A stretch of DNA of 64,000 bases from a virus. Of the stretch, positions 1-64,000 are shown in pieces. Below the pieces are notes generated by a model. The model made no database searches. It was given only the letters and a program-made list of their open reading frames with translations, and had not been told where the DNA came from. The stretch lies in UHGV virus genome UHGV-0134778; one strand, 5' to 3'. Positions within the stretch are counted from its first letter, which is position 1. Every line of letters starts with the position of its first letter. The translations under genes and the position numbers were made by a program.

Positions 1-256
1 CAAGATTTTAAATAACTCTTCAATAGAGTTATCATCAAGTTCTTGAAACAGGTAAGCCAGGGCTGTAGGAAGGACCTCTGCCATATTCTGACCACCTGAG
101 AGAATAGATCCGCCGACAGCTCCTAGCGGGACAGCTACAATCTTACCGATTTTAGGCATGTTTTTCATTGCTTTCATCGGTCCCCAGTGGGTGATCACAA
201 AGTTGTGCCCTGCTAAATCAATCTCTGTTGTAGGTCTAAAGTTTATAGCCATTTTA
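1..256 (-). CDS. hypothetical tail-module protein (partial; C-terminus lies outside the window)
   Basis: ATG at 256 on minus strand, open frame running off the window edge; sits downstream of the putative tail tube gene. Confidence 0.4.
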
Positions 257-414
257 TAGCATCCTTATTAGTCATGTTGTGCACCATATTTGTGTATTTT
301 ACCATGATTATGGTGCATTGTCAATTTAACCTTTCAAGCAATCCAAAAGAGTTTGTCAAAACCATAAAAGCAAAAAGCCCCACCCGAAGGTGAGGCTTAT
401 ACTAAAGTGTGCCC

Positions 415-888
415 TTAGATAATACCTGCAAGACCTGCGAGGCCAGTGAGAGCACCAGTGATGTTGTCACGGTTGAGCCATGCATCCAGAATACCGATAT
501 CCCAGTCCAGCTGACCTACTTCGGTTCCGTAAGTGAGGTCAGGCTGTTTTTGGATCCAACCGATTGTAGCAATACCAGGACCCTGGCTACCTTCCAGTAG
601 AACCGGGAAGAATACCAGACCAGTAATAGATGCCTGTTTCTGCCAGTCAGAAAGGTAGGCGTTCCATACAGAAGTGTTCTGCAAAGACACAGTCATAACA
701 CCAGATTGGTTACGAGACAGGGCTGCAGACATTTCGCCATCCACACCAACGTGAGGGTAGATGTTGTCTTCGTTTCTTGAAACAACGATCTTGGTGTCAG
801 CAGCGAAGCCAGTGACACGCTGCTGCATCAGGTACAGTTTGACCTTTTTAGGGTCATAAGCATAAGGAGTTAAAATTTGAGTTTCCAT
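415..888 (-). CDS. putative tail tube protein
   Basis: 157-aa ORF immediately downstream of the putative sheath gene; size and position typical of contractile-tail tube proteins; no motif verified. Confidence 0.4.
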   Translation of the reverse strand: METQILTPYAYDPKKVKLYLMQQRVTGFAADTKIVVSRNEDNIYPHVGVDGEMSAALSRNQSGVMTVSLQNTSVWNAYLSDWQKQASITGLVFFPVLLEGSQGPGIATIGWIQKQPDLTYGTEVGQLDWDIGILDAWLNRDNITGALTGLAGLAGII

Positions 889-898
889 CTAGTCTTCC

Positions 899-2275
899 TT
901 ATTCAGTCATTGCAACAGCATTGGTGGATTTAGAACCAACTTTGTCCAGAAGGACGTTGATCCGGATACGAACGAAGTGCAGGGCGTTGTTATACACCAG
1001 TTCTACTTTCACACCTTCCAGAACACGAGCAGCCAACTGATTGGTTGGGATCTCTGCACGTTTAGGAACTGTGATGATCGGGTCGTAGAACACATTGTTG
1101 TCTTCGTCAAAACCTGTCAGGATCGCGCCATTCTTAATGCCAGTATTGATCGGGTTGTTCATCAGAACAGATTTGATAACCGGAAGATCATCATCAGACA
1201 TCTTCATGCTTAAACCCATGTTGGAGCGGCGATGCATGTACCCAAACATGGATTCTTCAGATCTGAACTTGATCCAGTGTGCAAAACGAATAGCGTCTGC
1301 ATACTGACCTGAAGCACACTTACCTTCCCAGAAAGCGCCAACACCGTTAATCATTCTGTAGAAGTTAACGTGGTTTTCCCAAATCGCCATACGCTGAGTT
1401 AAAGTCAGAGATGGTGCAATCACACCCGGCATCTGTTTTAAGTGCAAGCTGTCACCGTAGGACGGATCGTTGGATGCCATAGCACCTATGATACCACCCT
1501 CCGGGAAGTCCTTATCTGCACGAGGATCGTACATGCCAACACTGTCATATTGTGCAGCTTTCAGTTTGGTAGCGATGTTACTATCTTTGCCAGTCACATC
1601 TTCTGCAGTAGAGTAGACATGGAGCTTGTAGTTAGCCTGAGCCCACTTAGCACATGCTTCAATGTCGGTGTGGTCTTCATGGCACAGGAAGTACCAATTG
1701 TCACGCTCAGCATTGATCTTATCAACTACTGTAGAAGGTTTTTCAGTATTGGCGATATTTTTGATTGTATAGTTACCAGTATGATAACCAACAGTACAGT
1801 CACCAGTGATGGTGATAACACCTTCAGAAGCCTCCACAGTGATATCTTCCAAGTTATCATCTGCTTCGATTTTAGTCTTCATTGATTCTGCAATCTGAGT
1901 TGCAGCTGTTCCACCAGAGATAGGAACTATCAAAGAGGTATTGTAGCCACCTTTTGCAATAGTCATTACGACATCGGTATCGGCTGCGGCAGCAATACCC
2001 TTAAAGTCTACAGTGGTTTTTTCTTTGGCCTGTCTGCCGATCATAACATATTGTGGAGGGAATACACCACCAAAAGCTTTTGCTGCAAACTCATACGCTG
2101 CAGAGCCTTGTGCGAAACCATCTTCCACCATCTGATCCAGCTCCGCATATACGCGAGCTCGCTCAGTAAAGTTGTTGTGGATAGCGATGAACAGGGGAGT
2201 TTCGAAACCTACAGTGTCAATAGGTTGGGTTCCGAGGTTAACTGTAACATCTACCACTTTATCTAAATATGGCAT
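899..2275 (-). CDS. putative tail sheath protein
   Basis: 458-aa ORF at the distal end of the head-to-tail gene order, followed by a ~150-aa ORF; assignment by synteny and size only; alternative is another major structural protein. Confidence 0.45.
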   Translation of the reverse strand: MPYLDKVVDVTVNLGTQPIDTVGFETPLFIAIHNNFTERARVYAELDQMVEDGFAQGSAAYEFAAKAFGGVFPPQYVMIGRQAKEKTTVDFKGIAAAADTDVVMTIAKGGYNTSLIVPISGGTAATQIAESMKTKIEADDNLEDITVEASEGVITITGDCTVGYHTGNYTIKNIANTEKPSTVVDKINAERDNWYFLCHEDHTDIEACAKWAQANYKLHVYSTAEDVTGKDSNIATKLKAAQYDSVGMYDPRADKDFPEGGIIGAMASNDPSYGDSLHLKQMPGVIAPSLTLTQRMAIWENHVNFYRMINGVGAFWEGKCASGQYADAIRFAHWIKFRSEESMFGYMHRRSNMGLSMKMSDDDLPVIKSVLMNNPINTGIKNGAILTGFDEDNNVFYDPIITVPKRAEIPTNQLAARVLEGVKVELVYNNALHFVRIRINVLLDKVGSKSTNAVAMTE

Positions 2276-2347
2276 TTGTTTCCTCTTAATATCTGTGCAC
2301 GGATATCAAACACGCAGTGTAATCATTACACTACACAATTATAACGA

Positions 2348-2899
2348 TTACTGACCACTGTCTGTAACCGCTTTACCAGAATTGGGTGAAGGGAAATGTG
2401 TGGTTATTTCAGCCTTAATTCCCTGAAGATCCTCAAAAGCCCCAATGTCTGTCTCAACAAACCTTACGTTAAATGTCAGCATTACGGTAGCTCTATTTTC
2501 ATACGTCTGCTTATTCAACGGCACCCTTTGAGGTGAAATTGTTGAATTGTTAGAGTAGGCAAAGCACGATCCCAGAGGGAAATACTTGTCATAAAACATT
2601 GGAAGGTTTATTGCTTGCAATACTCTGCTAAGTGCAGCATATGCCCTGCCGCGATAAGCTGTTAACAGATAAGTAACAGTATAACTGTGGGTGACGTAAG
2701 CATTACCCTCCGCATCTTGAAACTCATTATCTTCCCAAGTGGTGGGATTGATCGCCAGGGTTTGCAAAAGTACAAACTCACCTTCCGGCTTCGGTATGGT
2801 AGAGCTTTCTGCCAGAACTACAGTTCTTCCTGTGGCAACCATGACAAGCTTAGCGATGGTTGTTTCAAGATCAGAAAAAACTTTTTCGAAAGCTTCCAT
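2348..2899 (-). CDS. hypothetical virion protein (neck or tail completion)
   Basis: 183-aa ORF in the co-directional late array between capsid and sheath genes. Confidence 0.45.
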   Translation of the reverse strand: MEAFEKVFSDLETTIAKLVMVATGRTVVLAESSTIPKPEGEFVLLQTLAINPTTWEDNEFQDAEGNAYVTHSYTVTYLLTAYRGRAYAALSRVLQAINLPMFYDKYFPLGSCFAYSNNSTISPQRVPLNKQTYENRATVMLTFNVRFVETDIGAFEDLQGIKAEITTHFPSPNSGKAVTDSGQ

Positions 2900-3324
2900 C
2901 AGTTTTCTCCTTCAGGCTCTTCTACCACAAAAAATCTATATCTTCCACCACCAGATGTGACATATGCATCGCATTTTAAAACGGTAAACCATTTCAAGTC
3001 ACCACGGATGTCAGGTAGTTGAATTTGATCAGCCATTGCATATGTTCCTTCATCTGGACTATACAACTTGGTTGATGAGTAAACTGTAAAAGCCTCGTAC
3101 TGTCTGTCACCCTCAGGATTTATCTGGGAGGAGTAATCTTTAGCTGCTCTTCCTGTCAACGGCTGCACAACACACTCTAAGACATCAAACTCTTCATACT
3201 CAAGTTCTAACCCCTCGTTAGCAAAAGGACTGCCAACTGTTTTGTTATACACTCTGTGGCGACCTTTGAATGTTTTACGAGGTATTAGCCTGTTCTTTCC
3301 TATCAGCTTATAACCTGCTGCCAC
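2899..3324 (-). CDS. hypothetical virion protein (head-tail joining region)
   Basis: 141-aa ORF, start/stop overlap with neighbour, late array. Confidence 0.45.
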   Translation of the reverse strand: MAAGYKLIGKNRLIPRKTFKGRHRVYNKTVGSPFANEGLELEYEEFDVLECVVQPLTGRAAKDYSSQINPEGDRQYEAFTVYSSTKLYSPDEGTYAMADQIQLPDIRGDLKWFTVLKCDAYVTSGGGRYRFFVVEEPEGEN

Positions 3325-3343
3325 TCAACCACCCCCTTATTTT

Positions 3344-3814
3344 TTACTGTCCAATTTTAAAGGTTGCAGATTCAAGCAGCACATCGTAATGCCGCATAGC
3401 CTCGTTGAAGCCCTTCTCTTGTGCCCACTGCTCACTAACAGTAGGGTTACTAAACTGACCAGCCTCAATAACAAACTGGATAGCTTTGGCCCCTGTGTCC
3501 CCCATCTGCCTAAGAACAGCCTCTGCACTTGATCCTCTAGCCATAGCTCTCAACAATTTTTCTGTCAAGGTCTGTAGTTGCGTGCTGTGAAATGCAAAGG
3601 CCGTCTCCATGAAATTGCGAACAGGCAGCCCGTTCCAACCGAAGTTGTGAATAGCTGCCAATGTTGCCATATTTAAGCCTGACGGGTGAGGTTCATCATA
3701 AAAGCCGTAGGTTATTGTTTTGCTTTCAAGTTTCACAAGGTCTTTATAAAAGCGATCTAAACGCTTTAGGTTGAACCTTGTTTGACATTTAACCTTTAGC
3801 ATTATATTCCTCAC
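3344..3814 (-). CDS. hypothetical virion protein (head completion or neck)
   Basis: 156-aa ORF in late array. Confidence 0.45.
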   Translation of the reverse strand: MRNIMLKVKCQTRFNLKRLDRFYKDLVKLESKTITYGFYDEPHPSGLNMATLAAIHNFGWNGLPVRNFMETAFAFHSTQLQTLTEKLLRAMARGSSAEAVLRQMGDTGAKAIQFVIEAGQFSNPTVSEQWAQEKGFNEAMRHYDVLLESATFKIGQ

Positions 3815-3855
3815 TAATGTATTTTACCACAAAGATACATCAAAAGCAACAATTT

Positions 3856-4476
3856 TTAAAAACTGCGTTTGCGTCTTGGGTGGCGAGGAGGTTGATTATT
3901 TAGACCACTAATAGGTGTAATCCCCTGAACATCGAACGGGCCGTTACTGTTTTCATTAAATTTAACCCGAATTCCTTCGTCTACACGAACACCGCCAATG
4001 ATAATCATTCTGCTATAAGCATCTAGCTCAGAGTCTACATAATCTGGGTGTGCCAGCAGCCAATCAAGAAAATCTTTCCACTGAGCGTAGGAAGATCCAC
4101 CACGAATCTCTATGGTCTCATCACCTATTTTTTCCAGACGAGAAGTTATACTTGCATTACCGCTGGAAACTTCCTGCATCATCAGCCACCGCACAAGCTG
4201 CACAAGCACATTGTACTTAAGCAGGGGTAGCTTATCAGGGTCTGCCGGATAATTTAGTTTCAGCTTCTCCATGTCAAGGAATGTTTTAATTACCTCATCA
4301 GGGAGTGTTTCCTCATCAACATTGCCAAGCAATAACCTCATAATATCGATAAGAGGTTGGTCTGGATCAGGTTCCGGAGGCACAGGATCTTCTTTTGGTG
4401 GTTCTTCTGGGGTATCGACTACACCATCATGGTTAGGCGGTGACGGGATAATCTCTTCATCTTCATACCATGCCAT
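3856..4476 (-). CDS. hypothetical virion protein, Pro/Asp/Glu-rich N-terminus
   Basis: ORF-track ORF trimmed to the internal ATG (MAWYEDEE...) that has a GAGGT RBS 8 nt upstream and lies just past a terminator-like hairpin. Confidence 0.45.
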   Translation of the reverse strand: MAWYEDEEIIPSPPNHDGVVDTPEEPPKEDPVPPEPDPDQPLIDIMRLLLGNVDEETLPDEVIKTFLDMEKLKLNYPADPDKLPLLKYNVLVQLVRWLMMQEVSSGNASITSRLEKIGDETIEIRGGSSYAQWKDFLDWLLAHPDYVDSELDAYSRMIIIGGVRVDEGIRVKFNENSNGPFDVQGITPISGLNNQPPRHPRRKRSF

Positions 4477-4490
4477 TTGAAAATACCTCG

Positions 4491-4528
4491 TAAAAATAAA
4501 GCCCCATTCCTGATTTGGAAGGGGCCTT
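4491..4528 (-). terminator. putative rho-independent terminator or attenuator after the 4536-5390 gene
   Basis: On minus strand: GC stem GCCCC...GGGGC followed by TTTATTTTT, directly after the stop codon. Confidence 0.5.
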
Positions 4529-4535
4529 AACAAAA

Positions 4536-5390
4536 TTATGCCAGTGCAGCCTCAAAATCTTTCATCATATTTTGGAAAGTTTTTGCCTTACTTAAGGTAA
4601 CACCGTGCTCTTTAGCGAAGGTTTGGAGTGCATCTTTCGAACCACTCTTGTCATCTTCGTTGTTAAGAGCTGCGGCTTGCTGCAGTATGGCATCAACATC
4701 GCCGTGAGAAGATCTTGATTCTTGTGCCTGTTCAGGATCCTGCTCAGTACCTTCCGTACCCTCCGGTGCGGTCGGACCTGGTGATTCCTCACTGCCACCA
4801 CCAGGTTCAGTAGGGCCTACAGGTGGCTCCGGCTCTGGTTCAGGTTCTGGGGCTACTGTAGAAGTCAGCCCAAGATTTACAACCTGAGAACGTTTCTTAG
4901 GCCACTCAATGGTGAAAGTCTGGGTATCTTCTGCATAAGCAACATCGCATTGCTCATCGTTTATGGTCACTTTTTTAGGCATCCCTTCAGGGTCCCACAG
5001 ATGGCCCTCTGCCACTGAAACTTTGAAAGCGGCATCTACCTCTTTAAACACTGACGGGGTGAGTGTGATATTGACATCACCGCTTTGCAGTGTTAAAGTG
5101 CTTTCATCAAGGTTCTCTGTGAAGAACAGAAGAATAACACCCATACGGATAGTTGAAATACCAGTATCAATTGGCAGACCTGTGTGTTTTGCAATCTTCT
5201 CGAAGAAGTCTACAATCGTTCTGCATGGATAGTGAACACTGCCAATAACGAACTCTGTTGGTGGCAGCAGGGCTGATAAACCAACATTGATTTCTGGATT
5301 GTATTGTGCTAAAAATTGATAAAAACTTAACTGATTGTTGAAAACTCTTAATAGAGGATCATACTCGACTGGATATACGGCTCTCTTCAC
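4536..5390 (-). CDS. hypothetical capsid-associated protein with PEPEPEPEP linker
   Basis: 284-aa ORF directly downstream of the major capsid gene; low-complexity Pro/Glu linker and acidic region. Confidence 0.5.
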   Translation of the reverse strand: MKRAVYPVEYDPLLRVFNNQLSFYQFLAQYNPEINVGLSALLPPTEFVIGSVHYPCRTIVDFFEKIAKHTGLPIDTGISTIRMGVILLFFTENLDESTLTLQSGDVNITLTPSVFKEVDAAFKVSVAEGHLWDPEGMPKKVTINDEQCDVAYAEDTQTFTIEWPKKRSQVVNLGLTSTVAPEPEPEPEPPVGPTEPGGGSEESPGPTAPEGTEGTEQDPEQAQESRSSHGDVDAILQQAAALNNEDDKSGSKDALQTFAKEHGVTLSKAKTFQNMMKDFEAALA

Positions 5391-5471
5391 GGGACACTCC
5401 TGTTAAACCCTAATAAATAAAAAGGGGAGGGGGAGAACCCCCTCCCCATATGGGATGAATCACCTTAGTGA

Positions 5472-6479
5472 TTAGTCACCTTTCAGAGTTGCTTTAACAA
5501 CCAGCTCTGGGCGGGTGTTAACTGCCAGCATTGAAGTTTCAGATTCAATCTTCTCTTCACGCAGGTATGCAGAGTGTTTATACCACATGTACAGTTCCTG
5601 TGCAGGGGTATTTGCTTCGTTAACATCATCTGCCGGAGCAAAGTGCAGCTGGAACATCTGATCAATACCCATCGGCAGGATGCGAGCCTCTTTCTTAGGA
5701 ATATTGCCAGAGATATCTTCGATAAAGGTGATACCTTTATGTTCAAACACACGGTATACGCTGTCTTGACCGCCAGCACCCAGACGGCGACGCAGAGGTT
5801 CCTGAGCAGAGCCGTAATAGGTGTATGCCAGTTCTACCAGTGGGTGATGGGTAATAGCACTGAAGAACTCCGGTGAGCACAGAGCTACAATACGATAGCC
5901 AGCTGCGTTATCACCAGCTTGCAGTGCGATGTGCAGACGAGCTTCTTCCAGAACCTCCATAGGATCCTGATCTGCTTTTGCAGGGTCGATCTCAACAGAC
6001 TTCTGAGACACACCCCACAGAGTGTAGTAGTCATACTGACAGGTTGTGTCACCCGGTGCATAGGATTTACCCAGAATAGCCTGGAACAGCGCTTTCTCAC
6101 GCAGTGCTTCATGAGAAACACGGATACGGCGAACAACGCGGGTTACTACGTCCTGAACAGTTTTCGGAGCGTCAGGGGTGAAGTAACGACGGAAGTTCTG
6201 AACATCTGCGGCAGTGATGCCTTTGTCCAGAGGGAAGAACGGGATGTTCAGGTTTTTAACCTGGGCACGTTCACTACCAACGTAGTTACGCTCACCACCA
6301 CGACGGCGTGCCGGAATGTCGGTTACAACTTCATCAACACGCTCGATCTGAGCAATTGTTGAGGTGCCGAGACGGGTTTCGAACAGATCCATACCAGTGA
6401 TCAGTCGGAATTGGCGCGGAACAAGGTCCAGAGTAGCACCTAAATCAACAATGCCAAATTCATCTTTACGAGTAATCAT
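5472..6479 (-). CDS. major capsid protein (lambda gpE-like family, tentative)
   Basis: 335-aa ORF downstream of portal, protease, scaffold and decoration genes; R-RGG and A-L-GK-Y segments resemble lambda E as recalled from memory. Confidence 0.6.
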   Translation of the reverse strand: MITRKDEFGIVDLGATLDLVPRQFRLITGMDLFETRLGTSTIAQIERVDEVVTDIPARRRGGERNYVGSERAQVKNLNIPFFPLDKGITAADVQNFRRYFTPDAPKTVQDVVTRVVRRIRVSHEALREKALFQAILGKSYAPGDTTCQYDYYTLWGVSQKSVEIDPAKADQDPMEVLEEARLHIALQAGDNAAGYRIVALCSPEFFSAITHHPLVELAYTYYGSAQEPLRRRLGAGGQDSVYRVFEHKGITFIEDISGNIPKKEARILPMGIDQMFQLHFAPADDVNEANTPAQELYMWYKHSAYLREEKIESETSMLAVNTRPELVVKATLKGD

Positions 6480-6529
6480 TTATTTCTCCAAAGTAAAACT
6501 TAAATATTTCCCGAACAATTTAGGGCTTA

Positions 6530-6916
6530 TTATTCACCAATAGTCTGGACGTGAACTTTGTTACCTAAAGCTTCCAACTTATCCAGAATTCTTTGGTCTG
6601 CTTTAGCTCCGTCTGCACCTAACAGCATATCTTTTGCAAAGGTAACACCGTGGACGGCAACAACCAGGTTATAGGACTGTCCCACTTCTAATGGTTTTGC
6701 AAGATGAACCGTACCAGCATCTTTGACAAGAGCACGGTCAACAAGAACGCCGTACACATCAGAACCGTCTGCGTTAGCGATAGTCCCAGTTTTTGTTACA
6801 ACAGTACCAGCGTGGTGATGCTCTGTCAGTGTTACCTTGATCTCTTTAAAATTGTAGCCCGCATCGCTAGAATCAACTTTGCCGAGCACGATATCAGAAT
6901 ATTGAGCGGTAATCAT
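6530..6916 (-). CDS. putative head decoration protein
   Basis: 128-aa ORF between scaffold and major capsid genes, Gly/Val/Thr-rich; assignment by position. Confidence 0.4.
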   Translation of the reverse strand: MITAQYSDIVLGKVDSSDAGYNFKEIKVTLTEHHHAGTVVTKTGTIANADGSDVYGVLVDRALVKDAGTVHLAKPLEVGQSYNLVVAVHGVTFAKDMLLGADGAKADQRILDKLEALGNKVHVQTIGE

Positions 6917-6936
6917 TTATTTCCCCCGTTAATGTC

Positions 6937-7914
6937 TTATTTGTTAGATTCTGCACGTGCACGAGCAAGTGCTTTTGCAACGTTTTCAGCAAGAATTTCT
7001 TCTGCGGATTTTGCAATATCATCCACAACAGGTTCGCCATCATTACCATGTTCAGTGGTGGCAAACTCTTCTTTGGTTTTATGCACCTCTGCTTCCAGCT
7101 CTTCAATTTTGGCTTGAGCTTTCTCCAGCATAGCTACAATAGGTTCGTTAGCTTTTTCCAGCATGAAGTCAACCAGGGTTGCATGATCTTCTTCACCAAC
7201 AAAGCTTAAAGCTTGAGCTTTAGCCAGCATTTTAGCTTTTTCAACTTCAACCTGGGCCTTGATGATTTCTTCAGCTTTACTCTGGGTTGCTTTCAGCTCT
7301 TCTACTTGCTTCAGCAGATCCAGATACTCTTTAGTTTTGGTTACGTCCACCGGATTCTCCTCGGTATTTGCGGATTTTGCAACATCATCCACCTCGGTAG
7401 TTTTATCCACCTCAGTAGGTTCCTGTACCGCCTTGATCAGGTTCCCTTCTTTATCGAAGAGATCAGCGGTTACTTGTTCAAAAATCTGTTGTGTTTTTAA
7501 CAGACTGTACTGATCTACCACACTAAGCTGCTTGCCTTCTTTTGCAGCTTTATGAATGGTCACGTTATCACAACGCTCTTCCAGCCATGCAATGCAAGAC
7601 TCTGCGTCAGCTTGTGCCCATTCCCAATCAGGATGCTCTTTAGCCCAAGCTTCCTCTTCAATCTCAAAACCAAGCATGTGTGCAAGTGCTTTGGCATCAT
7701 CATACCACATATCGAAGAAACGACGCAGGTATTCTTCAAAACTCAGCTCCACAGTAACTTGGCGAAGTGCCTTAACAATATCGTCTGTTAACTGCTCAGG
7801 CTGAAGATCACTCTTCATCAAAAGAGATACAGGTCTGTTGTTAGCGCTATAGCCTTGCGCCTTATGGCACAGGGCAATCCCCTTCTCTTTAATAGTAATC
7901 GTTTTTTCAGACAT
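6937..7914 (-). CDS. putative scaffolding protein
   Basis: 325 aa, strongly Glu/Lys/Ala-rich with heptad-like coiled-coil character; sits between protease and capsid genes. Confidence 0.5.
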   Translation of the reverse strand: MSEKTITIKEKGIALCHKAQGYSANNRPVSLLMKSDLQPEQLTDDIVKALRQVTVELSFEEYLRRFFDMWYDDAKALAHMLGFEIEEEAWAKEHPDWEWAQADAESCIAWLEERCDNVTIHKAAKEGKQLSVVDQYSLLKTQQIFEQVTADLFDKEGNLIKAVQEPTEVDKTTEVDDVAKSANTEENPVDVTKTKEYLDLLKQVEELKATQSKAEEIIKAQVEVEKAKMLAKAQALSFVGEEDHATLVDFMLEKANEPIVAMLEKAQAKIEELEAEVHKTKEEFATTEHGNDGEPVVDDIAKSAEEILAENVAKALARARAESNK

Positions 7915-8345
7915 TATTCATTGCCCTCTTCTACAACACTGATCCCGAAGTTTACGTTGGTAATTTCACCAGTTTCTTCATCAACATTACCTGTTGCCTG
8001 AATGCTTAGGCCACCAACAATGCCAGCCTTCTTAGCTTCCCATAATTCAGGATTATTGTATTTAACTTTAGCAACCCAAGAGCCAGCCTTGATGACCTGC
8101 TCAGTGCCAATTACTACAACATCAAACTCTTCTTGAATCCACGTCTTTTCAATGGTGAAAGCATCTGTGGAGGTCAAGTGGAAAAGGTTTTCAGAAACTA
8201 GGCCTGCGGCGTATGCTGCGTCCCAATTATCTTTAGCCTTTTTGATGGTGTCTTTACTCATCCACTCACCGTGAGCATCTTTAGTGTCAGGTTCGTAGAT
8301 GATTTCGTAGGAAATCATTTCTTCCTGTGGCATCTTATTCCCCAT
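7914..8345 (-). CDS. putative prohead protease (XkdF-like, S78 family)
   Basis: Segment YEIIYEPDTKDAHGEWMSKDTIKKAKDNW resembles the conserved N-terminal region of XkdF-type phage proteases; lies between portal and scaffold; start trimmed to ATG after the portal stop. Confidence 0.5.
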   Translation of the reverse strand: MGNKMPQEEMISYEIIYEPDTKDAHGEWMSKDTIKKAKDNWDAAYAAGLVSENLFHLTSTDAFTIEKTWIQEEFDVVVIGTEQVIKAGSWVAKVKYNNPELWEAKKAGIVGGLSIQATGNVDEETGEITNVNFGISVVEEGNE

Positions 8346-8400
8346 GTGGATTATTTTATCACGCCAAAGGAGGTTTTGCAACCCCCTGTGTTGATAATTT

Positions 8401-9957
8401 TTAATTTTCCATGTTAGATATGGAATTATCTCTGGTCGATGACATCTTAGAAGTGCCGTTGCCAGTGGATCCTGCAGCCATACCATCACCAGCCCTGCTG
8501 ATGTCCTGGCCCAAGAGCTTCATCAGCTCTTCCTGATCCATGTCTTCGTCAAATCTTTCATCAAACCCGCCTACTTCAAGAATCTTATTAATTACTGCAG
8601 GAGTTTTTGGCAAGTAACCTACAGCACCGATCCTCTGGACAAACTTGGAGAAGCTCTCCATGTCCACTTCTTCAATCAGACCAGGTTTCAGTTTAGGCAT
8701 ATCATCATCTTCAAGGATGATACCATTCAATGCCAGAAGCTGTGGAATAAGATCTTTATTGAAGGCCTCAGTGATAATATCTATATCACGCTGAACAAAA
8801 TGACCATGAATGGACTGTTTTGACTCAGACAGAGAGAAGGATCCGACGTTATCGTTACCGAGGTTAATAAATCCAGCACCGAAACGGTCAAGAATCGCCT
8901 TCTTACGGGCATCAATCAAATCTTTAGTAGAATACTGCTTACCCATACCATCAACCCCCTTCAGGGTCATGGAGTAAAGCTCTTTACCAGACTTATCTCT
9001 ATCAGACGGAAGTATAAAGAAACTTTGCTCCCCACTATGGGCGTTTGCTGCGTCCAACATAAGATCTGCAACCATTCTCCCTTCCATCGAATTCGGGTCA
9101 ATGCTGGCCTTGTTCAAAATATTGGAAGGAATTTTCAGCTCAAGCACACCACCAAGGTCTTTGGAGCAGCCAACAACCTCAAGGTTTTCAATCAAAACTT
9201 TCTCACGGAAAGATCTGTAGCAACCTATCATCGGTGACACACCTGCAGGATTAGATTCTGTTCCTGACAGAGTCATGAGCATAAGCTTTTTAGCAGGAAT
9301 GAAAATTTCAGGCTCATTAAAGCCTTTTGAAGGCATTGCAGCGAGAGGTCCAGCCCAGCGTGCATTCTGAGTGTTTAGAAATGCATTAGGTGACTGATAA
9401 ATACCTGTCAGTGTTCTGCTATTCTTGTCAAAGACAAACGGCTCTGATCTGGACAAACTGGCCTGTGGTCGGAATGCAATTTTATCAATAAGAAGCATCC
9501 CGGCATATTTACCTTCTTTCTCTCTGCGGTATACTTTCTCAAACAGTGAAAAACCATACTCGTTAAAGGTAGCTGCGCTTCTTGCAATATCTCGAAGAGT
9601 TTGTTGGTTTGCCAAATTACGCAAAGAATACTCTATAAGCTCGGCGGCTTTCTTAGAGTCTTCACTTTTAACATTATAAAGGATCTTAAAATCATTGAAT
9701 GCTTTCGTGATGAAAACATATTTTGTATCTAAGGCAGTAGCAACTGTGGAATCACATTTCATAGTCTCCACTGTGGCAATCAGCTGAGGCCAACGCAATT
9801 CCTCAACCATCATAGATTGTGATTCTGCCATAATTTGGGAAAGTGCGCCAGAACCGATCTCACTCATACGAACATTATGAGTTGGTGCGCCTGCGTTCCC
9901 AGATTTATTCACAGTTTTGGCTGTGGCGTTGTGTTTCCTGCGGTTCTTTTTGGACAC
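8401..9957 (-). CDS. portal protein
   Basis: 518-aa ORF immediately downstream of the large terminase and upstream of protease/scaffold/capsid; size and synteny. Confidence 0.65.
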   Translation of the reverse strand: MSKKNRRKHNATAKTVNKSGNAGAPTHNVRMSEIGSGALSQIMAESQSMMVEELRWPQLIATVETMKCDSTVATALDTKYVFITKAFNDFKILYNVKSEDSKKAAELIEYSLRNLANQQTLRDIARSAATFNEYGFSLFEKVYRREKEGKYAGMLLIDKIAFRPQASLSRSEPFVFDKNSRTLTGIYQSPNAFLNTQNARWAGPLAAMPSKGFNEPEIFIPAKKLMLMTLSGTESNPAGVSPMIGCYRSFREKVLIENLEVVGCSKDLGGVLELKIPSNILNKASIDPNSMEGRMVADLMLDAANAHSGEQSFFILPSDRDKSGKELYSMTLKGVDGMGKQYSTKDLIDARKKAILDRFGAGFINLGNDNVGSFSLSESKQSIHGHFVQRDIDIITEAFNKDLIPQLLALNGIILEDDDMPKLKPGLIEEVDMESFSKFVQRIGAVGYLPKTPAVINKILEVGGFDERFDEDMDQEELMKLLGQDISRAGDGMAAGSTGNGTSKMSSTRDNSISNMEN

Positions 9958-10059
9958 AAGCTTTACCCCTCAAAACAGTATAACAAAATAGCCCTCGTGT
10001 CAGAGGGCTAGTATCTCCGATTACTCTATTCTACCACATCTAATTAAGATTGGCAACAC

Positions 10060-10866
10060 TTAGATAAAACGCTTGAACATAGAAGGTGATGAGATTGATG
10101 GAATCACACAAGGCAGCGCTACCTCCTCTTTCTCCAGGAAATTAATCGCAGAAGCTACACAGTCGGCCCAGTCGTCTTTTCTGTTAAATGTTGATCTTTC
10201 CCCGTTGAACTTTTCAAGTTCAGTCAGAAATGCTTCCAGAGTGTCAGGATGGAAACTGGATTTTACAATCCTCACCATTCCTTGTTGGGCAAGATTGGCA
10301 AAAGGTGAGAACCTTGTCAGTTTAGATTTGTTGGAAGGCATTGGATCTTCTTCAACCCTGAACCCTTCGGCGAGCAAGGATCTGGACGAGGTTAAGAATT
10401 CACTCTTACCTGCCTGACCGGGGTCCACAGAAAATACGATTATGCAATCATCTCCATCAAACTGCGCCTGTTTCCTGATGATCACATCTCGTTCCCCAGC
10501 CTTTTTACAGAACTTGCCTTCCAGACCTGTGGAATACCTACCGTCATCCACGTTCTCAGGACAATAATCCCCGGACAGGTAATAAAAGCCGTCGCTATCT
10601 TTACTTACCTTAACACTGGCGGTAAAGTCAGGAAATTTATTACCGGAAGTTCTCTCGGTTCCTGCCTTATCCCATGCCCTGCAAGATACTGATCCAAGAG
10701 GTACTCTATCGGCATCCCGAAGGAAAGATCTTTGGAAATAGTTTGCACCTTCAGGTTTGGCAAACCAGTTGCCATGAAGAAGCTGGGCTTTTTCAAGCTC
10801 TGGCAGACCTTCAAGGAAAGCAAGGTATTCTGGGTTGTCTCTCAAGCAGACAGGATTATCGAATCC
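10060..10866 (-). CDS. terL: terminase large subunit, C-terminal nuclease part (exon 2 or separately translated fragment)
   Basis: Open frame continues upstream of the ORF-track TTG start to a stop at about 10867; no convincing RBS of its own; acidic residues spaced as in terminase RNase-H-like nuclease domains. Confidence 0.6.
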   Translation of the reverse strand, partial: GFDNPVCLRDNPEYLAFLEGLPELEKAQLLHGNWFAKPEGANYFQRSFLRDADRVPLGSVSCRAWDKAGTERTSGNKFPDFTASVKVSKDSDGFYYLSGDYCPENVDDGRYSTGLEGKFCKKAGERDVIIRKQAQFDGDDCIIVFSVDPGQAGKSEFLTSSRSLLAEGFRVEEDPMPSNKSKLTRFSPFANLAQQGMVRIVKSSFHPDTLEAFLTELEKFNGERSTFNRKDDWADCVASAINFLEKEEVALPCVIPSISSPSMFKRFI

Positions 10867-11837
10867 TTATATTCAAGGGTGGTCGCAACACCACCCTCCG
10901 CACCATTACGTGCTGCTGCATGTTACCATGCAGAGTAGACTATATCACCACCCATCTCAGGGGTGCTTCGCTTTTCGAGCGCCATAAGCTTGCGCCCTAC
11001 TCCCTCTCGGGATAGTCGTTGAACTACATTACCAATCATAATTGTTTGAAATATAGGTGTAAGTCTTACGGTCTTTTATTCCTTTAACAACACTAAAACT
11101 TACTCCCCACTTCTTAGCTATTTTATTTACACACAAAGCCCTACCACTAAGATCCTCGCAGATACCTATTATCTTGTGCTCACTTATCCTATTAGAGGTT
11201 GGCACTTTTCTAAAGTTAAATTCTTTAGAAATATCTGGGTATACTGAGCCATTCTTTATACCACTTACAAGTGGTTGATTGACACCAAACATTTCACAAA
11301 TGTCTTTTACCCTTGCACCTTGCTCTAACAGCCTACATATTTCAAGAGCAGTGGCATCATCTAGGGACCTGTATTTATTGACATAGTCCTTTTTAAGTCC
11401 CATTTCATGAGCGTGATGTGTGTTTTCCTCAGGCGTTGTCCACTCAAGGTTCCATGCGGCGTTATTCAACTTATTGCCATCCAGGTGGTTTACTTGAGTT
11501 TTCACACTGGGGTTATCATTATCTACAAAAGTCATAGCAATAACTCTGTGGACTAGCACTTGGAACTTTTTCCCGCCCTCGCACAAAGTGACCATAGCAT
11601 AGCCAGTCTTTTTCTGCACATTAGGATGGAGGAATTTATTAGAATACAGGCTGTAAATTCTGCCATCGTATGTAGCACAATAATGATTGTAACCTAAAAA
11701 GCCTAAATTTTTCATTTCAAACATCTCCCTACTACAGGTTCGGAAGGGTAATTATAGCTGCTGATTGTCCGTTTAGCAATCGGATTTTCCAGCAATTAAC
11801 GAAGTTATTCGACGTGCATTTCTGCACGAAGCCACTA
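10867..11837 (-). mobile_element. putative group I intron carrying an HNH homing endonuclease gene, inserted in the large terminase gene
   Basis: About 970 nt separate the ATPase and nuclease halves of terL; GC-rich hairpin-forming sequence flanks a free-standing HNH ORF; exact splice sites not determined. Confidence 0.5.
11029..11724 (-). CDS. HNH homing endonuclease
   Basis: 231 aa with HNH_3-like motif (QVNHLDGNKLNNAAWNLEWTTPEEN) and a C-terminal DNA-binding-like region; embedded between the terL halves. Confidence 0.7.
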   Translation of the reverse strand: MFEMKNLGFLGYNHYCATYDGRIYSLYSNKFLHPNVQKKTGYAMVTLCEGGKKFQVLVHRVIAMTFVDNDNPSVKTQVNHLDGNKLNNAAWNLEWTTPEENTHHAHEMGLKKDYVNKYRSLDDATALEICRLLEQGARVKDICEMFGVNQPLVSGIKNGSVYPDISKEFNFRKVPTSNRISEHKIIGICEDLSGRALCVNKIAKKWGVSFSVVKGIKDRKTYTYISNNYDW

Positions 11838-12587
11838 TCATTTAATGGTTGCGCCTATGAACGAGAATGACAACGGTCTTGGCTTGATCTCTACGCCAAG
11901 TCCGTTAACCGTGGTGTATTTCTCTATCAACTCTTCTTTAGAGTCTCCCCAGATAAATTCGCCGTCGCGTCGGATAAAATACCTTTTCTTACCGCATTTC
12001 TCCGGATCTGGATACCCTTCATCGTCCAACCACCATCTAACCAGTTTGGCAAGCATGTGTTCTGAGTCTGGGTTACAGCTGATAACCATTCTTGATGGAT
12101 ACTTTGACTGAGATCGCAGACGAGACATCAAATAGTCTATCTGCTCCCATTCGAATTGCGTGCCTTCATCGAAGCAAACCATGGTGTACTCAAGGCCTTG
12201 ATGGTTAAGCTTATCTTGGACATACTCCATGTGGCAGTATTTTACAACGGCCCCTTTTTTGCTCCTGTCCCACTTGCCAGTGCTCGGATCAAACCGTGGA
12301 AAAATAAACTTATGATCCTTCTCTCTGAACTTTGGTTTAATGTTTTCAGGCAGATCACTGTAAATAGCTACTGCTTTAGGCCATAGACCACCCTCACCTT
12401 CCAACTGTGGAGTTGTTCTTCGGAACATAACCACAGAGCTGTGCGGGTCATCAATAATTTTAAGCGGCATTAGCTGCAAGAGGAACGACTTGCCAGACCC
12501 AGCTGCACCTCCGATCACCAAAATATCTGCATCGTTCTCTAGGATCATCTTCTGCTTTTCAGAACACGGTCCGTAAATCTTAGACAT
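11838..12587 (-). CDS. terL: terminase large subunit, N-terminal ATPase part (exon 1)
   Basis: Walker A GGAAGSGKS and Walker B-like MVCFDEGTQ; frame ends in a stop inside the inserted element. Confidence 0.75.
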   Translation of the reverse strand: MSKIYGPCSEKQKMILENDADILVIGGAAGSGKSFLLQLMPLKIIDDPHSSVVMFRRTTPQLEGEGGLWPKAVAIYSDLPENIKPKFREKDHKFIFPRFDPSTGKWDRSKKGAVVKYCHMEYVQDKLNHQGLEYTMVCFDEGTQFEWEQIDYLMSRLRSQSKYPSRMVISCNPDSEHMLAKLVRWWLDDEGYPDPEKCGKKRYFIRRDGEFIWGDSKEELIEKYTTVNGLGVEIKPRPLSFSFIGATIK

Positions 12588-12874
12588 TAACCTCTCTCCT
12601 TTGGAAACAGTGTTCTTATATAGTCTTGCAAAATGATCAATTTAGCTCTATCATTACTACAAGACAGGTTATTATCCCTCATAATGCCAGAATTCACCGC
12701 ATCTGGCGCACCTTTCTTCAAAGGGATAGCTTTAGCAGGTGGTTTCATAGCACCCTCGGGAGGTTTAACAATCAACCTTCCTACATCCGGAGGGTCAATC
12801 TTGTATTCTCTCTCAACGCTGGTTGCACACCCACACAATAACAAGCACAAAACAACCAGTGCAGTAACTCTCAT
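12587..12874 (-). CDS. outer-membrane spanin (Rz1-like lipoprotein)
   Basis: N-terminus MRVTALVVLCLLLCGCATS is a lipoprotein signal with lipobox Cys; Pro-rich; 4-nt overlap with the upstream i-spanin gene. Confidence 0.6.
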   Translation of the reverse strand: MRVTALVVLCLLLCGCATSVEREYKIDPPDVGRLIVKPPEGAMKPPAKAIPLKKGAPDAVNSGIMRDNNLSCSNDRAKLIILQDYIRTLFPKERG

Positions 12875-13269
12875 CGAACCTCCTGATTGATACTCTCATT
12901 ATAAATATCTATTAGCTGATCAGGAAGTGTTGACTTCTTACCTTCAGGAGATTGGAGGTAGATAATCTGCTTTTCTTTACCTGCCTTCTCAGCCATATTT
13001 AATTTATCCTGTAGATCAGAAAGAGATTTTTCAAGGTTTTTAACCTCCTCTGCGTGGCCCATTTTAATTTTGTCGGCCTGCTTTTGTTGTTGGTCAAGGA
13101 TCCGTTCCCACTTTAACTCTGTTGCTGACACACCTTCTTGATAAGCATCATTGAGCTTAGAGTTAAACCAATACACGGCCCCAAGATAAGCCATGCCTAT
13201 AGCCGCTGCAAAAACTAAACCTTTTATGATCCCTCTGTGTTTACTCATCAATGTTAAAACTGAAATCAT
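12871..13269 (-). CDS. inner-membrane spanin (Rz-like)
   Basis: N-terminal transmembrane segment followed by a coiled-coil-like charged region; paired with the downstream lipoprotein ORF. Confidence 0.55.
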   Translation of the reverse strand: MISVLTLMSKHRGIIKGLVFAAAIGMAYLGAVYWFNSKLNDAYQEGVSATELKWERILDQQQKQADKIKMGHAEEVKNLEKSLSDLQDKLNMAEKAGKEKQIIYLQSPEGKKSTLPDQLIDIYNESINQEVR

Positions 13270-13375
13270 TTTTAAGGCTCCAGAAACGAAAAAACCCCGC
13301 AGCTATACAGCTAACGGGGCGGGTTAAAATTGAGTAACCTAAATAGATCGAAACTAACTAAAAGGAGACTAATAC

Positions 13376-13645
13376 TTATCGAGGCACTCGGTGGATGATT
13401 CTGACAGTAACCGCATTCTCATTCATCAAGTAAGCATCCACATCTCTGTAAATATAAAACTTCTGCTCGCTATCAACAACACAAGCTACTGCCCCTTCAG
13501 AGTTGTCTTCAAAGAAGACCACAACTGCATCGCAGCTTAGTTCATGATACGACTCTCGAAGATTTACAGCAAGAGGGTTGAAATCGTCACGAAGATCTAA
13601 AGTATGGGTTGGATTTACACGTTCTACAATTTTAAGTGTATACAT
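13376..13645 (-). CDS. hypothetical protein
   Basis: 89-aa ORF between the tRNA cluster and the spanin genes. Confidence 0.45.
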   Translation of the reverse strand: MYTLKIVERVNPTHTLDLRDDFNPLAVNLRESYHELSCDAVVVFFEDNSEGAVACVVDSEQKFYIYRDVDAYLMNENAVTVRIIHRVPR

Positions 13646-13691
13646 TTTAAAGGTTCCTTTTGTGTGTATATATTTAAAGTATAACTAAAGG

Positions 13692-13768
13692 TGGTCTCCA
13701 CGGAGTGATTCGAACACTCGACCTCCTGATCCCAAATCAGGCGCTCTACCAAGCTGAGCTACGCGGAG
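13692..13768 (-). tRNA. tRNA-Pro (anticodon TGG)
   Basis: Hand-folded cloverleaf: 7-bp acceptor stem, D arm GCTC/GAGC, anticodon loop TTTGGGA, T loop TTCGAAT, encoded CCA. Confidence 0.85.
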
Positions 13769-13779
13769 TATTTATTATT

Positions 13780-13854
13780 TGGTGGCCCTGGGTGGAATTG
13801 AACCACCGTCTGGCGATTATGAGTCGCTTGCTTGAACCTTCCAGCTACAGGGCC
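13780..13854 (-). tRNA. tRNA-Met (anticodon CAT; elongator type, could be lysidine-modified Ile2)
   Basis: Acceptor GGCCCTG/CAGGGCC, anticodon loop CTCATAA, T loop TTCAATT, encoded CCA; G1-C72 pair argues against initiator. Confidence 0.8.
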
Positions 13855-13855
13855 A

Positions 13856-13931
13856 TGGTGCTGATGGCAGGACTTGAACCTGCAACCTATTGATTACAAA
13901 TCAATTGCACTGCCAATTGTGCTACATCAGC
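13856..13931 (-). tRNA. tRNA-Thr (anticodon TGT)
   Basis: Perfect 7-bp acceptor stem GCTGATG/CATCAGC, anticodon stem-loop ATTGA-TTTGTAA-TCAAT, T loop TTCAAGT, encoded CCA. Confidence 0.85.
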
Positions 13932-13935
13932 AAAA

Positions 13936-14034
13936 GGTGCTAGGTGATGGAATCGAACCACCTATGTATTCAACGACTACCTCGTCTATTTTCAGGATTA
14001 AAAATCCTCGCCCTTGCCAAAGGGCTTACCTAGC
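13936..14034 (-). tRNA. atypical tRNA-like element (99 nt): possible non-canonical tRNA or tRNA pseudogene
   Basis: Perfect 7-bp acceptor stem (GCTAGGT/ACCTAGC), canonical D arm and T arm (GGTGG-TTCGATT-CCATC), but A8-A9 instead of U8, an AGGATT-TTT-AATCCT hairpin in place of a standard anticodon arm, and a ~31-nt insert containing a second hairpin; no CCA encoded. Confidence 0.35.
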
Positions 14035-14132
14035 GCAATATGTTGACCATGTGGCTAGTCGGCGATGACGACTGTAACATTTGATAATCCGGTTCTGCTT
14101 CCGGCTTTCGCTTAATTACAAGGTCAACAATG

Positions 14133-14223
14133 TGGCGGAGAGTAATGGAATCGAACCATCATCGAGTCATCCTCAACGGGACGGTTTTCAAGACCGCTTG
14201 AGCACCATTGCTCCCTACCCTCC
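14133..14223 (-). tRNA. tRNA-Ser (anticodon TGA), class II with long variable arm
   Basis: Acceptor GGAGGGT/ACTCTCC with one G-U pair, anticodon stem-loop GCGGT-CTTGAAA-ACCGT, ~20-nt variable arm, T loop TTCGATT, encoded CCA. Confidence 0.8.
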
Positions 14224-14337
14224 TTTATAAATTACACTGATAATGACACTGATTTTCGAGCAGTTAGTGACTAGTATAAACGACGATAAATATCAATGTC
14301 ATTATCTGTATGATTTATGCATTTAAAAATATAAATT

Positions 14338-14424
14338 TGGTGGGGAGTGGTGGAGTCGAACCACCCGAGTCGCAATGACAATAGATTTACAGTCTACACC
14401 GCTACCTCTACGGGATAACTCCCC
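14338..14424 (-). tRNA. tRNA-Tyr (anticodon GTA), class II
   Basis: Acceptor GGGGAGT/ACTCCCC, anticodon stem-loop GTAGA-CTGTAAA-TCTAT, variable arm, T arm GGTGG-TTCGACT-CCACC, encoded CCA. Confidence 0.8.
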
Positions 14425-14428
14425 AATT

Positions 14429-14503
14429 TGGCACCCCGTACTGGACTCGAACCAGTGTCAACGGCTTAGAAGGCCGCTGCTTTATCCACTAAGCTAACAG
14501 GGC
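14429..14503 (-). tRNA. tRNA-Arg (anticodon TCT)
   Basis: Acceptor GCCCTGT/ACGGGGT with two G-U pairs, D arm GCTT/AAGC, anticodon stem-loop GCGGC-CTTCTAA-GCCGT, T arm ACTGG-TTCGAGT-CCAGT, encoded CCA. Confidence 0.8.
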
Positions 14504-14599
14504 ACTGGGTGGCTTTCTTTTACACCTGAGCCGCCAGAAAAGGTGGGAGACCATGTTTATAATATTACACTGTTAGGCAAAGTTTGTCAAGAAAATATT

Positions 14600-14938
14600 T
14601 TAACTATTGCCAACAGGCTGTATTTCTGTGGTAAATGGCATAAAAGGTGCTGGTTTTTCAGCCTCTTCTACTACCACCTCTTCCTCTTCACCAAACATCT
14701 CATCATATTCTTCCTGCATTCGGTCTGCCTTATCAAGAACATACTCTGCAATGCTTTGACGAATATTTTGTTTGGTTTTCGGGTCCAACATCAGCTCTCT
14801 TAAAACTTTGTGAGCTTCTGGAACCATCGCTATAAAAGATTCCTTCATATCAAGAATGTTCTTCTCTAGCTGAATGGCGTTGGACTCCTCTTTCAGAGGT
14901 CTGCCTCTACGGCGACGCTTTTTAGTTGTATCCGCCAT
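14600..14938 (-). CDS. hypothetical basic/acidic protein, possible DNA-binding (KKRRRRGRP N-terminus)
   Basis: ORF-track ORF trimmed to the ATG (MADTTKK...) preceded by GGAGG; Arg/Lys-rich N-terminus with RGRP AT-hook-like motif and acidic C-terminus. Confidence 0.5.
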   Translation of the reverse strand: MADTTKKRRRRGRPLKEESNAIQLEKNILDMKESFIAMVPEAHKVLRELMLDPKTKQNIRQSIAEYVLDKADRMQEEYDEMFGEEEEVVVEEAEKPAPFMPFTTEIQPVGNS

Positions 14939-14966
14939 GTTTCCTCCATTATCACGTGATAGGTGG

Positions 14967-14995
14967 ATTTTATCACGGCAAATACTGATTGTCAA
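14967..14995 (-). promoter_or_regulatory. sigma70-like promoter for the 14600-14938 gene, with a 10-bp palindrome downstream
   Basis: On minus strand TTGACA-N17-TAAAAT; perfect palindrome ATCACGTGAT (14951-14960) lies between the -10 element and the RBS. Confidence 0.5.
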
Positions 14996-15283
14996 GTTCG
15001 CCGCAGGGTGGTATTCCCTGCGACTTGCCCAGCGTCCTGGACCAGCAAGACCCAACAAGTGGGTTACCAGATACCCATTACCGCGCTCTGGCTCGACCTT
15101 ATTACAGGTTGGCTGGGGTCACATCGTCATGTGCTGGCTGCCCCTACCATTTTAAGTGTGGTGCACTATCAAGCCCTCTAAGGGGAACTCAGACTTCTCC
15201 GAACCCTGTTTCAAAGCATCCGGAGATAAAGCCATCAAACTCATCTTTAAATTGGATATTCATCATGATACACGAAAACAACC

Positions 15284-15526
15284 TCATTGTAAAGCACAAA
15301 TAAATAAAACATACTTAATTTGTTTGTTATCGGGCTCAGGGTAGAAGTAGAAGATCTTGCTATCACCAATCTGAACACCACCATCCCAACAACATAAACC
15401 ATAACCAGTATTCATACAAGCTAAGTCGTTGGCAAAATCTATTGCATCATCTAGTGCACGAAATTCACCTTCATCTTCTAAATAATCCTCATTCATGGAA
15501 CGGAAAACGAGCTTAACCTTAAACAT
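15284..15526 (-). CDS. hypothetical protein
   Basis: 80-aa acidic ORF. Confidence 0.45.
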   Translation of the reverse strand: MFKVKLVFRSMNEDYLEDEGEFRALDDAIDFANDLACMNTGYGLCCWDGGVQIGDSKIFYFYPEPDNKQIKYVLFICALQ

Positions 15527-15602
15527 AGCATTACCTGTAGACCTCGTAAGTTAAAATTGTATCACATCATATTGCAGATCTTATCAGGTAACATTATTTT
15601 TG

Positions 15603-15791
15603 TCAACAGATTCCGGCCTTATCCTTCCTGTCTGCGTATTCTTTAATCGCAACCTCACCTGCATTGGTAACCAGATCTTCAAAGTAATTCTCAAGCTCCT
15701 CGTCAATGTCCGGTGACCAGCTCTTTTTCCTGTCAGTGTGAATTGCAGACTTGTTGAACTTATTACAATTCTTTGCTACCGGATTGTTCAT
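15603..15791 (-). CDS. hypothetical protein
   Basis: 62-aa ORF in co-directional array. Confidence 0.3.
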   Translation of the reverse strand: MNNPVAKNCNKFNKSAIHTDRKKSWSPDIDEELENYFEDLVTNAGEVAIKEYADRKDKAGIC

Positions 15792-15801
15792 TAAGCTCTC
15801 C

Positions 15802-16380
15802 TCAACGTTCGTAGTAAATCTTATTCAACATTACCTCATCGTTTGCAGAAAGGATATCAAGATATGCATCACCAAATCTGCCTGCAACAACCTCTGCATG
15901 ATACATCACTTCGTTAACATCGTCAAGAGTGATAACAGGATGACCATATCTTTCTGAATATTGTCTCAGTGTGCGATGCAACGAGTCGTCATCATATGCA
16001 GACTTTTTAATATCACAAACACGACGAATGGCCTTGATGTCGAAAAAACCTGTGCGATACCACCCAAGAAAAAAGTTCCGTGTAGTGTCAACATCTACAT
16101 CAATACCATTAAGAACCTTATCTACAAGATAGCTGTCATCCTTTGGACTAGCGTCCTTAGTGCGAATGTAGTTGCCATCTTTTCCAGGTGATAGCTCCTT
16201 CTCATCACCAACCTGCATGCCATCATTTGGCGGTGTTAGCCACTTATCAGGATGCTTACGATCACGAGCGTTAGAATGATTACGCTGGAAACCTGGCTTC
16301 CACTTGAAAGTTTTCTCCATCTGTTCTTCATTCTGATAACGTTTTGCAATCTTTTCACTGGCATCTTTGCGTGAACTCAT
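15802..16380 (-). CDS. hypothetical protein
   Basis: 192-aa ORF; no recognised motif. Confidence 0.5.
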   Translation of the reverse strand: MSSRKDASEKIAKRYQNEEQMEKTFKWKPGFQRNHSNARDRKHPDKWLTPPNDGMQVGDEKELSPGKDGNYIRTKDASPKDDSYLVDKVLNGIDVDVDTTRNFFLGWYRTGFFDIKAIRRVCDIKKSAYDDDSLHRTLRQYSERYGHPVITLDDVNEVMYHAEVVAGRFGDAYLDILSANDEVMLNKIYYER

Positions 16381-16884
16381 AGCAGCCTCCTCTTCAAGTT
16401 ATAGAAAAACTCACTGTATCGCTTTGTAACGAGCTTTTCTATCAAACTGGTGCGATTGCCTTACTTGGTATAGTTTATATAGCTGTGGAGCGATTTAGGG
16501 GACTTCTTGTCAGTTTCCACACATAACTTTATCCGAACTCGCGCGGGAGGCTCTCAACCGACTCCTTCCGGCGCTGGCAAGCTTTCGTCGGTGGTCCACA
16601 TTAGTGCTCGGCCTTTGGCCTGCGCTATCGCTTCGCTCCCACACATGTTAACAGTCCTGCATGTATGCACTTCTGTTATTGTGTGCACTATGGAGGCCCG
16701 GCATCTCGCCCCCCCCGTAGGCGAGTGCCAATGAAGGGCCGACACTACCCATAATAAGTAATAAATTTAAAACATGGTACTTAGGATCTAGTATATTCTA
16801 CATAAGTTAAGTATATGTACTTTAGTACCATAAGTACTAGATCTTTTATTTTTATTATTTAGTTATTTTAGTTATATTCTTTAT

Positions 16885-16970
16885 GTGTCCGTATCACGGA
16901 CAGTTAGTGTCCGTATTACGGGCAGATGTGTCCGCGTGACGGACAGTAGTGTCCGTATCACGGACAGTTA
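16885..16970. repeat. iteron-like array: four tandem 21-22 bp repeats, each with the palindromic core TGTCCGTATCACGGACA
   Basis: Copies at about 16885, 16907, 16928 and 16949 (GTGTCCGTATCACGGACAGTTA and close variants); immediately preceded by an AT-rich tract at ~16790-16880. Confidence 0.8.
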
Positions 16971-17041
16971 CTAACCTCTGTTCCAGAGTGAACATAAAAC
17001 ATACAAATCCTTATAGTACAGATGTTTAAGTTTTTACTGGT

Positions 17042-17392
17042 CTAACCAGTTGTTGACATTCGAATAACTTCTTCTGGTGGCAAAACTTTGGAAAATGTGC
17101 ATCTTTTACCTCTCCCTTGTGTGGATATTTCAACCACTCCTGCACATTCTAAAGTTTTAACGCACGCTGCTGCTTTTGTTTTCTTTATCCCAACATCTGC
17201 TGCAATTTTCCTTGTGCTTGGTGTGAAGCGTGAATTTTCTCCAAGCTTATACCAGTTGTGCAGGTAGCAGTATACGATCTTGTCATATAAGTCAAGAACA
17301 ACAACCTCCCCAGTTGTGTCATTCAAAACTTTTGACATAGACAGTATTTCAAGGGGGACTTTAAGATATAGCAGCTTATCCCCATCTTTCAT
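17042..17392 (-). CDS. putative HTH DNA-binding protein
   Basis: 116 aa; segment TRKIAADVGIKKTKAAACVKTLECAGVVEI has a helix-turn-helix-like pattern; AGGAGA RBS; gene ends ~70 bp from the iteron array. Confidence 0.45.
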   Translation of the reverse strand: MKDGDKLLYLKVPLEILSMSKVLNDTTGEVVVLDLYDKIVYCYLHNWYKLGENSRFTPSTRKIAADVGIKKTKAAACVKTLECAGVVEISTQGRGKRCTFSKVLPPEEVIRMSTTG

Positions 17393-17439
17393 ATCTCCTG
17401 ATTCTCCTTGTGTGGCAATTTTCTTTAAAATAGCAGGGA

Positions 17440-17994
17440 TTACTCCCCGCTGTCAATAGCAAGACTCATTGCAATACGGTATGCCTCTTCTAATGGTAAG
17501 AGTCTCCCCCACACATCCCAACCGACATCAAACTGCCTGCCAAACAACTGCTGTGTGGTTCCGTGAGCATGACCGAACAGTTGGACTGATCCGTGAGGCT
17601 TTCTGTTCCACTTTGCAAACTGGTAATGGCTCATACAGATCAAATTCTTGTTGTGGCGAAGCTCGTAATAATCTACAACCTCATGACCGAACTCTTTCAT
17701 AATTCTGACAGTCGTCCTTGTGTCATGGTTACCACGAACAAGAATAATATGTCCGTTCAACATATTTAGAACATCTGGAAGCAATTTGTTGATATTCTTA
17801 TCATTAGTGCACGCAATATCCCCCAAGTGAAACACAGTGTCTGCAGGTGACACAACAGAGTTCCACTTGGTGATGATTCCCGCATTCATACTGTCAAGAT
17901 TGTGATCATACTGAGATCTGTGTTTTTGACATGAGTCGAACTCCATTACCCGCTGGTGGAGAAAGTGTGTGTCGCTTGTTACAAAGTATTTCAT
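17440..17994 (-). CDS. calcineurin-like metallophosphoesterase (candidate RNA end-healing 2',3' phosphatase or Ser/Thr phosphatase)
   Basis: Motifs DxH (SDTHF), GDIA, GNHD and downstream His residues characteristic of binuclear metallophosphoesterases; start trimmed to MKYF with GAGGAA RBS. Confidence 0.6.
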   Translation of the reverse strand: MKYFVTSDTHFLHQRVMEFDSCQKHRSQYDHNLDSMNAGIITKWNSVVSPADTVFHLGDIACTNDKNINKLLPDVLNMLNGHIILVRGNHDTRTTVRIMKEFGHEVVDYYELRHNKNLICMSHYQFAKWNRKPHGSVQLFGHAHGTTQQLFGRQFDVGWDVWGRLLPLEEAYRIAMSLAIDSGE

Positions 17995-18001
17995 ACATTC
18001 C

Positions 18002-18412
18002 TCATTTAAGTTTAATGCAGTTTTTAAGCTGGCGTTCCATACGATCCACAACCCTGTCTGGAACATCATGAATGCTTTTATTACCATGGCGGTTTTCAAC
18101 CACGATCACGGTATAACTATATCCATGACTGATCGCCATGTCAATATATTCTTGCACATATTTTTCTTTTGTAAACGTATTACTTACCACGATACGGTCG
18201 TAGCCCATACGCATCATATCTTCTACGTTATCTTTGCACCATTTTGCTGCAAGTGTTACTTTACTTGCATCCCAATTGTAATTGCCGTCATCGTCGTACC
18301 AGAACATATCGTTCTCAAAATGTGGATACAGACCTTCTAAAGATAGCGCATTTGCCAGTGTTGATTTGCCAGACCCTGGTAGACCACGCACGATATATAG
18401 CATTTTAGACAT
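18002..18412 (-). CDS. polynucleotide 5'-kinase-like P-loop kinase
   Basis: Walker A GLPGSGKST plus IVVSNT segment resembling the T4 Pnk kinase domain (CPGSGKST ... ISDTN); start trimmed to MSKMLYIVRG. Confidence 0.55.
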   Translation of the reverse strand: MSKMLYIVRGLPGSGKSTLANALSLEGLYPHFENDMFWYDDDGNYNWDASKVTLAAKWCKDNVEDMMRMGYDRIVVSNTFTKEKYVQEYIDMAISHGYSYTVIVVENRHGNKSIHDVPDRVVDRMERQLKNCIKLK

Positions 18413-18533
18413 AGTAACTCTCCGTTTTAATTTTAATGATAGTATACCTAACTGTTTTGTTAATTTCAAGTGTTGACACCAAGTTATTTGTGTGGCAGGA
18501 TAAAGGGACAAAATGACAAATGAGGAATGTATA

Positions 18534-19448
18534 ATGAAGTATTTTAATGCAGACGACCTAGTTGACAAAGGTCTTGTAACCAGCAGATATTACCCGGATC
18601 TTGGGTTAAAGATCTATAAATATGCCAGAAAAGTATTCTACAACAATTTATGGCATTTGTCTCCTCGTTTGCTGGAGTGCCGAGGCATTGTTGTCGGTAA
18701 TGAAGGAAATGTTGTGGCATGGCCCTTCACAAAAGTGTTTAACTTGGGAGAAAATTCCACCAACCTGCCTGACAATAAACTTGTGACGGCGGTAGAGAAA
18801 AAGAACGGATTCCTTGGTGTGGTATCATCTCATAAAGGTGAACTATTGTTCTCAACAACCGGGTCTCTTGATTCTCCATATTGTAACCTTGCAAAGGAAA
18901 CAATCCAGGAGCAATGTGGTAATTTAGATCTTATCAAGAGGGTTATGGGCCATGAAAACATGACATTCATGTTTGAAATTTGTCACCCTTCAGATCCGCA
19001 TATTGTTCAGGAAGATCATGGCGCATATTTGATAGGTTGCAGATATAATGATTCTGGAATAATGCTACCAGAAGCAGCTTTAGATGGGATTGCCAAATAC
19101 CTTGGTGCAAAACGTCCTCACACTGTGCGTGAAATTCCGTTCAGCTATGCAAAAGAATTAGCTGCAGAAACAAGAGGTGAAGGGTATATGATTCGTAAGC
19201 CTTACTACCCTTATGATCTGCAGCTGAAGATCAAGTCTCCATACTATTTGGCACGGAAGGCCGTAATGAGGGGTAAAGCTTGGAAGATTTGGGATGATGA
19301 TATCTTTAAACGTGTTGACGAAGAGTTTTATGGCATGGTAAACTTCATTCGTAGCAATTACACAGAAGATGTGTGGAACTGCCTCCTGGAGCAAGAACGT
19401 CGTGAGATACTTGACTGCTATTTCCACAACGAGGACTATATGCAATGA
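18534..19448 (+). CDS. putative RNA ligase (covalent nucleotidyltransferase superfamily)
   Basis: Ligase motif I KxNG (EKKNGFLG), motif IV-like EGYMIRK, motif V-like LKIK; ~300 aa, too small for a DNA ligase and a separate DNA ligase gene exists; start at second ATG with GAGGAA RBS (ORF-track start 18513). Confidence 0.5.
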   Translation: MKYFNADDLVDKGLVTSRYYPDLGLKIYKYARKVFYNNLWHLSPRLLECRGIVVGNEGNVVAWPFTKVFNLGENSTNLPDNKLVTAVEKKNGFLGVVSSHKGELLFSTTGSLDSPYCNLAKETIQEQCGNLDLIKRVMGHENMTFMFEICHPSDPHIVQEDHGAYLIGCRYNDSGIMLPEAALDGIAKYLGAKRPHTVREIPFSYAKELAAETRGEGYMIRKPYYPYDLQLKIKSPYYLARKAVMRGKAWKIWDDDIFKRVDEEFYGMVNFIRSNYTEDVWNCLLEQERREILDCYFHNEDYMQ

Positions 19449-19795
19449 AGAAGTTGATTGTGTGGCTGGATGACTTGAGAGATCCGTCAAATTATGGGCT
19501 CCCAGATGCTCTTTGGCTAAAGAATTCCTCTGAGTTTATGGATTTTATTAACGATAAGGGAAAGCTCTACAGGCGCGTTTCTGAGTGGCACATGGACAAC
19601 GATCTTGGAGAGGTATTTGAAGGGTACGATTGCCTATCTATGTTGGAGGAAAAATTTGTATTTGGTAAGCCTCCTGTAGTTGACAACGTGAAGATTTTCG
19701 TGCATACTTCTAACCCATCAGCGGCTCGTAAATTCATGATTGCTGCTGACTCGTTTAAAAAGTTTGGAATAGAGATTAAACAAAACATCTACTGA
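19445..19795 (+). CDS. hypothetical protein
   Basis: 116-aa ORF overlapping the ligase stop; no motif recognised. Confidence 0.45.
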   Translation: MKKLIVWLDDLRDPSNYGLPDALWLKNSSEFMDFINDKGKLYRRVSEWHMDNDLGEVFEGYDCLSMLEEKFVFGKPPVVDNVKIFVHTSNPSAARKFMIAADSFKKFGIEIKQNIY

Positions 19796-19803
19796 GGACA
19801 CTT

Positions 19804-20565
19804 ATGCGACGACTGATCATTATCTCCGGTGCTGGTTTGAGCGCTGAATCTGGTATCCCCACTTTCCGATCTGGTGGCACTGCAATGTGGGAGAATTTCA
19901 GCATCGATGAGGTGTGTAACATCCACACCTTTGCCAAGAACTACTATAAGGTGCATGACTTTTACAATGCACGGCGTGTAGCTCTGGGCAGTGTTGATCC
20001 TAACCTTGCACATCTCCGGATCGCTGAGTGGTATTCACGCTGGTCTGGTCGTGTGATCAACCTGACAACCAATGTAGATGATTTGCTGGAGCGTGCTGGT
20101 GTAAAACATGAAGATATTTTACATGTCCACGGATATTTGCCAGAAATAGTCTACGAGGATGATGAAGGGAGTAACGTCATTAAAGACATTGGATACTCTG
20201 AGGTAGACGCAAGCAAGTATACTTGGGTTAAGCCTAATGTAGTGTTTTTCGGAGAAGTAGCTCCAAAGTATACAGACATGTATGACCTGTTGACTTCTCT
20301 GACGAGCAATGATATGGTTATCCTTGTAGGGTGCTCCAACACAGTTATCAATTTTAACTGGGAGCTATTCCCTGCCTGTAATAAGGGAACCAAACTGCTG
20401 ATCGTTAACAAATACGACTCACAGCATTTAGGGGAGAATGGCATTTCACGTAGTGACATTTACCAGTATGAGGATCGCGGCATCCCAGTTTGGTTTAACG
20501 GGGCGGTTGACGCTTTCTCTGATAAAACATTTATTGACATCGTAGAAAACTTTATGGAACTGTAA
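19804..20565 (+). CDS. Sir2-family (sirtuin-like) NAD-binding protein
   Basis: Canonical sirtuin motifs GAGLSAESGIPTFR, TTNVDDL, catalytic His in HVHG, VVFFGE; no Cys-rich zinc ribbon visible between the HG and FGE motifs. Confidence 0.8.
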   Translation: MRRLIIISGAGLSAESGIPTFRSGGTAMWENFSIDEVCNIHTFAKNYYKVHDFYNARRVALGSVDPNLAHLRIAEWYSRWSGRVINLTTNVDDLLERAGVKHEDILHVHGYLPEIVYEDDEGSNVIKDIGYSEVDASKYTWVKPNVVFFGEVAPKYTDMYDLLTSLTSNDMVILVGCSNTVINFNWELFPACNKGTKLLIVNKYDSQHLGENGISRSDIYQYEDRGIPVWFNGAVDAFSDKTFIDIVENFMEL

Positions 20566-20579
20566 GCGGAGGCCTTTTA

Positions 20580-21293
20580 ATGCTGAATACTAAACTGATC
20601 GACAACCTGGAAAAACTGTCTCAGCCTGAAAACTACCTTTGGTCTGCCAACTGGGTGGAAAATTGGAACCGTGTAGCAGCTAAAGTGAAAAAATCATACA
20701 CACCATTCGAACTTCAGCTGAGTTTCATTGAGGAAGAGTTCAATGAAGTTTTGGAAGAGTTGGAGAAAGGTGATGGTGGGGATCATCTCCTAAAAGAGGC
20801 CTGCGATCTTCACGTTGTCACAAGTTATGCCGCTTATCTTGTTAACGATAACCATGAAAAGTGGTCAAACCTGTTTGATAATCCGCGAGGTCTTAAGTTT
20901 AAGATCGGTGAATTTTATGATACACTGATCGCTGCGAAAAATACCTCTAAGCAAAGAGCGTCTGCTTACCGCTTAGCAGAGCTGTCAACGGCTTTACTGT
21001 TCCAGCTTCGCGGTGATGTGTGCGGGATGATGCGGAAGGTTCTAAAATCTAATGACAGCAAGTTTGCACGTGTCAACCATCTGCGGCATTCACACGGTGC
21101 CAGTGCAGATATGCCTGCTGAACAACTCATCGAGTTGGAGATTAAAGATCTTGAGCGACGCTTTGATGGTCGCTATGAAGGTTTTGTTGCTAAAGAAGAA
21201 TTCTACAACGGAAATAAAGTTATCATATTCCTCGACAGTAAAGGTAAGATTATGAAGCCTTCAAGCTTCAAGGATGTAACAGAATATATTTAA
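20580..21293 (+). CDS. hypothetical protein, possible MazG-like nucleotide pyrophosphohydrolase fold
   Basis: Acidic EExxE-like helix (FIEEEFNEVLEELEKGD) reminiscent of MazG/HisE all-alpha NTP pyrophosphatases; weak. Confidence 0.3.
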   Translation: MLNTKLIDNLEKLSQPENYLWSANWVENWNRVAAKVKKSYTPFELQLSFIEEEFNEVLEELEKGDGGDHLLKEACDLHVVTSYAAYLVNDNHEKWSNLFDNPRGLKFKIGEFYDTLIAAKNTSKQRASAYRLAELSTALLFQLRGDVCGMMRKVLKSNDSKFARVNHLRHSHGASADMPAEQLIELEIKDLERRFDGRYEGFVAKEEFYNGNKVIIFLDSKGKIMKPSSFKDVTEYI

Positions 21294-21299
21294 TAACAT

Positions 21300-21320
21300 A
21301 GCCGGGGCGATCCCGGCTTT
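21300..21320 (+). terminator. putative terminator hairpin
   Basis: GCCGGG-gcgat-CCCGGC followed by TTT, directly after the stop codon. Confidence 0.45.
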
Positions 21321-21357
21321 ACTTGTTTCGGAAAGTATGCAAGTGAGGTAGAAAGTT

Positions 21358-21666
21358 ATGTACAAGCACTCCAGAGATCTTGAAAACGATGATGTGTTTG
21401 GGGATCAGATGAAAGAATTGGTTAAACTTATAGGTAGGATAGAGGATAAGTTTGACACTAAGATCTACATCGACAGCAAAGTATTCAACCACAAAATATG
21501 GACAAATCTGTGTGTTGGACTGCATGGAGATAAAGATGTGGTAAATTTAGTTGTAATTAAGTTCATAGTGTGGCAGAATAAAACTATAAATTATTACGAT
21601 CCACACCTACTTGTTTACCCGATAAAAGACCTATTAGAGAAGGAGGACTGCAATGCCGTTATTTAA
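21358..21666 (+). CDS. hypothetical protein
   Basis: 102-aa ORF. Confidence 0.45.
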   Translation: MYKHSRDLENDDVFGDQMKELVKLIGRIEDKFDTKIYIDSKVFNHKIWTNLCVGLHGDKDVVNLVVIKFIVWQNKTINYYDPHLLVYPIKDLLEKEDCNAVI

Positions 21667-21922
21667 TCTTGCTAGACCTGTAGAAGCACACCAGTTTGAC
21701 GGAAGCTCTTCATCAGTATCTGATCTGCAACGGTGGATTGATACAGGTGTGTTTACACCGTCACCTGTTCGGACCAGAGATATTCTTCGCATGTGTGAGC
21801 TTGTCGAGCCGTTTGGTAACCTGGTCTTGTACCAAGGGGATTGGTTAGTTGACTTTATGGGAGACTGGTTGGTAATGAGCAAAGAAGAGATGTTTAAAAT
21901 TTTTAAGGAAGAGGCTGAGTAA
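21653..21922 (+). CDS. hypothetical protein
   Basis: 89-aa ORF with short overlaps to both neighbours. Confidence 0.4.
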   Translation: MPLFNLARPVEAHQFDGSSSSVSDLQRWIDTGVFTPSPVRTRDILRMCELVEPFGNLVLYQGDWLVDFMGDWLVMSKEEMFKIFKEEAE

Positions 21923-23205
21923 TGCATCAGATCAAAACAACACTGTACGCACTGAACAAAGATGGCAGCTACCAACAGTGGAAAGTATTCACGGATGGTG
22001 ATAAGGTTATCGTAGAGTTTGGCAAGCTTGATGGTAAACTGCAATACAAAGAGACGATCTGCACACCTAAGAACGTGGGTCGTGCCAATGAAACTACAGC
22101 TGAGCAACAGGCTGAGCTGGAAGCGATCAGTAAGTGGGAAAAACAAGTCCGTCTGGGGTATGTTGAAAATATGGAAGATTGCGAGCAGGGTGTTGACCTT
22201 TTACCCATGTTGGTGCATGACTACCTGAAGCGTGGAAAGGCACTTAAATTACCTTGCTGGATTTTGCGTAAGTTAGATGGCCTTCGTCTACTGGTTGTTT
22301 TCCAAAACGGTGAGCCTAAATTTATTTCCCGTGGTAATAAGTCCTACCCTATTCAAGGAAAGCTTCTGGAGCAACTTCGTTCTTTCCACTTCACCACCGG
22401 GATTAAACAGCTCGACGGAGAGATCTATATTCATGGTCTGCCTCTGCAGAAAATAGTGTCTCTTGCTAAACGTTGGCGCACACAGGAAGAGATTCAGGCC
22501 GAGATCGATAAAGACTACGAGGCAGATAAAAAACGCCGTCATGCCGCAATTAAGGCAGGCTTATCAACATACAAAAACTTCAATAAGGTAGATATTCCTG
22601 TTGATGTTGAGCCTGTTCGTGATGATTTGCGTTACGGAGGGTACTGTAGCTATGACTTAGAGTATCATATTTTCGACATCCCTAGTGACAAGGTATGGTG
22701 GGATCCAGAAACAGAATCTGGACGATGCAAGGATCTTATGGATGCAGAAGATACCATTACCACCCTGATGCTTGACCATATCAAGGTTGTTGACGCAGAG
22801 CTTGCGTACACAGTTGATCATTGCGAAGAATCTGTTGGTGTATTCATGTCCGAAGGATATGAAGGTACTATCATGCGTAACTTCTGCGGTAAATATGAAT
22901 ATGGTCAGCGAACATCTGAAGCATTGAAATGGAAAAAGTTCAACGATGCTGAGGTGAAAGTTATTGACGTTGAGAAAGATAAGAATGATGAAGGTGTTCT
23001 TATCTGCGTTGACAAGGAAGGTATCGTTGTTAAAATGAAGATGAAAGGCACGCACGAGGAGCGTAGCTATGACAGGATGCAGGAAATGATCGGCAAGTTT
23101 GTCACCTTCAAATATCAAGCAAGGACAGAAGACAACAACTACCAATTCCCTGTCGGCATCTGCGTCCGAAATGTTAACCCTGACACTTGGGAGGTTCTGG
23201 AATGA
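21922..23205 (+). CDS. ATP-dependent DNA ligase
   Basis: Motif I KLDG (ILRKLDGLR), motif III-like FDIPS, motif IV EGTIMR, motif V LKWKKF, followed by an OB-fold-sized C-terminal region. Confidence 0.7.
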   Translation: MHQIKTTLYALNKDGSYQQWKVFTDGDKVIVEFGKLDGKLQYKETICTPKNVGRANETTAEQQAELEAISKWEKQVRLGYVENMEDCEQGVDLLPMLVHDYLKRGKALKLPCWILRKLDGLRLLVVFQNGEPKFISRGNKSYPIQGKLLEQLRSFHFTTGIKQLDGEIYIHGLPLQKIVSLAKRWRTQEEIQAEIDKDYEADKKRRHAAIKAGLSTYKNFNKVDIPVDVEPVRDDLRYGGYCSYDLEYHIFDIPSDKVWWDPETESGRCKDLMDAEDTITTLMLDHIKVVDAELAYTVDHCEESVGVFMSEGYEGTIMRNFCGKYEYGQRTSEALKWKKFNDAEVKVIDVEKDKNDEGVLICVDKEGIVVKMKMKGTHEERSYDRMQEMIGKFVTFKYQARTEDNNYQFPVGICVRNVNPDTWEVLE

Positions 23206-23329
23206 TGTAGGAAGGTTTAGTAGGTAACGGTAGCCAATTGAATGATGGTTTTTCAATTGGCACCTACATAACCACATTATGCAGTGTTGTTGATCGGGTT
23301 AGTTATGAGTAAATTGGAGAGTATGAAAA

Positions 23330-23800
23330 ATGAAACTTGATAAAAATGTTCAACGAAAAGCTTTCTTGGATATGATCGCATATTCAGAAGGTACAGATAA
23401 TGGTAGACAACCTACCAAGGATCGGGGCTATGATGTCATAGTCGGTGGCAAGCTGTTTAGCGATTACAGTAAGCATCCAGGTGTGTACGTTAAGCTAAAT
23501 GCTAAACTTACCTCCTCTGCTGCGGGGCGCTACCAAGTTTTGGAGAAGTTTGCTAAACACTATATGAAACAGTTAGGATTACCAGATTTTGGCCCTGCCA
23601 GTCAGGATAAGATCGCACTACAATTGATCCGTGAGTGCAAGGCGCTCGATGATATTGATGAAGGTCGTATTCATCAGGCCATCCATCTTTGCAGATCCCG
23701 ATGGGCAAGCCTTCCTGGTGCAGGGTATGGTCAGCACGAACAGAAGATCGAAAAGTTGATCGAGGTGTTTAAAAAGTCAGGCGGTGTTGTCCTAGATTAA
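23330..23800 (+). CDS. endolysin, lambda R-type lytic transglycosylase
   Basis: Near-collinear similarity to lambda R as recalled (QRKAFLDM...SEGTDNGRQ...GYDVIVGG...WASLPGAGYGQ). Confidence 0.9.
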   Translation: MKLDKNVQRKAFLDMIAYSEGTDNGRQPTKDRGYDVIVGGKLFSDYSKHPGVYVKLNAKLTSSAAGRYQVLEKFAKHYMKQLGLPDFGPASQDKIALQLIRECKALDDIDEGRIHQAIHLCRSRWASLPGAGYGQHEQKIEKLIEVFKKSGGVVLD

Positions 23801-23803
23801 TCA

Positions 23804-23832
23804 TTGACATGACCACACGGATGTGGTATTGT
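23804..23832 (+). promoter_or_regulatory. sigma70-like promoter with palindromic spacer
   Basis: TTGACA-N17-TATTGT; spacer contains the palindrome CCACA-CGGA-TGTGG. Confidence 0.6.
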
Positions 23833-23863
23833 TACCCAGTAAAATGTTAAGGAGAGTTTAACC

Positions 23864-24070
23864 ATGAAAGATTTTCTGTTGGCAATTTTATTCATGGCAG
23901 CATGCTTTGCCTGTGGTGTCGTGTTTGCAGGTGAAACAGCGTATCTTGTAGATGTATATCGGGACAATGGTAAACGTATTTGCCTTTATGAAACAAGCCA
24001 AGGTGAGCTCTACGAGCTTGTGAAACAAGGCGAGGCTGGATCTTGTCCTCGGACTCACTTCTTCGAATAA
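23864..24070 (+). CDS. small membrane or secreted protein (possible lysis-associated)
   Basis: 68 aa with hydrophobic N-terminal segment LLAILFMAACFACGVVFA; directly downstream of endolysin; GGAG RBS. Confidence 0.45.
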   Translation: MKDFLLAILFMAACFACGVVFAGETAYLVDVYRDNGKRICLYETSQGELYELVKQGEAGSCPRTHFFE

Positions 24071-24080
24071 TGGTGGTAAT

Positions 24081-24299
24081 ATGGCTTTAGAAGGCACTGA
24101 TTATATTCACGATTATCGTGGGAGTGCAGTGTATGTGGGAGATACTGTTGCAGTATACTACGGTTATGGTTCCCTAGAAACAGCGAAGGTCATACAGATC
24201 AAGAATGACCGTGCTAAGCTTGAAGTTTATTACTCTAATGGCGAAAGATCGATTTCTAAGTGGAAAGATGGTCATTGTATGGTCAAATTGGAGGGCTGA
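24081..24299 (+). CDS. hypothetical protein
   Basis: 72-aa ORF. Confidence 0.4.
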   Translation: MALEGTDYIHDYRGSAVYVGDTVAVYYGYGSLETAKVIQIKNDRAKLEVYYSNGERSISKWKDGHCMVKLEG

Positions 24300-24763
24300 T
24301 GGAAGACGGACGTTTAATGAAGTCTGAACGCAGGCTTATTGTGCAACTGATCCCGGAAACAGCTTGGTATAATAACCTCAGAAACGCTGTGAAGAAGAGT
24401 GAGTGGGATAAGATCCGTAAGAAGTGCTACAGAGAAGCCAACTACACTTGTGAGGTGTGCGGTGGTAAAGGCAGCAAACATCCGGTGGAGTGTCATGAAC
24501 TTTACACTTTCGAAGAGGGAGTGATCCGGCTTGTCGGACTGATAGCGTTGTGCCCAGATTGTCACACATCGGTGCATCCTGGTTTAGCAAATATCCGTGG
24601 AAAGTATGCTCAGGCAGTTAATCAGTTGGCTAAGGTGAATAAGATCACCAAGGGTATGGCAGAGGCGTATTACCGAGACTGCTTTGCAGAGTGGCGTGAG
24701 CTTAGTAAAGTTCCAGAATGGAAGACTGACTTTTCGTGGATAGAGGGTTACCTTGATGGCTAA
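24299..24763 (+). CDS. putative HNH-family endonuclease (zinc-binding)
   Basis: CEVCG ... HPVECHELY ... LIALCPDCHTSVH matches the Cys/His spacing of HNH nucleases; start set at the ATG overlapping the upstream stop (ORF-track start 24260). Confidence 0.45.
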   Translation: MEDGRLMKSERRLIVQLIPETAWYNNLRNAVKKSEWDKIRKKCYREANYTCEVCGGKGSKHPVECHELYTFEEGVIRLVGLIALCPDCHTSVHPGLANIRGKYAQAVNQLAKVNKITKGMAEAYYRDCFAEWRELSKVPEWKTDFSWIEGYLDG

Positions 24764-25046
24764 GAAACCTGTAAAAGAGAAATTCGATAAGACAGCTTTT
24801 GTATTTGATACGCCTCTGGACGACATTATCAGAGGTATGCAAGCACTGTATCGAAAGGCTGAATCTGAGCAGTTGTCTGAATCAGAACTTTACTGGCTTG
24901 GTTGGTGGGAGTTAAACCTGCCTAAAGCTGAAAGTTCTTGTCTGAGAACTGTTAAAACGTGCGCCCAAGAAAACGCCGCACTTGGAATCTACCACAAAAG
25001 GAAAAGACCAACAAAAAGCTCTCCAAGAAAGACTAAAAAGTCTTGA
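24753..25046 (+). CDS. hypothetical protein with basic C-terminus
   Basis: 97-aa ORF. Confidence 0.45.
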   Translation: MMAKKPVKEKFDKTAFVFDTPLDDIIRGMQALYRKAESEQLSESELYWLGWWELNLPKAESSCLRTVKTCAQENAALGIYHKRKRPTKSSPRKTKKS

Positions 25047-25071
25047 CAAAAGTGCTATTAATCTGATATTA
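25043..25071 (+). promoter_or_regulatory. sigma70-like promoter
   Basis: TTGACA-N17-ATATTA upstream of the 25106 gene. Confidence 0.55.
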
Positions 25072-25105
25072 TCAGTCAGATATTTATAAACTAGGAGAAC
25101 TAGAC

Positions 25106-25414
25106 ATGCTTAAAATTTTTATTGTTGAAGATAAAGATATTGTCCAGTTGTATGCAAACGAGAATCATAAAGGTATGATCCTGAAGAAGGCAAGCAACCT
25201 TCATGAAAACACCATTCAACCTGGCGATGTAATTAAGATCTGTGGCTATCTGATACCAGACTCCTTGATGAAAATAACCCACCACTGGGGGTCTAATCCG
25301 TTCCTTTTTGAAAAATATTGGGATGTTGAGTCACTTATTGCAGAGAGTGATGATGCATTCCATTACAGCATCCAACCATCTTGCAGAATAACTAACAGGA
25401 GGGTCTTTGAGTAG
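25106..25414 (+). CDS. hypothetical protein
   Basis: 102-aa ORF with AGGAGA RBS. Confidence 0.5.
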   Translation: MLKIFIVEDKDIVQLYANENHKGMILKKASNLHENTIQPGDVIKICGYLIPDSLMKITHHWGSNPFLFEKYWDVESLIAESDDAFHYSIQPSCRITNRRVFE

Positions 25415-26546
25415 AGAATATCCGCTTATTGAGTCCATAGATTGTCTAGCTGATCTTCTTGAACCTGACGCTATAGTTTATTATGACTTCGATCAGGTTG
25501 CATATCAAGCTGCAGCAAGTTGTGAAAAAAGGACAATTGAGGTAACACATAAAGCCTCAGGACGTAAGAAGGTGTTTAAAACACGAACAGAGTTTTGGGG
25601 GAGACAGAAGAACGCAGTTGGTGGTTGGTTAAAGGCTGAGAACACCAACCGTGAAGCTGCATGTAAAAAAGCTGGTAAGGAGTTTATTCCGTGGACACGA
25701 GAAGATTTCGATGTCTTGGATATCCAAACCCCTGATCCTGTAGAGAACTGCTTGCACACAATTAAGTGTAAAGCTAATGCAGTCCTTAACTATCTCGGTA
25801 TTCCTGAAGATCGGTGCGTAGGAGTGCTTGGGGGTACTGGTAATTTCAGACTAGATCTTCCCATGCCGGAACGATATAAAGCCAACCGTAACAATACTCT
25901 TCGACCACTGTTGCTTGAAGATGCAAGACAGTATCTCCAAAAGCAATATAACGCTCAAGTGATCAACGGTATTGAAGCTGACGACTGGTTAGCTATCCAG
26001 CAATTTGAAGGTTGGAACCACTACCAGAAAACAGGCAAGTTCAACAAGTTTATTATCTCTATAGATAAGGACCAGCGAACACTTCCTGGGCTTGTATTCG
26101 ATCCGATGAGGAACGATAAAGGTGATTTTGTAAGAGAGACACCTATGCTCATTGATAACGGTATGGGTAACATATTCATGAAACCAAACGGCGATGTTGG
26201 TGGGTATGGAATGTTGTTCTTCGGTTATCAAATGCTATGTGGTGACTCAGCTGACAATATTAAGCCTTACCAAGGTCTTATTGGTAAAGGGAAGTTTGGA
26301 GATGCATCTGCATTCTCCTTGCTGTCCCAGTGCAGCACACCGAAAGAGATGTGGTTAACAATCATTGATCAGTATAAAAAATGGTTTCCGAAAGGTGCTG
26401 TTAAGTATACCGATTTCAATGGTATCGACCGTAGGATTTCCGTAGGTCAGTGGATGAGTATAATTTTTGACTGTTTGTATATGAAGCGAACATTCAATGA
26501 TCAAACAAAACTTGTTAACGTTCTTAGAAATGTTGGAGCAATTTGA
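25407..26546 (+). CDS. 5'-3' exonuclease / flap endonuclease (FEN-like)
   Basis: GIEADDW motif and H3TH-like motif GDSADNIKPYQGLIGKGKFG, with acidic clusters typical of 5' nucleases. Confidence 0.65.
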   Translation: MSREYPLIESIDCLADLLEPDAIVYYDFDQVAYQAAASCEKRTIEVTHKASGRKKVFKTRTEFWGRQKNAVGGWLKAENTNREAACKKAGKEFIPWTREDFDVLDIQTPDPVENCLHTIKCKANAVLNYLGIPEDRCVGVLGGTGNFRLDLPMPERYKANRNNTLRPLLLEDARQYLQKQYNAQVINGIEADDWLAIQQFEGWNHYQKTGKFNKFIISIDKDQRTLPGLVFDPMRNDKGDFVRETPMLIDNGMGNIFMKPNGDVGGYGMLFFGYQMLCGDSADNIKPYQGLIGKGKFGDASAFSLLSQCSTPKEMWLTIIDQYKKWFPKGAVKYTDFNGIDRRISVGQWMSIIFDCLYMKRTFNDQTKLVNVLRNVGAI

Positions 26547-26869
26547 TGACTAAAAATTCTGTAGATAATGCAATTATGGAAGCTGTTTTTGAGGATGATC
26601 ATACAACAGGGACCCTTAAAACAAAAAATACATTTATTGTTGCTACAGGTATGTGGCGGTTGTATGAAGATGACACTATTGCATACATCTTGTATACTGA
26701 TGATTACGCAGATGATCGTGTATGGTCTGCTGTTTTAAAAGAAGATTGTGAGCTGATTGAGGGCGAGCGGTTATGCATGTTTACCAGCGTGGAAACAGAC
26801 GTTAAGCTTTGCTCTCTTGTGCTATTCAAAGACAAAGCTTATTCCCCAGATGAAGAGGAAACAGCATGA
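26543..26869 (+). CDS. hypothetical protein
   Basis: 108-aa ORF. Confidence 0.45.
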   Translation: MMTKNSVDNAIMEAVFEDDHTTGTLKTKNTFIVATGMWRLYEDDTIAYILYTDDYADDRVWSAVLKEDCELIEGERLCMFTSVETDVKLCSLVLFKDKAYSPDEEETA

Positions 26870-27495
26870 GAGAAAGACTGCTGTCTATAGACCAGTCTCT
26901 TACCCACACAGCCTGTGTTGTATGGGACGATGGTAGGCCTGTTCATAAGGTTGTGTTACGCACCCAAAGCTCATCTGCAAAAGAGAAGAAACCAGGGACG
27001 GTTTCTTTTGCAACAGCGGCTGAGCGTATTGACTGGATCTGCAAACAGGTTAGATATTATATCCACACGCACGGCGTTGACACCGTGGTTATGGAAGGGC
27101 TCTCCTTCGGATCGCGAGGAGATGCCACACGTGAACTGGCTGGGTTGTTTTACGGTCTTGAAGTTATGCTTTGGGATGCTTTAGCAGATTGTGAAAATGA
27201 CGGCCTGTTTAAGGTTCACACAGTGACACCAACAACTGCCAAAAAGTTTGCTCGTAGTCATCTTCCTGAAGAACTTGCTTTTGAGGAGAAGAAAAAGCTT
27301 GACAAAAGGACAGGTAAAGAGCATACTGTGAAGAAACCTGTTACGATGGATAAAAAGTTGATGGTTAAGGCCTGCGAAGTATCTGAACCCGGGTTCCTGG
27401 ATGGGATCAACTTGGTACAAGGTAAGGCCGATCTCGCAGATGCTTATTGGATAGGTAGGGCGCATCTGGAGGGATTATCGCAAAGCGTAAAATAA
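26866..27495 (+). CDS. putative RuvC-like Holliday junction resolvase
   Basis: N-terminal LSIDQSLTHT, VVMEG and DLADAYWIG segments fit the RuvC acidic-residue pattern; tentative. Confidence 0.45.
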   Translation: MRERLLSIDQSLTHTACVVWDDGRPVHKVVLRTQSSSAKEKKPGTVSFATAAERIDWICKQVRYYIHTHGVDTVVMEGLSFGSRGDATRELAGLFYGLEVMLWDALADCENDGLFKVHTVTPTTAKKFARSHLPEELAFEEKKKLDKRTGKEHTVKKPVTMDKKLMVKACEVSEPGFLDGINLVQGKADLADAYWIGRAHLEGLSQSVK

Positions 27496-27572
27496 GAAAG
27501 AAAGCTGTCAAAGCCCCCGTCCATAGCGGGTGGCTAAAAGATTCTAAGGACATAGCCGACTTTCGGAAAGAA

Positions 27573-28052
27573 TTGTCAGAAGAGCAGGATGGTCTTGATC
27601 CAATCTTGTGCGAACCACTTCGTAAGCCTTGTTTAGATCATGATCATCTGACTGGTCGTTGCAGGGGTGTTTTGTCCCAATGCACTAATACCTTTGAGGG
27701 GTATGTGCTTAAATACTGGATGAAATACTGTAACGAGTATACAGATTGCAGTTTATCAGAGGCGTTACGCCGGATGGCTGACTATCTGGAGAAAGACTAC
27801 AGCGACTTCCCGCTCCACAAAAACTACAGAGATGATATGACAAAGTTCTTGAGGAGATGCTCTAAAGCTACGATTATTGCACGTGCAGAATCAGATCTCG
27901 GTCTTGTCATTAATTCAGAGTATACCAAGCATGAGGCTATTGAGTCCTACATGCAGGAGTTTATAAAGAAAACTGAGGAGAGAGATTTCTATGGGGACGA
28001 AAAAGGTATTCAATCCTTGCGATTCAGTTCTGATCAGGATGAAATACCGTAA
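27573..28052 (+). CDS. endonuclease VII-like protein
   Basis: CLDHDHLTGRCRGVLSQCTN matches the Endo VII signature (C-x-DHDH-x-TG-x-x-RG-x-L-x-x-CN); apparent TTG start. Confidence 0.6.
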   Translation: MSEEQDGLDPILCEPLRKPCLDHDHLTGRCRGVLSQCTNTFEGYVLKYWMKYCNEYTDCSLSEALRRMADYLEKDYSDFPLHKNYRDDMTKFLRRCSKATIIARAESDLGLVINSEYTKHEAIESYMQEFIKKTEERDFYGDEKGIQSLRFSSDQDEIP

Positions 28053-28212
28053 CTGGAAAGGTGTTGTTGCAGATCGCTGCGTTACTGAGCCTAATTTATG
28101 GTTTGGCTCTACAGAGTATCATAAAGAAGAGCAGTGGTTGATGCATGCATTTGACGTAGATAAGGGCGAATACCGTGACTTCGCTTTAAAAGACATTCTT
28201 CAGTTTTACTAA
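28039..28212 (+). CDS. hypothetical small protein
   Basis: ORF-track ORF trimmed to the internal ATG (MKYRNWKG); overlaps the Endo VII-like gene end. Confidence 0.3.
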   Translation: MKYRNWKGVVADRCVTEPNLWFGSTEYHKEEQWLMHAFDVDKGEYRDFALKDILQFY

Positions 28213-28224
28213 GGAATCTTAACG

Positions 28225-29208
28225 ATGATGACAAAGTTAACTCTTGAGCAAATTTTAACACTAAAGCAACAGGGATACACTAATAGACAAATTGCTCGTG
28301 AATTTTTAGGGCGTGAGTCGCGTGAAAGCTGGATCCGACTACAGCTTAAACGTGCACAAGAGAATATGTCAGAGATTGTAGGAGAGGCAACGGAGCGCTT
28401 CCTTGAAGAACATAAAGGTGCTAAAGTTTGGGTGTATGACACAGAGACATCTCCAACAAACGGCTGGTTCTTTGGGCATTATAAGACCAACATTCAAACC
28501 TGCGGTATTGAAATTATGCCCTATATGCTGACTTTCGCAGGTAAGTGGTTAGATAGCCCTAGCGTGGTTGACTGTGGTCTTCCTGATTACAAAATGTGGG
28601 ACGAGGATATCCACAACGATCTTGAACTGATTCAAGATTTGTGGTATTATCTGGATAAATGTGATGTAGCAGTAGCGCACAACTCCGGTTTTGACTGTGG
28701 GTGGGCCAACCAACGATTTGCATTTCACGGTTTGCCGCCAACAAGTCCATACAAAGAGGTTGACACCCTCAAGATGATTAAAAAGGCATTCCGTTTGAAT
28801 GCAAACACGTTAGAGTATGCATGTAAATACTTCCAACTGGCCCGACAGAAGCTGATTGACCACACATTTGAAATGTGGATCAAGTGTGTTCATGGTGATC
28901 TTGAGGCGTTTAAACAGATGCGGGAGTATAATGTTGGGGACATCTTGTCTCTGGAAGGCCTGTATTTGCTGGCGCGTCCGTTTGCTAAGCAGCACCCCAA
29001 CATGTCATTGTACTACCAAGATGAGGAGTCAAAAGTTCGTTGCCCACGTTGTGGTGGAGAACACCTTCACGAGGAAGAAGCTTTGGCGTATACTCAGCTG
29101 AGTGCATTTAAAACATACCGCTGCGAAGGTTGTGGATCTGTTGTTCGTGATCGTAACAACATCCGTACTAGGGAAGAGATGAAAAACACCCTTATTCAGA
29201 TAATCTAA
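28225..29208 (+). CDS. DnaQ-like 3'-5' exonuclease with N-terminal HTH and C-terminal zinc ribbon
   Basis: HTH-like LTLEQILTLKQQGYTNRQIAREF; Exo I VWVYDTETS, Exo II AHNSGFDCGW, Exo III YNVGDILSLEGLY; C-terminal CPRCGG ... CEGCG. Confidence 0.55.
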   Translation: MMTKLTLEQILTLKQQGYTNRQIAREFLGRESRESWIRLQLKRAQENMSEIVGEATERFLEEHKGAKVWVYDTETSPTNGWFFGHYKTNIQTCGIEIMPYMLTFAGKWLDSPSVVDCGLPDYKMWDEDIHNDLELIQDLWYYLDKCDVAVAHNSGFDCGWANQRFAFHGLPPTSPYKEVDTLKMIKKAFRLNANTLEYACKYFQLARQKLIDHTFEMWIKCVHGDLEAFKQMREYNVGDILSLEGLYLLARPFAKQHPNMSLYYQDEESKVRCPRCGGEHLHEEEALAYTQLSAFKTYRCEGCGSVVRDRNNIRTREEMKNTLIQII

Positions 29209-29216
29209 CAAATAGA

Positions 29217-29244
29217 GGGAGGCTTGCGCCTCCCTTTTCCTTTT
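29217..29244 (+). terminator. rho-independent terminator
   Basis: GGGAGG-cttgcg-CCTCCC followed by TTTTCCTTTT. Confidence 0.65.
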
Positions 29245-29253
29245 GGAGGCACT

Positions 29254-30060
29254 TTGAGCAAGAAAGAGTCCAACGACAAATATTACACAGACCCCGAGTA
29301 TGCAGAATATCTTGTTGGTAAAGTAAAAGGTAAGTATGGGAATTGTGCATACGTTGAGCCTTCTGCTGGAAAGGGTTCTTTTTCAAAACTATTTTCAGAG
29401 ATACTGTCGTATGATTTGGTACCAGATCCTGAATTTGAAGGCCCAACCCCGTGTATTAAGGCAAACTTCTTAGAGGTGTATCCCAAGGCCGATGTATTCA
29501 TAGGTAATCCTCCATTCGGCAAAAATTCGTCTTTAGCTTGCAAGTTCTTTAACCACTGTGCATCATTGCTAGAGCCTGGTGGAGCTATAGCCTTCATCTT
29601 GCCACGGACTTTTGAAAAAATATTTTTTGCAAACAAACTGGACATGTCGATGCACCTTATTTACAGTGAAAGGTGCCCCAAGAACTCGTTTTTACTTAAC
29701 GGCAAACCTTATGACGTGCCATGTGTTTTCCAAATTTGGGAGAAAAAGGTGTGCAGTAGGGATCCTGTAGAGATCGGGGAGAATAAGTTATTTTCTTTTG
29801 GCACACCGAATGATTATGACTTCTGTATAAGACGTGTTGGGTATAATGCTGGGAAAGTATTGGGAGATGATGACCCAAAATCTGAAGAATCAACATATTT
29901 CATAAAATCTTTAGTTGATGGTATTGACAGAGTGTTTGTTGAGTGCTATTCTTCTTTTCAAGAAGAAGCAGGTAAGACTGCTGGAATGAAGAGTATAGGC
30001 AAGAAAGAACTACAATACATTTTGGAGACCAGGTATGATCAAAAGCATAGACTTGACTAA
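29254..30060 (+). CDS. DNA methyltransferase (N6-adenine or N4-cytosine class, NPPF motif)
   Basis: SAM-binding-like VEPSAGKGSF and catalytic motif IV IGNPPFG; start set at the in-frame TTG after the terminator hairpin (ORF-track start 29224 lies inside the hairpin). Confidence 0.6.
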   Translation: MSKKESNDKYYTDPEYAEYLVGKVKGKYGNCAYVEPSAGKGSFSKLFSEILSYDLVPDPEFEGPTPCIKANFLEVYPKADVFIGNPPFGKNSSLACKFFNHCASLLEPGGAIAFILPRTFEKIFFANKLDMSMHLIYSERCPKNSFLLNGKPYDVPCVFQIWEKKVCSRDPVEIGENKLFSFGTPNDYDFCIRRVGYNAGKVLGDDDPKSEESTYFIKSLVDGIDRVFVECYSSFQEEAGKTAGMKSIGKKELQYILETRYDQKHRLD

Positions 30061-30493
30061 AGAGCTTTCCGATGCAAAAGCTTTTGGTGAGACAGCCGTG
30101 CAAAGGGGGCAGGCTATGGGGCTGGCACTACCTTTTGTCTTAAAAGAGCATTTTACAGATTTTCAGCTTATCCGGGGTGAAAAGGGTATGCTTATTCTGG
30201 AACATAAGCTGAGTAAGAAACGTTATAAAGTTGTTTTTAATTCTAAAGCTCCAACAAAACTTGGATTCAGAACTTACAATCTCAACCCTTCTTATACTAA
30301 GGGTGTTGGAAGAGTGGAGCAGCAGCATTTCAGTGCTAGAGCTTCTTTAGCACCTTTGATGGTAAATTTCTCAGGTGTGGCTTTAGGATACCTAGATAAG
30401 AAAAGAGTTCTTCATGTTCGTTTTACAGACTTTATAACGCTTTTAGCTAACAACGAAGTAGATGAAAAGGGACGTGTAAAAACAAACTTCTAA
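30035..30493 (+). CDS. hypothetical protein
   Basis: 152-aa ORF with GGAG RBS; overlaps the end of the methyltransferase gene. Confidence 0.45.
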   Translation: MIKSIDLTKELSDAKAFGETAVQRGQAMGLALPFVLKEHFTDFQLIRGEKGMLILEHKLSKKRYKVVFNSKAPTKLGFRTYNLNPSYTKGVGRVEQQHFSARASLAPLMVNFSGVALGYLDKKRVLHVRFTDFITLLANNEVDEKGRVKTNF

Positions 30494-30508
30494 TAACGTG
30501 CAGTATGA

Positions 30509-30712
30509 TTGGAGACCGCAATGACACCAGAGTTAACAATTCCAGACAGCTTTTCAGAAAGCTTTATCCCAGAAATGATGAAGAAGATGCGATCACTGCT
30601 TGATCAGATTGAGGAGGCTGTTTGGGAAGACGATGCTGTAGTAGCTAACGAGCTGGTAGATAAGTGTAAAAGTATTATTGATGCAGTTGAAGAATACCAC
30701 GGAGGTTTTTAA
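30509..30712 (+). CDS. hypothetical acidic protein
   Basis: 67-aa ORF. Confidence 0.4.
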   Translation: METAMTPELTIPDSFSESFIPEMMKKMRSLLDQIEEAVWEDDAVVANELVDKCKSIIDAVEEYHGGF

Positions 30713-31314
30713 TGGATATTATTGTTCTTAATGCTCCACCAAGTTCTGGAAAAGACCATATCGCAGATCTTTTGTTGGAAGCCATTCCAAACTCGCATCA
30801 CCGAGAGGTAAAGGAAATGCTATTCAGTGTGGCAATTAAGGCAGCTGGTATTTCACCGCAGTTGTGGAATGCACTCTATGATCGCCGCTACAAAGAAGAA
30901 CCGTGCCCGTTCTTAATGATAGACGGCAAGCATGTTTCTCCGCGAGAATGGATGATCCATTGTAGTGAAAATCTGATTAAACCTATCTTTGGTGAAGACG
31001 CTTTCGGTAAGGCCGCAGTCGCATCCTTGAAGAAAGATTTCCCTGAAGGTAAAGGGGTTGTTGTTTACTCCGATGGTGGCTTCAAAGAGGAGCTGGCATG
31101 CCTTGGCGAGTACGCATACAGCACAGGTGGCGATCTTCTACTGTTCCGTATCCACCGTGCAGGATATGATTGGGGAAATGATTCCAGAACTTACCTTAGC
31201 CTAGAGAAGAACGGGATAAAAGGTATCGAGTTTGATGTTGTTAACCCTGAGGGGTCTCCTTGGGAGTGCGCATCTGAGATTGTGTGCAAGTATATTGATG
31301 CTAAAGAGGTCTGA
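30712..31314 (+). CDS. deoxynucleoside monophosphate kinase-like P-loop kinase
   Basis: N-terminal IIVLNAPPSSGKDHIADLL resembles T4 gp1 dNMP kinase (LSGVKRSGKDTTADF). Confidence 0.55.
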   Translation: MDIIVLNAPPSSGKDHIADLLLEAIPNSHHREVKEMLFSVAIKAAGISPQLWNALYDRRYKEEPCPFLMIDGKHVSPREWMIHCSENLIKPIFGEDAFGKAAVASLKKDFPEGKGVVVYSDGGFKEELACLGEYAYSTGGDLLLFRIHRAGYDWGNDSRTYLSLEKNGIKGIEFDVVNPEGSPWECASEIVCKYIDAKEV

Positions 31315-31319
31315 GAACA

Positions 31320-31913
31320 ATGCTGATCGGAATTGATGTAGATTTAACACTGGTAGACTCAGGAACAGCATGGTGGGAGTGGCTAGAGCGTTTATATGGT
31401 CCAGCCAGCAAGACAGTCGCTAAACCTTCTAACGGACTGATGTATTACGATCTGTCAAAGTATTGGCCTGATCGCCCCAAAGAAAACATCATAGGGCCTT
31501 TTGATTTCTGGAGTGACCCGTTCCTCTACGACTTTCTTAAGCCTGAAGAGGGGGCTATTGAGGTTATGAAAGATTTGGTGGCTCGTGGTCACAAGCTTGC
31601 ATTTATCTCTGTATGCAAGAAAGGTCACCTTGCATCTAAATCAAGGTTCTTAAAGCGTTGGACCAGCGATTTTATGGATCTTGACGATCACACCCAGGGC
31701 CACGGCTTCTATGCCACACATTTCAAAGGTAATGTGGCTGTAGATGTTATAATTGACGACAGGCATGAATACCTGAACCAATTCGCTTCACGCCCTGAAG
31801 TTATTAAAATCTTAAAAGACACTCCTTATGAGCAATTCGAGGAGTTGAAGGTCAGTGTTGACTATACCACCAATAGTTGGTATAAAATAGGAAAGTTTTT
31901 AGAAGGTATTTGA
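31320..31913 (+). CDS. HAD-superfamily hydrolase, probable 5'(3')-deoxyribonucleotidase
   Basis: HAD motif I IGIDVDLTL (DxDxT) and C-terminal VIIDD. Confidence 0.55.
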   Translation: MLIGIDVDLTLVDSGTAWWEWLERLYGPASKTVAKPSNGLMYYDLSKYWPDRPKENIIGPFDFWSDPFLYDFLKPEEGAIEVMKDLVARGHKLAFISVCKKGHLASKSRFLKRWTSDFMDLDDHTQGHGFYATHFKGNVAVDVIIDDRHEYLNQFASRPEVIKILKDTPYEQFEELKVSVDYTTNSWYKIGKFLEGI

Positions 31914-31914
31914 A

Positions 31915-32115
31915 ATGGGCAGATGTTCTAAAGGTGGCGATCCTGTAGTCAGATACGGTGACTGGCTAGAGGTATATGATCTTGGAGGTAAGCTAGTGTA
32001 TGCCTCTAGGATCACCCAAGACATGTGCTCTGATATGTTTAACAGATACCTTGCATTTAAGGCCAACATAAACCCAGACGAAATTTCCAAAATTAAAACA
32101 AGGAGAGCTAAATAA
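31915..32115 (+). CDS. hypothetical protein
   Basis: 66-aa ORF. Confidence 0.4.
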   Translation: MGRCSKGGDPVVRYGDWLEVYDLGGKLVYASRITQDMCSDMFNRYLAFKANINPDEISKIKTRRAK

Positions 32116-33098
32116 TGCTAAAACTGTGCACTGCAAAGATTATTGCCGACAGTATTTCCGAGAAAGGTAAGCGTATCACCACTTTTGAGCTAGAGTATCC
32201 TCGAATTATTCACTCAGAGCTTATGACACATCGAGTGTTCAGCCGAAACGCCATGTCTTCTCGCGCAGTTCCTGTCGGTAAGATGCTGCAGCAGATCGTG
32301 GAGAATCCGGCAATGCCAGTTCGCTTCGGTGTAAATAAGCGAGGGATGGAAGATGGTGGGGAACACGATCAAAAGATCCGTGTAGAGTACACTGACATGG
32401 AGCTAACCCCTGAAGAGTTTTGGAAAGAAGCTGCAAAAAACGCCGCTTGGCATGCAGAGAAGTTCGCCCTTGCTGGTTACCATAAACAAGTATGTAACCG
32501 CTTAGTGGAGCCGTTTCAGCGCATGAAAACAGTTGTAACAAGCACAGAGTGGAATAATTTTTTCCATCTCCGTTGCTGGCACGATGCGGATCCTACGATT
32601 CAGATGTTGGCTAATTGTATGTGGGAAGCTCTTGTGAATAGCACTCCTGAAATCCTTAAACCAGGTCAATGGCACACTCCATATGTAGAGCACGTTTATT
32701 TGGACGGAGAGTTTAACTACGCTGTACGTGACACAGAAGGGAAGCTATGCATTCTCGATACTAAAGAAGCCCTATCTATTAGTGCTAGTTGCTGTGCACA
32801 AGTATCTTATCGAAATATTGACAGCACGTTTGAAAAGGCAGACAGTGTGGCTAAAAAATTGATTGGCGGGGATCGTATTCATGCAAGCCCTTACGAGCAC
32901 CAGGCAACACCTATGGATCACGATAACGCAATGGAACGTTTAAACTACTACCTGTCTTCATGTGAAATCACACAGGACAGCTGTGTTTGGCAGGAAGGTG
33001 TAACCCATCAAGACCGTGATGGTAAATTCTGGTCTGCCAACTTTTGTGGGTGGGTTCAGCACAGACAGCTGCTTAATAACCACTTCATGAAAGGTTAA
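32115..33098 (+). CDS. thyX: flavin-dependent thymidylate synthase ThyX
   Basis: ThyX signature (SELMTHRVFSRNAMSSRAV, i.e. the RHR-x7-S-type motif). Confidence 0.85.
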   Translation: MLKLCTAKIIADSISEKGKRITTFELEYPRIIHSELMTHRVFSRNAMSSRAVPVGKMLQQIVENPAMPVRFGVNKRGMEDGGEHDQKIRVEYTDMELTPEEFWKEAAKNAAWHAEKFALAGYHKQVCNRLVEPFQRMKTVVTSTEWNNFFHLRCWHDADPTIQMLANCMWEALVNSTPEILKPGQWHTPYVEHVYLDGEFNYAVRDTEGKLCILDTKEALSISASCCAQVSYRNIDSTFEKADSVAKKLIGGDRIHASPYEHQATPMDHDNAMERLNYYLSSCEITQDSCVWQEGVTHQDRDGKFWSANFCGWVQHRQLLNNHFMKG

Positions 33099-33127
33099 TC
33101 CTATCACAGCGATAGGTAACTTTTGTG

Positions 33128-33156
33128 TTGACTAATAGTATTAGATAATCTATAAT
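33128..33156 (+). promoter_or_regulatory. strong sigma70-like promoter
   Basis: TTGACT-N17-TATAAT; followed at 33160-33180 by a perfect hairpin GGCTCAC-tttgttg-GTGAGCC at the predicted transcript 5' end. Confidence 0.7.
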
Positions 33157-33196
33157 AATGGCTCACTTTGTTGGTGAGCCAGAAATGGAGACAGGT

Positions 33197-33658
33197 ATGA
33201 GTAATGTTATGATTCCTAAAAAGACATTTATTTCAGTTACTTTAGATTTCCTATCTACTGTTCCCGGATTTAACGTTCGCACACGAAACGGTCTCCGAGC
33301 TGCACTCTTTGCTGTAGGGTTTGATTTAAAAAATATTGATGTTCTTCGTGGAAAAAACGTTCGATGCAAAAATAAGCCAACACATTATAGAAAGGCAGAT
33401 GTATTTGCTGGTGTCATGCGTGCAGACTTTAGATACCCGCAAATGTATAACGGTGTAGATATTTTAGATGTAGATAAAGCACCCGATGAGGCAATGCTTG
33501 TTCAAGATCTTCCCTATGATATCCCTGTAGAAGATCGTGTTAATGTAAGAAAGTATACAAAACAATCTGAAAAGGCTGAAGATATTCATATTGTTGATGA
33601 ACCTTTCAATTTTGAAGATCTGCATCGCCTGGAAAAATTATTCGGTATTGAAAGCTAA
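33197..33658 (+). CDS. hypothetical protein
   Basis: ORF-track start 33158 lies 2 nt after the -10 element, so the start is moved to the ATG (MSNVMIPKK) preceded by GGAG. Confidence 0.45.
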   Translation: MSNVMIPKKTFISVTLDFLSTVPGFNVRTRNGLRAALFAVGFDLKNIDVLRGKNVRCKNKPTHYRKADVFAGVMRADFRYPQMYNGVDILDVDKAPDEAMLVQDLPYDIPVEDRVNVRKYTKQSEKAEDIHIVDEPFNFEDLHRLEKLFGIES

Positions 33659-33668
33659 GGTGGTGAAG

Positions 33669-33899
33669 ATGAGTCATAACTCCAAGTGGAAGGATCTTGG
33701 TTTTGCAAGTCGGGCAGAATATGTTGGTTGGCTTTGGTTCAACGGTCTGACAAACGATATTAAAATGTATGATGATGTTTACTATGACGAGTATACAGGT
33801 AAAATTATAAATATCTCTGTAGAAGAGGATACCTTTGTCCAGCAAGATACTGATACCTGCCTTGATAAATACGTTGATGAAGTGGAGGAAGCAAATTGA
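33669..33899 (+). CDS. hypothetical protein
   Basis: Trimmed to ATG (MSHNSKWK) preceded by AGGTGGTGA; ends at the nrdA start. Confidence 0.45.
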   Translation: MSHNSKWKDLGFASRAEYVGWLWFNGLTNDIKMYDDVYYDEYTGKIINISVEEDTFVQQDTDTCLDKYVDEVEEAN

Positions 33900-36211
33900 T
33901 CACCAAGGTAATTAAAAGCAACGGATGTGAAGTGGCATTCGATCCAGAACGTTTAAATAAGGCGGCTATTTTCGGTGACGACGGTAACGGCAATTGGTCA
34001 CATATTGCACTGGATGCATACAAGCGGCTGTATGATGGATGTACAACCAAAGAAGTTAACCAAGCTATTATAGACTCTTGTGTTAGCCGTAAAGACGAAG
34101 CACATTCCCGTATGGCTGGTCGTGTTCTTATTGGTCAGATTTATAAAGAGGCTTTTGGAGGGTTTACAAAGATCCCTTCCTTACCATCATTTTACAATAC
34201 CATGGTTGAGAAAGGGTATTGGGAGGATATGGGTTATAGCTTTACCGAGCTAAACACTTTAGACGCTGTTATTGACCACAGTAAAGATCTCGGTTATGGC
34301 TATGCAGTCCTTAAACAGTTTCGAGACAAATACGGGATCAAGGATACTCTTAAAGACACCCTGTTCGAATCTCCACAGATGATGTTTATGGGGATAGCGA
34401 TGGCTGTCATGAAAAATATGCCGAAAGAACGCCGTATTGACGATGTTGTAAAATTATACACTTATCTGTCAGACTTAAAGATCAATGCCCCGACACCGTA
34501 CTTAAACGGGCTGCGCACAGGCAAGACAGGGTATGCATCTTGTTGTGTAATAAAAGCTGACGATACAGCAAAATCTATTGGTGTGGCACGTGAAGTTGCA
34601 TACACAATGACGGTTAACCAAGCAGGTATTGGCTACTATTTATCATCAAGATCTGCAGGTGATGGTGTTCGTGGTAACACTATTAAACATATGGGCAAGA
34701 TTCCATATTATCGAGGTATTGATGCTGGGGTTAAGGAGAACAGACAACAATCACGTGGCGGTTCTGCAACAGTATCATTCCTTGCACTGGACCCGCAGAT
34801 TGATGAGCTAATCCGTTTGAGAAACCCTATGACTGTTGCTTCAAAAAGAATCAACACCATGGACTACTCTATAGGTATTAATAGGTCGTTTATCAACCGT
34901 GTGGCTAAAAATTTAGATTGGATGCTTGTTTCTTATAAGCACGCGCCTCAACTGCATGAAGGTATCTTCACCATGTCTATGGAGGAGTTTGATGCCGAGG
35001 TTGATCGTATCGCTAAAGATGACAGTATTCCTAAAACATGGATCCGAGCTAGAGATCTTGCTGTTGAGCTGATCACGCAGCGCACCGAGGTTGGAAGGTT
35101 GTACGTATACTGGACAGATGAGATGAATAGACATACACCTTTTAAAGATGTGATCTATTCAAGTAACCTGTGTGCAGAAATAGCCCTCCCGACAAAAGGC
35201 TATTCAGATATGCGTAATATCTTCAAGTACGATGTTGATGATGGCGAAGTTGCATTGTGCTTCCTGTCATCTCTTGTAGCTGGAAGGGTTACCCCAGAGG
35301 AGTATGAGGATGTTGCATACTACACGGTGCTTATGATTGACAATGTTATGGAAATCATGACATATCCGTATGAAAATATGGAGAGCACTGTTAAAAAACG
35401 CAGATCCATCGGGGTTGGCCTTACCAATGTTGCACATTTTATTGCCAGCCACAAGGTTGCTTACGGGTCTCCTGAAAGTAAACAGCTTGTTCACGATCTT
35501 GCAGAGCTCCACAGCTACAGCTTGCATAAGGCAAGTTTACGATTGGCAAAAGAGCGGGGTGTCTGTGAGTGGATGCATAAAACAAAATACCCGGAGGGTT
35601 GGTTACCAATCGACACTTATAACAAAGAGGTCGATAGTGTGGTGAAAGATCCTTCTCTTAAGCAGGATTGGGAAGGGTTACGTAAAGAAATCATTGAAAA
35701 TGGTGGGCTACGTAATAGCGTTCTTGAAGCATATATGCCTAATGAAAGCTCTTCGCTGGCAACAAACACCACTAACGGGGTTTATCCTGTCCGTGAGCAC
35801 ATTATCTTTAAAAAGTCGCCACAAGGGCAGGTGCTGTTTATCGTTCCTGAATATGATGAACTGAAAGAGTATTATACCTCGGCTTGGGACGTTGATACTA
35901 ACGACATGATTGATATGTATGCTGTGATTCAAAAATTCACAGGACAGGCAATTAGTGCTGACCTATATATTGATTACACCAAGTTGAAAGATGGTAAAAT
36001 TTCAATGAAGGAGCAGCTGGGGTATCTTATCCGTGCTACTAAATTCGGGATGAAGACATGGTATTACTTAAACTCTCGGGTTGGTGCTGGTGACTCTTTG
36101 ACAGAGGAGCTCCACGCGAAGAAACAGGCTGAAGATGAAACCAGAAAGAACTATCCTTTGATTGCAGATAGTTCAGTTGAAGATCCATATTGCGAAAGTT
36201 GTGCACTGTAA
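33896..36211 (+). CDS. nrdA: ribonucleoside-diphosphate reductase alpha subunit (class Ia NrdA)
   Basis: 771 aa; ATP-cone N-terminus, catalytic NLCAEI motif, C-terminal CESC redox pair; TTG start with GGAGG RBS. Confidence 0.9.
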   Translation: MITKVIKSNGCEVAFDPERLNKAAIFGDDGNGNWSHIALDAYKRLYDGCTTKEVNQAIIDSCVSRKDEAHSRMAGRVLIGQIYKEAFGGFTKIPSLPSFYNTMVEKGYWEDMGYSFTELNTLDAVIDHSKDLGYGYAVLKQFRDKYGIKDTLKDTLFESPQMMFMGIAMAVMKNMPKERRIDDVVKLYTYLSDLKINAPTPYLNGLRTGKTGYASCCVIKADDTAKSIGVAREVAYTMTVNQAGIGYYLSSRSAGDGVRGNTIKHMGKIPYYRGIDAGVKENRQQSRGGSATVSFLALDPQIDELIRLRNPMTVASKRINTMDYSIGINRSFINRVAKNLDWMLVSYKHAPQLHEGIFTMSMEEFDAEVDRIAKDDSIPKTWIRARDLAVELITQRTEVGRLYVYWTDEMNRHTPFKDVIYSSNLCAEIALPTKGYSDMRNIFKYDVDDGEVALCFLSSLVAGRVTPEEYEDVAYYTVLMIDNVMEIMTYPYENMESTVKKRRSIGVGLTNVAHFIASHKVAYGSPESKQLVHDLAELHSYSLHKASLRLAKERGVCEWMHKTKYPEGWLPIDTYNKEVDSVVKDPSLKQDWEGLRKEIIENGGLRNSVLEAYMPNESSSLATNTTNGVYPVREHIIFKKSPQGQVLFIVPEYDELKEYYTSAWDVDTNDMIDMYAVIQKFTGQAISADLYIDYTKLKDGKISMKEQLGYLIRATKFGMKTWYYLNSRVGAGDSLTEELHAKKQAEDETRKNYPLIADSSVEDPYCESCAL

Positions 36212-36215
36212 TTTA

Positions 36216-36238
36216 AAAAGGGGCTTCGGCCCCATTTT
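36216..36238 (+). terminator. putative terminator or attenuator after nrdA
   Basis: GGGGC-ttcg-GCCCC followed by ATTTTAG. Confidence 0.5.
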
Positions 36239-36250
36239 AGAGGTAGAATA

Positions 36251-37339
36251 ATGGCTGTATTTAATACTGAGAACACTGCTCATAAAACTGGTGATTATCC
36301 GCTGTTTTTAGGACAGCAGATGGGGATGTACGACTCTATTAACAAAAAGTACCCACAGCTGTTTGAACTATACAAAAAACAAAAAGAACAAGATTGGGCA
36401 GAGGACGAAGTAGATTTGTCACAGTCTATTTCGGATTTCGTAACATGCTCAAAGTCAACTTACGATGTGATGGTGCAGACACTTATGTGGCAATGGGAGG
36501 CAGACAGTGTTGCAGCAAGATCTATCATTTGTCTGTTTTCACCATTTATCACCAATAGTGAACTTTTCACCTTGTTGATGAAGCAGTCTGAGATTGAGGT
36601 TCTTCATGCATTAACTTACTCAGAGATTGTTAGACAATGCCTTCCTAATGCTCGTGAGATTATAGAAGAGATTCAGGAAAACCAGAACGTGCTGAGCAGA
36701 TCTGGAGTTATTGTCAAATATATGCAAGAGCTTGAGGTTATTGGTGCAAAATACCGACTGGATCCTTCCAGTGTTGAAGAGGATGTTGTACGGAAATGTA
36801 TCCTTAGAGCACTTTTTGCACTTTTAGCTCTAGAAAGTATTGAGTTTATTGCAAGTTTTGCATGTACGTTCGCAGTAGCTGAGCAAGGTATTTTTGTTCA
36901 AGTTGCACAACTCGTTCAAAAAATTATGCTTGATGAAATGCTGCATTCGAAAGGCGATTTTGCTATCATCGATATCCTGGTTGATGATCCTGCATGGGAG
37001 CAAAGCTTTCTTGAGATTAAGGGTGAGTTAAAAGAAATTCTTGACGAAGTGCGAATCAAGGAGTACGGTTGGAGTGACTATATTTTCAGCGAAGGAAGAG
37101 CAATTATAGGTCTTAACTCACCATTACTTAAAGAATGGGTTGACTATAACTGCTCACCGATTTATGATTACTACAACATCGACAAAGACTTTGTGCCGCC
37201 AACAAAGGACCCGTTACCGTTTATGCAGGTGTGGATGAAACCTTCACTGCAACAGACGGCTAACCAGGAAATGTCTAACACCGACTACCGCGTCAACACA
37301 ACTGTTAATGACGCTGAAGAAGAAATTTGGGAGTTTTAA
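36251..37339 (+). CDS. nrdB: ribonucleoside-diphosphate reductase beta subunit (NrdB)
   Basis: 362 aa; FLGQ, EDEVDLS and iron-ligand helix EIEVLHALTYSEI parallel E. coli NrdB. Confidence 0.85.
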   Translation: MAVFNTENTAHKTGDYPLFLGQQMGMYDSINKKYPQLFELYKKQKEQDWAEDEVDLSQSISDFVTCSKSTYDVMVQTLMWQWEADSVAARSIICLFSPFITNSELFTLLMKQSEIEVLHALTYSEIVRQCLPNAREIIEEIQENQNVLSRSGVIVKYMQELEVIGAKYRLDPSSVEEDVVRKCILRALFALLALESIEFIASFACTFAVAEQGIFVQVAQLVQKIMLDEMLHSKGDFAIIDILVDDPAWEQSFLEIKGELKEILDEVRIKEYGWSDYIFSEGRAIIGLNSPLLKEWVDYNCSPIYDYYNIDKDFVPPTKDPLPFMQVWMKPSLQQTANQEMSNTDYRVNTTVNDAEEEIWEF

Positions 37340-37342
37340 TAT

Positions 37343-37621
37343 ATGAGTTGTGAAAAATCTTTTTTCATTATCATCTACGGTAAGGATAACTGCCCACATT
37401 GTGTAAGAGCAAAAGAATTTGCAGTAAGCAAAGGTATACCTTTCGTATACAAGACGCTCGGTGAAGGATACACAAAAGAAGAGCTTATTGAGAAGTGTAG
37501 TCCATTTGTTCCCAGAACGTTGCCTCAGATCTTCTTGGAAAGCAACCTTGATAGTGTCCACATAGGTGGTGCTGACGATTTCATCTCTTTTGTTAAGAAT
37601 GGTCTTGGAGAGAAAAAGTGA
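37343..37621 (+). CDS. glutaredoxin-like protein (T4 NrdC-like)
   Basis: CPHC active site and C-terminal LPQIF ... HIGG pattern. Confidence 0.8.
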   Translation: MSCEKSFFIIIYGKDNCPHCVRAKEFAVSKGIPFVYKTLGEGYTKEELIEKCSPFVPRTLPQIFLESNLDSVHIGGADDFISFVKNGLGEKK

Positions 37622-38469
37622 AAGTTGTAAAACGGGACGGCAGAGAAGAGGTCTATAACGGAGTTAAGGTAATCAAGGCGGCAGAGTCCGCCTTACTTGA
37701 GTCTGGGCATACTGAAGAAGAAGCTTACCGGATCGCTTGTGCGGTTAATGAAGTTGTTGCCAACAATCTACCAACCGACCAGTGCACGATCTCTGTAAAA
37801 AATATCCATATCCTTGTTGAAGATGCTCTTATGGATATGGGTTTAAAATGTGCAGCCAGAGAATATATCCAGTATAGACAGACAAGAGATAATAACAGAG
37901 AGGCAGGTGGAAAACTGCTTGCAGATATTAGTGGCTTCTTGGATCGAACTTGTGATGAATTTACAAAAGAAAACGCAAATAAGCCCACTAATCATGTACA
38001 TACTCATCGTGACCTGCTTGCAGGTATCCTTAGCAAACACCTTGCATCAACACAGATACTGCCAGATCGTGTCTCCGAAGAGCACAACAAGGGATTCATC
38101 CATGTGCATGATCTTGACTATCTGATCAGTCCGTTAACAAACTGCTGTTTGGTGAATTATCCGGATATGCTGGAAAACGGATTCAACATTGGCAACGCCC
38201 ATGTCAGTAAGCCGAAGTCAATAGGGGTTGCAACAACAATCCTCAGCCAAATCTCTAGTGCAGTAGCTAGTGCTCAATATGGTGGTCAGACCATGAGCCA
38301 TATTGATCATTATCTGGCGCAGTATGCTGAAGCAACCTATGAGAAGAATCTTAAATTTTGTCAGGAACATTGGTTGCCAGATGCTGAGACTGTTGCAATG
38401 CAAATGACAGATAAAGACGTGTTTGATAGTATGCAAACTTTGCTCTACCAAATCAATACGTTAACTTCT
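37618..38469 (+). CDS. nrdD: anaerobic ribonucleoside-triphosphate reductase NrdD, exon 1
   Basis: ATP-cone N-terminus (VVKRDGREEVYNGVKVIKA) and NrdD N-terminal domain; frame hits a stop 9 nt later; 3' boundary inferred, approximate. Confidence 0.75.
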
Positions 38470-39270
38470 GTCAACGGTTAACAAACTGGCCGTTGTAAAA
38501 CTCTCCTAACCTCATAAGAGGGGTCGGTAAATCCGGCTAACGGGGAACGCTAAGGCGAAAGCTATGCCAATCCCGTGACTAGTTCTTACAGGAGTTGGAA
38601 CGGTTGTAACGACTAACGAAAGGCAGAGATGCTTGACAAACATTTCTGAACCGAGTAGTGTAGGGGTTAGTTGAAATACTAACTTCGAAATGGAGAGACT
38701 CTATGAAAAAGATCATTCTTAATGGTGAAGAATCGAACTACGTGATTGATGAGGTTGGAAACGTATACGGAAAACGTGGAATGCTGCACCCCATATTGTG
38801 GGGAGGTTATGGAAAAGGTAACAAGCATGTCAAACGCCGCTATATGTATTCTTTCAACCACAAAGGTAAGAAGATTCGAATCCAAACTTCAAGGGTTGTT
38901 GCCTTGTATTGTTTGCCAGATGTCCCAGAAGACCCTGAAAACTGGGAAGTGAATCATAAAGATGGCAATACATTGAATGATCATCCGTCTAACCTGGAGT
39001 GGGTTTTGCCGGAAGATAATAAGAGACATGCTTTCCGAACAGGGCTTTGTCCAGGCAAGTGCTACAGGAAAGTGCAGGCATACCGAGGGAAAACCTTGGT
39101 GGGTGAATATCCTTCACTCTATGCCTGTGCAAAAGCCTTAAATTTGAACGTAGGGAACGTCCATAGGGCTATCGAAGGAAATGCCGAAGGTAAGCATCTC
39201 ACAATAAAGGGTTATTATCTTATTGAAGTAGAGTAAGAGATAGTCTGGCCCTGTGGAAACACAGGGGTGG
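38470..39270 (+). mobile_element. putative group I intron in nrdD carrying an HNH homing endonuclease ORF
   Basis: ~800 nt separate two collinear NrdD halves; 5' portion is GC-rich with hairpins, then an HNH ORF, then a short structured 3' segment ending in G before the exon-2 frame; boundaries approximate. Confidence 0.6.
38703..39236 (+). CDS. HNH homing endonuclease
   Basis: HNH_3-like motif WEVNHKDGNTLNDHPSNLEWVLPEDN; own GGAG RBS. Confidence 0.7.
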   Translation: MKKIILNGEESNYVIDEVGNVYGKRGMLHPILWGGYGKGNKHVKRRYMYSFNHKGKKIRIQTSRVVALYCLPDVPEDPENWEVNHKDGNTLNDHPSNLEWVLPEDNKRHAFRTGLCPGKCYRKVQAYRGKTLVGEYPSLYACAKALNLNVGNVHRAIEGNAEGKHLTIKGYYLIEVE

Positions 39271-40539
39271 AGACAGCAGACTCCATTCATCACATTAAGT
39301 TTAGGACTGGATACCTCAATCTTTGGTAGAATGATTACCAAAAACTACCTGAAAGTCCACAAAATGGGTCTTGGTGAAGAACGTATCACACCTGTGTTCC
39401 CTAAGGTGTTGTTCTTCCTGGAGGAGGGTATCAACATGAACCCCGAGGATCCTAACTATGATTTGAAACGATTAGCTCTGGAATGCTCTGCAGAGCGGAT
39501 TTATCCTGACTTCGTATCTGTACCACTAAATAGAAAAGTGACAGGTTCAACAGAAGGTAATGTCACAAGCATGGGTTGCCGGAGTTTTCTTAGCAAATAC
39601 AATGACTTGGAAACAGGAGAGGAGAAATACCTTGGCAGATTTAACTTAGGTGTTGTTAGCCTTAACCTACCAATGATTGCAGCCAAAGCTAAAACGGAAG
39701 GTGTTGATTTCTTTGCAGTTCTTGACGAGTACTTGGATCTGGCCTACGAGGCTCACCTTGTAAGGGTTAACCGTCTAAAAGGAACAAAGGCAGGGCAGAA
39801 CCCCATCATGTGGTGTGAAGGAGCCCTTGCTCGCCTGGATCCTGAAGAGAGTATTGATAAACTTTTCTATGACGGGTATGCTTCCATAAGTATTGGATAT
39901 ATTGGTGTGTATGAAACCTGCCAGATTTTAGGCAGAGAGGGAGACAAGTCCTTAGCTCTTGGGATCCTTCAGCACATGAAAGACGCTTGTGATCGGTACA
40001 AAAAAGAAAGTGGTCTGGCATTCAGCTTGTACGGCACTCCTTCAGAGAGCTTGTGCTATAAGGCTGCAACATGTCTAGATCGTGAATATCCTGAAGTGTT
40101 GAAGCACGAGCACGAATACCTTACCAACAGTTTCCACCAGCCCGTGTGGATCAATAGTTCACCTTTTGACAAGTGGAAGTATGAGGAAGGTTTTGCTATG
40201 ATCTCTTCTGGCGGCAACATTGGATACATAGAAACACCTAACCTGAAAAACAACCCGGATGCTTTGGAAGCCCTTGTCGATTTCGGGTATAAACACATTA
40301 TGTATTTTGGTATTAACCAACCTGTGGATAAATGCCTTAAGTGTGGATTCTCTGGTGAGTTCAGTGCAACAGCTAAAGGCTTTGTATGCCCAGAGTGTGG
40401 AAACCATGAAGAAGGAACGATCAGCGTGATTAGACGTGTATCTGGGTATTTGTCTAGTCCAAACTCCCGTCCTTACAACAAAGGTAAGCAAGCGGAAGTT
40501 ATAGAACGGGTTAAGCACTACGGAAGTTGTGGTTGCTGA
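39271..40539 (+). CDS. nrdD: anaerobic ribonucleoside-triphosphate reductase NrdD, exon 2
   Basis: Glycyl-radical motif RVSGYLS near the C-terminus and zinc-site cysteines CLKCG ... CPECG; continues NrdD sequence from exon 1. Confidence 0.75.
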   Translation, partial: RQQTPFITLSLGLDTSIFGRMITKNYLKVHKMGLGEERITPVFPKVLFFLEEGINMNPEDPNYDLKRLALECSAERIYPDFVSVPLNRKVTGSTEGNVTSMGCRSFLSKYNDLETGEEKYLGRFNLGVVSLNLPMIAAKAKTEGVDFFAVLDEYLDLAYEAHLVRVNRLKGTKAGQNPIMWCEGALARLDPEESIDKLFYDGYASISIGYIGVYETCQILGREGDKSLALGILQHMKDACDRYKKESGLAFSLYGTPSESLCYKAATCLDREYPEVLKHEHEYLTNSFHQPVWINSSPFDKWKYEEGFAMISSGGNIGYIETPNLKNNPDALEALVDFGYKHIMYFGINQPVDKCLKCGFSGEFSATAKGFVCPECGNHEEGTISVIRRVSGYLSSPNSRPYNKGKQAEVIERVKHYGSCGC

Positions 40540-40602
40540 TACTTGACAAAAGCCACAAGGATGTGGCATATTGTTATCACACAGTAAACTAGGAGGTGCA
40601 GT

Positions 40603-40719
40603 ATGTCTACAGGTATTTATAAAATTTGCAAGTGCGGTTGTCATTGCAATCTTCGTTGGTGTAAGGCACTGGACGATTTTATTTGGCATTGTCCTAAATG
40701 CGATGCGGAGTACTTATGA
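40603..40719 (+). CDS. small Cys-rich protein (38 aa; putative zinc ribbon), not in the ORF track
   Basis: Strong RBS AGGAGGTG 7 nt upstream; MSTGIYKICKCGCHCNLRWCKALDDFIWHCPKCDAEYL; its stop overlaps the nrdG start (ATGA). Confidence 0.5.
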   Translation: MSTGIYKICKCGCHCNLRWCKALDDFIWHCPKCDAEYL

Positions 40720-41189
40720 ATATTGTCGGATACACAGAAATATCCTACACCGAAGGGCCGGGTCTCAGGACGGCCTTGTGGGTATCTGGGTGCCCACACG
40801 CTTGTCCTGGTTGCTTTAATCAAGCATTTTGGTCAAAAGATAAGGGAAGAGAATTCACCGAAGAAGATTTGCAGAGAATTTTGTCAGATTTAGACAATGA
40901 ATCTATATGCGGTATTTCTTTGCTTGGTGGAGAACCTTTGGCTACGTATAATGAGCCCGGTATTATTAAACTTATGAGGAGAATTAAGGAAAAGTTTGGT
41001 GACAAGAAAACTATTCTTGTGTATACTGGGTTCACATTTGAGCATATCTCTAGTGATGTTCTTGAGCTGGCTGATATCATCATTGATGGCAAGTATGTAA
41101 AAGATTTACCAACAAAGAAACCATTCCGAGGCAGCGATAACCAAAGAATGTTTAAAAAGGTAGCAGGCGGTTGGGTTCAGGTTGACTAG
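40716..41189 (+). CDS. nrdG: anaerobic ribonucleotide reductase activating protein NrdG (radical SAM)
   Basis: Radical-SAM Cys motif CPHACPGC; start set at the ATG (MNIVGYTE) coupled to the upstream micro-ORF. Confidence 0.8.
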   Translation: MNIVGYTEISYTEGPGLRTALWVSGCPHACPGCFNQAFWSKDKGREFTEEDLQRILSDLDNESICGISLLGGEPLATYNEPGIIKLMRRIKEKFGDKKTILVYTGFTFEHISSDVLELADIIIDGKYVKDLPTKKPFRGSDNQRMFKKVAGGWVQVD

Positions 41190-41192
41190 TCG

Positions 41193-41222
41193 TTGACAAA
41201 GCTTTGGTAAGTTGGTTATAAT
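41193..41222 (+). promoter_or_regulatory. sigma70-like promoter
   Basis: TTGACA-N17/18-TATAAT upstream of a strong GGAGGTG RBS. Confidence 0.6.
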
Positions 41223-41251
41223 TATCGTAATGAAAGCAGAGGAGGTGCCAA

Positions 41252-41365
41252 ATGGCTAAAAAAGCCTTGAAGAAGGCGTACAAGAAAGAGATTGCGCTTG
41301 AGCTTAAGAAAAAACACAAGCGTGAAAAGAAATGTCATGAAGATGAAGAGGGGGTGCAACAGTGA
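41252..41365 (+). CDS. small Lys-rich basic protein (37 aa), not in the ORF track
   Basis: MAKKALKKAYKKEIALELKKKHKREKKCHEDEEGVQQ; GGAGGTG RBS; stop overlaps the GTG start of the next gene. Confidence 0.4.
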   Translation: MAKKALKKAYKKEIALELKKKHKREKKCHEDEEGVQQ

Positions 41366-41712
41366 CACAAGAGCGTATTGATTTAGCCAGTAAGTTTGTA
41401 GATCTCATTTTGCCACGGTTGGTTACTCAACATGCAGACGCTATTTCTACCAATCTTGATGGCTTACGCCTAATGCTGAACCGAACAGATGATCCACGTA
41501 TTCGGGCCGATTTAGAGGCCTCTGCCAACAAACTGGAAAAGTTCTTGCAAGTAGATACGCAAGAAGCCTTGCACAAGATTATGGTGGAAGGTTTCTCTAA
41601 AGAATTCACCGTTAAAGAGCTTAAGGAGCTGATCCGCCAAGAAGAGATGAATATCCGAGTTCAGGCTGTTGCAAGCAGCATGGAAGCGGCTATTGAAAAA
41701 CTGTTGCAGTAG
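41362..41712 (+). CDS. hypothetical protein
   Basis: 116-aa ORF, apparent GTG start. Confidence 0.45.
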   Translation: MTQERIDLASKFVDLILPRLVTQHADAISTNLDGLRLMLNRTDDPRIRADLEASANKLEKFLQVDTQEALHKIMVEGFSKEFTVKELKELIRQEEMNIRVQAVASSMEAAIEKLLQ

Positions 41713-41750
41713 AAGTTCTTGACACATCTCAATCTGAAAGGAGTCCCAAC

Positions 41751-42539
41751 ATGGGTCGAGCTAAAGAAACAAAACGCATGCGTGATGAAGCCAAAGAGGC
41801 TCGCAAATCTGATCGTCTGCGTAAGGCTGCTGAGAAATTTGCTGACGAACGAGAGCACACAGCTCCAGCTCTCAGACCAATGAACAAAAAGCAGCAAAAG
41901 TATCTTGATTATCTAGGATCGCGTAAGATTATTATTGTAAACGGTGTGTTTGGATCCGGTAAGACATTCATGGCATCCGCATATGCAGGTGATCTTTTGC
42001 GTAAGAACGAGATTGATAAGATCATTGTTGCACGCCCTTACGTTCAGACAGGAAAGACTTCAGGGTTTAAACCTGGAAACGCAATGCAGAAACTGTGGCC
42101 CTATCTCCGAAGCATGATGGACACGATTTGTCGTCGTGTTGGCAAAGGTGCTTTTGCCGCAATGCTGGGAGATGGTCAGAACAGTCGTATCGAGATCTGT
42201 GAAGTTGAAAGCATTCGTGGTCGTAGTTTCGATGAGCGGTGCTTTGTCCTAATTGACGAGGCACAGCAAACTAACCCTGAAGAAATGTTATCAATTATCA
42301 CAAGGATCTCTGATCAGGCCACACTTGTAATCATGGGTGATAATAGCCAACGTGACATCCCTGGTAAGTCTGGGCTTGCATGGGTAACGGATTTCTTTAC
42401 TCGTCATCCAGATCCTGAGGTTGGGATGATTAGCTTTGATAGTCCAGACGATGTCGTTCGTTCTGGGTTGGGTCGTCAGATCGCACTCAATCTTATTGAG
42501 GATCGTGCAAATCATATTTGGACCCCTGTTTCCGAGTAA
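41751..42539 (+). CDS. phoH: PhoH-like ATPase
   Basis: Walker A GVFGSGKTF within a PhoH-like arrangement (IIIVNGVFGSGKTFMA ... IVARP). Confidence 0.85.
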   Translation: MGRAKETKRMRDEAKEARKSDRLRKAAEKFADEREHTAPALRPMNKKQQKYLDYLGSRKIIIVNGVFGSGKTFMASAYAGDLLRKNEIDKIIVARPYVQTGKTSGFKPGNAMQKLWPYLRSMMDTICRRVGKGAFAAMLGDGQNSRIEICEVESIRGRSFDERCFVLIDEAQQTNPEEMLSIITRISDQATLVIMGDNSQRDIPGKSGLAWVTDFFTRHPDPEVGMISFDSPDDVVRSGLGRQIALNLIEDRANHIWTPVSE

Positions 42540-42583
42540 TACAGAAGGGTGGTTATTCCACCCTTAAATATCTAAAACAGTTG

Positions 42584-42612
42584 TTGACAAATAGGTAAGC
42601 TTTAGATATTAT
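42584..42612 (+). promoter_or_regulatory. sigma70-like promoter
   Basis: TTGACA-N17-TATTAT; preceded by hairpin GGGTGG-ttatt-CCACCC at ~42547-42565. Confidence 0.55.
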
Positions 42613-42640
42613 TATCGGACAAAACAGAGAGAAGGACAGT

Positions 42641-42952
42641 ATGGCTACAATACAAGAGAAACTGAATAAAATATACTGCCTGTTTGTCTATAACGGCGAG
42701 ACAATTTTGGCAAATAAGGGATCCAAGAATGTGTGGACCAAGGACAGCGGTGGTAATATAATTAACTTAGCGTTGCTACGTGAGCGCCGACACAGATTCT
42801 TTATCGAGTCTCGAATTATTGAAAGCAGCACTTGCTACAGAACAGGCGATAAAGTAATTGTTGACAATGATACGTGGTATGTGGTAGACTGGCAATCATT
42901 GAGCTGTGATGCTTCTGACAATCGTAAGTATTCCATAGTGATTGCTAAATAA
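42641..42952 (+). CDS. hypothetical protein
   Basis: 103-aa ORF. Confidence 0.45.
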   Translation: MATIQEKLNKIYCLFVYNGETILANKGSKNVWTKDSGGNIINLALLRERRHRFFIESRIIESSTCYRTGDKVIVDNDTWYVVDWQSLSCDASDNRKYSIVIAK

Positions 42953-43012
42953 AGGTAAATGTGAATCAGGTTTAAATAAATAGCTTTCAACTTCCAATAT
43001 TAAGGATTTCTC

Positions 43013-44062
43013 ATGAATTTAACACCTCGCAGAACCATGGTACACGGCATGAAAGAAAAACAGAACGGTTTCGAACCTATGAGTAATAAAATGTTTGGTA
43101 TGCCGGGCGGTATCATGGAAACATACAGCTACCCAACACCTGTTGTTGACCACGTTCTTTATATCGACGATTTGGAAGACTTACAAGACCATATGTCTCG
43201 TCTGCAGACGATCCGTATGGCTCAGCCGGAAGAAAGCATTCGGGTGATCATCAATAGCCCTGGGGGTTGCGTGCACATTGCAATGGCTTATCTGCAGGCA
43301 TTCCGAGAGTCTCAGGCAAGCGTTGTCGTACACGCTGAAGGGATGTGCTGCTCAGCAGGAACAATCTTATGGCTGGGTTGCAAAGAACGCACTGTGGCTC
43401 CGGACACAGAATTTATGTTCCACTACTATCAAGGTGGCACTTATGGTAACGGTGTGAACATGAATACTCAGGTCAGCTACTGGAAAAAACGTTTTGAACG
43501 CCTGATTGAAAAATACTACGGTGGGGTGCTGACAGAAGATGAGATCGCATCCATCACAGCTGGCGGTGAAGTGTGGTTGGATGGAGAAGAGCTGGCATCT
43601 AGAACTGGTGCTATCATCTTGGACGATGAAAACATTCAGCGCATTCAGAATGGACAGAAACCGAAAAAGCTTTTGGCAAAAAGAGATGAAGAAGGTGTGT
43701 TAGGTGAGGCAGGCCTTCCAGAGATTCACCAATGCACATCTTTGGACGAGCTGGTTCATGCTGTTGAGTCTGCAAAAGAAAATGGTATGAAAGGTGATGT
43801 TCACACTGTGTTCCTGAATCTACAGATGGAGAGTGGTGAGACCGTTAAGATTGCACTAGGTGAGATTACCTCGGAAGATCTGCAGCGATTCTCTGTGGTA
43901 GAGCTTCAGGACATTTTGTCCCAATTGAAAACTACCCTGAACGGAGGTGAAGAAGTTCAGGTGAAAGATAAGACTCGCAAGCGTCTGGTGGACAATATTA
44001 TTAAAACAGCAAAAGAGCTTAATGAAAAAATCCTGGGCGCAGGAATTGTCGAAGAAGCTTAA
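43013..44062 (+). CDS. ClpP-like serine protease with ~140-aa C-terminal extension
   Basis: ClpP/S14-like core: IINSPGG, active-site-like GMCCSAG, conserved His and Asp positions (FMFHYYQGG; EVWLDGEE). Confidence 0.6.
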   Translation: MNLTPRRTMVHGMKEKQNGFEPMSNKMFGMPGGIMETYSYPTPVVDHVLYIDDLEDLQDHMSRLQTIRMAQPEESIRVIINSPGGCVHIAMAYLQAFRESQASVVVHAEGMCCSAGTILWLGCKERTVAPDTEFMFHYYQGGTYGNGVNMNTQVSYWKKRFERLIEKYYGGVLTEDEIASITAGGEVWLDGEELASRTGAIILDDENIQRIQNGQKPKKLLAKRDEEGVLGEAGLPEIHQCTSLDELVHAVESAKENGMKGDVHTVFLNLQMESGETVKIALGEITSEDLQRFSVVELQDILSQLKTTLNGGEEVQVKDKTRKRLVDNIIKTAKELNEKILGAGIVEEA

Positions 44063-44074
44063 ACATTAATTCTA

Positions 44075-44098
44075 AAGCCCTCTTCGGAGGGCTTTTAT
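44075..44098 (+). terminator. rho-independent terminator
   Basis: AAGCCCTC-ttcg-GAGGGCTT followed by TTAT. Confidence 0.6.
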
Positions 44099-44113
44099 GA
44101 TCTGGAGATTTGC

Positions 44114-44647
44114 ATGACTTGTGCTAGAAAACCTGACGAACAACGTAACGCCTATGATGAATATGTGACACCAGAGTGGTGTGCAGAAGGGTTGTATGAC
44201 CTCATTCCGTTCCCAGAAGATTGGACCTATTTGGAGCCTTGCAGGAATAGCGCCTCAGGTGTGTTCTACTCCCGTATGCCGTTAGGATCTGCATGGGGAG
44301 AAATCCAAGAAGGTGTTGACTATCTGAATACAGAATACAACCATGTTGACTGTATTATCACCAACCCGCCGTACAGCCTGGCTCGTGAGTTTGTGGACAA
44401 GGCGTTGAAAGATGCCGACGTAGTTATTATGCTTTTGCGTCTTAATTTTCTGGAAAGCAAGGCCAGATTTGAATGGTGGCTTGATAATGCCCCTACCACT
44501 GTGATCACAATATCTAAGCGTCCATCATTCCAATCGAATGGCAGAACTGACGGGCAAGCATATGCATATTTTGTGTGGGACAAGAAGAACCGTTTAGACC
44601 TACCGCCATTTATGTGGTTGGCACCTCCGGAGGCAGACTTGAAATGA
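44114..44647 (+). CDS. DNA methyltransferase (NPPY motif; N6-adenine or N4-cytosine class)
   Basis: Catalytic motif IV DCIITNPPY; small phage Dam-like size. Confidence 0.55.
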   Translation: MTCARKPDEQRNAYDEYVTPEWCAEGLYDLIPFPEDWTYLEPCRNSASGVFYSRMPLGSAWGEIQEGVDYLNTEYNHVDCIITNPPYSLAREFVDKALKDADVVIMLLRLNFLESKARFEWWLDNAPTTVITISKRPSFQSNGRTDGQAYAYFVWDKKNRLDLPPFMWLAPPEADLK

Positions 44648-44928
44648 AAATGAGTGCTAAGGACAAGTTGCACCAGTTAGCGCTAAAACGTCCTGTAACT
44701 CTCCCTGACGAGCTTAACTCCATTTATGATGCGATTGTAGGGGAGATACAAAATAAGGCGTTAGCAGGCTTTCTGGGATGCGGATTTTCGATAAATCTTC
44801 CATCACACCTCTCAGACTACTTACCACACATCGTTGGGGATTTGAGGGCAGGAGGTCTGCAGGTGGATGTTGTTGGCATCTCCCCGGAGAAAAATAACAC
44901 AGTTGCCTACTTGACAGTGACCTGGTAG
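44644..44928 (+). CDS. hypothetical protein
   Basis: ORF-track ORF trimmed to ATG (MKMSAKDK) with GGAGG RBS. Confidence 0.45.
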   Translation: MKMSAKDKLHQLALKRPVTLPDELNSIYDAIVGEIQNKALAGFLGCGFSINLPSHLSDYLPHIVGDLRAGGLQVDVVGISPEKNNTVAYLTVTW

Positions 44929-44963
44929 TAGTGTATTTTGTTTTCAACAAGAGGGGGTCATCT

Positions 44964-45203
44964 ATGTATAAGTCATTTTCAATCTACTCAAGACAGACAA
45001 AACACTACACAGAGATTCTGATCACTCAGAAAAAATCTGTGGAAGGTGAGTGGGAATATCATCATAAAATGTTGCGTCCAGACTGGGTTTTTGACAGGCT
45101 TATTGCTATGATCCCTCTTGGAGAAGTATACCCTCTGACAGGTCATAGGGATGCTTGGGATTTAATTGACTATATAGATTCATTTAAGGAGCCTAGATTA
45201 TGA
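44964..45203 (+). CDS. hypothetical protein
   Basis: Trimmed to ATG (MYKSF) with AGAGGGGG RBS. Confidence 0.4.
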   Translation: MYKSFSIYSRQTKHYTEILITQKKSVEGEWEYHHKMLRPDWVFDRLIAMIPLGEVYPLTGHRDAWDLIDYIDSFKEPRL

Positions 45204-45598
45204 AGATTGAGATTACTGAAGAAGGTAAGAAAGTCTCTGGTAACTATGCAACAGTTATCCGTGATGTAATGTTCGAAGTCACTAAGATTGGCACATCCAA
45301 GGTTGGTCAAACGGTGAGTGTGCAAGGTAATATCACCTCAGGAGAGAAGATATTCATCGTAATAAAAGGCCAGGACCCTGTAGAAGGGACAGTTGGACGT
45401 GGCGGATACCTGTGTATCTCTGAAGAGCCTCGCATGCTAGTTGCTGATAACTCTACAGGTAAAAAGCGGGTATGTAACACGGACGAGGTGATGATTATCT
45501 ATCCAGTCAACCCGGATGATCCGGCAACATGGATTGTGGGAAATGAAATCTTCTCTTTAGAAGAGTTATCCTTCCCAGCTCCGCGATCTGTTCAGTAA
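45200..45598 (+). CDS. hypothetical protein (MKIEIT-type N-terminus; paralog group)
   Basis: 132 aa; N-terminus resembles the 50469, 52620 and 56064 ORFs. Confidence 0.5.
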   Translation: MKIEITEEGKKVSGNYATVIRDVMFEVTKIGTSKVGQTVSVQGNITSGEKIFIVIKGQDPVEGTVGRGGYLCISEEPRMLVADNSTGKKRVCNTDEVMIIYPVNPDDPATWIVGNEIFSLEELSFPAPRSVQ

Positions 45599-45637
45599 TA
45601 ATTTATCTTACCAGGGACGGTAAAAGTAGGAGGTAGC

Positions 45638-45871
45638 ATGAAAGTTAAATTTCTTACAGATTTAGGGTACCCTTCCTTGGTTGACTGTGTTGGTAAAATT
45701 GTGGAAGCAAAACGGCTATCTGCAAACGATAATGTTGTCATGGTTAAGGGAAAAGATTTACTAGCTGCAGGTGCAGAGTCTGGCAGGATCTCTCCTGACT
45801 ATACGTATTACCTGTCTTTAAGTAATCTACCAGAACGAGGCGGCAAAGGCCTTGAAGTTGTGGAGGAGTGA
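45638..45871 (+). CDS. small protein of the MKVK...EVVEE paralog family
   Basis: 77 aa; shared N-terminus MKVKFL and acidic C-terminus EVVEE with the 49196, 50925 and 52362 ORFs. Confidence 0.55.
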   Translation: MKVKFLTDLGYPSLVDCVGKIVEAKRLSANDNVVMVKGKDLLAAGAESGRISPDYTYYLSLSNLPERGGKGLEVVEE

Positions 45872-46413
45872 CAGGTATGCTTCTGATTAACTGGGAAGAC
45901 CTCTATGGGGACAAAGACCCTGTTGCGTTTGTTGATCGTAGGTGGAGGTACACTGAAGAACAACTGGCTGCAAAAAATTTAACTGCAAAACGCAGAAAGA
46001 TCATCCAGTGCAAGTACAAATACGCACAGTTTGCTGCAAAAGTGTCTCCACAAATCGAGAGTTTTGTACTTAAATTGTATGACGAGTACCTCAAATTCAA
46101 ATTGGATTTTGTACAGGTATACCGTGCACAGGTACGTCCAGATACCAACATCTGTAGATGGAAGGTTGTTTGTGATGGTAAAGATTTGCCGCTCAGTTTG
46201 ACAATTGAGTGGCGTTGGGGGTATCATGAGTGCGGTTTGTATGATATTTGGGATGTCATTGTAGATCCTGCTAAGTACCTGAACACAGAGGAGCTGGAAT
46301 ATATCAATAAGGTTATTCTAGATATGTTTTTCAGCTACACCCATGAAAACTCTGAGAAAGAACGGGATAATTTTCTTGACACCCTCGGCAACCACCTGCA
46401 GTGTACAATTTAA
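45868..46413 (+). CDS. hypothetical protein
   Basis: 181-aa ORF. Confidence 0.5.
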   Translation: MTGMLLINWEDLYGDKDPVAFVDRRWRYTEEQLAAKNLTAKRRKIIQCKYKYAQFAAKVSPQIESFVLKLYDEYLKFKLDFVQVYRAQVRPDTNICRWKVVCDGKDLPLSLTIEWRWGYHECGLYDIWDVIVDPAKYLNTEELEYINKVILDMFFSYTHENSEKERDNFLDTLGNHLQCTI

Positions 46414-46431
46414 CCTACAAAGGAGGAGCCA

Positions 46432-46635
46432 ATGAGTATAGATGCTGTGCTGATAGGTTACCTGGTAGTAGCTGTTATAACAGCAGTAATCTTGGCAGGT
46501 ATATGCATCGTGTCTACCCGAAGGGTGAAGTTTGATGATTTTATCACCATCATCACTGCTGCGCCCTTTTGGCCTGTTGTTATCTTCATCGTAATAATGT
46601 GCCTAGTTGATTACCACAAGAATATCCGTAAGTAG
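46432..46635 (+). CDS. small membrane protein with two TM segments (holin-like topology)
   Basis: 67 aa; two hydrophobic stretches and a charged C-terminus (HKNIRK); AGGAGG RBS. Confidence 0.45.
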   Translation: MSIDAVLIGYLVVAVITAVILAGICIVSTRRVKFDDFITIITAAPFWPVVIFIVIMCLVDYHKNIRK

Positions 46636-46650
46636 AAAAAGGAGAGTAGG

Positions 46651-46804
46651 GATGGATACCGCACCTAAAACTGTTTATACTGTTCTTAAAGAGATTGCAT
46701 TCTACGCAGATCTTAGCCGGGCACCTTTATGGGAAAAGAATATGTATTTAAAATGGTGCGTGAAATTAGGGGGGCCTTCTAATGTTTCAAGCCATGTTTA
46801 TTGA
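46651..46804 (+). CDS. hypothetical small protein
   Basis: Trimmed to ATG (MDTAPK) with AGGAGAG RBS. Confidence 0.35.
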
Positions 46805-46887
46805 AATGCTCTCTGGGGTATTACTGCTGGTAGCCATTTTAGGTGGCGCGGCGCTGATGTATAATTATCTTGAAAAAGGGGACAGTA

Positions 46888-47073
46888 ATGACAAAAAATA
46901 AATCCTTAGAACAGGCTGAAAACCTTCTCCACGAGCTGGTAAAGGAGTGGAAAGTTGAATACTCAGATTTTAATGCAAGAGAGGGGGAAGATTATTGGCC
47001 TACGGAGCGCTCAGAGGGAGAGTGGTATCAAGATTTCATAGAATGGCTATATCAGACGTGCGATGAGGGGTGA
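46888..47073 (+). CDS. hypothetical small acidic protein
   Basis: Trimmed to ATG (MTKNKSLEQ). Confidence 0.4.
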   Translation: MTKNKSLEQAENLLHELVKEWKVEYSDFNAREGEDYWPTERSEGEWYQDFIEWLYQTCDEG

Positions 47074-47075
47074 CG

Positions 47076-47531
47076 ATGTTTGTTAAATATGTAAAAACGT
47101 GCCTCAACAACCTTGGTAGAGAGCATTGGTACACACTGCTTGAAAAAGGAGAAATTTTAACAAAATCTGGAAAGATAACTTTGATACCTTTGGACGATAA
47201 AGACCCGTCACTACTTGTCATAGATGATTACGTTACAGGTGTGTCGTACGAGGTATCTGTGGAGAGGTTAATACGCAGATCTGGAGGTCCTTATGACCGA
47301 AGAGAGTATGTTTTCGATTCCGTTACAGAGAAGGAAGATCCGTCTCTAATGTTTAGGATGGTAATCAGGGATATGAAATCATCTATAAATAGGATCGTAA
47401 AGGACATTAAGGAGCCTTTTAGGGTAAAAGTTAAGAAGTTTTTTGATTCTAAGATCAACATACTTGCAGTTGTGCTAGGCGTAATTCAACTTCTGTTAAT
47501 TTTGCACTATTTTGAACTGTTGTTTAAGTAA
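47076..47531 (+). CDS. hypothetical protein with C-terminal TM segment
   Basis: ATG with GAGGGG RBS; C-terminal hydrophobic tail LAVVLGVIQLLLIL. Confidence 0.45.
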   Translation: MFVKYVKTCLNNLGREHWYTLLEKGEILTKSGKITLIPLDDKDPSLLVIDDYVTGVSYEVSVERLIRRSGGPYDRREYVFDSVTEKEDPSLMFRMVIRDMKSSINRIVKDIKEPFRVKVKKFFDSKINILAVVLGVIQLLLILHYFELLFK

Positions 47532-47591
47532 TGTGCATTATGGCACAAAGGATGTGCCATAACTAAATAAACTAAGAAAGAGGTAGAGAGA

Positions 47592-47939
47592 ATGTCAAAG
47601 ATTAAATCGATATTAATGTGGGTGGCTGTTGTAGCTTTTGTAGGATACTGGACTTGGGAAACTGAATTAAAAGATATTGGGTATACCAGTCTTGAGAGTA
47701 AGGCGTGCATTGGCATAACCGATGCATTCAGGCAGAATGCTATGGATCACGAATGTGTCGATGCAGATATAGATGAGAAACTGTCTAAGGACAAAGATTT
47801 TTACCATGGTCATGCCTTGCTTGATAGTGGTGATACTGTAGAATTCTGGTCGTGGTTCCGTGAAGATGGGACAATAAAGACAGCAGTAAAGATTTCCAAC
47901 AAAGAGTTGATGCTGTTGCAGCAGAAGGAGGTGCAATGA
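47592..47939 (+). CDS. hypothetical protein with N-terminal signal/TM segment
   Basis: AAGAGG RBS; N-terminal hydrophobic segment ILMWVAVVAFVGYW. Confidence 0.5.
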   Translation: MSKIKSILMWVAVVAFVGYWTWETELKDIGYTSLESKACIGITDAFRQNAMDHECVDADIDEKLSKDKDFYHGHALLDSGDTVEFWSWFREDGTIKTAVKISNKELMLLQQKEVQ

Positions 47940-48205
47940 TCTGGATATCCTACGCTGATGGCACCATGCTGTATACTGCAGGTACTAGATATGAAGTTAA
48001 GGAGGACGATAAAAAATTTATCGTAAAAACATTTGACAAGGACGACAACCTTTTGCTAGAATTGACTTACAAGGTTGGGGATGTATCTAGCATCCAATTG
48101 GATTGCGGTCATAAAGATAACCCGCTCAAGAAACCTGGGGTAGGTAAAGCTTCAGAAGAACGCCTGTCTCGTATTGCAGAAAGCGTTTCTGCACAAAAAA
48201 TCTAA
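47936..48205 (+). CDS. hypothetical protein
   Basis: 89-aa ORF, start/stop overlap. Confidence 0.45.
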   Translation: MIWISYADGTMLYTAGTRYEVKEDDKKFIVKTFDKDDNLLLELTYKVGDVSSIQLDCGHKDNPLKKPGVGKASEERLSRIAESVSAQKI

Positions 48206-48220
48206 AAAGGGGACTAGAAA

Positions 48221-48415
48221 ATGAAAAACTTACATTTTAACACTTATTACTACAACACTTTGAATGATTTGTATTATATTGTTCGAAGTAAAAATCCTGA
48301 AACAGTCCTATTCTGCCGCGAACCTTTCAAAGGAGAGGAAGTGGAGTCTGAGATGAATGTTAGCCAGATTACCTCTTTGTTGCTCTCAGGTGCAATGGAA
48401 GAAGCAATATTCTAA
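48221..48415 (+). CDS. hypothetical protein
   Basis: 64-aa ORF. Confidence 0.4.
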   Translation: MKNLHFNTYYYNTLNDLYYIVRSKNPETVLFCREPFKGEEVESEMNVSQITSLLLSGAMEEAIF

Positions 48416-48433
48416 ACCAGGCGGGAGGGTTTT

Positions 48434-48622
48434 ATGAAGCACTATTGTCTGTCTGGTAGGATGGGGGTGGATTGTGATTGGGTTTTCTTAAAACTTGTCA
48501 GCGTTCGAGAGTCCATCCCAGAGGAAGAGCAAGAAAGCGAGCTGATGTCATGGATCAACCATTACGGTAACACTTTTCGGCATGTTAAGGTAGAAGAGTT
48601 GCCAAGCGAGGCTGAATTATGA
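48434..48622 (+). CDS. hypothetical protein
   Basis: 62-aa ORF. Confidence 0.4.
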   Translation: MKHYCLSGRMGVDCDWVFLKLVSVRESIPEEEQESELMSWINHYGNTFRHVKVEELPSEAEL

Positions 48623-48915
48623 AACTTTTTGAGTGGTTTAAAAAGTTTAAATATAAAGCTGTAGCCATCGTGCCGTGGTCCATTCAGTGGGTTGATGAAG
48701 GTGGTCTACCGATACCTGGTGACAAAGATACTGGGTACTGGATTATGATGGAGAACGGGTTTGGAAAGCGAAAGTATACGTGCACAAACTCTACTCGATC
48801 TGCACTTAATAGAGTGCCTGGTTACAAACTTATGGTTGTGTGGAAAATGTCAGGCGTGCCTCCAGCCAATGCTCAATTTCTTACTGACAATCCGACCACG
48901 GTAGAGGGAGATTGA
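48619..48915 (+). CDS. hypothetical protein
   Basis: 98-aa ORF. Confidence 0.45.
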   Translation: MKLFEWFKKFKYKAVAIVPWSIQWVDEGGLPIPGDKDTGYWIMMENGFGKRKYTCTNSTRSALNRVPGYKLMVVWKMSGVPPANAQFLTDNPTTVEGD

Positions 48916-49199
48916 TAATGAAAAAGATTAACAGTAGTGAAGTAGAGTTTAAACTTGTCGGAAAAGGCACTTACTGGGAAGTTCGTCAAAAGGTATATTT
49001 GTTCGGTCTTATTCCCTACTGGTCTAAATTCTACTGGGGAGCTAACGAGTTGGGAAGATACGCCACCAAATCAATGGCACTTATTGGTATAGCAGAGTAC
49101 ATTGCAGCCCGAGACAGGGTTGGAACCACTTATTACTACACTGCTGACGATATTCGTAACAGTGTTTACGTCCCACAACCACCTGATGGAGACCGTTGA
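48912..49199 (+). CDS. hypothetical protein
   Basis: 95-aa ORF. Confidence 0.45.
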   Translation: MIMKKINSSEVEFKLVGKGTYWEVRQKVYLFGLIPYWSKFYWGANELGRYATKSMALIGIAEYIAARDRVGTTYYYTADDIRNSVYVPQPPDGDR

Positions 49200-49423
49200 T
49201 GAAAGTTAAAGTTTTAGATTCAAGCTTCTATATTGGTCAGGAGCCTTTAGTAGGAAAAGTGTTTACTGCTGTCCCTAACGAAGATTACCCTGACCTTTTA
49301 AAAATAAAAGGAGCAGATCTTATTGCCGCTGGTGCATCTCAGGAATGCTTTGACAGTCAGTGGACCTATAACTTTGCCCTAGGTGAGGATGTAGAGGTAG
49401 TGGAGGACGATCATGAAGGTTAA
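49196..49423 (+). CDS. small protein of the MKVK...EVVEE paralog family
   Basis: 75 aa; MMKVKVLDSSFYIGQ ... VEVVED. Confidence 0.5.
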   Translation: MMKVKVLDSSFYIGQEPLVGKVFTAVPNEDYPDLLKIKGADLIAAGASQECFDSQWTYNFALGEDVEVVEDDHEG

Positions 49424-49667
49424 AATTCTTGATTCTAACGTCTACTTGGGACAATCCTTCCTGAATGGAAAGGTCGTTCCTGCGGTATACTTTGAAGGGT
49501 TGCCGTGGGATGATCCTGTGCGGCAACATCACAGTTATGTAGGCCACAACGTGGTGTTTATCTTGGGATCAGACCTGATCACCGCTGGTGCACCTGAATA
49601 TTATTTCGGGGAAGAGTCCTACTATGCCTTTGGGGTAGGGTCAGATGCAGATATTGTAGAGCTGTGA
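49413..49667 (+). CDS. small protein of the MKVK paralog family
   Basis: 84 aa; MKVKILDSNVYLGQ, closest to the preceding ORF. Confidence 0.5.
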   Translation: MKVKILDSNVYLGQSFLNGKVVPAVYFEGLPWDDPVRQHHSYVGHNVVFILGSDLITAGAPEYYFGEESYYAFGVGSDADIVEL

Positions 49668-49679
49668 TGGGTAACCGTT

Positions 49680-50078
49680 GTGAAAAATAAACTGTTTAAA
49701 GTTACAATGAAAATTCGCGGAGCTTGGAGCGTAAAGCAAGGGCGCATCCCAGAGTTTGAGAAAGACTTCTACGTAGTCTCCACCTCTGAAGAGGCTGCAT
49801 GCTGGCAGGCTGGATATGCCTATGCAAGAACCTGGTACGAAGGATACCAGACTGGAGGCTATGACGGAGAAATTGTCAGCAAGGGTGTGGAAGAAATTAA
49901 TGTGTTGACAAGTGAAAAAGTTTTTGTTATAGTGCATCCTGATTCTAGAGTGAAGCATTACTGGAATGCCAGAACAAAAACCTGGACACCGTTTGCAGAT
50001 TCTGCTACACCGCTTTTAAACCAGAAAGCTCTTGACTCTGCCCCAAGCTATGGGGTTGTTGAAGAAAAGATAAGCTGA
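49680..50078 (+). CDS. hypothetical protein (paralog of 51887-52282)
   Basis: 132 aa; shares VIVHPDSRVKHYWNARTKTWTP-type segment with the 51887 ORF. Confidence 0.5.
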   Translation: MKNKLFKVTMKIRGAWSVKQGRIPEFEKDFYVVSTSEEAACWQAGYAYARTWYEGYQTGGYDGEIVSKGVEEINVLTSEKVFVIVHPDSRVKHYWNARTKTWTPFADSATPLLNQKALDSAPSYGVVEEKIS

Positions 50079-50095
50079 AATAGTGGGGTACTTAC

Positions 50096-50386
50096 ATGAT
50101 GGATTTAGTTTTGGACACTGATAACACCGAATCGTTTAAAAAAGATGGTGTAATAAGCATGGACCAACCCTGCCATGCCAAGATTGACTCAAAATGGACC
50201 TACAAGTTTGACGGTGAGATCTTCGCAAATGATGAGAAGGTCGTGGATGCTGTAGCCATTTTAAACGCTTTAGGGTATGACCCTGTGAACTCATTGATCA
50301 AGGATCCTGTTGAGTTTGCAGAGTATGTTCGTAAAATGGCAGATCTTGCAGTAGATATTTTAAAAACTATCGACGACAAGCTGTAA
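50096..50386 (+). CDS. hypothetical protein
   Basis: 96-aa ORF. Confidence 0.45.
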   Translation: MMDLVLDTDNTESFKKDGVISMDQPCHAKIDSKWTYKFDGEIFANDEKVVDAVAILNALGYDPVNSLIKDPVEFAEYVRKMADLAVDILKTIDDKL

Positions 50387-50392
50387 AAACTG

Positions 50393-50421
50393 TTGACACA
50401 ACACTTGATCTTTAGTATCAT
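50393..50421 (+). promoter_or_regulatory. sigma70-like promoter followed by a leader hairpin
   Basis: TTGACA-N17-TATCAT; hairpin AGAGGG-tttggtt-CCCTCT plus T-rich tail at ~50431-50455 between promoter and RBS. Confidence 0.55.
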
Positions 50422-50468
50422 TATTTTCAAAGAGGGTTTGGTTCCCTCTTCTTTAAAAGGAGCACGTT

Positions 50469-50786
50469 ATGCAGATTGAAATCACTGGCAACGTAGAGAT
50501 CACTGAAGGTATGGTGTCTTTCATTTCCCACAAAATGTCCAAACTGGAGCGTTTGCACCCATCTGCCAACTATGCACGTGTGAGTGTAAAAGTTGAAAAT
50601 GATCACCAGGAAGTTATGGCTTTTATTTTTGACAATTCTGGGAAAGAAGTTATCGCCAAAGCTAAAGGTAGCGATGCTTACGAGGCAACTGACCGTATGG
50701 TGGATGTTGCAGCACGCCAGTTGGCTAAATGCGGTGGAAAGAAAGGTAAGGGAAAAGGTAAAGTAAAGATTGACTTTTTAGATTAA
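50469..50786 (+). CDS. hypothetical protein with Gly/Lys-rich C-terminus
   Basis: 105 aa; MQIEIT N-terminus; GKKGKGKGKVK tail. Confidence 0.5.
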   Translation: MQIEITGNVEITEGMVSFISHKMSKLERLHPSANYARVSVKVENDHQEVMAFIFDNSGKEVIAKAKGSDAYEATDRMVDVAARQLAKCGGKKGKGKGKVKIDFLD

Positions 50787-50924
50787 GGTGCTACAATGGG
50801 CATGATTAAGAAATTAGTCCCAAATGTAGAGATTGCATGCTTTGAAATTATGTTTGCAATCGCAGTTGTAGTTAATGTGTTAGGTTACGGCTATTAATTA
50901 TCAAATAATTGAGGAGACCTCTAA

Positions 50925-51194
50925 ATGAAAATTAAATTATTCAAAACTGAGCTGGCAGACAAAAACTGCGGACTGGTTGAAGGCATGATCGTTGAAGCAC
51001 AACCAGTTGACTACATGAAGGTGGTTCGTGATGCCCTGGGTGAAGGTTTTGATCTGATGGAGCCAGCTCTGCGAGAAGATGTCATCGAGATGGCTAAAAA
51101 GCACACACCGGAAGGTTTGGTAGTGTTTGTTGCACCAGGTAACGGGGAAGAGTTGATTGTAACTCCGGATGTGTATGAGGTTGTAGAAGAGTAA
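50925..51194 (+). CDS. small protein of the MKVK...EVVEE paralog family
   Basis: 89 aa; MKIKLFK ... YEVVEE. Confidence 0.5.
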   Translation: MKIKLFKTELADKNCGLVEGMIVEAQPVDYMKVVRDALGEGFDLMEPALREDVIEMAKKHTPEGLVVFVAPGNGEELIVTPDVYEVVEE

Positions 51195-51286
51195 TCCTGC
51201 TTGGGTTGGAATACTTTCCTCGACAAGAAAGGTTTATAATTATTTGTGGGAAAGGAATCCCCATCTCTTACCAGAGGTGATACTAT

Positions 51287-51550
51287 ATGATTGTTTATTT
51301 TAAAACTTCAGGTGGATACCCTGATTCTCAAAGCTTGATTGGAAAAACGTGCACAGCATACTCACCTCTTGATGAGGAGGTAAGTGGTATCCTACGAGAT
51401 ATGTATCGGATTGATCCACAAGAAGCTTTTGATCAAAACCTTGTATTTGTCAAGGGATCAGACATAAAGTCTTTGGGGGCATTCCCTGAAGCAGATGATG
51501 ATGCTGTTTATTCGTTTATGACACCTTTTGAAGCTATGGTTGTGGGGTAA
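51287..51550 (+). CDS. hypothetical small protein (distant member of the paralog family)
   Basis: 87-aa ORF. Confidence 0.45.
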   Translation: MIVYFKTSGGYPDSQSLIGKTCTAYSPLDEEVSGILRDMYRIDPQEAFDQNLVFVKGSDIKSLGAFPEADDDAVYSFMTPFEAMVVG

Positions 51551-51554
51551 GAAT

Positions 51555-51887
51555 ATGAAAGTACGCTTTATTGGTGAAACAATTCCTGTGCATCTCCGGT
51601 CTCCTGAAGACTCTGCAGATCTTGCATCTCAAAAGGCGAGAGGGTATGATAAGAAAGTGATCTCAAGCAATGTAGAGCTTGAGGCCACCAGTCTGCCTGA
51701 CCCAGCTGCATTCTTCAATCATTATGGCTACTATTTTAGCAATCTGATGAATATTGGTGAGCTTGTGTTTATTAGTGGTGGAGAGATAGTTAGCAAGCTT
51801 GGTGGAGATCCGGATATCTTTCATGAAACCTGTCCTTTTGCATTTGTGGTGGGTTCAGATGTGGAAGTTATTGAGGAGGTTCGGTAA
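51555..51887 (+). CDS. small protein of the paralog family
   Basis: Trimmed to ATG (MKVRFIGE); C-terminus VEVIEEVR. Confidence 0.5.
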   Translation: MKVRFIGETIPVHLRSPEDSADLASQKARGYDKKVISSNVELEATSLPDPAAFFNHYGYYFSNLMNIGELVFISGGEIVSKLGGDPDIFHETCPFAFVVGSDVEVIEEVR

Positions 51888-52282
51888 TGGTAAGTCTATA
51901 CCGTGTTGAGTATAGCTCGGATACTGTATACAACGTAAGAAGCAAAGATCGCAGTGATAGAGTGCAAGAAATGTATGTTCTTGCAGATAGTCCGTTATCT
52001 GCAGCGTTCAAGGCAGGAGCTCTTGCATCTCGTTGGAAATTTGAGGGTGGATCTTTCTATGAAGAAACCCTCGAAGATTCTGTTGTTATTTCTTCTGTAG
52101 AGGTTTCAACCGACTACGAAGGGAAAAAGTTCGTAATGCGGCACCCACACAGCAACATTGCGTACTACTGGGATGTTCTGAACAATGAGTGGACACCTGA
52201 TCTTCAGAAGGCCACTGTTCTAACCCCATTCCTGGCAGATAAGTTCCCACCAGAAGGTAATTTATCTGCACTGTTTCAGTAA
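51887..52282 (+). CDS. hypothetical protein (paralog of 49680-50078)
   Basis: 131 aa; FVMRHPHSNIAYYWDVLNNEWTP segment. Confidence 0.5.
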   Translation: MVSLYRVEYSSDTVYNVRSKDRSDRVQEMYVLADSPLSAAFKAGALASRWKFEGGSFYEETLEDSVVISSVEVSTDYEGKKFVMRHPHSNIAYYWDVLNNEWTPDLQKATVLTPFLADKFPPEGNLSALFQ

Positions 52283-52361
52283 TTTTATGCCACACAGGTG
52301 TTGACAACACCAACCCTGTGTGCAATAATACCTTCATCTTAACAAGATAGGAGACCGATTG

Positions 52362-52619
52362 ATGAAGATTAAATTGAAAAACCTTGAAACGGCAGAGATT
52401 CAGGAAGGTGTTGATTTCCGTTCTAAAGATGGAGACATCCTAGAGGCGAATGTCCCGACATATAAGTTGATTAAAGGTTTTGGCAACGTTCCGGAGGAGG
52501 ATATTACAGACATTCTTATGATGTTGATCCTTGACGGGACTGTGTTTGTAGGTGAAGGTGAGAACGCTATTGCAATCCCGAGCCATTTTTATGAAGTAGT
52601 TGACGAAGAGGTGCTGTAA
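52362..52619 (+). CDS. small protein of the MKVK...EVVEE paralog family
   Basis: MKIKLKN ... YEVVDEE; GGAG RBS. Confidence 0.5.
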   Translation: MKIKLKNLETAEIQEGVDFRSKDGDILEANVPTYKLIKGFGNVPEEDITDILMMLILDGTVFVGEGENAIAIPSHFYEVVDEEVL

Positions 52620-52970
52620 ATGAAAGTAGAGATCACAGGTTTTGATATGAATGCGGTTCCGGAAGATATTTTAGCTAAACTCCCGGAAGGTTTTGGTAAC
52701 GGTGTTGTGGTTGATGCTGTTCCTCCTACCAAAGACATCCTGCTGCAGTATGGTGTGGCAGAGGAAGATGTTGATAAAGTTCTTACAATGATGGCAATCG
52801 ACCGTGTTGTCGTTGTTAAAGGTCTTGAAGGTTTTGATAACGATCCTCTGATTATTCGTGGTGATGACTATCGTATCATCGACAACGAAGGTCAGGGGTT
52901 CTACGAACCTTCTGCTGAAGATGTTCTTAACTTACTACTGGAAGCAGGTACCGTAGAGGAGGCAGAATAA
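52620..52970 (+). CDS. hypothetical protein (paralog-family-like)
   Basis: 116 aa; MKVEITGF ... TVEEAE. Confidence 0.5.
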   Translation: MKVEITGFDMNAVPEDILAKLPEGFGNGVVVDAVPPTKDILLQYGVAEEDVDKVLTMMAIDRVVVVKGLEGFDNDPLIIRGDDYRIIDNEGQGFYEPSAEDVLNLLLEAGTVEEAE

Positions 52971-53299
52971 TGAAAATTGATCCGTTACTGAAGGCTCGTG
53001 CAGAAAAAGCATACACTATTAAGCTGACCTCTCTGGTTCCTACTTGTCATCCAGATGTAGGTTGGCCTGAAGGTCTGGTAGAGGGGACTGTAACAGCCGC
53101 ATATCTCCCTAACATCAAATACCTCATGGAGATCTTGGAGATGGATGAGGAAACGGCAGAACAGTTCCAGTTAGACATGAAGCAAAGTGGGACTCTGGTT
53201 ATTCACGGGTGGTATAATACTAAAGATGCAGAAGATCCCCTGGTAACTTCTAATCTGGCATATGAGATCTTAGGGCCTTTGAACTTGGGGGAAGACTAA
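52970..53299 (+). CDS. hypothetical protein
   Basis: 109-aa ORF with start/stop overlap. Confidence 0.45.
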   Translation: MKIDPLLKARAEKAYTIKLTSLVPTCHPDVGWPEGLVEGTVTAAYLPNIKYLMEILEMDEETAEQFQLDMKQSGTLVIHGWYNTKDAEDPLVTSNLAYEILGPLNLGED

Positions 53300-53586
53300 T
53301 GAAAGATTTGGTTAAGATCAAGATTAAAGACACCAATGGAGAACTCAGCCATTTTGGAATTAACGATGGTGACGAGCTGATCGCCCACCTGCCTACCAAG
53401 GAAGTTGTAAGCAAAGCGGTTGCCGGAGAAGAAGATGCAATGCAGGCTGCAGGTGTGGATGAAAACTATGTAGCAATGTGTATGTGCCGAGATCAGGTTG
53501 TTCTGTATAAAGCGTATCGACCAAATGGAGCACCTGAGTGGCTTGTTTTCCGACCCGAAGGATATGAAATTTTAGAGACGCTATGA
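53299..53586 (+). CDS. hypothetical protein
   Basis: 95-aa ORF. Confidence 0.45.
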   Translation: MKDLVKIKIKDTNGELSHFGINDGDELIAHLPTKEVVSKAVAGEEDAMQAAGVDENYVAMCMCRDQVVLYKAYRPNGAPEWLVFRPEGYEILETL

Positions 53587-53675
53587 TAAATCTTGCCAAG
53601 GTTGCAACGGCACTGTTAATTATTTGCTGGATAGTGACCTTGGCACTATGTCTTGTATTTCATTAAGGGGGCTGT

Positions 53676-53939
53676 ATGAACATCTTGGTGTGGGTTGTAG
53701 CAGTAGCGTTTGTTGCGTGCCTCTCTTGTTGGGTTGCTGTGAGGATTTCTATAGCCACTCTTCGGAAATTAGGGTTCTCAGAGTGGGATATTAATATCCT
53801 TTCTTTTCGCAATGAGACAATCTCAGCCGCCCTGCTGTGTAAGAAGTTTAAGTGGGAACCTTGTGAGGTCATGAACTATCTAAGAACAGGAGATATTCCT
53901 GAGAGATTTAAAAAAGTTCTTGACGGCAAAGACAAATGA
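53676..53939 (+). CDS. small membrane protein
   Basis: 87 aa; N-terminal TM segment VWVVAVAFVACLSCWVAV; GGGGG RBS. Confidence 0.45.
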   Translation: MNILVWVVAVAFVACLSCWVAVRISIATLRKLGFSEWDINILSFRNETISAALLCKKFKWEPCEVMNYLRTGDIPERFKKVLDGKDK

Positions 53940-53967
53940 TAGTATAGTGACTAACAAGAGGTGAGGA

Positions 53968-54108
53968 ATGACTGATTTTACTGAAGCTTTAATGATGGCC
54001 TTATCTGTTTTAGCGCTATCGGTGTGTTTTGGGGCGTTATTCACATCTCTGGTTAAAGTTTTACATACCATATTCTCACCCAAGGAGCACAGTAATGACG
54101 AAGATTGA
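53968..54108 (+). CDS. small membrane protein (46 aa), not in the ORF track
   Basis: Strong RBS GAGGTGAGGA; hydrophobic core ALMMALSVLALSVCFGALFTSLV; stop overlaps the next start. Confidence 0.4.
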   Translation: MTDFTEALMMALSVLALSVCFGALFTSLVKVLHTIFSPKEHSNDED

Positions 54109-54346
54109 CTTAAATGCTGGCGACCATGTTGTTGTCAAATGCATCGGGGATTATCTTGGATTCACAATCGGCAATACTTACGAGGCAGTGGTGGCGAAGG
54201 TTTATCATGATAAAGTCCTTAGCCTTGTATTTGACTGTGATGATGACGGAGATGACCGCTACGTCTGTGAGGTGCTGGCACGTGACGATAGTGAAGACCA
54301 GAAATTCCTGGTTATCGAACTGAACGGTATTTTTGTAGAACGTTAA
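54095..54346 (+). CDS. hypothetical protein
   Basis: ORF-track ORF trimmed to ATG (MTKIDLNAGD) with AAGGAG RBS. Confidence 0.45.
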   Translation: MTKIDLNAGDHVVVKCIGDYLGFTIGNTYEAVVAKVYHDKVLSLVFDCDDDGDDRYVCEVLARDDSEDQKFLVIELNGIFVER

Positions 54347-54374
54347 TTTAAAACAATATAAGGAGACTCTTACT

Positions 54375-54680
54375 ATGGCTAAATCTAAAGTTGAACTGTT
54401 CACCTCTCTGCCTTCTGACACTGCAGAGCGTGATCGCCTCCGTAAAACAATTGAAGAGCTGGTGGAACTTCAGCTTCAGATTAAAGATCTGAAAGACGCT
54501 ATCAAGGATATTATTCTTGTAGAGAAACAGGATCACCTGTATTCTCCTAAGTTTATCAAGTCATTGGTGGCTACCGAATTCGATATCCGCTATGAAGCTG
54601 AAAAACGTCGAGCTAAAATCGAAGAAGAGGTTGAGCACATGTCTGAAGCAGACATTCTGTTCAAACGCTCTGCAGAATAA
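54375..54680 (+). CDS. hypothetical protein, coiled-coil-like
   Basis: 101 aa with AAGGAGA RBS; followed by a strong terminator. Confidence 0.5.
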   Translation: MAKSKVELFTSLPSDTAERDRLRKTIEELVELQLQIKDLKDAIKDIILVEKQDHLYSPKFIKSLVATEFDIRYEAEKRRAKIEEEVEHMSEADILFKRSAE

Positions 54681-54685
54681 CAACG

Positions 54686-54711
54686 AAGAGGGGTCTTGGC
54701 CCCTCTTTTTT
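54686..54711 (+). terminator. rho-independent terminator
   Basis: AGAGGGG-tcttggc-CCCTCT followed by TTTTT. Confidence 0.75.
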
Positions 54712-54734
54712 ACTATCTATGAAGGAGATTAGAG

Positions 54735-55061
54735 ATGCTAATGCCGATTACTGTAAAAGAACTAAATGAACGTGATGCAGGAGGCCTGTGGCCTGCACGG
54801 AAAATACGCTGCGTTTATATGAAAGAGAATCTTGAACACCTTGATCAACAGATTGCGGTTGGCGATATTTTCGAAGTTCTCTATTCTAATCGTCGCAACT
54901 GGGAAACCATTCAACCTTCCGGTTTTGTTCTTGCCAGACTTGATACCGGAGAAGTGATTATCCCTGGGCTGGATATTGTCTTCGAAATTATCCAGGAGTG
55001 GGATCCTGATAAGATTAAATATGAAGAGTTATTCGGTGAAGGTATTATCAGGCCTGTATGA
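54735..55061 (+). CDS. hypothetical protein
   Basis: 108-aa ORF with GAAGGAG RBS. Confidence 0.5.
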   Translation: MLMPITVKELNERDAGGLWPARKIRCVYMKENLEHLDQQIAVGDIFEVLYSNRRNWETIQPSGFVLARLDTGEVIIPGLDIVFEIIQEWDPDKIKYEELFGEGIIRPV

Positions 55062-55369
55062 GGTGGATTATGTCTACAACGACAGCTAAATACTCCTATA
55101 TGCCAGCAACCTCGGCAGAAATAGACTTCAGTTTTGATGTGTTTCCATTGTTTGAGGTGGTTCTGGCATACCCAACAATACTATCTACTCCTGAATCCCT
55201 TGTACCTGTTAAGTTGCAGAACGCTATGCATTCCATGCATTACAACAATAAATGTAGGCACAGATGGTGTCAAGACGAGGAAAAAGATCTGGAGAGTTTG
55301 AAAGATTTTGACAGTCACCTTTTGACACCTTTTAGTTACTCAAACCTAGACAAGCCTTCATGGGTATAG
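55058..55369 (+). CDS. hypothetical protein
   Basis: 103-aa ORF. Confidence 0.45.
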   Translation: MRWIMSTTTAKYSYMPATSAEIDFSFDVFPLFEVVLAYPTILSTPESLVPVKLQNAMHSMHYNNKCRHRWCQDEEKDLESLKDFDSHLLTPFSYSNLDKPSWV

Positions 55370-55394
55370 CAAAATATCAAATTTAAGGCACATA

Positions 55395-55420
55395 GGACGC
55401 TATGTGGCGTCCTTTTCTTT
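55395..55420 (+). terminator. rho-independent terminator
   Basis: GGACGC-tatgtg-GCGTCC followed by TTTTCTTT. Confidence 0.7.
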
Positions 55421-55582
55421 ATCTGGTGCACGATTCCATACCTTAAGCAGTTAATCTCATTACAGAGCGTTTAAAGGCGGCTTACAAGCAACTCTCTATT
55501 TCGAGCGTAGCGAGAACGCACGTCCGTTTTGACCCAAATCACCATACGCTCGGATTTTAACCAAACCCTCGCGGCGTTTCTG

Positions 55583-55611
55583 TTGACACATTACCGCTCC
55601 AGTGATAATAT
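55583..55611 (+). promoter_or_regulatory. sigma70-like promoter
   Basis: TTGACA-N17-TAATAT; lies inside the N-terminal part of ORF-track ORF 55529-55942, arguing that part is not coding. Confidence 0.5.
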
Positions 55612-55643
55612 CCACACATCATTTGGAGAATATGGGATACACA

Positions 55644-55733
55644 ATGAAAACATTGTCAGAGGTTTTGGTGGTGATCCTGATGATCATTACGTCCATAGTG
55701 GCTGTTGCCGGAATACTCACGGGTGGAACATGA
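55644..55733 (+). CDS. small hydrophobic peptide (29 aa), not in the ORF track
   Basis: MKTLSEVLVVILMIITSIVAVAGILTGGT; GGAG RBS downstream of the promoter; stop overlaps the next ATG. Confidence 0.35.
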   Translation: MKTLSEVLVVILMIITSIVAVAGILTGGT

Positions 55734-55942
55734 TAAACACACATGCATCTGAAGAGACATCCAAAGGAGTGACTATATGTCCCTTGGCTGAGCCAGTGAA
55801 AGAGGAAAACTTAGATTCTGAAGATTCTCCATCTTCGCTCCAGGTAGATCCTGAGGCTGATGACCTAACGTGGGAAGACATCGTAGACATCTGGTTCTCC
55901 ATTATGCCTGAGCACGAAGAGTTCAGAGGTGGCAGACTATGA
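55730..55942 (+). CDS. hypothetical acidic protein
   Basis: C-terminal 70 aa of ORF-track ORF 55529-55942, starting at an internal ATG coupled to the upstream peptide; alternative is the full 137-aa ORF. Confidence 0.35.
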   Translation: MINTHASEETSKGVTICPLAEPVKEENLDSEDSPSSLQVDPEADDLTWEDIVDIWFSIMPEHEEFRGGRL

Positions 55943-56063
55943 AGCACCGAGCCCACACAGGTTCCTCATGCTAAAGCATGGCCTGAAGAGGCAAACGTGC
56001 ATAATTCCTGTGCATTGGAACGTATAAAACCCTGTTCACACTCTCATTTCTAGAGGAGATTTC

Positions 56064-56279
56064 ATGAAGATAGAAATATTTGGTGGAGCTGACAACACTT
56101 GTGGCCTGATTTACCTCGAATTCGATGAATCGTACCTGCCAGAAGTGTTAAACATGGATTCTGTTGCTGAGGCTTTGGGAGTAAGTCCTAAAGATCTCTA
56201 CTCTGGTGCTGAGATTGATGGTTGGGAGGAGACCATGAACATCGATTTCAGTGAAGTAGGTGATGAACCGCTGGACTGA
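56064..56279 (+). CDS. hypothetical acidic protein (MKIEIF N-terminus)
   Basis: 71-aa ORF with GGAG RBS; last plus-strand gene before the non-coding region. Confidence 0.45.
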   Translation: MKIEIFGGADNTCGLIYLEFDESYLPEVLNMDSVAEALGVSPKDLYSGAEIDGWEETMNIDFSEVGDEPLD

Positions 56280-57804
56280 CACACAATTAGTTGCCCGGCT
56301 AAAGTGCTGGAAGCACCCATAACATCTTCCAACTAAATTTCCTACCAACACAGTTACTTACCCACCACACATGACTGTTTGCTTGTTTAGTGAGCAGTCA
56401 TCCCTTGACATTCTTGCCTATCTTGATAAAATTAAGTTCTTCTCTTTTCTTTTACCGAGTAATTCGGGTTTTCTGTTCTCTTCGGTTTGAAGGGGTATGG
56501 AGATACACCTGAGTGAACAGGGTGAACAACCGAACCTTTAGCTATGGCATTAGCATGGCGAAGCGGACGGGTGACGAAAGAGGGGCCGGAGGACACCAGT
56601 CACTGCCATATAGTATATGGGTGATAACCTGAAGAGTCTGAATAAGTGTTTAAGTACCAGTCAGAGGAAAAGGTGAATGGTAGCCGAAGGGGGAGGGGGG
56701 TTTCTTATATCTTTAATTTGTATACTTTATATACACTTGTAAACCAATTCAATTAGGATCTGTTTACCACACAAAGTGGATGGAGACAAATATCACCTAT
56801 TAAACTTGAATTATTTATAGAAAATACCACAACACTACTTAAGTCTTTGATTTTACACACAAATCCTACAGATACTCACCCTCCATATTTAACATACTTG
56901 TAACATATCCCATACTCTACCTGTCTGATCAATTTACCCAACTACATCCCCATATTTTTCCTGTCTGTACTACCCCTGCCCCGCCGGGAGTCCCGTCATA
57001 TCTGGCTTCCCAGCAAATATCACACCCACAAATATCATTGCCTGAAGAGGGTTTCATCCCATAATACACACCTTGCCTGAAGAGCGATTCATACACCAAC
57101 TAAATTTTTTAATTGACCCCTCCCCGCCGCCGGAGAGGTTGGCTTTTCCCACACAGGCCTGAAGAGTCAGCCAGAAATATCTGAACAGGCCCAGTTATAC
57201 CACGATTTTGACATGACCGACAGGAGTGCTACCCTGTCAGGAGCCGGTAGCGACTGGAGTGCTGCCAGGCGGACGAAATGGGAATACTTCTCATTCTTAT
57301 AACAATTCTCAAATATCGAGGCAGTGAGGCAAATTAATAGGTGAGGCCGTTCACACAGTGGCACAACATTTGCAACCTATCTTGTGGGGTGAATGAGAAT
57401 ACCTATCATTGTGAGAATAGTTATCATTACGGGCAATTTAACATAATACCCATTATGCGCACCACTGGCGATACATACAGGGATTGATAACATGGGTTAC
57501 TGTTTACGCACATAACAATTATATTTCTTACTATTTGTGCGGGATATAGTTAGCAACCAATAGATTAGATATTGACCTGCGGACTTCTGACCGTCCAGAC
57601 GTCTAAACGCCCACACAACAAGGGTTATACATACATTCCTGAATGTAAACAGGGCCGCAAAAATGCTACCATACCAGTTTGTAAATTTTTCATGCAGCAC
57701 TTGACAAAGAGGAGAAAAACTTGTCTGACACTTTTGCCACTTTTGACACTTTTACCTTTGACACAATATGACACAATAACGGCTGTTACTATTCCATATC
57801 TCAC

Positions 57805-57858
57805 TGTTTACGCATAGACTGTTTACGCCTGAATAGTTTACGCCCAAACTGTTTACAC
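57805..57858. repeat. four direct repeats of TGTTTACGC-like 9-mers with 15-bp period
   Basis: Copies at 57805, 57820, 57835 and 57850 (TGTTTACGC, TGTTTACGC, AGTTTACGC, TGTTTACAC). Confidence 0.8.
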
Positions 57859-57869
57859 AGAGATGATGA

Positions 57870-58163
57870 GCCATGCCATTCGTTTGCATGAAAACAATTA
57901 ACAAGATAACAATTAACAAGTTAATAATCTTTCGCTGGCTATGCCAGGTGACTAGGTCACCCCTTCGGGCGTTTATATGACATAATATAAAAGCAGGGCA
58001 ACTATTAGAAGATCTATAGTTGCCTTGCTTGTTATGTCATGATTAACTAAATACAAGGCAACTATGATCTGAGTAATAGATTGCAGAAAAACTATCACGG
58101 GGGTGATGGTTACTGCTTTTATATTATGTCGCGACTCCGTCGCGCCATGCCATTCGTTTGCAT
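57870..58163. repeat. composite repeat locus: 20-bp direct repeats flanking inverted repeats and a 28-bp palindrome
   Basis: GCCATGCCATTCGTTTGCAT at 57870-57889 and 58144-58163; inverted 18-mer TGACATAATATAAAAGCAG at ~57978-57996 vs ~58113-58130; palindrome GGCAACTAT-N10-ATAGTTGCC at ~57997-58024. Confidence 0.75.
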
Positions 58164-58823
58164 AGTTGCCTTATTGTTACAGGTAAAATAATTACATTAT
58201 TAATTATTTCTTATCTTTCTCTTAGTCATCTAATGATTCCAGTCAGTATAGTAATGTACAGTAAACATTAGACGACTAAAGATTTCTCTGTTTATGATAA
58301 CTCATCGTGATAATTTCGGGCTGTTTACGAAAAATGTTGACACCTGAGCTGATTTATGTTATGCAGTCTACACGAATAATTATTTTATGCAGGTATTGAC
58401 TATTCCGTTATTCTGTGGTTGGAATAAATACTTTGCAGGCTATAGAATGGCGTGCGTACGTGAATTCTGAGATCTGGCGGCTATAGTTATACTCGATTTT
58501 TCGCGTAGAACACGCTTTAGATGCTGTGTAAGTGTATGACTTATAAAGATTTTTAGTTGTTGACAAGATATTGGAGATGTGCATCAGGTTAAAATTTGTG
58601 CAATAGCGGCATTACGTGCACTTTTGGGAGAGAAAACGGGTAAAAATGGACTTGCTACCACACAATGAAAAATTATGCAATAGTTATTTTCCATGTATAT
58701 TTGTACAGTATGTGGGATTGATGGCTAGTCAATTATTCCACTTGCCAGGTAGGGCCGTTTATGGTAGGAGAAGAGCAGACAAAAAGAAAGGGGCCTAAGC
58801 CCCTTGATAATTCAGTTAAAAAA

Positions 58824-59243
58824 TTATAATGATTCGTATATTTCAAAAATCCGATTTGCCAGGTCGTTACGGTAGCTGAATTTTTCCTCACGTTTGATCA
58901 TAAGATCTTTATAGCCGTACTCTTTAAGCACTTCATTAACTTTATGGCGGCATACTTTCATATTATCCTGCGCGTCACCAATAAATCTGTTGCTATGGTG
59001 CATGGCTTTAATTTCTTCTTCCAGGACCAGGGCAACTATGCGGACCGGATCAAGCTGATAGGCGGTAACATCCATGCGGCATTGTAAACGGCTTTTTACG
59101 TCTGCCACCGGATATACTGCAACCTCTTCCCCGTCAACATTGACAATAATTAGTTTACCATCGATTTCGAATCCTTTCGCCGCCGGACCGTGACAAAAAG
59201 CGTTATCAAAGCTATATGCCGGATTATTAGATTTAATGTTCAT
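58824..59243 (-). CDS. hypothetical protein
   Basis: 139-aa ORF with AGAGGT RBS and promoter-like element upstream. Confidence 0.5.
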   Translation of the reverse strand: MNIKSNNPAYSFDNAFCHGPAAKGFEIDGKLIIVNVDGEEVAVYPVADVKSRLQCRMDVTAYQLDPVRIVALVLEEEIKAMHHSNRFIGDAQDNMKVCRHKVNEVLKEYGYKDLMIKREEKFSYRNDLANRIFEIYESL

Positions 59244-59292
59244 GGTGTTTTTACCTCTTAGTTAATTTTCTTACAACTTCCCTTCAAAAAAG

Positions 59293-59322
59293 AATATAGC
59301 AAAACTGCCGATCCCTGTCAAC
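59293..59322 (-). promoter_or_regulatory. sigma70-like promoter with palindrome over the -35 element
   Basis: On minus strand TTGACA-N18-TATATT; -35 embedded in inverted repeat ATCCCTG-gttgac-AGGGAT. Confidence 0.5.
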
Positions 59323-59387
59323 CAGGGATAGCGTAATTTTTATGTGATCAAGGGGCTTTATTGCCCCTGACCATGTAACTTGTTGTA

Positions 59388-59651
59388 TTATTTGTTGCTC
59401 ATCCAGTTTTCCCAAGCTGCCTGATAATCTGCCTCACTACGGCGGATCTCTTCTTGCTCTTCAAGGCGGATCTCTTCTTCCAGGTACCCCAAGATGTCAG
59501 CCTTTTTAGTCTGGCGTAGCATCCAGTCATCTTTTTTGCGAGTGAAGATCTTATAAGCTTTCTCGCAAACCTCTTTTTTGCTACCTTTCTGGACTTCAAG
59601 AACACGATAAGCCATATATTGAACTAATTTGAGCTGATCAAGACGTTTCAT
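59388..59651 (-). CDS. hypothetical protein
   Basis: 87-aa ORF with GAGGTAA RBS. Confidence 0.5.
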   Translation of the reverse strand: MKRLDQLKLVQYMAYRVLEVQKGSKKEVCEKAYKIFTRKKDDWMLRQTKKADILGYLEEEIRLEEQEEIRRSEADYQAAWENWMSNK

Positions 59652-59711
59652 GATGTTTACCTCTTTGTGCGGTTCTGATTAGTGGGCCTTTTGGCCCGTG
59701 TCATTATCTTA

Positions 59712-59984
59712 TTACTTATGGCGGCAGAATTCAAGCGTTTTTAATTGATAATCTTCCTCAGCTTGGAGTACGACCGCCTCGATCATTTCGTTGGCATTGT
59801 TAAAGCCATAACCTTTAGCGAACTCATCCGCGCCACCTTCGTGATCATGTTCTGCGTTCATCGCTTCCACAAAATGGAATTCCAAATTGTTGAGGTAGGG
59901 GCTTGATGTTCCGTCCTCTTTTTCGATGAGATCCCAAATAGCATTAAAACGTGATTCGACTTCTTGATTAATCCAGCTTGACAT
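59712..59984 (-). CDS. hypothetical acidic protein
   Basis: 90-aa ORF. Confidence 0.5.
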   Translation of the reverse strand: MSSWINQEVESRFNAIWDLIEKEDGTSSPYLNNLEFHFVEAMNAEHDHEGGADEFAKGYGFNNANEMIEAVVLQAEEDYQLKTLEFCRHK

Positions 59985-60201
59985 AGTGTTTTCCTCTCTC
60001 CTGGTTGTTGTGTGGGCACTTTTGCCCCTTCAAGATAAATGTTACCTCACCCCATGGCAGATGTCAACGGTTTTTATAGTTCTTATATGACAGGCAGGCC
60101 CGGTGATTGTCTCCCCCTGTTCCCAAGTGCCGCCCGTTTAATAAGAATAGCAAAAGGGGCCGAACAAGTCAACCCCAAAATCAGTACCAAAACACTTTTA
60201 T

Positions 60202-60513
60202 TTATACGGTCCGATCATTGGCCTTTGTCCAGGACCTGGCGATCCGTTTCCCGGTCACCTGGAACGGAGGCTGCATTGTGTGTAATGAGTCCAGAGTAAG
60301 GGAGGACCGTTTACGGCGTATCTTCAGGATCGCTAACGTATTGTCCATCTCACGGCCAGGTCCTGGGCGGTATGGTGTGCCTCCAGCGTTAAGGTTGATG
60401 ATCTCATGTATTGAGATCCGGCGTTGTTTTGCTTCCGCATCTTTGAAGATAGCCAGCGGAGGCGCTATGCGTTGCCGATACCAATCTAAAACGGTTGGCG
60501 TAATAGCGATCAT
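60202..60513 (-). CDS. hypothetical protein
   Basis: 103-aa ORF whose ATG overlaps the stop of the upstream gene; GC-richer than neighbours. Confidence 0.35.
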   Translation of the reverse strand: MIAITPTVLDWYRQRIAPPLAIFKDAEAKQRRISIHEIINLNAGGTPYRPGPGREMDNTLAILKIRRKRSSLTLDSLHTMQPPFQVTGKRIARSWTKANDRTV

Positions 60514-60701
60514 ATTTTACCCCCTATGTAGTCCGGTCGGTTTTTCTCTGTCATACGCTTAAGCAATTCTTGCATGTTGCTTATGGCTTGTAGTGTATCC
60601 TCTTCAAGGGATGAATCAAGATAATCAGGATCATTCTTCACCTTGCAATGATTATGATAACGCAGCACCGCCAGTACTTTTTTAACTTCTTCTGCTGTCA
60701 T
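60510..60701 (-). CDS. hypothetical protein
   Basis: 63-aa ORF. Confidence 0.45.
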   Translation of the reverse strand: MTAEEVKKVLAVLRYHNHCKVKNDPDYLDSSLEEDTLQAISNMQELLKRMTEKNRPDYIGGKI

Positions 60702-60709
60702 TATTCCAC

Positions 60710-60844
60710 CTAAAACAATGAGTTAATATATAACATTAGATCGCTGACCACCAGGACAACACTGATCAGCACATGCCTAACCATAAAGGGAAAGATCGCC
60801 AACATTGCCACCACGATCCCCATGGTAATAATTATCTTTCTCAT
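60710..60844 (-). CDS. small hydrophobic protein (44 aa), not in the ORF track
   Basis: MRKIIITMGIVVAMLAIFPFMVRHVLISVVLVVSDLMLYINSLF; tightly packed between flanking genes. Confidence 0.35.
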   Translation of the reverse strand: MRKIIITMGIVVAMLAIFPFMVRHVLISVVLVVSDLMLYINSLF

Positions 60845-60846
60845 GG

Positions 60847-61131
60847 TTAACGGTTCACGTAAGTTTTCCCGTTTACGGTTATCGGCAGATCCTCCAGGTC
60901 TGGATCTTCTTTAAGGTCGCGAGCAAGTTCACCGCACCGGACGCCCTCGAATCCGTAGTACTCTGTCGTTCCGTCCTTAAAAGTTTTTGCGGCAAGGCAT
61001 AAGCGATAAGTAACACCGATTTGATTGACGGCATGGATATCAGTTAGATCTACCTCTTTTGCCAGCTCTTTGGCCATTACAGGCGCATTAAGTCCAATAA
61101 CCAAGGCAACCACTGCGATCATCTTTTTCAT
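60847..61131 (-). CDS. secreted or periplasmic protein with N-terminal signal peptide
   Basis: MKKMIAVVALVIGLNAPVMA signal-like N-terminus, 94 aa. Confidence 0.5.
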   Translation of the reverse strand: MKKMIAVVALVIGLNAPVMAKELAKEVDLTDIHAVNQIGVTYRLCLAAKTFKDGTTEYYGFEGVRCGELARDLKEDPDLEDLPITVNGKTYVNR

Positions 61132-61220
61132 GTTTTCTATTCTCTTTCTGTTGCGTTTAAGGCGGCGACAACCGCCTGTTTATGCTTTGTCGGTTAATAG
61201 GGCGTACGGTATAGATTAAA

Positions 61221-61445
61221 CTATGCTGTACGCTCAACTATGACAACGGCTTGAGGGATCTCACCTTCCACCACTATCAAGGCTTTTTTCTGCGTAATAG
61301 ATATCTTTACCCGCTTCAGCGTGGCGGTAAAGTCTTTCATTTCGTCACGTGGTGTTTTAGTGCAATGCCAGATCTCAGGCTTACCTATTTGCAAGCCGCG
61401 TAAAAATTCCGTTTTTCCTGTTTTGTTCGTGATCATTTGTTTCAC
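61221..61445 (-). CDS. hypothetical protein
   Basis: 74-aa ORF. Confidence 0.45.
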   Translation of the reverse strand: MKQMITNKTGKTEFLRGLQIGKPEIWHCTKTPRDEMKDFTATLKRVKISITQKKALIVVEGEIPQAVVIVERTA

Positions 61446-61446
61446 C

Positions 61447-61551
61447 TTACCCGATACCGTTGGAAGACAAGATCATATTAGCCATGGTTGCAATCAGGCC
61501 AATACCCAGGGCAATAACCAGGATCACCGCATCAATTAATTTCTGTTTCAT
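61447..61551 (-). CDS. small hydrophobic peptide (34 aa), not in the ORF track
   Basis: MKQKLIDAVILVIALGIGLIATMANMILSSNGIG; stop abuts the start of the downstream gene. Confidence 0.35.
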   Translation of the reverse strand: MKQKLIDAVILVIALGIGLIATMANMILSSNGIG

Positions 61552-61640
61552 CTTGTTTTCCTCTTCTTGTTCCAGGTGGCGGACCATTCCGCCGCCTTAT
61601 GTATTATGCTTTGTTAGATGGTTGTTTGTTGTCAAACTGT

Positions 61641-61820
61641 TTTAACGATAATCATCGTACGCTTTATTAACCTGGCGAATATAACATTCAAAAGCCAGAT
61701 CAATAGATTTATATTCACGGATATATTCACCATAGGAAACTACATACATTTCTATAGCCTCCTCATATGCGAGGAGAATAGAATCCAAGCCTACGATCTC
61801 AGTCTTTGCAATAATAGCCA
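61641..61820 (-). CDS. hypothetical protein (59 aa), not in the ORF track
   Basis: ATG preceded by AAGAGGA RBS; MAIIAKTEIVGLDS ... QVNKAYDDYR. Confidence 0.4.
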
Positions 61821-61897
61821 TGATTTTTTATCCTCTTTGTGGTTGGTGGGGCTTGTTGCCCCCTTTGATTTATATACTACAGTCTTATAGGGTCATG

Positions 61898-62131
61898 TCA
61901 ACTATTTTCAAAAAATTTTTCTGCTGTGATATTTTTCCCGGTAGGGTTCGCTACTTTTAAAATTCTATCATGCACCGGACGCCCGAAAGAATAAGATCCG
62001 TATACAGTAAACCAATAATCACCGTCAGGCTGTACTATTACCGCCGCATATGGTACGCCTTTTTCATTATTGCTCACAAAATAGATCACATTGCCATTAA
62101 TAGCCTCAGCGCGTTTAATTTGTTCCATCAT
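61898..62131 (-). CDS. hypothetical protein
   Basis: 77-aa ORF. Confidence 0.45.
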   Translation of the reverse strand: MMEQIKRAEAINGNVIYFVSNNEKGVPYAAVIVQPDGDYWFTVYGSYSFGRPVHDRILKVANPTGKNITAEKFFENS

Positions 62132-62187
62132 GATGATTTGCCTCTCTTTATTTTCATAATTGGGGGGCCTTTTCGGCCCCGCCAGGT

Positions 62188-62472
62188 TTATTTATTGATA
62201 GCGTGCAGCGGGAAAGGTACGCCAGGTTGATAGATAACTTTTACAACCTCATCAGGACAAAAGAAGTTGCAGAACTCACCGCAATAGGCCTCATCCTCTT
62301 TCAACTCTTCATCAACATACTCAAAAAAGTAGTCGATGCTTGGATAATCCTGGCCGGGATTATAGTCGACCATCGTTAATAGTAACTCTTGATCATTCCG
62401 TAGGATATGCATACCCGCTTTTAAGTATTTTGCTTCCATTTCTACTACATCGCCAACGGTAACAATAGCCAT
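62188..62472 (-). CDS. hypothetical acidic protein
   Basis: 94-aa ORF with GGAG RBS. Confidence 0.5.
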   Translation of the reverse strand: MAIVTVGDVVEMEAKYLKAGMHILRNDQELLLTMVDYNPGQDYPSIDYFFEYVDEELKEDEAYCGEFCNFFCPDEVVKVIYQPGVPFPLHAINK

Positions 62473-62696
62473 GGTTTTAACTCCTATCTATCCGGTTAAT
62501 GATTGGGGGCCGCCCCCCTGATACGTCCTATTATCCATATTGTAGGGCTTGATGCAAGTACTTCTTTAAATTTTTTTAAGCGCCTTGGGGGCCGCTGTAA
62601 CGCTAAAATAATAAAGGCCATGCAACCGCATAGCCTTTATGTGATTATATCGCTTCAGGCCCTGCTAGGGGCCTTATTTTGCATCATTTGCCGGAA

Positions 62697-63017
62697 TTAT
62701 TCAGAGAAAACATCGTTCACAATAGCGATCACAATGCCGCCCACCTTGTCACGGTCAACAATGCACAAATCACCATAGATCATGTGGTAGTCTGGATGAT
62801 CTTTCACGGAATAGTCAATGAGCGTTTTCTTGTCGTCCAGCTTTGTAACTTCCATTCTCATAACGATACGAGAATCATCAAAGGCATTATTCCGAAAAGT
62901 CATAGCCTGACCACCAGGGCACCCAGTGATCTCCACTTCCACGCCGTCTACGATCTGACCATCAAAGAAATAAAGATTATTGGCGGGTATAAACATGATC
63001 ATTGCTCCTTTTTGCAC
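62697..63017 (-). CDS. hypothetical protein
   Basis: 106-aa ORF. Confidence 0.45.
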   Translation of the reverse strand: MQKGAMIMFIPANNLYFFDGQIVDGVEVEITGCPGGQAMTFRNNAFDDSRIVMRMEVTKLDDKKTLIDYSVKDHPDYHMIYGDLCIVDRDKVGGIVIAIVNDVFSE

Positions 63018-63087
63018 TGATTATTTTAACAGGGTTTAAATTTACTTTATTGATGGCCCTGGAGTCAAGGCCATCTAAAAATAAATT

Positions 63088-63288
63088 TTACAGATCTACA
63101 ATCTCTTTAATTCGTTTTACTGCTGCCTCAGCGCCTTGAGGGTAGAAATTATGATAACCAATCACGCGGGTAATACTGATCGCCGCTTGGTGGTCCTCGT
63201 AGTCGCCTTTGAATATTTCTTGACCATCAACCAGCACAGCAATTTTTTCTTCTTTTTTGAAGTTAATAACGCGGATATTGTTGCTCAT
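63088..63288 (-). CDS. hypothetical protein
   Basis: 66-aa ORF with GGGGAAA RBS. Confidence 0.45.
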   Translation of the reverse strand: MSNNIRVINFKKEEKIAVLVDGQEIFKGDYEDHQAAISITRVIGYHNFYPQGAEAAVKRIKEIVDL

Positions 63289-63536
63289 TTTGTTTCCCCT
63301 TTTGGAACTTTGTCTGTGTGGTGGGGAGTGTCTCCCCGTTGATTGTTATTATCCATATTCTGGACCGGATTGCAACACTCAGGAAGAAAAATTTTTTGAA
63401 AAAAGTTAGGCCCCCAGGGATCGGGGGCCGTTATCAGTTGCTTACAGCGATAAAATACATCCCTACGCCTAACAATATTTCAAGGGCGATGATCTCCAGC
63501 CATACCATAACACGGCGCGCCTTATCGGTGCGGGGC

Positions 63537-63662
63537 TTATCCTTGGGTGTCATCGTCTCCCTCTTTCCTCCTGTTAGTAGTGACGTGGTTTACAATGGTC
63601 CCCAGGAGTACTATCGCCACGCACATTACGAGAAAAATTATTTCTTCCGTTGTTCGGTCCAT
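63537..63662 (-). CDS. small membrane protein (41 aa)
   Basis: ATG with GAGAGGT RBS; MDRTTEEIIFLVMCVAIVLLGTIVNHVTTNRRKEGDDDTQG; shorter than the ORF-track version 63537-63722. Confidence 0.3.
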   Translation of the reverse strand: MDRTTEEIIFLVMCVAIVLLGTIVNHVTTNRRKEGDDDTQG

Positions 63663-64000
63663 TGTTATAAAACCTCTCAAGATCAGGCCTAAAAGTAAAT
63701 CTTTCGTTATTGAATCCGTCACGCCAGGCGGCTGGCTTCAAATCTTCACTAAATGGATTAATTAACGTGGCATTATTTAAACGGTTGGCCCACATATTTT
63801 CTATTCCTCTCAAATAGGCGATCCGCCTCAGTTAAACATATCTCATGGGCGTGATCTCTGGTTTTAGCTTCATCAAAAACCTGTTGTGCAAGGCTGCAAC
63901 GTAGGGAGACTGGAAGATCACTATAATAGGCGTTGACAAACGTTTGAGCGTCGTACAGGTCTGAAAATACTTTACCCTTTCTATTATTCCCCTTGTCAAC

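Follow-up and report, generated by a model that had tools for sequence, protein, structure and literature searches.

The genome is that of an rV5-like coliphage of the Vequintavirus type, infecting E. coli, and the locus lies within a window of 64,000 nt (the whole stretch of viral DNA that was analysed). The large terminase gene (terL) occupies the minus strand here, its ATPase-encoding exon being followed by an intron that itself houses an HNH endonuclease gene, and then by its nuclease-encoding exon. The principal features are as follows.

11845..12587, minus strand: terL exon 1, ATPase domain with Walker A (743 nt; Terminase_6N; Murica terL nt 1-743)
10865..11844, minus strand: predicted group I intron of IA-type architecture, P1-P9.2 with P7.1/P7.2 (980 nt; Murica alignment, RF00028, covariation and MFE)
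11838..11840, minus strand: in-frame TGA, 5 nt inside the intron
11025..11756, minus strand: ORF cassette of 732 nt, replacing the 21-nt P6a hairpin of VB-EcoM-WM and RudolfGeigy
11725..11729, minus strand: GGGAG Shine-Dalgarno sequence, 9 nt upstream of the HNH ATG at 11715, in a region conserved in homologues
11029..11715, minus strand: intron-encoded HNH endonuclease gene (228 aa; Pfam HNH_3, 1U3E and phrog_59)
10060..10864, minus strand: terL exon 2, nuclease (RNase H-like) domain (805 nt including the stop; Terminase_6C; Murica nt 744-1548)

The ATPase part of the gene forms a 249-aa ORF (12587..11838) with the Walker A motif GGAAGSGKS and a match to Pfam Terminase_6N (E=5e-17). As the original prediction had stated, this ORF ends in a stop codon, the TGA at 11840..11838, and translation of an unspliced mRNA would halt after 249 aa (...GATIK). 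The nuclease part, an ORF ending at 10060 that matches Pfam Terminase_6C (E=4.4e-7), also looks as described originally: the ORF scan found no ATG in it, an in-frame TAA (10870..10868) directly precedes its reading frame, and its sole start codon, the TTG at 10845, has no Shine-Dalgarno sequence at a usable spacing. The HNH ORF that had been noticed between the two halves scores above the Pfam HNH_3 cut-off (28.0 bits against 24.8, residues 54-99, the His-Me finger motif), and the hairpin-forming character ascribed to its flanks is borne out by folding, as detailed below. Residues 8-151 align with I-HmuI (PDB 1U3E, E=4.2e-12), with the H...N...N residues of the HNH block ...VNHLDGNKLNNAAWNLEW... 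conserved, and residues 8-228 match phrog_59 (E=2.7e-50); HTH_23, HTH_7 and HTH_5 fall on residues 116-151, each below its cut-off. Judged by these matches, the protein is a homologue of I-HmuI, of the HNH homing endonuclease type. Its start is most likely the ATG at 11715 on the comparison of homologues, since the ATG at 11724 is missing in the UAB_1 homologue and the HdK5 annotation uses the downstream ATG.

The exact limits of the insertion are given by alignment to the intact, intron-less terL of Murica, relative to which it comprises exactly 980 nt (11844..10865) rather than the 11840..10846 initially proposed. Removal of these 980 nt yields a 515-aa TerL that is colinear with the intron-less proteins of Murica, B9-1 and FFH2 and matches Murica TerL at 513 of 516 aligned positions (stop codon counted); a single open frame likewise resulted in all 11 terL alleles that were built. 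The intron falls between the ATPase and nuclease domains, within the Ile248 codon of ...FIGAT-I-FDNP.... Exon 1 ends in ...GCAACCAU, its final U (11845) being a partner in the P1 U.G pair, and the intron ends in ...AUAUAAGG|AUUCG, its terminal G (10865) corresponding to omega-G, which is conserved in 24-2-1 and UAB_1. With cuts after this U and after the terminal G, the predicted exon junction is ...GCAACCAT|ATTCGATAAT..., or ...GGCGCAACCAT|ATTCGATAATCC... as the spliced junction on the terL strand, and encodes TIFD, the same as in Murica; the uninterrupted site of the Murica/B9-1 type reads ...GCAACAAT|[A/T]TTCGATAA.... Both splice ends are canonical for group I introns, with a P1 U.G pair at the 5' site and a terminal G at the 3' site. 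Splicing one base downstream (11844/10863) would also give TIFD, but the intron would then end in A rather than G and the U.G pair would be left, and so this placement was rejected.

The intron sequence can be arranged into a complete series of group I helices, all on the minus strand, with the strands of P3, P6 and P6a divided between two halves that flank the HNH gene.

11747..11848, minus strand: ribozyme 5' half (helices mapped, counted and MFE-reproduced)
11848..11843 / 11837..11832, minus strand: P1
11828..11824 / 11817..11813, minus strand: P2
11804..11798 (5' strand) / 10972..10966 (3' strand), minus strand: P3
11794..11789 / 11764..11759, minus strand: P4
11784..11781 / 11771..11768, minus strand: P5
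11758..11754 (5' strand) / 11027..11023 (3' strand), minus strand: P6
11752..11747 (5' strand) / 11033..11028 (3' strand), minus strand: P6a
10865..11033, minus strand: ribozyme 3' half (helices mapped; RF00028, covariation and MFE)
11017..11013 / 10942..10938, minus strand: P7
11012..11009 / 11004..11001, minus strand: P7.1, GAGA loop
10997..10992 / 10982..10977, minus strand: P7.2
10965..10961 / 10953..10949, minus strand: P8
10931..10927 / 10922..10918, minus strand: P9, GUAA loop
10913..10910 / 10903..10900, minus strand: P9.1
10896..10890 / 10883..10877, minus strand: P9.2
10865, minus strand: omega-G

In P1, the segment CCAU|UA pairs with the internal guide sequence UAGUGG, and the U.G pair at U11845 is invariant in the eight homologues. 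The core helices, comprising the P4-P6 domain and the P3-P7-P8 pseudoknot, are all present and fully paired in this copy, and the stop codon of the HNH gene (11031..11029) falls within the 3' strand of P6a. Two extra helices separate P7 from the P3 3' strand, namely P7.1 (UCCC/GGGA, closed by GNRA loops: GAGA, GCAA, GAAA and GUAA) and P7.2 (6 bp, two of them compensatory pairs). They are a feature of IA introns of the phage IA2-like kind; the IA assignment is drawn from these helices and covers IA2 and IA3 alike. When the ORF is deleted, the MFE fold of the core reproduces all of the non-pseudoknot helices (z=-4.3). The P10 pairing appears weak by eye, with 3 bp at best.

Comparative support for this fold comes from a small set of eight homologues drawn from three genera (Vequintavirus, Avunavirus and Justusliebigvirus) and about five lineages. 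Across them, 98.2% of the cells of the 75-pair structure are paired, a percentage that is inflated by the derivation of the structure from one of the eight sequences, and 17 pairs are changed on both sides. None of 500 shuffled controls reaches the observed structure support, and slid controls are 33-46% paired with 0-5 two-sided-change pairs. Compensatory changes occur in P3, P5 and P6, and P8 shows a one-sided change only; P4 and P7 are invariant among the homologues and hence uninformative for covariation.

Covariance-model searches with Rfam RF00028 agree with this arrangement. In a 1.7-kb scan, the intron gives two half-matches on the correct strand, at 11854..11493 and 11161..10916 (31.7 bits, E=8e-6, and 25.6 bits, E=5.5e-4), each of which falls under the gathering score of 50 bits; the match is split and low because the HNH gene (11715..11029, within a 732-nt insert) sits in the P6 loop. 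The alignment agrees on P1, P2, P3, P4 and P5, sets the U.G pair at U11845 and includes the consensus blocks UUCAACGACUA and GAUAUAGUCU. In VB-EcoM-WM and RudolfGeigy, where this intron occurs without the ORF, the scores are 92.7 and 95.6 bits (E ~1e-23), and it is on these orthologues that the family assignment of the present copy leans. At the gathering threshold, a scan of the whole window with Rfam returned tRNAs only; since the intron emerges only under an E-value threshold, as half-hits, its absence at the gathering level would be a false negative. Weak matches in the region to mir-2154, SNORD126, CRISPR-DR15 and GP20-b (E=5-9) were set aside as chance. Given the E values for the two halves and for the ORF-less orthologues, chance does not account for the intron pattern.

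The same codon of terL is occupied in all three of the genera named above. About 14 phage records contain the intron with its HNH gene, further records hold an ORF-less intron, and the majority of Vequintavirus records are precisely uninterrupted at this point. The ORF-less copies measure 266-268 nt and share the site and the core (VB-EcoM-WM, RudolfGeigy/Bas52, JEP1 and the Avunavirus Av-05, the last usable in part, its record being linearised inside the intron with the remainder inverted). Their flanking halves are 94-100% identical to the intron described here; VB-EcoM-WM and RudolfGeigy carry the 21-nt hairpin where the cassette lies, with few point changes, and are otherwise the same. The exons of the present terL are nearest those of the intron-less B9-1 (98.4%), versus 96.0% for the intron-bearing rV5, and this incongruence between exon relatedness and presence or absence at one codon fits homing. 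At the synonymous exon position -3, a C that pairs in P1 is found in six of six intron-bearing alleles, and an A in five of five empty ones.

Exact boundaries, restoration of the frame, a fold with covariation, endonuclease homology and presence or absence at a single site are thus observed together, and the best explanation, which we hold with high confidence, is that a mobile phage group I intron of the IA type, carrying an HNH homing endonuclease gene, interrupts terL, as the original prediction had proposed. The mechanism that we infer, which takes in catalysis, homing and the specificity with which the endonuclease cleaves, would begin with the transcribed RNA folding into the P1-P9.2 ribozyme. 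Exogenous guanosine bound in P7 would attack after U11845, held in P1 through its U.G pair with the internal guide sequence, and the freed 3'-OH of exon 1 would then attack after the terminal G (10865), ligating ...ACCAU|AUUCGAU... into an mRNA for the 515-aa TerL. RNA that remained unspliced would give the 249-aa ATPase fragment only, translation being halted by the intronic TGA at 11840..11838. The loop of the extended P6/P6a stem would carry the separately translated I-HmuI-type enzyme, which most likely nicks or cuts the intron-less terL alleles of co-infecting relatives, whereupon recombinational repair would copy the intron in.

It is improbable, though the least so of the alternatives, that the intron is genuine in origin and yet does not splice autonomously here, either having degenerated or needing a protein cofactor or maturase. 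A literature search found no published splicing experiment for an rV5-like intron at this site, the RNA might fold more slowly with 732 nt inserted in P6, and one HNH-containing intron of Pectobacterium phage CB7 did not splice as tested, according to the report on that phage (PMC7344957). Such an account sits poorly with a core that is fully paired in this copy, with P1 (U.G), P7 and omega-G that are invariant across all homologues, and with the persistence of the intron in an essential gene, terL, of many phages that have been isolated and form plaques, among which its identity is 96.6-98.5%. The T4 td intron, moreover, self-splices despite an ORF likewise placed in the P6 region.

Very improbable is a truly split terL, the alternative included in the original prediction, in which a free-standing HNH homing endonuclease gene separates two independent polypeptides that assemble after translation. 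The exon 1 stop codon 5 nt beyond the junction would suit such an arrangement, several GenBank records list the terL halves as separate CDSs, and there is precedent in phage genes split by free-standing endonuclease genes, such as T-even nrdA and DNA polymerase. Exon 2, however, has no start of its own, lacking an ATG and having at TTG 10845 no properly spaced Shine-Dalgarno sequence; the endonuclease gene is situated in the P6 loop of a group I core that is intact and supported by covariation; and the 266-268-nt ORF-less copies would disrupt the reading frame all the same, an arrangement that is senseless unless splicing takes place.

HNH proteins are reportedly components of HK97-type packaging machines (Kala et al. 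2014, as cited in PMC7344957). That the HNH protein is such a functional terminase partner rather than a selfish homing enzyme is scarcely credible: its ORF adjoins the terminase, and for some cos phages HNH proteins are known as packaging cofactors (PMC7344957, its reference 33), but the ORF is missing in most close relatives, some of which retain the intron without it, so that it is dispensable, and among solved structures its nearest homologue is I-HmuI, a homing nickase encoded by an intron, not a protein of the HK97 gp74 type.

Taken as a mobile group I intron, the element has close counterparts elsewhere. The IA2 introns of T4 (td, nrdB and nrdD, also called sunY) have a core with P7.1/P7.2, an ORF looped out of a peripheral helix (the P6 region in td) and presence/absence polymorphism among relatives, all of which are features shared with the intron described here. 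They encode the GIY-YIG enzymes I-TevI and I-TevII and reside in genes of nucleotide metabolism, whereas here an HNH enzyme is encoded within terL. The DNA-polymerase introns of SPO1 and SP82 (I-HmuI/I-HmuII) place the same HNH endonuclease family in a phage group I intron, but in a different gene and in phages of a Gram-positive host, and the 228-aa protein found here is larger than I-HmuI (174 aa), the additional C-terminal modules being putatively HTH-like. The family represented by phrog_59 is also the commonest intron-encoded one in Bastillevirinae. Group I introns, often with an HNH gene, also occur in the large terminase genes of Lactobacillus phage LL-H (Mikkonen and Alatossava 1995, as cited in PMC3606486), of CB7, where RT-PCR validated splicing (PMC7344957), and of Bastillevirinae (PMC11878797), but at other insertion sites and with unrelated or distant ribozyme and ORF sequences. 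The CB7 intron was not taken as direct experimental support, its site lying after about 128 codons as against 248.

The element itself is already known, having been annotated and published for rV5; though genuine, it is a mobile element of a commonplace sort, without biological novelty. Kropinski et al. 2013 (PMC3606486) describe 'Introns in terminase' for rV5 and deduce splicing from BLASTX, and the second terL intron of that phage (ORF64ABC / HNH ORF65; NC_011041, DQ832317) has the same site, ribozyme and HNH ORF. Identity of the intron is 96.8% with the records of typing-phage-5 and ECML-10 and 98.5% with HdK5, while across the entire 2.9-kb region rV5 itself shows 96.3%. In addition, rV5 has an upstream ORF-less group I intron (~320 nt, 84.9 bits), at a site that corresponds to ~12161-12166 here and is empty in the present terL. 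The rV5 and RudolfGeigy records present terL as a three-piece join, that of rV5 having the HNH gene inside. Many GenBank records of rV5-like phages show two or three separate 'terminase' fragments.

The value of the finding is first of all practical: in annotation, the two pieces of terL are best joined into a single CDS (12587..11845 + 10864..10060) and the HNH gene placed within the intron. A further pair of ideas, which we regard jointly as speculative and rather unlikely, is that the intron and its I-HmuI-like nickase, having crossed subfamily boundaries, are not only selfish but also a means by which rV5-like phages interfere with one another during co-infection (marker exclusion), and that the existence of lineages with and without the ORF reflects the independent entry of an endonuclease cassette into P6 of an older 266-nt ribozyme. 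The three natural states of this terL codon, namely vacant, occupied by the ORF-less intron and occupied by the intron with its HNH gene, form a clean series in an essential gene, which could provide a handy E. coli system for homing, co-conversion and phage-phage competition.

The 2.9-kb region around the insertion in terL, the large terminase gene, is 96-97% identical to HdK5, PDX, rV5 and other members of Vequintavirus, and its minus-strand gene order runs from two overlapping spanin genes through the terL and HNH genes to a portal-like gene. The original prediction, that an HNH-containing insertion splits terL, is borne out by ORFs and Pfam matches, which recover all three pieces. It also held that the nuclease part opens after an in-frame stop and has no start of its own, as is indeed the case: TAA at 10870..10868 immediately precedes the opening of the nuclease frame, in which no ATG was found and the sole candidate start is a TTG lacking a properly spaced Shine-Dalgarno sequence. 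Just upstream of the lysis/terminase block is a tRNA gene cluster (13695..14503, minus strand), with six tRNAs above the Rfam threshold; sub-threshold “tRNA-Sec” matches at 14137..14223 and 14342..14424 are probably tRNAs with long variable arms.

Features of the terL locus, all on the minus strand
12587..11838: ATPase-part ORF, 249 aa, with Walker A (Pfam Terminase_6N, E=5e-17)
11854..11493: match to RF00028 (Rfam Intron_gpI), 25.6 bits, dominated by the 5′ part, P1-P6
U11845: end of terL exon 1, from the deletion scan against Murica
11844..10865: intron, cut after U and after G in the deletion scan
11715..11029: HNH ORF between the terL halves (Pfam HNH_3, above the curated cut-off)
11161..10916: match to RF00028, 31.7 bits, dominated by the 3′ part (P7, P3′, P8, P7′, P9)
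11031..11029: HNH stop codon TAA, within the 3′ strand of P6a
A10864: start of terL exon 2, from the deletion scan against Murica
ending at 10060: nuclease-part ORF, RNase H-like (Pfam Terminase_6C, E=4.4e-7)

The terminase halves were aligned to the intron-less terL of the relative Murica, a single CDS of 1548 nt, which matches 12800..11848 and 10864..9900; the insertion between them measures exactly 980 nt. When all 980-nt deletions across the junction were scanned, two restored the Murica frame (...GATIFDNP...), of which just one has U and G before its cuts. The insertion predicted at 10846-11840 is confirmed, with its boundaries refined to 11844..10865 (minus strand). The CDS joined in this way specifies 515 aa and is identical to Murica at 513/516 aligned positions, stop counted; translation of the unspliced RNA would end 5 nt beyond the 5′ splice site, at a TGA.

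At gathering thresholds, an Rfam scan of the window returned tRNAs only and no intron match. Under an E-value threshold, RF00028 gives two minus-strand matches within the insertion, the model being divided because the HNH gene lies inside the ribozyme. In two relatives, VB-EcoM-WM and RudolfGeigy, this site is occupied by the same intron without the ORF (266 and 268 nt), and there RF00028 matches singly and at full length with 92.7 and 95.6 bits, the gathering score being 50. A 21-nt hairpin of these ORF-less copies is replaced in the window by 732 nt (11756..11025). In the Rfam alignment, the U.G wobble of P1 falls exactly on U11845.

A distant-mode BLAST search showed that two more groups have the intron with its HNH gene at the corresponding point of terL, represented by Avunavirus 24-2-1 (78.5% identity across 99% of the intron) and by Justusliebigvirus UAB_1 and C3 (66-72% intron identity), the latter from a different subfamily, Stephanstirmvirinae. 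Eight ORF-deleted homologous cores were aligned, and a 75-pair structure was then drawn up, comprising P1, P2, P3, P4, P5, P6/P6a, P7 (as a pseudoknot), P7.1, P7.2, P8, P9, P9.1 and P9.2. Standard pairs fill 98.2% of the cells, an optimistic figure given that one member of the alignment supplied the structure and that few sequences were compared. These two features do not account for the compensatory counts: 17 pairs change on both sides, the observed pairing and compensation were reached in 0/500 column shuffles, and shifting the 3′ partners along by 1-3 columns left 33-46% paired, with 0-5 compensatory pairs. Compensatory changes occur in P2, P3, P5, P6, P7.2, P9, P9.1 and P9.2; P8 has a one-sided change only, and P1, P4 and P7 are invariant. 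All the aligned sequences have GNRA tetraloops at L7.1 and L9, and an unconstrained minimum-free-energy fold of the window's ORF-deleted core recovers all non-pseudoknot helices (z=-4.3). P7.1 and P7.2 lie between P7 and P3′, an arrangement that marks subgroup IA, the type most usual in phages, and on this established criterion the terL intron is classed there.

The covariance-model matches, the restored frame and the covariation together support the preferred interpretation of the original prediction, a group I intron carrying an HNH endonuclease, which is judged to be right. Judged from its sequence, the intron is unlikely to be a relic that no longer splices: none of the core helices is disrupted, and the phages concerned, which depend on terL, are routinely isolated from plaques. 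The alternative first offered, that terL is truly split into two polypeptides by a free-standing endonuclease gene, is contradicted by the intact ribozyme surrounding the HNH ORF, by an exon 2 without a start and by the ORF-less copies, which would still break the terL frame.

The intron-encoded protein most likely starts at ATG 11715, which has GGGAG 9 nt upstream. ATG 11724 was rejected: it is absent from UAB_1, and the HdK5 annotation uses the downstream ATG. The resulting 228-aa protein is assigned to phrog_59 (E=2.7e-50) and aligns, HNH block included, with its homologue I-HmuI (PDB 1U3E, E=4.2e-12), the HNH nicking enzyme from the DNA-polymerase intron of SPO1; the C-terminal helix-turn-helix matches of the 228-aa protein are under the Pfam cut-offs. 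A role as packaging cofactor is contradicted by the absence of the HNH gene from most close relatives.

Comparison with intron-less relatives gave a precisely empty site in most of the phage records matching the region (>90). Intron and HNH gene occur together in 14/134 such records, and the ORF-less intron in 8/40 among the matches listed; a search with the intron sequence alone found 31 records, 95-99% identical over the intron. Spliced terL CDSs were built for 11 alleles, six with the intron and five empty. The window's exons are nearest to those of B9-1, which lacks the intron (98.4%), and most distant from those of rV5, SophiaRose and HdK5, which have it (95.4-96.0%); therefore, intron presence does not follow exon relatedness. 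At exon position -3 (window 11847, minus strand), a synonymous Thr site, all six intron-bearing alleles have C (ACC), which forms a P1 pair with the guide sequence, and all five empty ones have A (ACA). Such a pattern would be expected from co-conversion during homing or from selection for pairing in P1, and the base may also affect endonuclease recognition.

The window's intron is a near-identical copy of one that is already annotated and published, and its type is very familiar. In the rV5 reference record, terL is joined from three pieces (ORF64ABC), and the second gap contains the HNH gene ORF65; Kropinski et al. (2013; PMC3606486) have a section entitled “Introns in terminase” and thank D. 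[quoted passage not shown] The BASEL authors annotated RudolfGeigy terL as the same kind of join, and the LL12 genome announcement mentions a terL intron. Group I introns are also reported in terminase genes of Bastillevirinae (PMC11878797). Splicing was proven by RT-PCR for the CB7 terminase intron, but at a different site (PMC7344957); our literature search found no published splicing experiment for this particular intron.

Two sets of database records call for comment. Some 16-19 UNVERIFIED, unannotated “Campylobacter phage” records (MG065656.1 and other MG0656xx) are 96% identical to rV5-like/phi92-like coliphages in terL and nrdD, and their host label looks unreliable. The Avunavirus Av-05 record (NC_025830.1) is linearised within the ORF-less terL intron (1468..1699 and 1040..1133), with the intron's 3′ remainder and exon 2 inverted nearby, probably an assembly or orientation artefact of the deposited record.

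The anaerobic ribonucleotide reductase gene nrdD (37618..40539, plus strand) is split like terL, by an insertion at roughly 38482..39252.

Features of the nrdD locus, all on the plus strand
37618..38481: N-terminal nrdD ORF
38703..39236: HNH-like ORF, 177 aa
39253..40539: C-terminal nrdD ORF

A 1-kb scan gave a weak match to the 3′ half of RF00028 (39121..39266, 25.1 bits, E=4.5e-4). The 2922-nt query is matched at full length in 28/121 related records, most others precisely lacking ~798 nt. Probably, the insertion is another group I intron with an HNH gene.

The P7-P9 part of the terL intron (10865..11024, minus strand) is 70-88% similar in nucleotide sequence to stretches within or adjoining many unrelated phage genes, among them SPbeta/SPBc2 bnrdE, DNA polymerase genes of Xanthomonas, Ralstonia and Vibrio phages, nrdD of Vequintavirus and phi92-like phages, and the 201phi2-1 RNA polymerase beta subunit gene; the terL intron is therefore part of a broad phage IA intron family. 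Unlike the window, rV5 has an additional, upstream group I intron in terL, ORF-less and ~320 nt long (RF00028, 84.9 bits), which is shared in this form by SophiaRose and RudolfGeigy; in HdK5 and ECP26 it is ~880 nt longer and carries an endonuclease VII-like ORF, and in the window the corresponding site (~12161-12166, minus strand) is empty. In this group of phages, terL is thus a hotspot with two sites, at which several allelic states occur.

Follow-up and report, generated by a model that had tools for sequence, protein, structure and literature searches.

The usual explanation for tRNA clusters in phages is codon supply or, more recently, escape from host tRNA nucleases. The cluster analyzed here, in a 64,000-nt stretch of viral DNA (UHGV virus genome UHGV-0134778, hereafter the window), carries among six ordinary tRNA genes a seventh element that resembles a tRNA in its acceptor, D, and T arms and departs from one in its anticodon arm. 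What kind of RNA is this, and is reading codons its main task? A preliminary description, made from the sequence letters, had reported an atypical 99-nt tRNA-like element inside the tRNA cluster, and both the fold and the position that it gave are borne out.

Locus and genome context

By sequence identity, the window can be assigned to an rV5-like Vequintavirus, since the region of the element matches Escherichia phages vB_EcoM-ECP32 and EduardKellenberger (100% identical) and rV5 (about 98%). The strand, absent from the preliminary description, is minus (5' end at 14034, 3' end at 13936). The locus comprises the following features:

13936..14034, minus strand: whole tRNA-like RNA gene, 99 nt; G1 at 14034, discriminator A73 at 13938, encoded CC at 13937-13936
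13692..14503, minus strand: surrounding tRNA operon, Arg(UCU)-Tyr-Ser-(tRNA-like RNA)-Thr(UGU)-Met/Ile2(CAU)-Pro; six ordinary tRNAs and the tRNA-like RNA
14562..14590, minus strand: sigma-70-like promoter TTGACA-17-TAATAT, upstream of tRNA-Arg; annotated P(tRNA) in the rV5 record

Because this promoter sits upstream of tRNA-Arg, the tRNA-like RNA is likely co-transcribed with the cluster. It lies upstream of tRNA-Thr by 4 nt (UUUU), or by 6 nt when counted from its discriminator (CCUUUU). The 112-aa and 89-aa ORFs flanking it match only function-unassigned PHROG families, and neither gave a Pfam match.

The rV5 reference record lists six tRNAs and omits the element, and the rV5 genome paper (PMC3606486) likewise gives six tRNAs, leaves it out, and reports no Lys tRNA. 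GenBank records of the BASEL collection annotate it as a 97-nt tRNA-Lys (AAA). In other records of the element and of the family described below, copies are labeled tRNA-OTHER, tRNA-???(atcc), tRNA-TERM, or tRNA-sup(tca), the last being the label of the Hena1 copy in the Hena1 record, or are absent from the annotation. A literature search found no description of this family.

Fold of the window copy

The RNA reads, 5' to 3', GCUAGGU AA GCCCUUUGGCAAGGGC G AGGAUUUUUAAUCCU GAAAAUA GACGAGGUAGUCGUU GAAUACAUA GGUGGUUCGAUUCCAUC ACCUAGC A CC. Its minimum free energy fold has -34.2 kcal/mol (RNAfold; z = -3.66), with 0 of 200 shuffles as stable, and is more than a chance set of hairpins. In RNA order, its parts are:

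14028..14034, minus strand: 5' strand of the acceptor stem, GCUAGGU (RNAfold; 5 of 7 acceptor pairs changed on both sides in the family)
14026..14027, minus strand: A8 A9 (A8 in 32 of 32 family sequences; canonical tRNAs have U8)
14010..14025, minus strand: D arm, GCCCUU-UGGC-AAGGGC (4-bp covarying stem, two invariant U-A pairs, loop with G18 and G19)
13994..14008, minus strand: 'anticodon' arm, AGGAUUUUUAAUCCU (6 bp and a UUU triloop, or 4 bp and a UUUUUAA loop)
13987..13993, minus strand: 5' linker, GAAAAUA (G then AAAA nearly invariant in the family)
13972..13986, minus strand: extra hairpin of the variable region, GACGA-GGUAG-UCGUU (RNAfold)
13963..13971, minus strand: 3' linker, GAAUACAUA (AUAC..AUA invariant or nearly so in the family)
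13946..13962, minus strand: T arm, GGUGG-UUCGAUU-CCAUC (C56 pairs with G19 of the D loop)
13939..13945, minus strand: 3' strand of the acceptor stem, ACCUAGC (RNAfold and family covariation)

Each structural part first pointed out from the letters is present: a perfect 7-bp acceptor stem (GCUAGGU/ACCUAGC), canonical D and T arms (GCCC-UUUGGCAA-GGGC and GGUGG-UUCGAUU-CCAUC), A8 replacing U8, a perfect 6-bp hairpin with a 3-nt loop at the place of the anticodon arm (AGGAUU-UUU-AAUCCU), and an insert of about 31 nt, the variable region at RNA positions 42-72, which contains a second hairpin (GACGA-GGUAG-UCGUU). RNAfold draws the D arm with 6 bp and a 4-nt loop, giving pair probabilities of 0.97 and 0.70 to the pairs 14:21 and 15:20. 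The proposed alternative fold with a TTT anticodon is also found, as a conformer with a UUUUUAA loop and the anticodon UUU, which opens two U-A pairs of the triloop form. Since this costs only +2.0 kcal/mol in the isolated arm, the 7-nt-loop conformer is predicted to be accessible. We rejected the ARAGORN call of tRNA-???(atcc), with the 4-base anticodon AUCC, as it needs an AUUUU/AAAAU helix that costs +2.0 kcal/mol and is absent in the homologues. Neither ARAGORN nor Rfam reported a tmRNA on the element, which is only 99 nt long.

The RNA family and its range

BLAST searches and pattern scans recovered homologues in five genera of the Vequintavirinae (Vequintavirus, Avunavirus, Seunavirus, Mydovirus, and Henunavirus), in Justusliebigvirus, in one Schitoviridae phage, and in IMG/VR and metagenome contigs. 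Copies outside Vequintavirus include:

Avunavirus: Av-05 and TH18 (the latter without genus assignment in its record)
Seunavirus: KE22, PVP-SE1 type, EspYZU14, EC152
Mydovirus: KB57, Ro1, AV124, VIK251
Henunavirus: Erwinia phages Hena1 and SNUABM_55
Justusliebigvirus (Stephanstirmvirinae): EmilieFrey and about 30 others
Schitoviridae: Salmonella phage UTK0002 (Ithacavirus)

The family spans at least three phage subfamilies or families, and every copy with enough flanking sequence to judge lies inside a tRNA cluster. The usual site is 2 nt after the CCA of another tRNA, and in the window a few nt before a tRNA; the order relative to the neighboring tRNAs is lineage-dependent (after Thr, Ile, Ser, or Leu; before Thr in the window). 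Spacers of about 200 nt, found 3' of the RNA in other lineages, gave no alignment across lineages. An exact-pattern scan across 185,579 bacterial and archaeal species, each represented by one genome, gave three matches, all of them non-members, and a bacterial origin of the family was rejected on this result.

A covariance model built from 18 sequences (R1) scores family members at 75-121 bits and ordinary tRNAs at ≤29 bits; the window copy reaches 103.3 bits (E ~6e-25). Rfam 15 holds no such family and returned only weak tRNA and tRNA-Sec matches. Its generic tRNA model scores the TH18 copy at 33.1 bits, above the gathering score of 29, and does not report the Seuna, Mydo, Henuna, Justusliebig, and Schito copies.

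Phage V18 provides a natural deletion, which fuses the 5' part of tRNA-Tyr to the 3' third of the tRNA-like RNA; tRNA-Ser is gone, along with the remainder of tRNA-Tyr and the first two-thirds of the RNA. As this deletion takes most of the RNA, the latter is dispensable, not essential.

A tRNA-like structure under selection

In a MAFFT alignment of 18 distinct sequences, 98.9% of the cells are paired, against 32-46% in slid controls, and 10 of the 21 pairs are changed on both sides. When 32 distinct sequences are considered, pairing holds at 98.7% of the pair positions (sequence × pair), and compensatory changes occur in 14 of the 24 pairs; this alignment was fitted to the model and is hence biased toward the structure. 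In the family, there is support for all four cloverleaf helices, the acceptor and T helices being paired in 100% of the cells across the 32 sequences. The 7-bp acceptor stem, the 5-bp T stem, and the T loop UUCRAnY are as in canonical tRNA. The elbow pair 19:56 is G:C in 23 and U:A in 9 of the 32 sequences, with no mixed case. Because this tertiary pair covaries between G19:C56 and U19:A56, the alignment indicates that the canonical elbow, and hence the L shape of a tRNA, is maintained in the family.

In the D arm, three of the four outer pairs covary, and 14:21 and 15:20 are U-A in all 32 sequences. Folding favors a 6-bp D stem, as does the U.U mismatch that the Justusliebig copies have at 12:23; its two additional U-A pairs are possible, but they never vary across the 32 sequences and stay unproven. 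A8 and U14 are invariant (32 of 32), whereas canonical tRNAs have U8, engaged in the tertiary pair U8:A14. Also fixed or nearly so are C2:G71, G1:C72 (30 of 32), U7, G10, C25, and G26, the D-arm UUUG..AA, G28 and G29 with their partners, the T loop, the G then AAAA 3' of the 'anticodon' arm, and AUAC..AUA before the T stem. Neither A8 nor the two conserved linkers are typical of tRNAs.

Nearly every member that was folded has the extra hairpin, at the same position and with unrelated sequences and lengths. One of its A-U pairs is replaced by G-C in Av-05 and TH18 (Vequinta/Avuna group), and the apical motif GAACUAACAGUA is common to a subset of the family. The discriminator is mostly U, with A in Vequintavirus and C in a few copies. 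Most lineages encode CCA, the exceptions being Vequinta (ACC followed by U), Avuna (UACA), and some Justusliebig copies (UUCA). The comparison as a whole shows a real, strongly conserved, and phage-restricted gene, in which purifying selection acts on the cloverleaf, the extra arm, and the elbow of the RNA.

A variable 'anticodon' loop

The 'anticodon' arm, enclosed between G and G, has 14-16 nt instead of 17 and a stem that covaries. Its loop is 3-8 nt long across the family and its sequence is not conserved:

Vequinta: UUUUUAA
Avuna: UUUAUAA
Henuna, Justusliebig, Schito, and some metagenome copies: C/U/A-AUCAA-A/G (UCA reading, but A33)
Seuna and Mydo: CAUCCA, CUUCCA, CCUCCA, CAGCCA (6 nt, closed by C-G)
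one metagenome copy: GUGAUA

The possible anticodon readings are UUU, UAU, UCA (with A33), UCC, GCC, or none. The 5-bp stem and 7-nt loop of a tRNA are not kept in the family, the window copy having 4 bp and a G.G mismatch. ARAGORN in relaxed mode, which the preliminary description had put forward as a check, and in intron mode returned calls for the 32 members, but these named 12 different amino acids and invented introns, and a single tRNA solution was discarded. As the loop varies in length and sequence while the rest of the RNA is strongly constrained, decoding is excluded as the function common to all members, and the family probably does not serve to read codons; individual lineages may have loop functions of their own. 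In the UCA-type lineages, A33-U34-C35-A36-A37 is conserved and positions 32 and 38 vary, a pattern that looks like selection on the loop sequence itself. Of the identities initially envisaged, a tRNA with a non-standard anticodon arm or a tRNA-like RNA is the one that gains support, the UUU reading being that of the BASEL records. This reading appears specific to the Vequintavirus lineage, and the family seems better described as a tRNA-like RNA because the loops of the homologues differ in size and sequence.

Three further roles for the loop and the linkers were examined and rejected. A kissing interaction of the 'anticodon' loop with the loop of the extra hairpin has a candidate in Seunavirus (UCCA:UGGA), which becomes GCCA:UGGC in one IMG/VR copy; in Mydo, Henuna, and Vequinta, no UGGA/UGGC partner was found outside the extra-arm stem. 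The linker-linker pairing AUGU/ACAU of Henunavirus, used by the tRNA-Sec model, is not conserved in Vequinta, Seuna, and Justusliebig. The complement of the 3' linker, CCUAUGUAUU, which contains AUG and could have suggested an antisense role, has 6 matches in the window with at most one mismatch against 4.3 expected, the only exact match being the RNA gene itself.

Likeness to tRNA-Lys and the case for decoding

The 'anticodon' arm of the window copy reads GAGGAUUUUUAAUCCUG, where E. coli tRNA-Lys reads GUUGACUUUUAAUCAAU; the inner 11 nt agree at 10 of 11 positions. Each of the 5426 complete E. coli genomes scanned contains this host sequence, the median copy number being 6. A73 is the discriminator of tRNA-Lys and, together with UUU, forms the LysRS identity set; in the family, A73 is found in the Vequintavirus lineage, the same that carries the UUU loop. 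Two members with other loop types, L089 and L050, are accompanied by a separate canonical tRNA-Lys. In the Vequintavirus lineage, the RNA thus appears to imitate host tRNA-Lys specifically.

Such a likeness would also be expected if the Vequintavirus RNA were a working, if odd, elongator tRNA-Lys(UUU) that resembles class II in its long variable region and decodes Lys for codon supply or replaces host tRNA-Lys cut by defence nucleases; the other lineages would then carry other anticodons (UAU, UCA, UCC/GCC) on the same scaffold. We hold this to be possible but on balance unlikely. The match to the LysRS identity set and to the host stem-loop speaks for it, as do the tRNA-Lys label of the BASEL-collection records, the lack of another Lys tRNA in rV5, and the invariance of the 'anticodon' arm in 6 distinct Vequintavirus variants while other sites vary. 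It is further favored by the Rfam tRNA model (RF00005), under which the window copy scores 35.5 bits, the gathering score being 29, and which reads the loop as UUUUUAA with U33 and A37. The alignment behind this score is, however, distorted: it contains a 26-nt insertion, a mismatched 27:43 pair, and one missing base (26 or 27). The preliminary description had foreseen that a canonical call with a different fold would contradict it, and only half of this came about, the call standing above threshold on the window copy and the generic model failing on the other lineages. The decoding reading is also opposed by the stem of only 4 bp with its G.G mismatch, by a minimum free energy fold that shuts the loop to 3 nt, and by A8 in place of U8. 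In the other lineages, it meets the 6-nt C-G-closed loops of Seuna and Mydo, the metagenome GUGAUA loop, and the UCA types with A33 rather than U33. The anticodon of Avunavirus would be UAU, yet its discriminator is U or C, and A73 is the base used by IleRS. Finally, the body, including the acceptor pairs, remains unchanged while the putative identity shifts.

Phage tRNAs that evade nucleases, such as T5 tRNA-Lys against PARIS AriB (PMC11464382, PMC12409363, PMC10264068), offer a related comparison. The main AriB targets are tRNA-Lys(UUU) and tRNA-Thr(UGU), and T5 or viral tRNA variants rescue infection and may also compete (PMC12409363). Like these tRNAs, the window RNA is phage-borne and displays a tRNA-Lys(UUU) anticodon loop, here on a diverged stem and body and beside tRNA-Thr(UGU), the second AriB target. 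Unlike it, they are canonical tRNAs of 76 nt that carry a few escape mutations and have been shown to decode; the window RNA has an altered core and a 31-nt variable region. A role as a Lys-directed surrogate or decoy fits the context, on circumstantial grounds, because of the loop likeness, the lack of another Lys tRNA in rV5-like phages, the tRNA-Thr(UGU) neighbor, and the AriB targets.

Processing, suppressor, and pseudogene explanations

The RNA might act only in cis, as a processing or stability module of the tRNA transcript that provides RNase P or RNase E entry or spacing and has no function as a free RNA. Its constant location within a tRNA operon, close to a neighboring tRNA, would suit such a module, and so would the long structured spacers that adjoin it and its dispensability in V18. 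We nevertheless find this improbable, as a module of this kind would not need a covarying 'anticodon' stem, a kept extra hairpin, an elbow pair, or an encoded CCA end, and as the position of the RNA relative to the tRNAs differs between lineages.

With a similarly small probability, the family could descend from a Sec-like or allo-tRNA-like opal suppressor with a UCA anticodon, a long extra arm, and a 6-bp D stem, some members still being such suppressors and the window copy a derived remnant. For the Henunavirus copy, the best-scoring Rfam model is tRNA-Sec (39.0 bits, E 6e-07), and this model aligns the 6-bp D stem and 4-nt loop and sets CAUCAAA against the consensus CUUCAAA; the Hena1 record says tRNA-sup(tca), and UCA loops occur in three unrelated phage groups. 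Allo-tRNAs also combine a Sec-like D arm and a long V arm with diverse anticodons, and many of them are translationally inactive (PMC5389517). The score of 39.0 bits, however, is below the tRNA-Sec gathering score of 47, and the acceptor/T branch is 7/5 rather than 8/5, 8/4, or 9/3. Moreover, every UCA-type copy has A33 for U33, and the window copy has UUU, not UCA. We know of no stop-codon recoding in these phages.

A decaying, functionless tRNA pseudogene, which would account for the nonstandard anticodon arm, the frequent omission by annotators, and the loss in V18, is very improbable and in effect refuted by how the 32 sequences covary, with 98.7% of the pair positions paired and compensatory changes in 14 pairs, the tertiary one among them; the family is also conserved across at least three phage subfamilies or families. 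The degenerate tRNA of the preliminary description is likewise not borne out, with stems kept by compensatory changes across distant phage lineages and a covarying D-loop/T-loop pair.

Comparison with known tRNA-like RNAs

By architecture, tRNA-Sec and the allo-tRNAs are closest to this family. With tRNA-Sec (RF01852), it shares the possible 6-bp D stem and 4-nt loop and the long extra arm, and the NAUCAAA lineages come near the CUUCAAA loop. It differs from tRNA-Sec in its 7/5 branch, since tRNA-Sec has a 13-bp 8/5 branch, A8 cannot pair with C65, and the Sec model forces mismatches; its loops also differ, being UUUUUAA in the window copy and carrying A33 in the UCA-type copies. For the window copy, Rfam reports no model of this clan other than generic tRNA. 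Allo-tRNAs, defined by an 8/4 or 9/3 acceptor/T branch, occur in part in phages; for the many that take no part in translation, a regulatory role was proposed (Mukai et al. 2017, PMC5389517). Allo-tRNAs may resemble the family in the long D stem with a tetraloop, the long extra arm, the five-stem junction, and the diversity of anticodons. In contrast to their 8/4 or 9/3 branch, that of the family is 7/5 with full covariation support, and the extra arm is set off by linkers (7 and 9 nt in the window), which are not described for allo-tRNAs. In addition, the loops of the family are often not 7 nt, and in these searches it occurs only in enterobacterial phages. The RNA falls outside the canonical tRNA class because U8 and the anticodon arm fail, and outside tRNA-Sec and the allo-tRNAs because a 7/5 branch is not 8/5, 8/4, or 9/3. 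It is a non-canonical tRNA-like RNA of phage tRNA clusters that belongs to no curated family.

By behavior, and as a functional analogy, the closest parallels are the species 1/2 RNAs of phage T4 (rnaC and rnaD), which are small, non-decoding RNAs within a phage tRNA cluster, in the order tRNA-Arg, then rnaD, then rnaC. To our knowledge, they have had no assigned function for about fifty years. T4 rnaC likewise ends in a T arm of tRNA type, CCGGGUUCGAAUCCCGG, which is closed where the two ends of the RNA, 5' and 3', pair with each other; rnaC differs in its 139 nt and in the long hairpins that stand for the D and anticodon-like arms, where the present family keeps a full cloverleaf and an extra arm. 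Homology between the two was rejected, as R1 scores rnaC at 7.2 bits (E ~1) and finds nothing on rnaD. A further tRNA-like small RNA with an atypical anticodon arm is the Bacillus cereus tRNA-Other, which is charged, yet not an ordinary elongator; it is chromosomal and has no extra arm, and it is likened here by description, not by sequence.

A putative tRNA mimic

We consider the chances about even that the RNA is a tRNA mimic and not primarily a decoder. The best reading of the window copy is a processed, L-shaped mimic, Lys-like in this lineage, that would serve as a decoy or as a nuclease-insensitive surrogate. The promoter preceding tRNA-Arg would drive the RNA together with the rest of the tRNA operon and, by general tRNA biology, RNase P, 3' trimming, and CCA enzymes would excise it like a tRNA. 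The product would have five arms, namely the acceptor, D, and 'anticodon' arms, the extra hairpin between the two conserved single-stranded linkers, and the T arm. Most likely, such a look-alike would be bound by a host or phage factor that binds tRNAs, as a competitor, a decoy, or an anticodon-independent substrate, and it would act through its body and acceptor end while displaying a lineage-specific stem-loop. In the Vequintavirus lineage, it could be a decoy for tRNA-Lys-directed nucleases; alternatively, it could be a chargeable Lys tRNA surrogate that escapes them.

Some observations do not sit easily with a mimic. The score above the Rfam tRNA threshold and the accessible 7-nt loop make ordinary AAA/AAG decoding possible in Vequintavirus, the discriminator is variable (U, A, C) and CCA is not always encoded, and the RNA is dispensable in V18. 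A decoy role also leaves the strict conservation of the linkers and of A8 unaccounted for.

A bolder version of the mimic reading, which we advance tentatively and think rather doubtful, is that the family forms a new class of phage RNA, an anti-defence element in which an L-shaped scaffold with a rebuilt core (A8, the extended D stem, the conserved linkers, and the extra arm) carries an interchangeable mimic of an anticodon stem-loop. The displayed stem-loop would be tRNA-Lys-like here and Sec-like or Gly-like elsewhere. Such a scaffold would absorb immune effectors (PARIS AriB, PrrC/RloC, or toxins that modify the acceptor end) or be a nuclease-proof surrogate tRNA.

Implications for phage tRNA clusters

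The location of this RNA is ordinary and its design unusual; it is widely conserved and inconsistently annotated. The variety of labels skews tRNA counts and hints at a stop-codon suppression that may not exist, and a dedicated covariance model, as an Rfam family, would fix this annotation problem. The RNA is experimentally convenient, with a structure supported by covariation, a natural deletion mutant in V18, and swappable lineage-specific loops. Hundreds of sequenced phages that infect E. coli, Salmonella, Klebsiella, Cronobacter, or Erwinia carry it, BASEL phages and therapeutic candidates among them. Read as a mimic, it would be a second case, after T4 species 1/2, of non-decoding tRNA-like RNAs in phage tRNA clusters, and a much more widespread one; if the scaffold reading is true, it would be an RNA-based anti-defence element.

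Spacers near the tRNA-like gene

The spacer between tRNA-Ser and X, the tRNA-like RNA gene with an extra arm, was examined by structure prediction and sequence comparison:

Window 14035-14132, minus strand: tRNA-Ser/X spacer, 98 nt

It is predicted to be closed by an 8-bp helix, UGUUGACC/GGUCAACA, with hairpins inside, and its folding gives a z-score of -2.2. The core (nt 15-83 of the spacer) is 85-89% identical to unannotated DNA of three other phages. In lambda imm21 the matching site has Q and the holin gene as its neighbors, and in P7 it is flanked by tRNA-Thr and terB; the third phage is Salmonella phage ST1UNAM. The tRNA-Ser/X spacer may itself be a further phage element of a mobile or structured kind.

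The preceding spacer of the operon was also examined by structure prediction:

Window 14224-14337, minus strand: tRNA-Tyr/tRNA-Ser spacer, 114 nt, AT-rich

It carries a 15-bp hairpin, GAUAAUGACAUUGAU/AUCAGUGUCAUUAUC, which includes one G-U pair, and folds with an MFE of -26.7 kcal/mol (z = -4.6). A match to a sigma-70-like promoter is found within it, at 14302-14273.

In most other lineages, a long non-coding spacer of about 190-215 nt separates the X homologue from the next tRNA, as seen in the phage sequences L004, L013, L015, L017, L089, and L090. Sequence comparison indicated that these spacers are conserved inside each lineage and not across lineages. Some annotations place small "hypothetical protein" ORFs across X or its downstream spacer.

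A second tRNA-like gene in EmilieFrey

In Escherichia phage EmilieFrey (Justusliebigvirus, L089), the X homologue is followed after about 70 nt by a second odd tRNA-like gene, which was examined with the Rfam tRNA model and by folding:

L089:2685-2763: second tRNA-like gene, unannotated

It scores 38.6 bits against Rfam tRNA and was not called by ARAGORN on L089. The predicted fold lacks a D arm; besides an acceptor stem and a T arm, it has an extra hairpin and an anticodon arm whose loop reads CUUCUAA (UCU, Arg).

Labels in public records

One tRNA of the operon is named differently among records:

Window 13780-13854, minus strand: CAU-anticodon tRNA (ARAGORN)

It is tRNA-Met according to ARAGORN and the rV5 record, and tRNA-Ile (ATA), i.e., a lysidine-type Ile2 tRNA, in the BASEL-collection record. 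Eighteen GenBank records (MG0656xx; "Campylobacter phage" C2, C15, A12a, and others) are labeled as Campylobacter phages. Over the X region they share about 98% identity with E. coli rV5-like phages, and their host label looks doubtful.

A natural deletion in V18

Escherichia phage V18 (L006) carries a natural deletion:

L006:923-1054: locus of the deletion

What is left of tRNA-Tyr, its 5' part, is fused to the remaining 3' third of X; tRNA-Ser and most of X are lost, and these genes are therefore dispensable for V18.

Follow-up and report, generated by a model that had tools for sequence, protein, structure and literature searches.

A GC-rich intergenic island of an rV5-like phage holds a copy of an RNA motif found widely in phages but not annotated until now

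Why does a phage genome carry a short, GC-rich interval that holds no convincing gene? The interval in question spans positions 14996-15283 of a 64-kb stretch of viral DNA, which was analysed whole and is called the window here. Judged from its sequence, the window is Vequintavirus (an rV5/FV3-like E. coli myophage); positions 14500-15700 are 96-99.8% identical to 119 Vequintavirus phage records in BLAST searches. A first-pass annotation had described the interval as a GC-rich island containing only overlapping plus-strand open reading frames (ORFs) without ribosome-binding sites. It suggested a structured non-coding RNA, a remnant of acquired DNA or a recombination target.

The unusual base composition was borne out by sliding-window analysis. 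The GC content of 14996-15283 is 0.507, whereas 288-nt windows across the 64 kb average 0.428, with an sd of 0.033; just 1.9% of them are as GC-rich. The enrichment is limited to 14997-15200 (0.559, against a background of ~43%). The best 200-nt window of the island has a GC content of 0.56, a value matched by 0.16% of windows. The plus-strand 3' third of the island (15201-15283) is AT-rich, with a GC content of 0.373.

The description of the ORFs was also accurate. Three overlapping ORFs are present on the plus strand (93 aa at 14874-15155, 72 aa at 14963-15181 and 104 aa at 14989-15303), together with two tiny ORFs on the minus strand. No GGAG-type ribosome-binding site could be read from the sequence before the ORFs of the island. 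Relatives with 96-99% identity have 2-nt and 3-nt insertions, and a 10-nt deletion, within these ORFs. Hence, the ORFs are not conserved reading frames. GenBank records show differing, mutually inconsistent 'hypothetical proteins' at the island or no annotation. A protein-coding gene was rejected because indels break the frames in relatives, the frames of T4-like phages differ and annotations are inconsistent; no conserved protein-coding gene was found among homologues. The proteins neighbouring the island in the rV5-like window all belong to families of unknown function. When the island was compared by BLAST with 5,426 complete genomes of E. coli, nothing matched.

In annotated relatives, all genes near the island are on the minus strand. 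Thus, the island is downstream of gene 15526-15284 and, as the first-pass annotation had noted, just upstream of the promoter of gene 14938-14600. We conclude that the island is a minus-strand locus of non-coding RNA and that its GC-rich core represents a single copy of an RNA motif that many phages carry and that had not been annotated. The features of the locus are listed below in the order of transcription.

14997-15283, minus strand: the intergenic, non-coding island, from the stop codon of gene 15526-15284 to the -35 box of the next promoter.
15265-15293, minus strand: promoter-like site TTTACA-N17-TATCAT, with 10 of 12 consensus matches; overlaps the last codons of the upstream gene.
15197-15225, minus strand: upstream hairpin, CUCCGGAU, loop, GGGUUCGGAG; from the fold and substitutions in the relative L050.
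15066-15144, minus strand: conserved motif of 79 nt; from the covariance model and helix covariation, the RNA running 5' to 3' in descending coordinates.
15050-15064, minus strand: hairpin ACCCA-CUUGU-UGGGU; from a single-sequence fold.
15024-15049, minus strand: predicted hairpin with outer stem CUUG/CAAG and inner CCAG-GACG-CUGG; from a single-sequence fold only.
15002-15022, minus strand: hairpin CGCAGGG-AAUACCA-CCCUGCG; ends 6 nt before the -35 box.
14967-14995, minus strand: promoter TTGACA-N17-TAAAAT of gene 14938-14600, with 11 of 12 matches and an extended TG before the -10 box (TTGACA at 14995-14990, TAAAAT at 14972-14967).
14562-14590, minus strand: tRNA-array promoter TTGACA-N17-TAATAT; a consensus match.
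13692-14503, minus strand: array of seven tRNA genes.

On the RNA strand, the promoter-like site is located where the island begins, at its 5' edge. It could initiate an island-specific transcript near position 15258. In the relative L050, the -10 box TATCAT is changed to TATGAT and five of six matches are kept. An AT-rich leader separates this site from the upstream hairpin. The same relative has two substitutions in the 3' arm of that hairpin, which change a G-C pair to G·U and a U·G pair to U-A. To judge from these two changes, the hairpin in L050 stays paired only as minus-strand RNA. Downstream of the motif, the ACCCA of hairpin 15064-15050 has an alternative partner in the motif, UGGGU at 15077-15073. 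This hairpin is dispensable, as its loop and 3' arm are missing from the relative L053 owing to a 10-nt deletion. Between the last hairpin, 15022-15002, and the -35 box is the sequence GCGAAC. Since there is no U-tract, this last hairpin cannot be extended into a terminator and is not an intrinsic one, and a scan of both strands of the island for intrinsic terminators detected no terminator-like site.

Comparison with related phage genomes, an approach proposed in the first-pass annotation, revealed the shared motif. A sensitive BLAST search with the island matched the 119 Vequintavirus records over its full length. The same search found a 45-nt stretch, 15072-15116, to be 89-96% identical in ~560 T4-like phages. 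These T4-like phages share no other DNA similarity with the window, and the matching sites are intergenic and unannotated. The parts of the motif in the window, all on the minus strand, are as follows.

15144-15141 with 15118-15115: helix P1, GGGG with CCCC.
15138-15134: pseudoknot 5' strand, GCCAG.
15133-15129 with 15124-15120: hairpin P2, CACAU with AUGUG.
15112-15110 with 15077-15074: closing helix Pa, pairs C15112-G15074, C15111-G15075 and A15110-U15077, with G15076 bulged.
15109-15096: hairpin P3, ACCU (15109-15106), loop GUAAUA (15105-15100), AGGU (15099-15096).
15095-15093: junction CGA.
15092-15080: hairpin P4, GCC (15092-15090), loop AGAGCGC (15089-15083), GGU (15082-15080).
15079-15078: joining strand AA.
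15070-15066: pseudoknot 3' strand, CUGGU.

The covariance model, R1, matches the window only at 15056-15145 on the minus strand (71.2 bits, E 2e-15, model positions 1-99). The window sequence belonged to the R1 seed alignment, so that this score alone is not independent; the independent support is the 45-nt BLAST match to T4-like phages. All helices expected of a full-length R1 copy form in the window (GGGG/CCCC, CCA/U(G)GG, ACCU/AGGU, GCC/GGU and GCCAG/CUGGU).

The motif has a defined architecture. P1 is a variable hairpin of 4-7 bp, and its loop may contain the optional inner hairpin P2. Next is Pa, a short closing helix of the form CCN/NGG with a bulged G. Pa encloses a three-way junction with arms P3 (ACCU-GUAAUA-AGGU) and P4 (GCC-N5GC-GGU), and both the arms and the joining strands, CGA and AA, are nearly invariant. 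Finally, a pseudoknot forms between the 3' tail and the 5' portion of the P1 loop. In total, ~40 nt hardly change between lineages (CCA-ACCU-GUAAUA-AGGU-CGA-GCC-N5GC-GGU-AA-UGGG). The P3 hexaloop does differ between lineages, with GUAAAA, AUAAUA, GUAGCA and GUAGAA all found. The flanking helices have sequences that are unrelated between lineages, and their complementarity is always retained. For P1, the variants are GGGG/CCCC, UGGGAA/UUCCCG, AAAGG/CCUUU, AAAGC/GCUUU, AAAGA/UCUUU, GUGG/CCAC, GAAUG/CAUUC, GAGUG/CACUC and UGUGUAU/AUACACA.

We measured pairing in 41 distinct sequences, spanning at least seven lineages, using a model-guided alignment. Between 98.5% and 98.9% of cells were paired, compared with 85.0% after shuffling, and none of 500 shuffles reached the observed value. 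The covariation score was 0.415-0.422 for the real sequences and 0.148 for shuffled sequences. In slid controls, at most 54% of cells were paired. A MAFFT alignment of 30 sequences gave similar figures: 98.2% of cells were paired (86.4% shuffled), the covariation score was 0.349 (0.132 shuffled; 0 of 500 shuffles) and slid controls were at most 58% paired. Two-sided changes were found at all five modelled P1 pairs and at two of the three Pa pairs. The Pa pair adjoining P3 is A-U in 26 sequences, U·G in six, U-A in five and C-G in four; it is never unpaired. In the phages Pylas and DE16, CCA...UGGG is replaced by CUA...UGAG. Here, the conserved bulged G gives a fully paired Pa, as well as a second compensatory pair. 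P3, P4 and the junction do not vary, so the P3 and P4 helices are backed by complementarity alone. Folding of single sequences was uninformative, with unremarkable energies for the motif (z = -0.88) and for the whole island (z = -1.82).

The pseudoknot was examined using 16 type-B sequences from T4-like phages. Its three core pairs are paired in 100% of these, with pair types CG12/AU3/GC1 and GC12/CG4. From lineage to lineage, the two strands change in sequence and remain complementary, reading GCCAG/CUGGU, CUG/CAG, CCG/CGG, CACAC/GUGUG, AAACCA/UGGUUU, CGGA/UCCG or CGGU/GCCG. A test of the longest complement against shuffled tails was not significant (4.12 vs 3.82 bp); hence, the pseudoknot is supported by the register-fixed counts. 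P4 contains an invariant G·U pair, and G·U pairs are also present in Pa and P1. On the plus strand, these would be A·C mismatches. Thus, the functional strand is the gene strand, which is the minus strand of the window. Of the explanations offered originally, a structured non-coding RNA is now strongly supported by a covarying, pseudoknotted motif shared with unrelated phages; its strand is the minus strand, not the plus strand of the ORFs that had been listed.

The motif is found in at least seven lineages of phage. These are the rV5-like phages, T4-like phages of type A and type B, type C, and the singleton contigs L028, L029 and L057. Type C itself includes 47-kb Klebsiella siphophage-like contigs, Schitoviridae (the N4-like Klebsiella phage Pylas, and KpCHEMY26) and Phapecoctavirus (DE16, phiWec188 and SF1-1). 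Hosts of the phages that carry the motif are Escherichia, Shigella, Klebsiella, Yersinia and Salmonella. A type-C query matched 980 of 50,697 GenBank phage records (~2%). Among the 30 matches listed, none had a feature that explained the match, and 28 had no feature there or were unannotated records. Exact-pattern scans of IMG/VR, JGI metagenomes and 185,579 prokaryotic genomes found copies in phage-like contigs only; the core pattern was absent from the 185,579 bacterial and archaeal genomes. GC-rich chance matches (L032-35, L043/45 and L051) were left out of the homologue set. Each phage locus searched with R1 (up to ~14 kb) had a single copy. The motif was unannotated in all records inspected, and searches of the full-text literature using keywords and the core sequence string found no description of it.

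Presence of the motif is patchy between close relatives; for example, KP591P1 lacks it. Near-identical type-C copies, flanks included, are found in a siphophage, an N4-like phage and a Phapecoctavirus. Such copies clearly point to movement of the motif between phage families. In this respect, the proposed origin of the island as acquired DNA was partly right. The motif is not, however, a decaying remnant, because ~40 nt are nearly invariant and the helices are kept by compensatory changes. Taken together, the sequence comparisons show a strongly constrained RNA motif with a pseudoknot, which is widely distributed among virulent phages of enterobacteria and has passed from one phage family to another.

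The genes next to the motif vary from lineage to lineage, and its orientation is always that of local transcription. In six lineages, the motif is inside or beside a tRNA array, on the same strand, and within a long untranslated stretch. The arrangements are listed below.

The window: motif 560 nt upstream of seven tRNAs, with a promoter and a protein gene between.
L027/L031: motif 240 nt upstream of four tRNAs, within a 900-nt non-coding region.
L057: motif 20 nt after four tRNAs, with a terminator ~270 nt further on.
L028: tRNA-Pro 260 nt before the motif, intrinsic terminator 25 nt after it.
Pylas: motif 690 nt after six tRNAs, within a 1-kb non-coding stretch.
DE16: motif between tRNA-Thr and tRNA-Gly in a 10-tRNA array.

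The T4-like phages are the only ones in which the motif is detached from the tRNA cluster. In T4 itself, the motif is located between denV and vs.8, which we take to be ~5-6 kb from the tRNA cluster. The T4 copy is 99 nt long (NC_000866, 64840-64938, minus strand) and begins immediately after the denV stop codon. The annotated vs.8 coding sequence starts inside the motif and covers its 3' two-thirds. The frame between the motif and a conserved MRTFLTG... codon further downstream varies among T4-like phages. Hence, the stretch from the motif to vs.8 is not coding, and the MRTFLTG... codon is, on comparative grounds, the true vs.8 start. In the T4-like copies examined, the motif is 60-80 nt upstream of this start, whatever gene precedes it. 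One T4 deletion mutant and two variants depart from this arrangement. In the mutant, the motif adjoins the regB promoter, and the deletion endpoint is no more than ~15 nt from the pseudoknot 3' strand. The vs.8 product (phrog_1488) is a P-loop protein of unknown function. Its homologues are confined to T4-like phages, with none encoded in the 64-kb window; a ribonucleoprotein of the motif RNA with vs.8 was rejected for this reason. No conserved structure masks the vs.8 ribosome-binding site in T4-like phages. The near-constant position upstream of vs.8 in T4-like phages would also fit a cis-acting leader.

Does the motif belong to a known class of RNA? The first-pass annotation had recommended an Rfam search, and this gave no match at the motif. 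Taken alone, that outcome might have passed for a refutation; it was the comparison of phage genomes that exposed the element. With the 4227 models of Rfam 15 at gathering thresholds, only tRNAs were detected in the whole window. At E<=10, the interval 14850-15400 gave chance-level snoRNA and traJ matches only, well under gathering scores. At E<=5, three T4-like loci gave nothing at the motif. A tRNA or tRNA-like structure was rejected, since neither ARAGORN nor RF00005 made a call in 14997-15283. Likenesses to the D-arm of class-II tRNAs, the anticodon loop of tRNA-Tyr and the 'NCCA' substrate of RNase P were considered and set aside; the CCA is paired with UGG. This CCA/UGG pairing covaries to CCU/AGG, CCC/GGG and CUA/U(G)AG; thus, base-pairing is conserved rather than the identity of the CCA.

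Mimicry of rRNA was considered, given the likeness of GCGGUAAU to the 16S 530 loop and of GUAAUA to the 23S H44 loop. It was rejected because the matches were no better than those of shuffled cores. The best local alignment of the rV5 core to E. coli 16S rRNA scored 23, a value that shuffled cores reach at their 95th percentile. Compared with E. coli rRNA, the cores of T4 and of type C (L027) were at or under the shuffled median. For L029, the best score, 24, was to 23S rRNA rather than the 530 loop. A put-like processive antiterminator was set aside because it does not fit a motif at operon ends, just before terminators in L028 and L057. A riboswitch or leader was rejected as a general assignment, since by lineage the motif is followed by vs.8, by a promoter and unrelated gene, by tRNAs or by a terminator. 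These varying downstream features, and the unmasked vs.8 ribosome-binding site, make a classical riboswitch unlikely.

There is a topological parallel with HDV-like ribozymes. This class, which includes theta ribozymes, is self-cleaving, and some of its members adjoin tRNAs in gut phages (PMC10879173). The motif shares with them a location in phage tRNA neighbourhoods, variable stems around a conserved core and the order of strands: P1 5', second-helix 5', hairpin, P1 3', branched domain and second-helix 3'. This order is compatible with a nested double pseudoknot, with P1 just 4-7 bp and no P1.1 assignable. However, HDV-like and theta ribozymes have a catalytic cytosine at the first J4/2 position, where no substitution is tolerated (PMC10879173). 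The motif lacks this cytosine, and its first P1 pair is not G·U. In every lineage, the closing helix is followed by an unpaired U or A (G if the bulge is not modelled), and the tails read UAU, UAAAUA, UUUACAUA, UAAGUA, AAAACA, U or UA. No counterpart of the P3/L3 hairpin exists in L027/L031, Pylas, DE16 and L057, which have 5-7 unpaired nt instead. Furthermore, the branched domain is conserved in the motif, whereas its counterpart in HDV-like ribozymes, P4, is dispensable. Hence, an HDV-like ribozyme was rejected despite the similar topology, for want of the catalytic C and P3/L3.

There are also parallels with purine and THF riboswitch aptamers, which are likewise small three-way junctions with invariant joins and loops and a pseudoknot that closes the fold. 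Unlike these, the motif has arms of only 3-4 bp, no recognisable expression platform, no consistent class of downstream gene and no Rfam riboswitch match.

Phage T4 encodes two stable RNAs, 'species 1' and 'species 2' (rnaC and rnaD), in its tRNA gene cluster, and these are co-transcribed with the phage tRNA genes. We know of no function that has been assigned to them. The motif resembles them as a phage-encoded, structured small RNA that is not a tRNA and is tied to tRNA genes. It differs in being outside the tRNA cluster in T4 and in having spread far beyond T4-like phages. A further comparison is with the promoter-early stem-loop (PeSL) cassettes of T4-type phages, which Arbiol, Comeau and Krisch in 2010 reportedly described as simple stem-loops plus a promoter. 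A role in DNA recombination is proposed for PeSLs. Similarly, both here and in the T4 deletion mutant (regB), the motif is found where small early genes meet and directly upstream of an early-type promoter. Conversely, the motif is a multi-helix pseudoknot with covariation of the RNA type, and there is no adjacent promoter in most lineages.

What, then, might the motif do? We tentatively favour a reading, to which we give not quite an even chance, in which the motif RNA is an autonomous, stable module of tRNA-type transcription units and acts as RNA. The RNA would be made and kept as a stably folded part of untranslated, tRNA-type 'stable RNA' operons. In the window phage, its transcription might begin at the promoter-like site, 15293-15265, or run on from the gene upstream. 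It would act independently of neighbouring genes. The invariant three-way junction may be presented to a partner conserved across Enterobacteriaceae hosts, be it a protein, an RNA or a small ligand, with the covarying elements (P1, P2 and the pseudoknot) serving as scaffold only. Catalysis is the other task that the junction surface might perform. A bolder and more doubtful proposal is that the motif represents a new functional RNA class, either a ribozyme with a new active site or a decoy or sponge, which would have spread horizontally among phage families as a tRNA-array cassette. As a decoy, the junction could capture a host factor such as a tRNA-directed defence nuclease or an RNA-processing enzyme.

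Among the alternatives to a stable RNA module, we rank a ribozyme above a cis-acting leader and a leader above a DNA-level cassette. A new class of self-cleaving or processing ribozyme, cutting polycistronic tRNA or mRNA precursors much as theta ribozymes do beside phage tRNAs, is unlikely in our estimation. Such activity would suit an invariant core located in junctions and loops with freely covarying stems around it, a strand order of the nested double pseudoknot kind, and a motif without consistent gene association that recurs inside or beside tRNA arrays, where processing is needed; there is also the precedent beside phage tRNAs (PMC10879173). It is at odds with the lack of any Rfam ribozyme family match, even at E<=10, with the absence in every lineage of the cytosine essential to HDV-like catalysis, and with the missing P3/L3-equivalent hairpin in type-C and L057 copies. 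Moreover, no cleavage site can be inferred. We judge it slightly less probable that the motif is a cis-regulatory leader, whether riboswitch or protein-binding operator, controlling vs.8 in T4-like phages and gene 14938-14600 here. The constant spacing to vs.8, barring the three exceptions, would be explained, and three-way junctions with invariant joining strands are typical of aptamers. The island can also form mutually exclusive hairpins (UGGGU/ACCCA/UGGGU). Against this, vs.8 homologues are restricted to T4-like phages, a full promoter separates the motif from the next gene in the window, and the vs.8 ribosome-binding site is unobstructed by conserved structure. Nor does a gene of this kind come next elsewhere: a terminator follows the motif in L028, whereas DE16, L027 and L057 have tRNAs or further non-coding RNA there.

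A purely DNA-level element with no RNA function, such as a recombination hot-spot, a PeSL-like mobile cassette boundary or a target for a nuclease or homing, is improbable. It would account for the patchy distribution among close relatives, for the near-identical type-C copies and flanks in three unrelated phage families, for the early promoters adjoining the motif here and in the T4 deletion mutant, and for the deletion endpoint so close to the pseudoknot 3' strand. Selection on duplex DNA would not, however, yield compensatory changes and G·U pairs on one strand, and the constant orientation with local transcription also speaks against it. No terminal repeats and no associated nuclease gene are present. 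The suggestion of a recombination target found no direct support, and the same one-strand G·U pairs argue for selection on RNA. Least probable of all is an ordinary spacer, whether GC-rich DNA that was acquired and is decaying or a small protein-coding gene that has escaped recognition. The difference in GC content from the surroundings and the hypothetical proteins called here in some GenBank records would be expected of it. Such a reading is contradicted by the covariation results: the near-invariant ~40 nt recur across at least seven lineages, and the variation around them preserves the structure. In addition, no E. coli or other bacterial source was found, the ORF calls are inconsistent and the frames are interrupted by indels.

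Even in T4, the best-studied phage, the 99-nt element after denV had gone unrecognised. Conservation of the motif core is close to that of rRNA. The motif recurs in rV5-, phAPEC8- and N4-like phages and in siphoviral phages, for the most part within tRNA arrays, a pattern suggestive of some general task, carried out by RNA, that virulent phages of enterobacteria require or trade. Ever since T4 species 1 and 2 were described, the non-tRNA RNAs of phage tRNA clusters have lacked an assigned role. The motif is a tractable handle on this question because T4 genetics and in vitro RNA assays are directly applicable. In terms of annotation, the start of T4 vs.8 and spurious Vequintavirus ORFs can be corrected, and R1 can be used to annotate ~2% of phage genomes.

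The type-C phages show a further level of organisation. Here, the motif is one of several hairpin-closed modules, with repeated junction sequences between them. One module neighbouring the type-C motif bears a canonical GGUUCGAUUCC T-arm.

In T4 (NC_000866), the annotated start codon of vs.8, the gene that follows denV, falls within the pseudoknotted RNA motif, at record position 64912. The relevant features are as follows.

L059 (the T4 locus) 4341-4439, equivalent to record 64840-64938: RNA motif in T4 NC_000866
15-50 nt past the motif in T4-like loci (e.g. L059 4300-4345): conserved stretch AUGGAC-N7-8-AUGYGCCANGGAAUGGCCC

The conserved vs.8 start (MRTFLTG...) is located ~120 nt downstream of that annotated for T4. 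A local ~10-nt duplication (cttatagag) is the sole reason why the frame upstream of the conserved start is open in T4. In other T4-like phages this frame is closed or out of frame. We also considered the T4 mutant clone T4_7t1 (OL964745; L003 2440-2585), from which vs.8 to vs.3 are deleted. Here, the junction is ~5-10 nt past the 3' strand of the pseudoknot (after ...AAAUGGAC) and, as a result of the deletion, the motif adjoins the regB promoter.

The AUGGAC...GGCCC stretch, which follows the motif and precedes the vs.8 start, is conserved across the two T4-like types. In the T4-like locus L011 its length differs by 1 nt, which shifts the frame. Hence, a conserved peptide was ruled out. The only structure predicted is a 4-bp hairpin (GCCA/UGGC).

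Type C copies of the motif are flanked by long untranslated regions, which consist of a series of hairpin-closed modules.

L027 (Klebsiella siphophage-like contig) 5104-6000, minus strand: untranslated region with type C motif
L061 (Klebsiella phage Pylas) 2336-3353: untranslated region with type C motif
L062 (phage DE16) 2433-2935: untranslated region with type C motif

Junctions with recurring sequences (..AUUUCCGUUGUG.. and ..CACAACAGGUAAU..) lie between the modules. The module following the motif in Pylas has a canonical T-arm (GCGGUUCGAUUCCGC); ARAGORN calls no tRNA for this module.

Besides the motif island, the window contains a second ORF-poor, GC-rich intergenic stretch. This includes the highest 200-nt GC peak of the window (0.605). 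Further local peaks, of 0.545-0.58 in 200-nt windows, are also listed.

16385-16790, minus strand: second GC-rich intergenic stretch
4600-4962, 5734-6440, 43178-43418 and 60182-60500: further local GC peaks
13936-14034, minus strand: tRNA-like gene

The second stretch is 90-99% conserved in the same 119 Vequintavirus records as the motif island, in most of which it has no annotation, and has no matches outside them. No Rfam family was assigned at the gathering threshold. The stretch may be another structured RNA.

According to ARAGORN, the tRNA-like gene is a 'tRNA-???' of 99 nt whose anticodon has four bases; its score with the Rfam tRNA model is only 35.5 bits. In one relative, tRNA-Lys is annotated here; the annotation of another omits it. 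The gene may be degenerate or contain an intron.

Matches to the motif region include 18 MG0656xx records titled 'Campylobacter phage' (host Campylobacter jejuni). Their 96-99% identity to E. coli rV5-like phages across this region suggests mislabelled or contaminant sequences.
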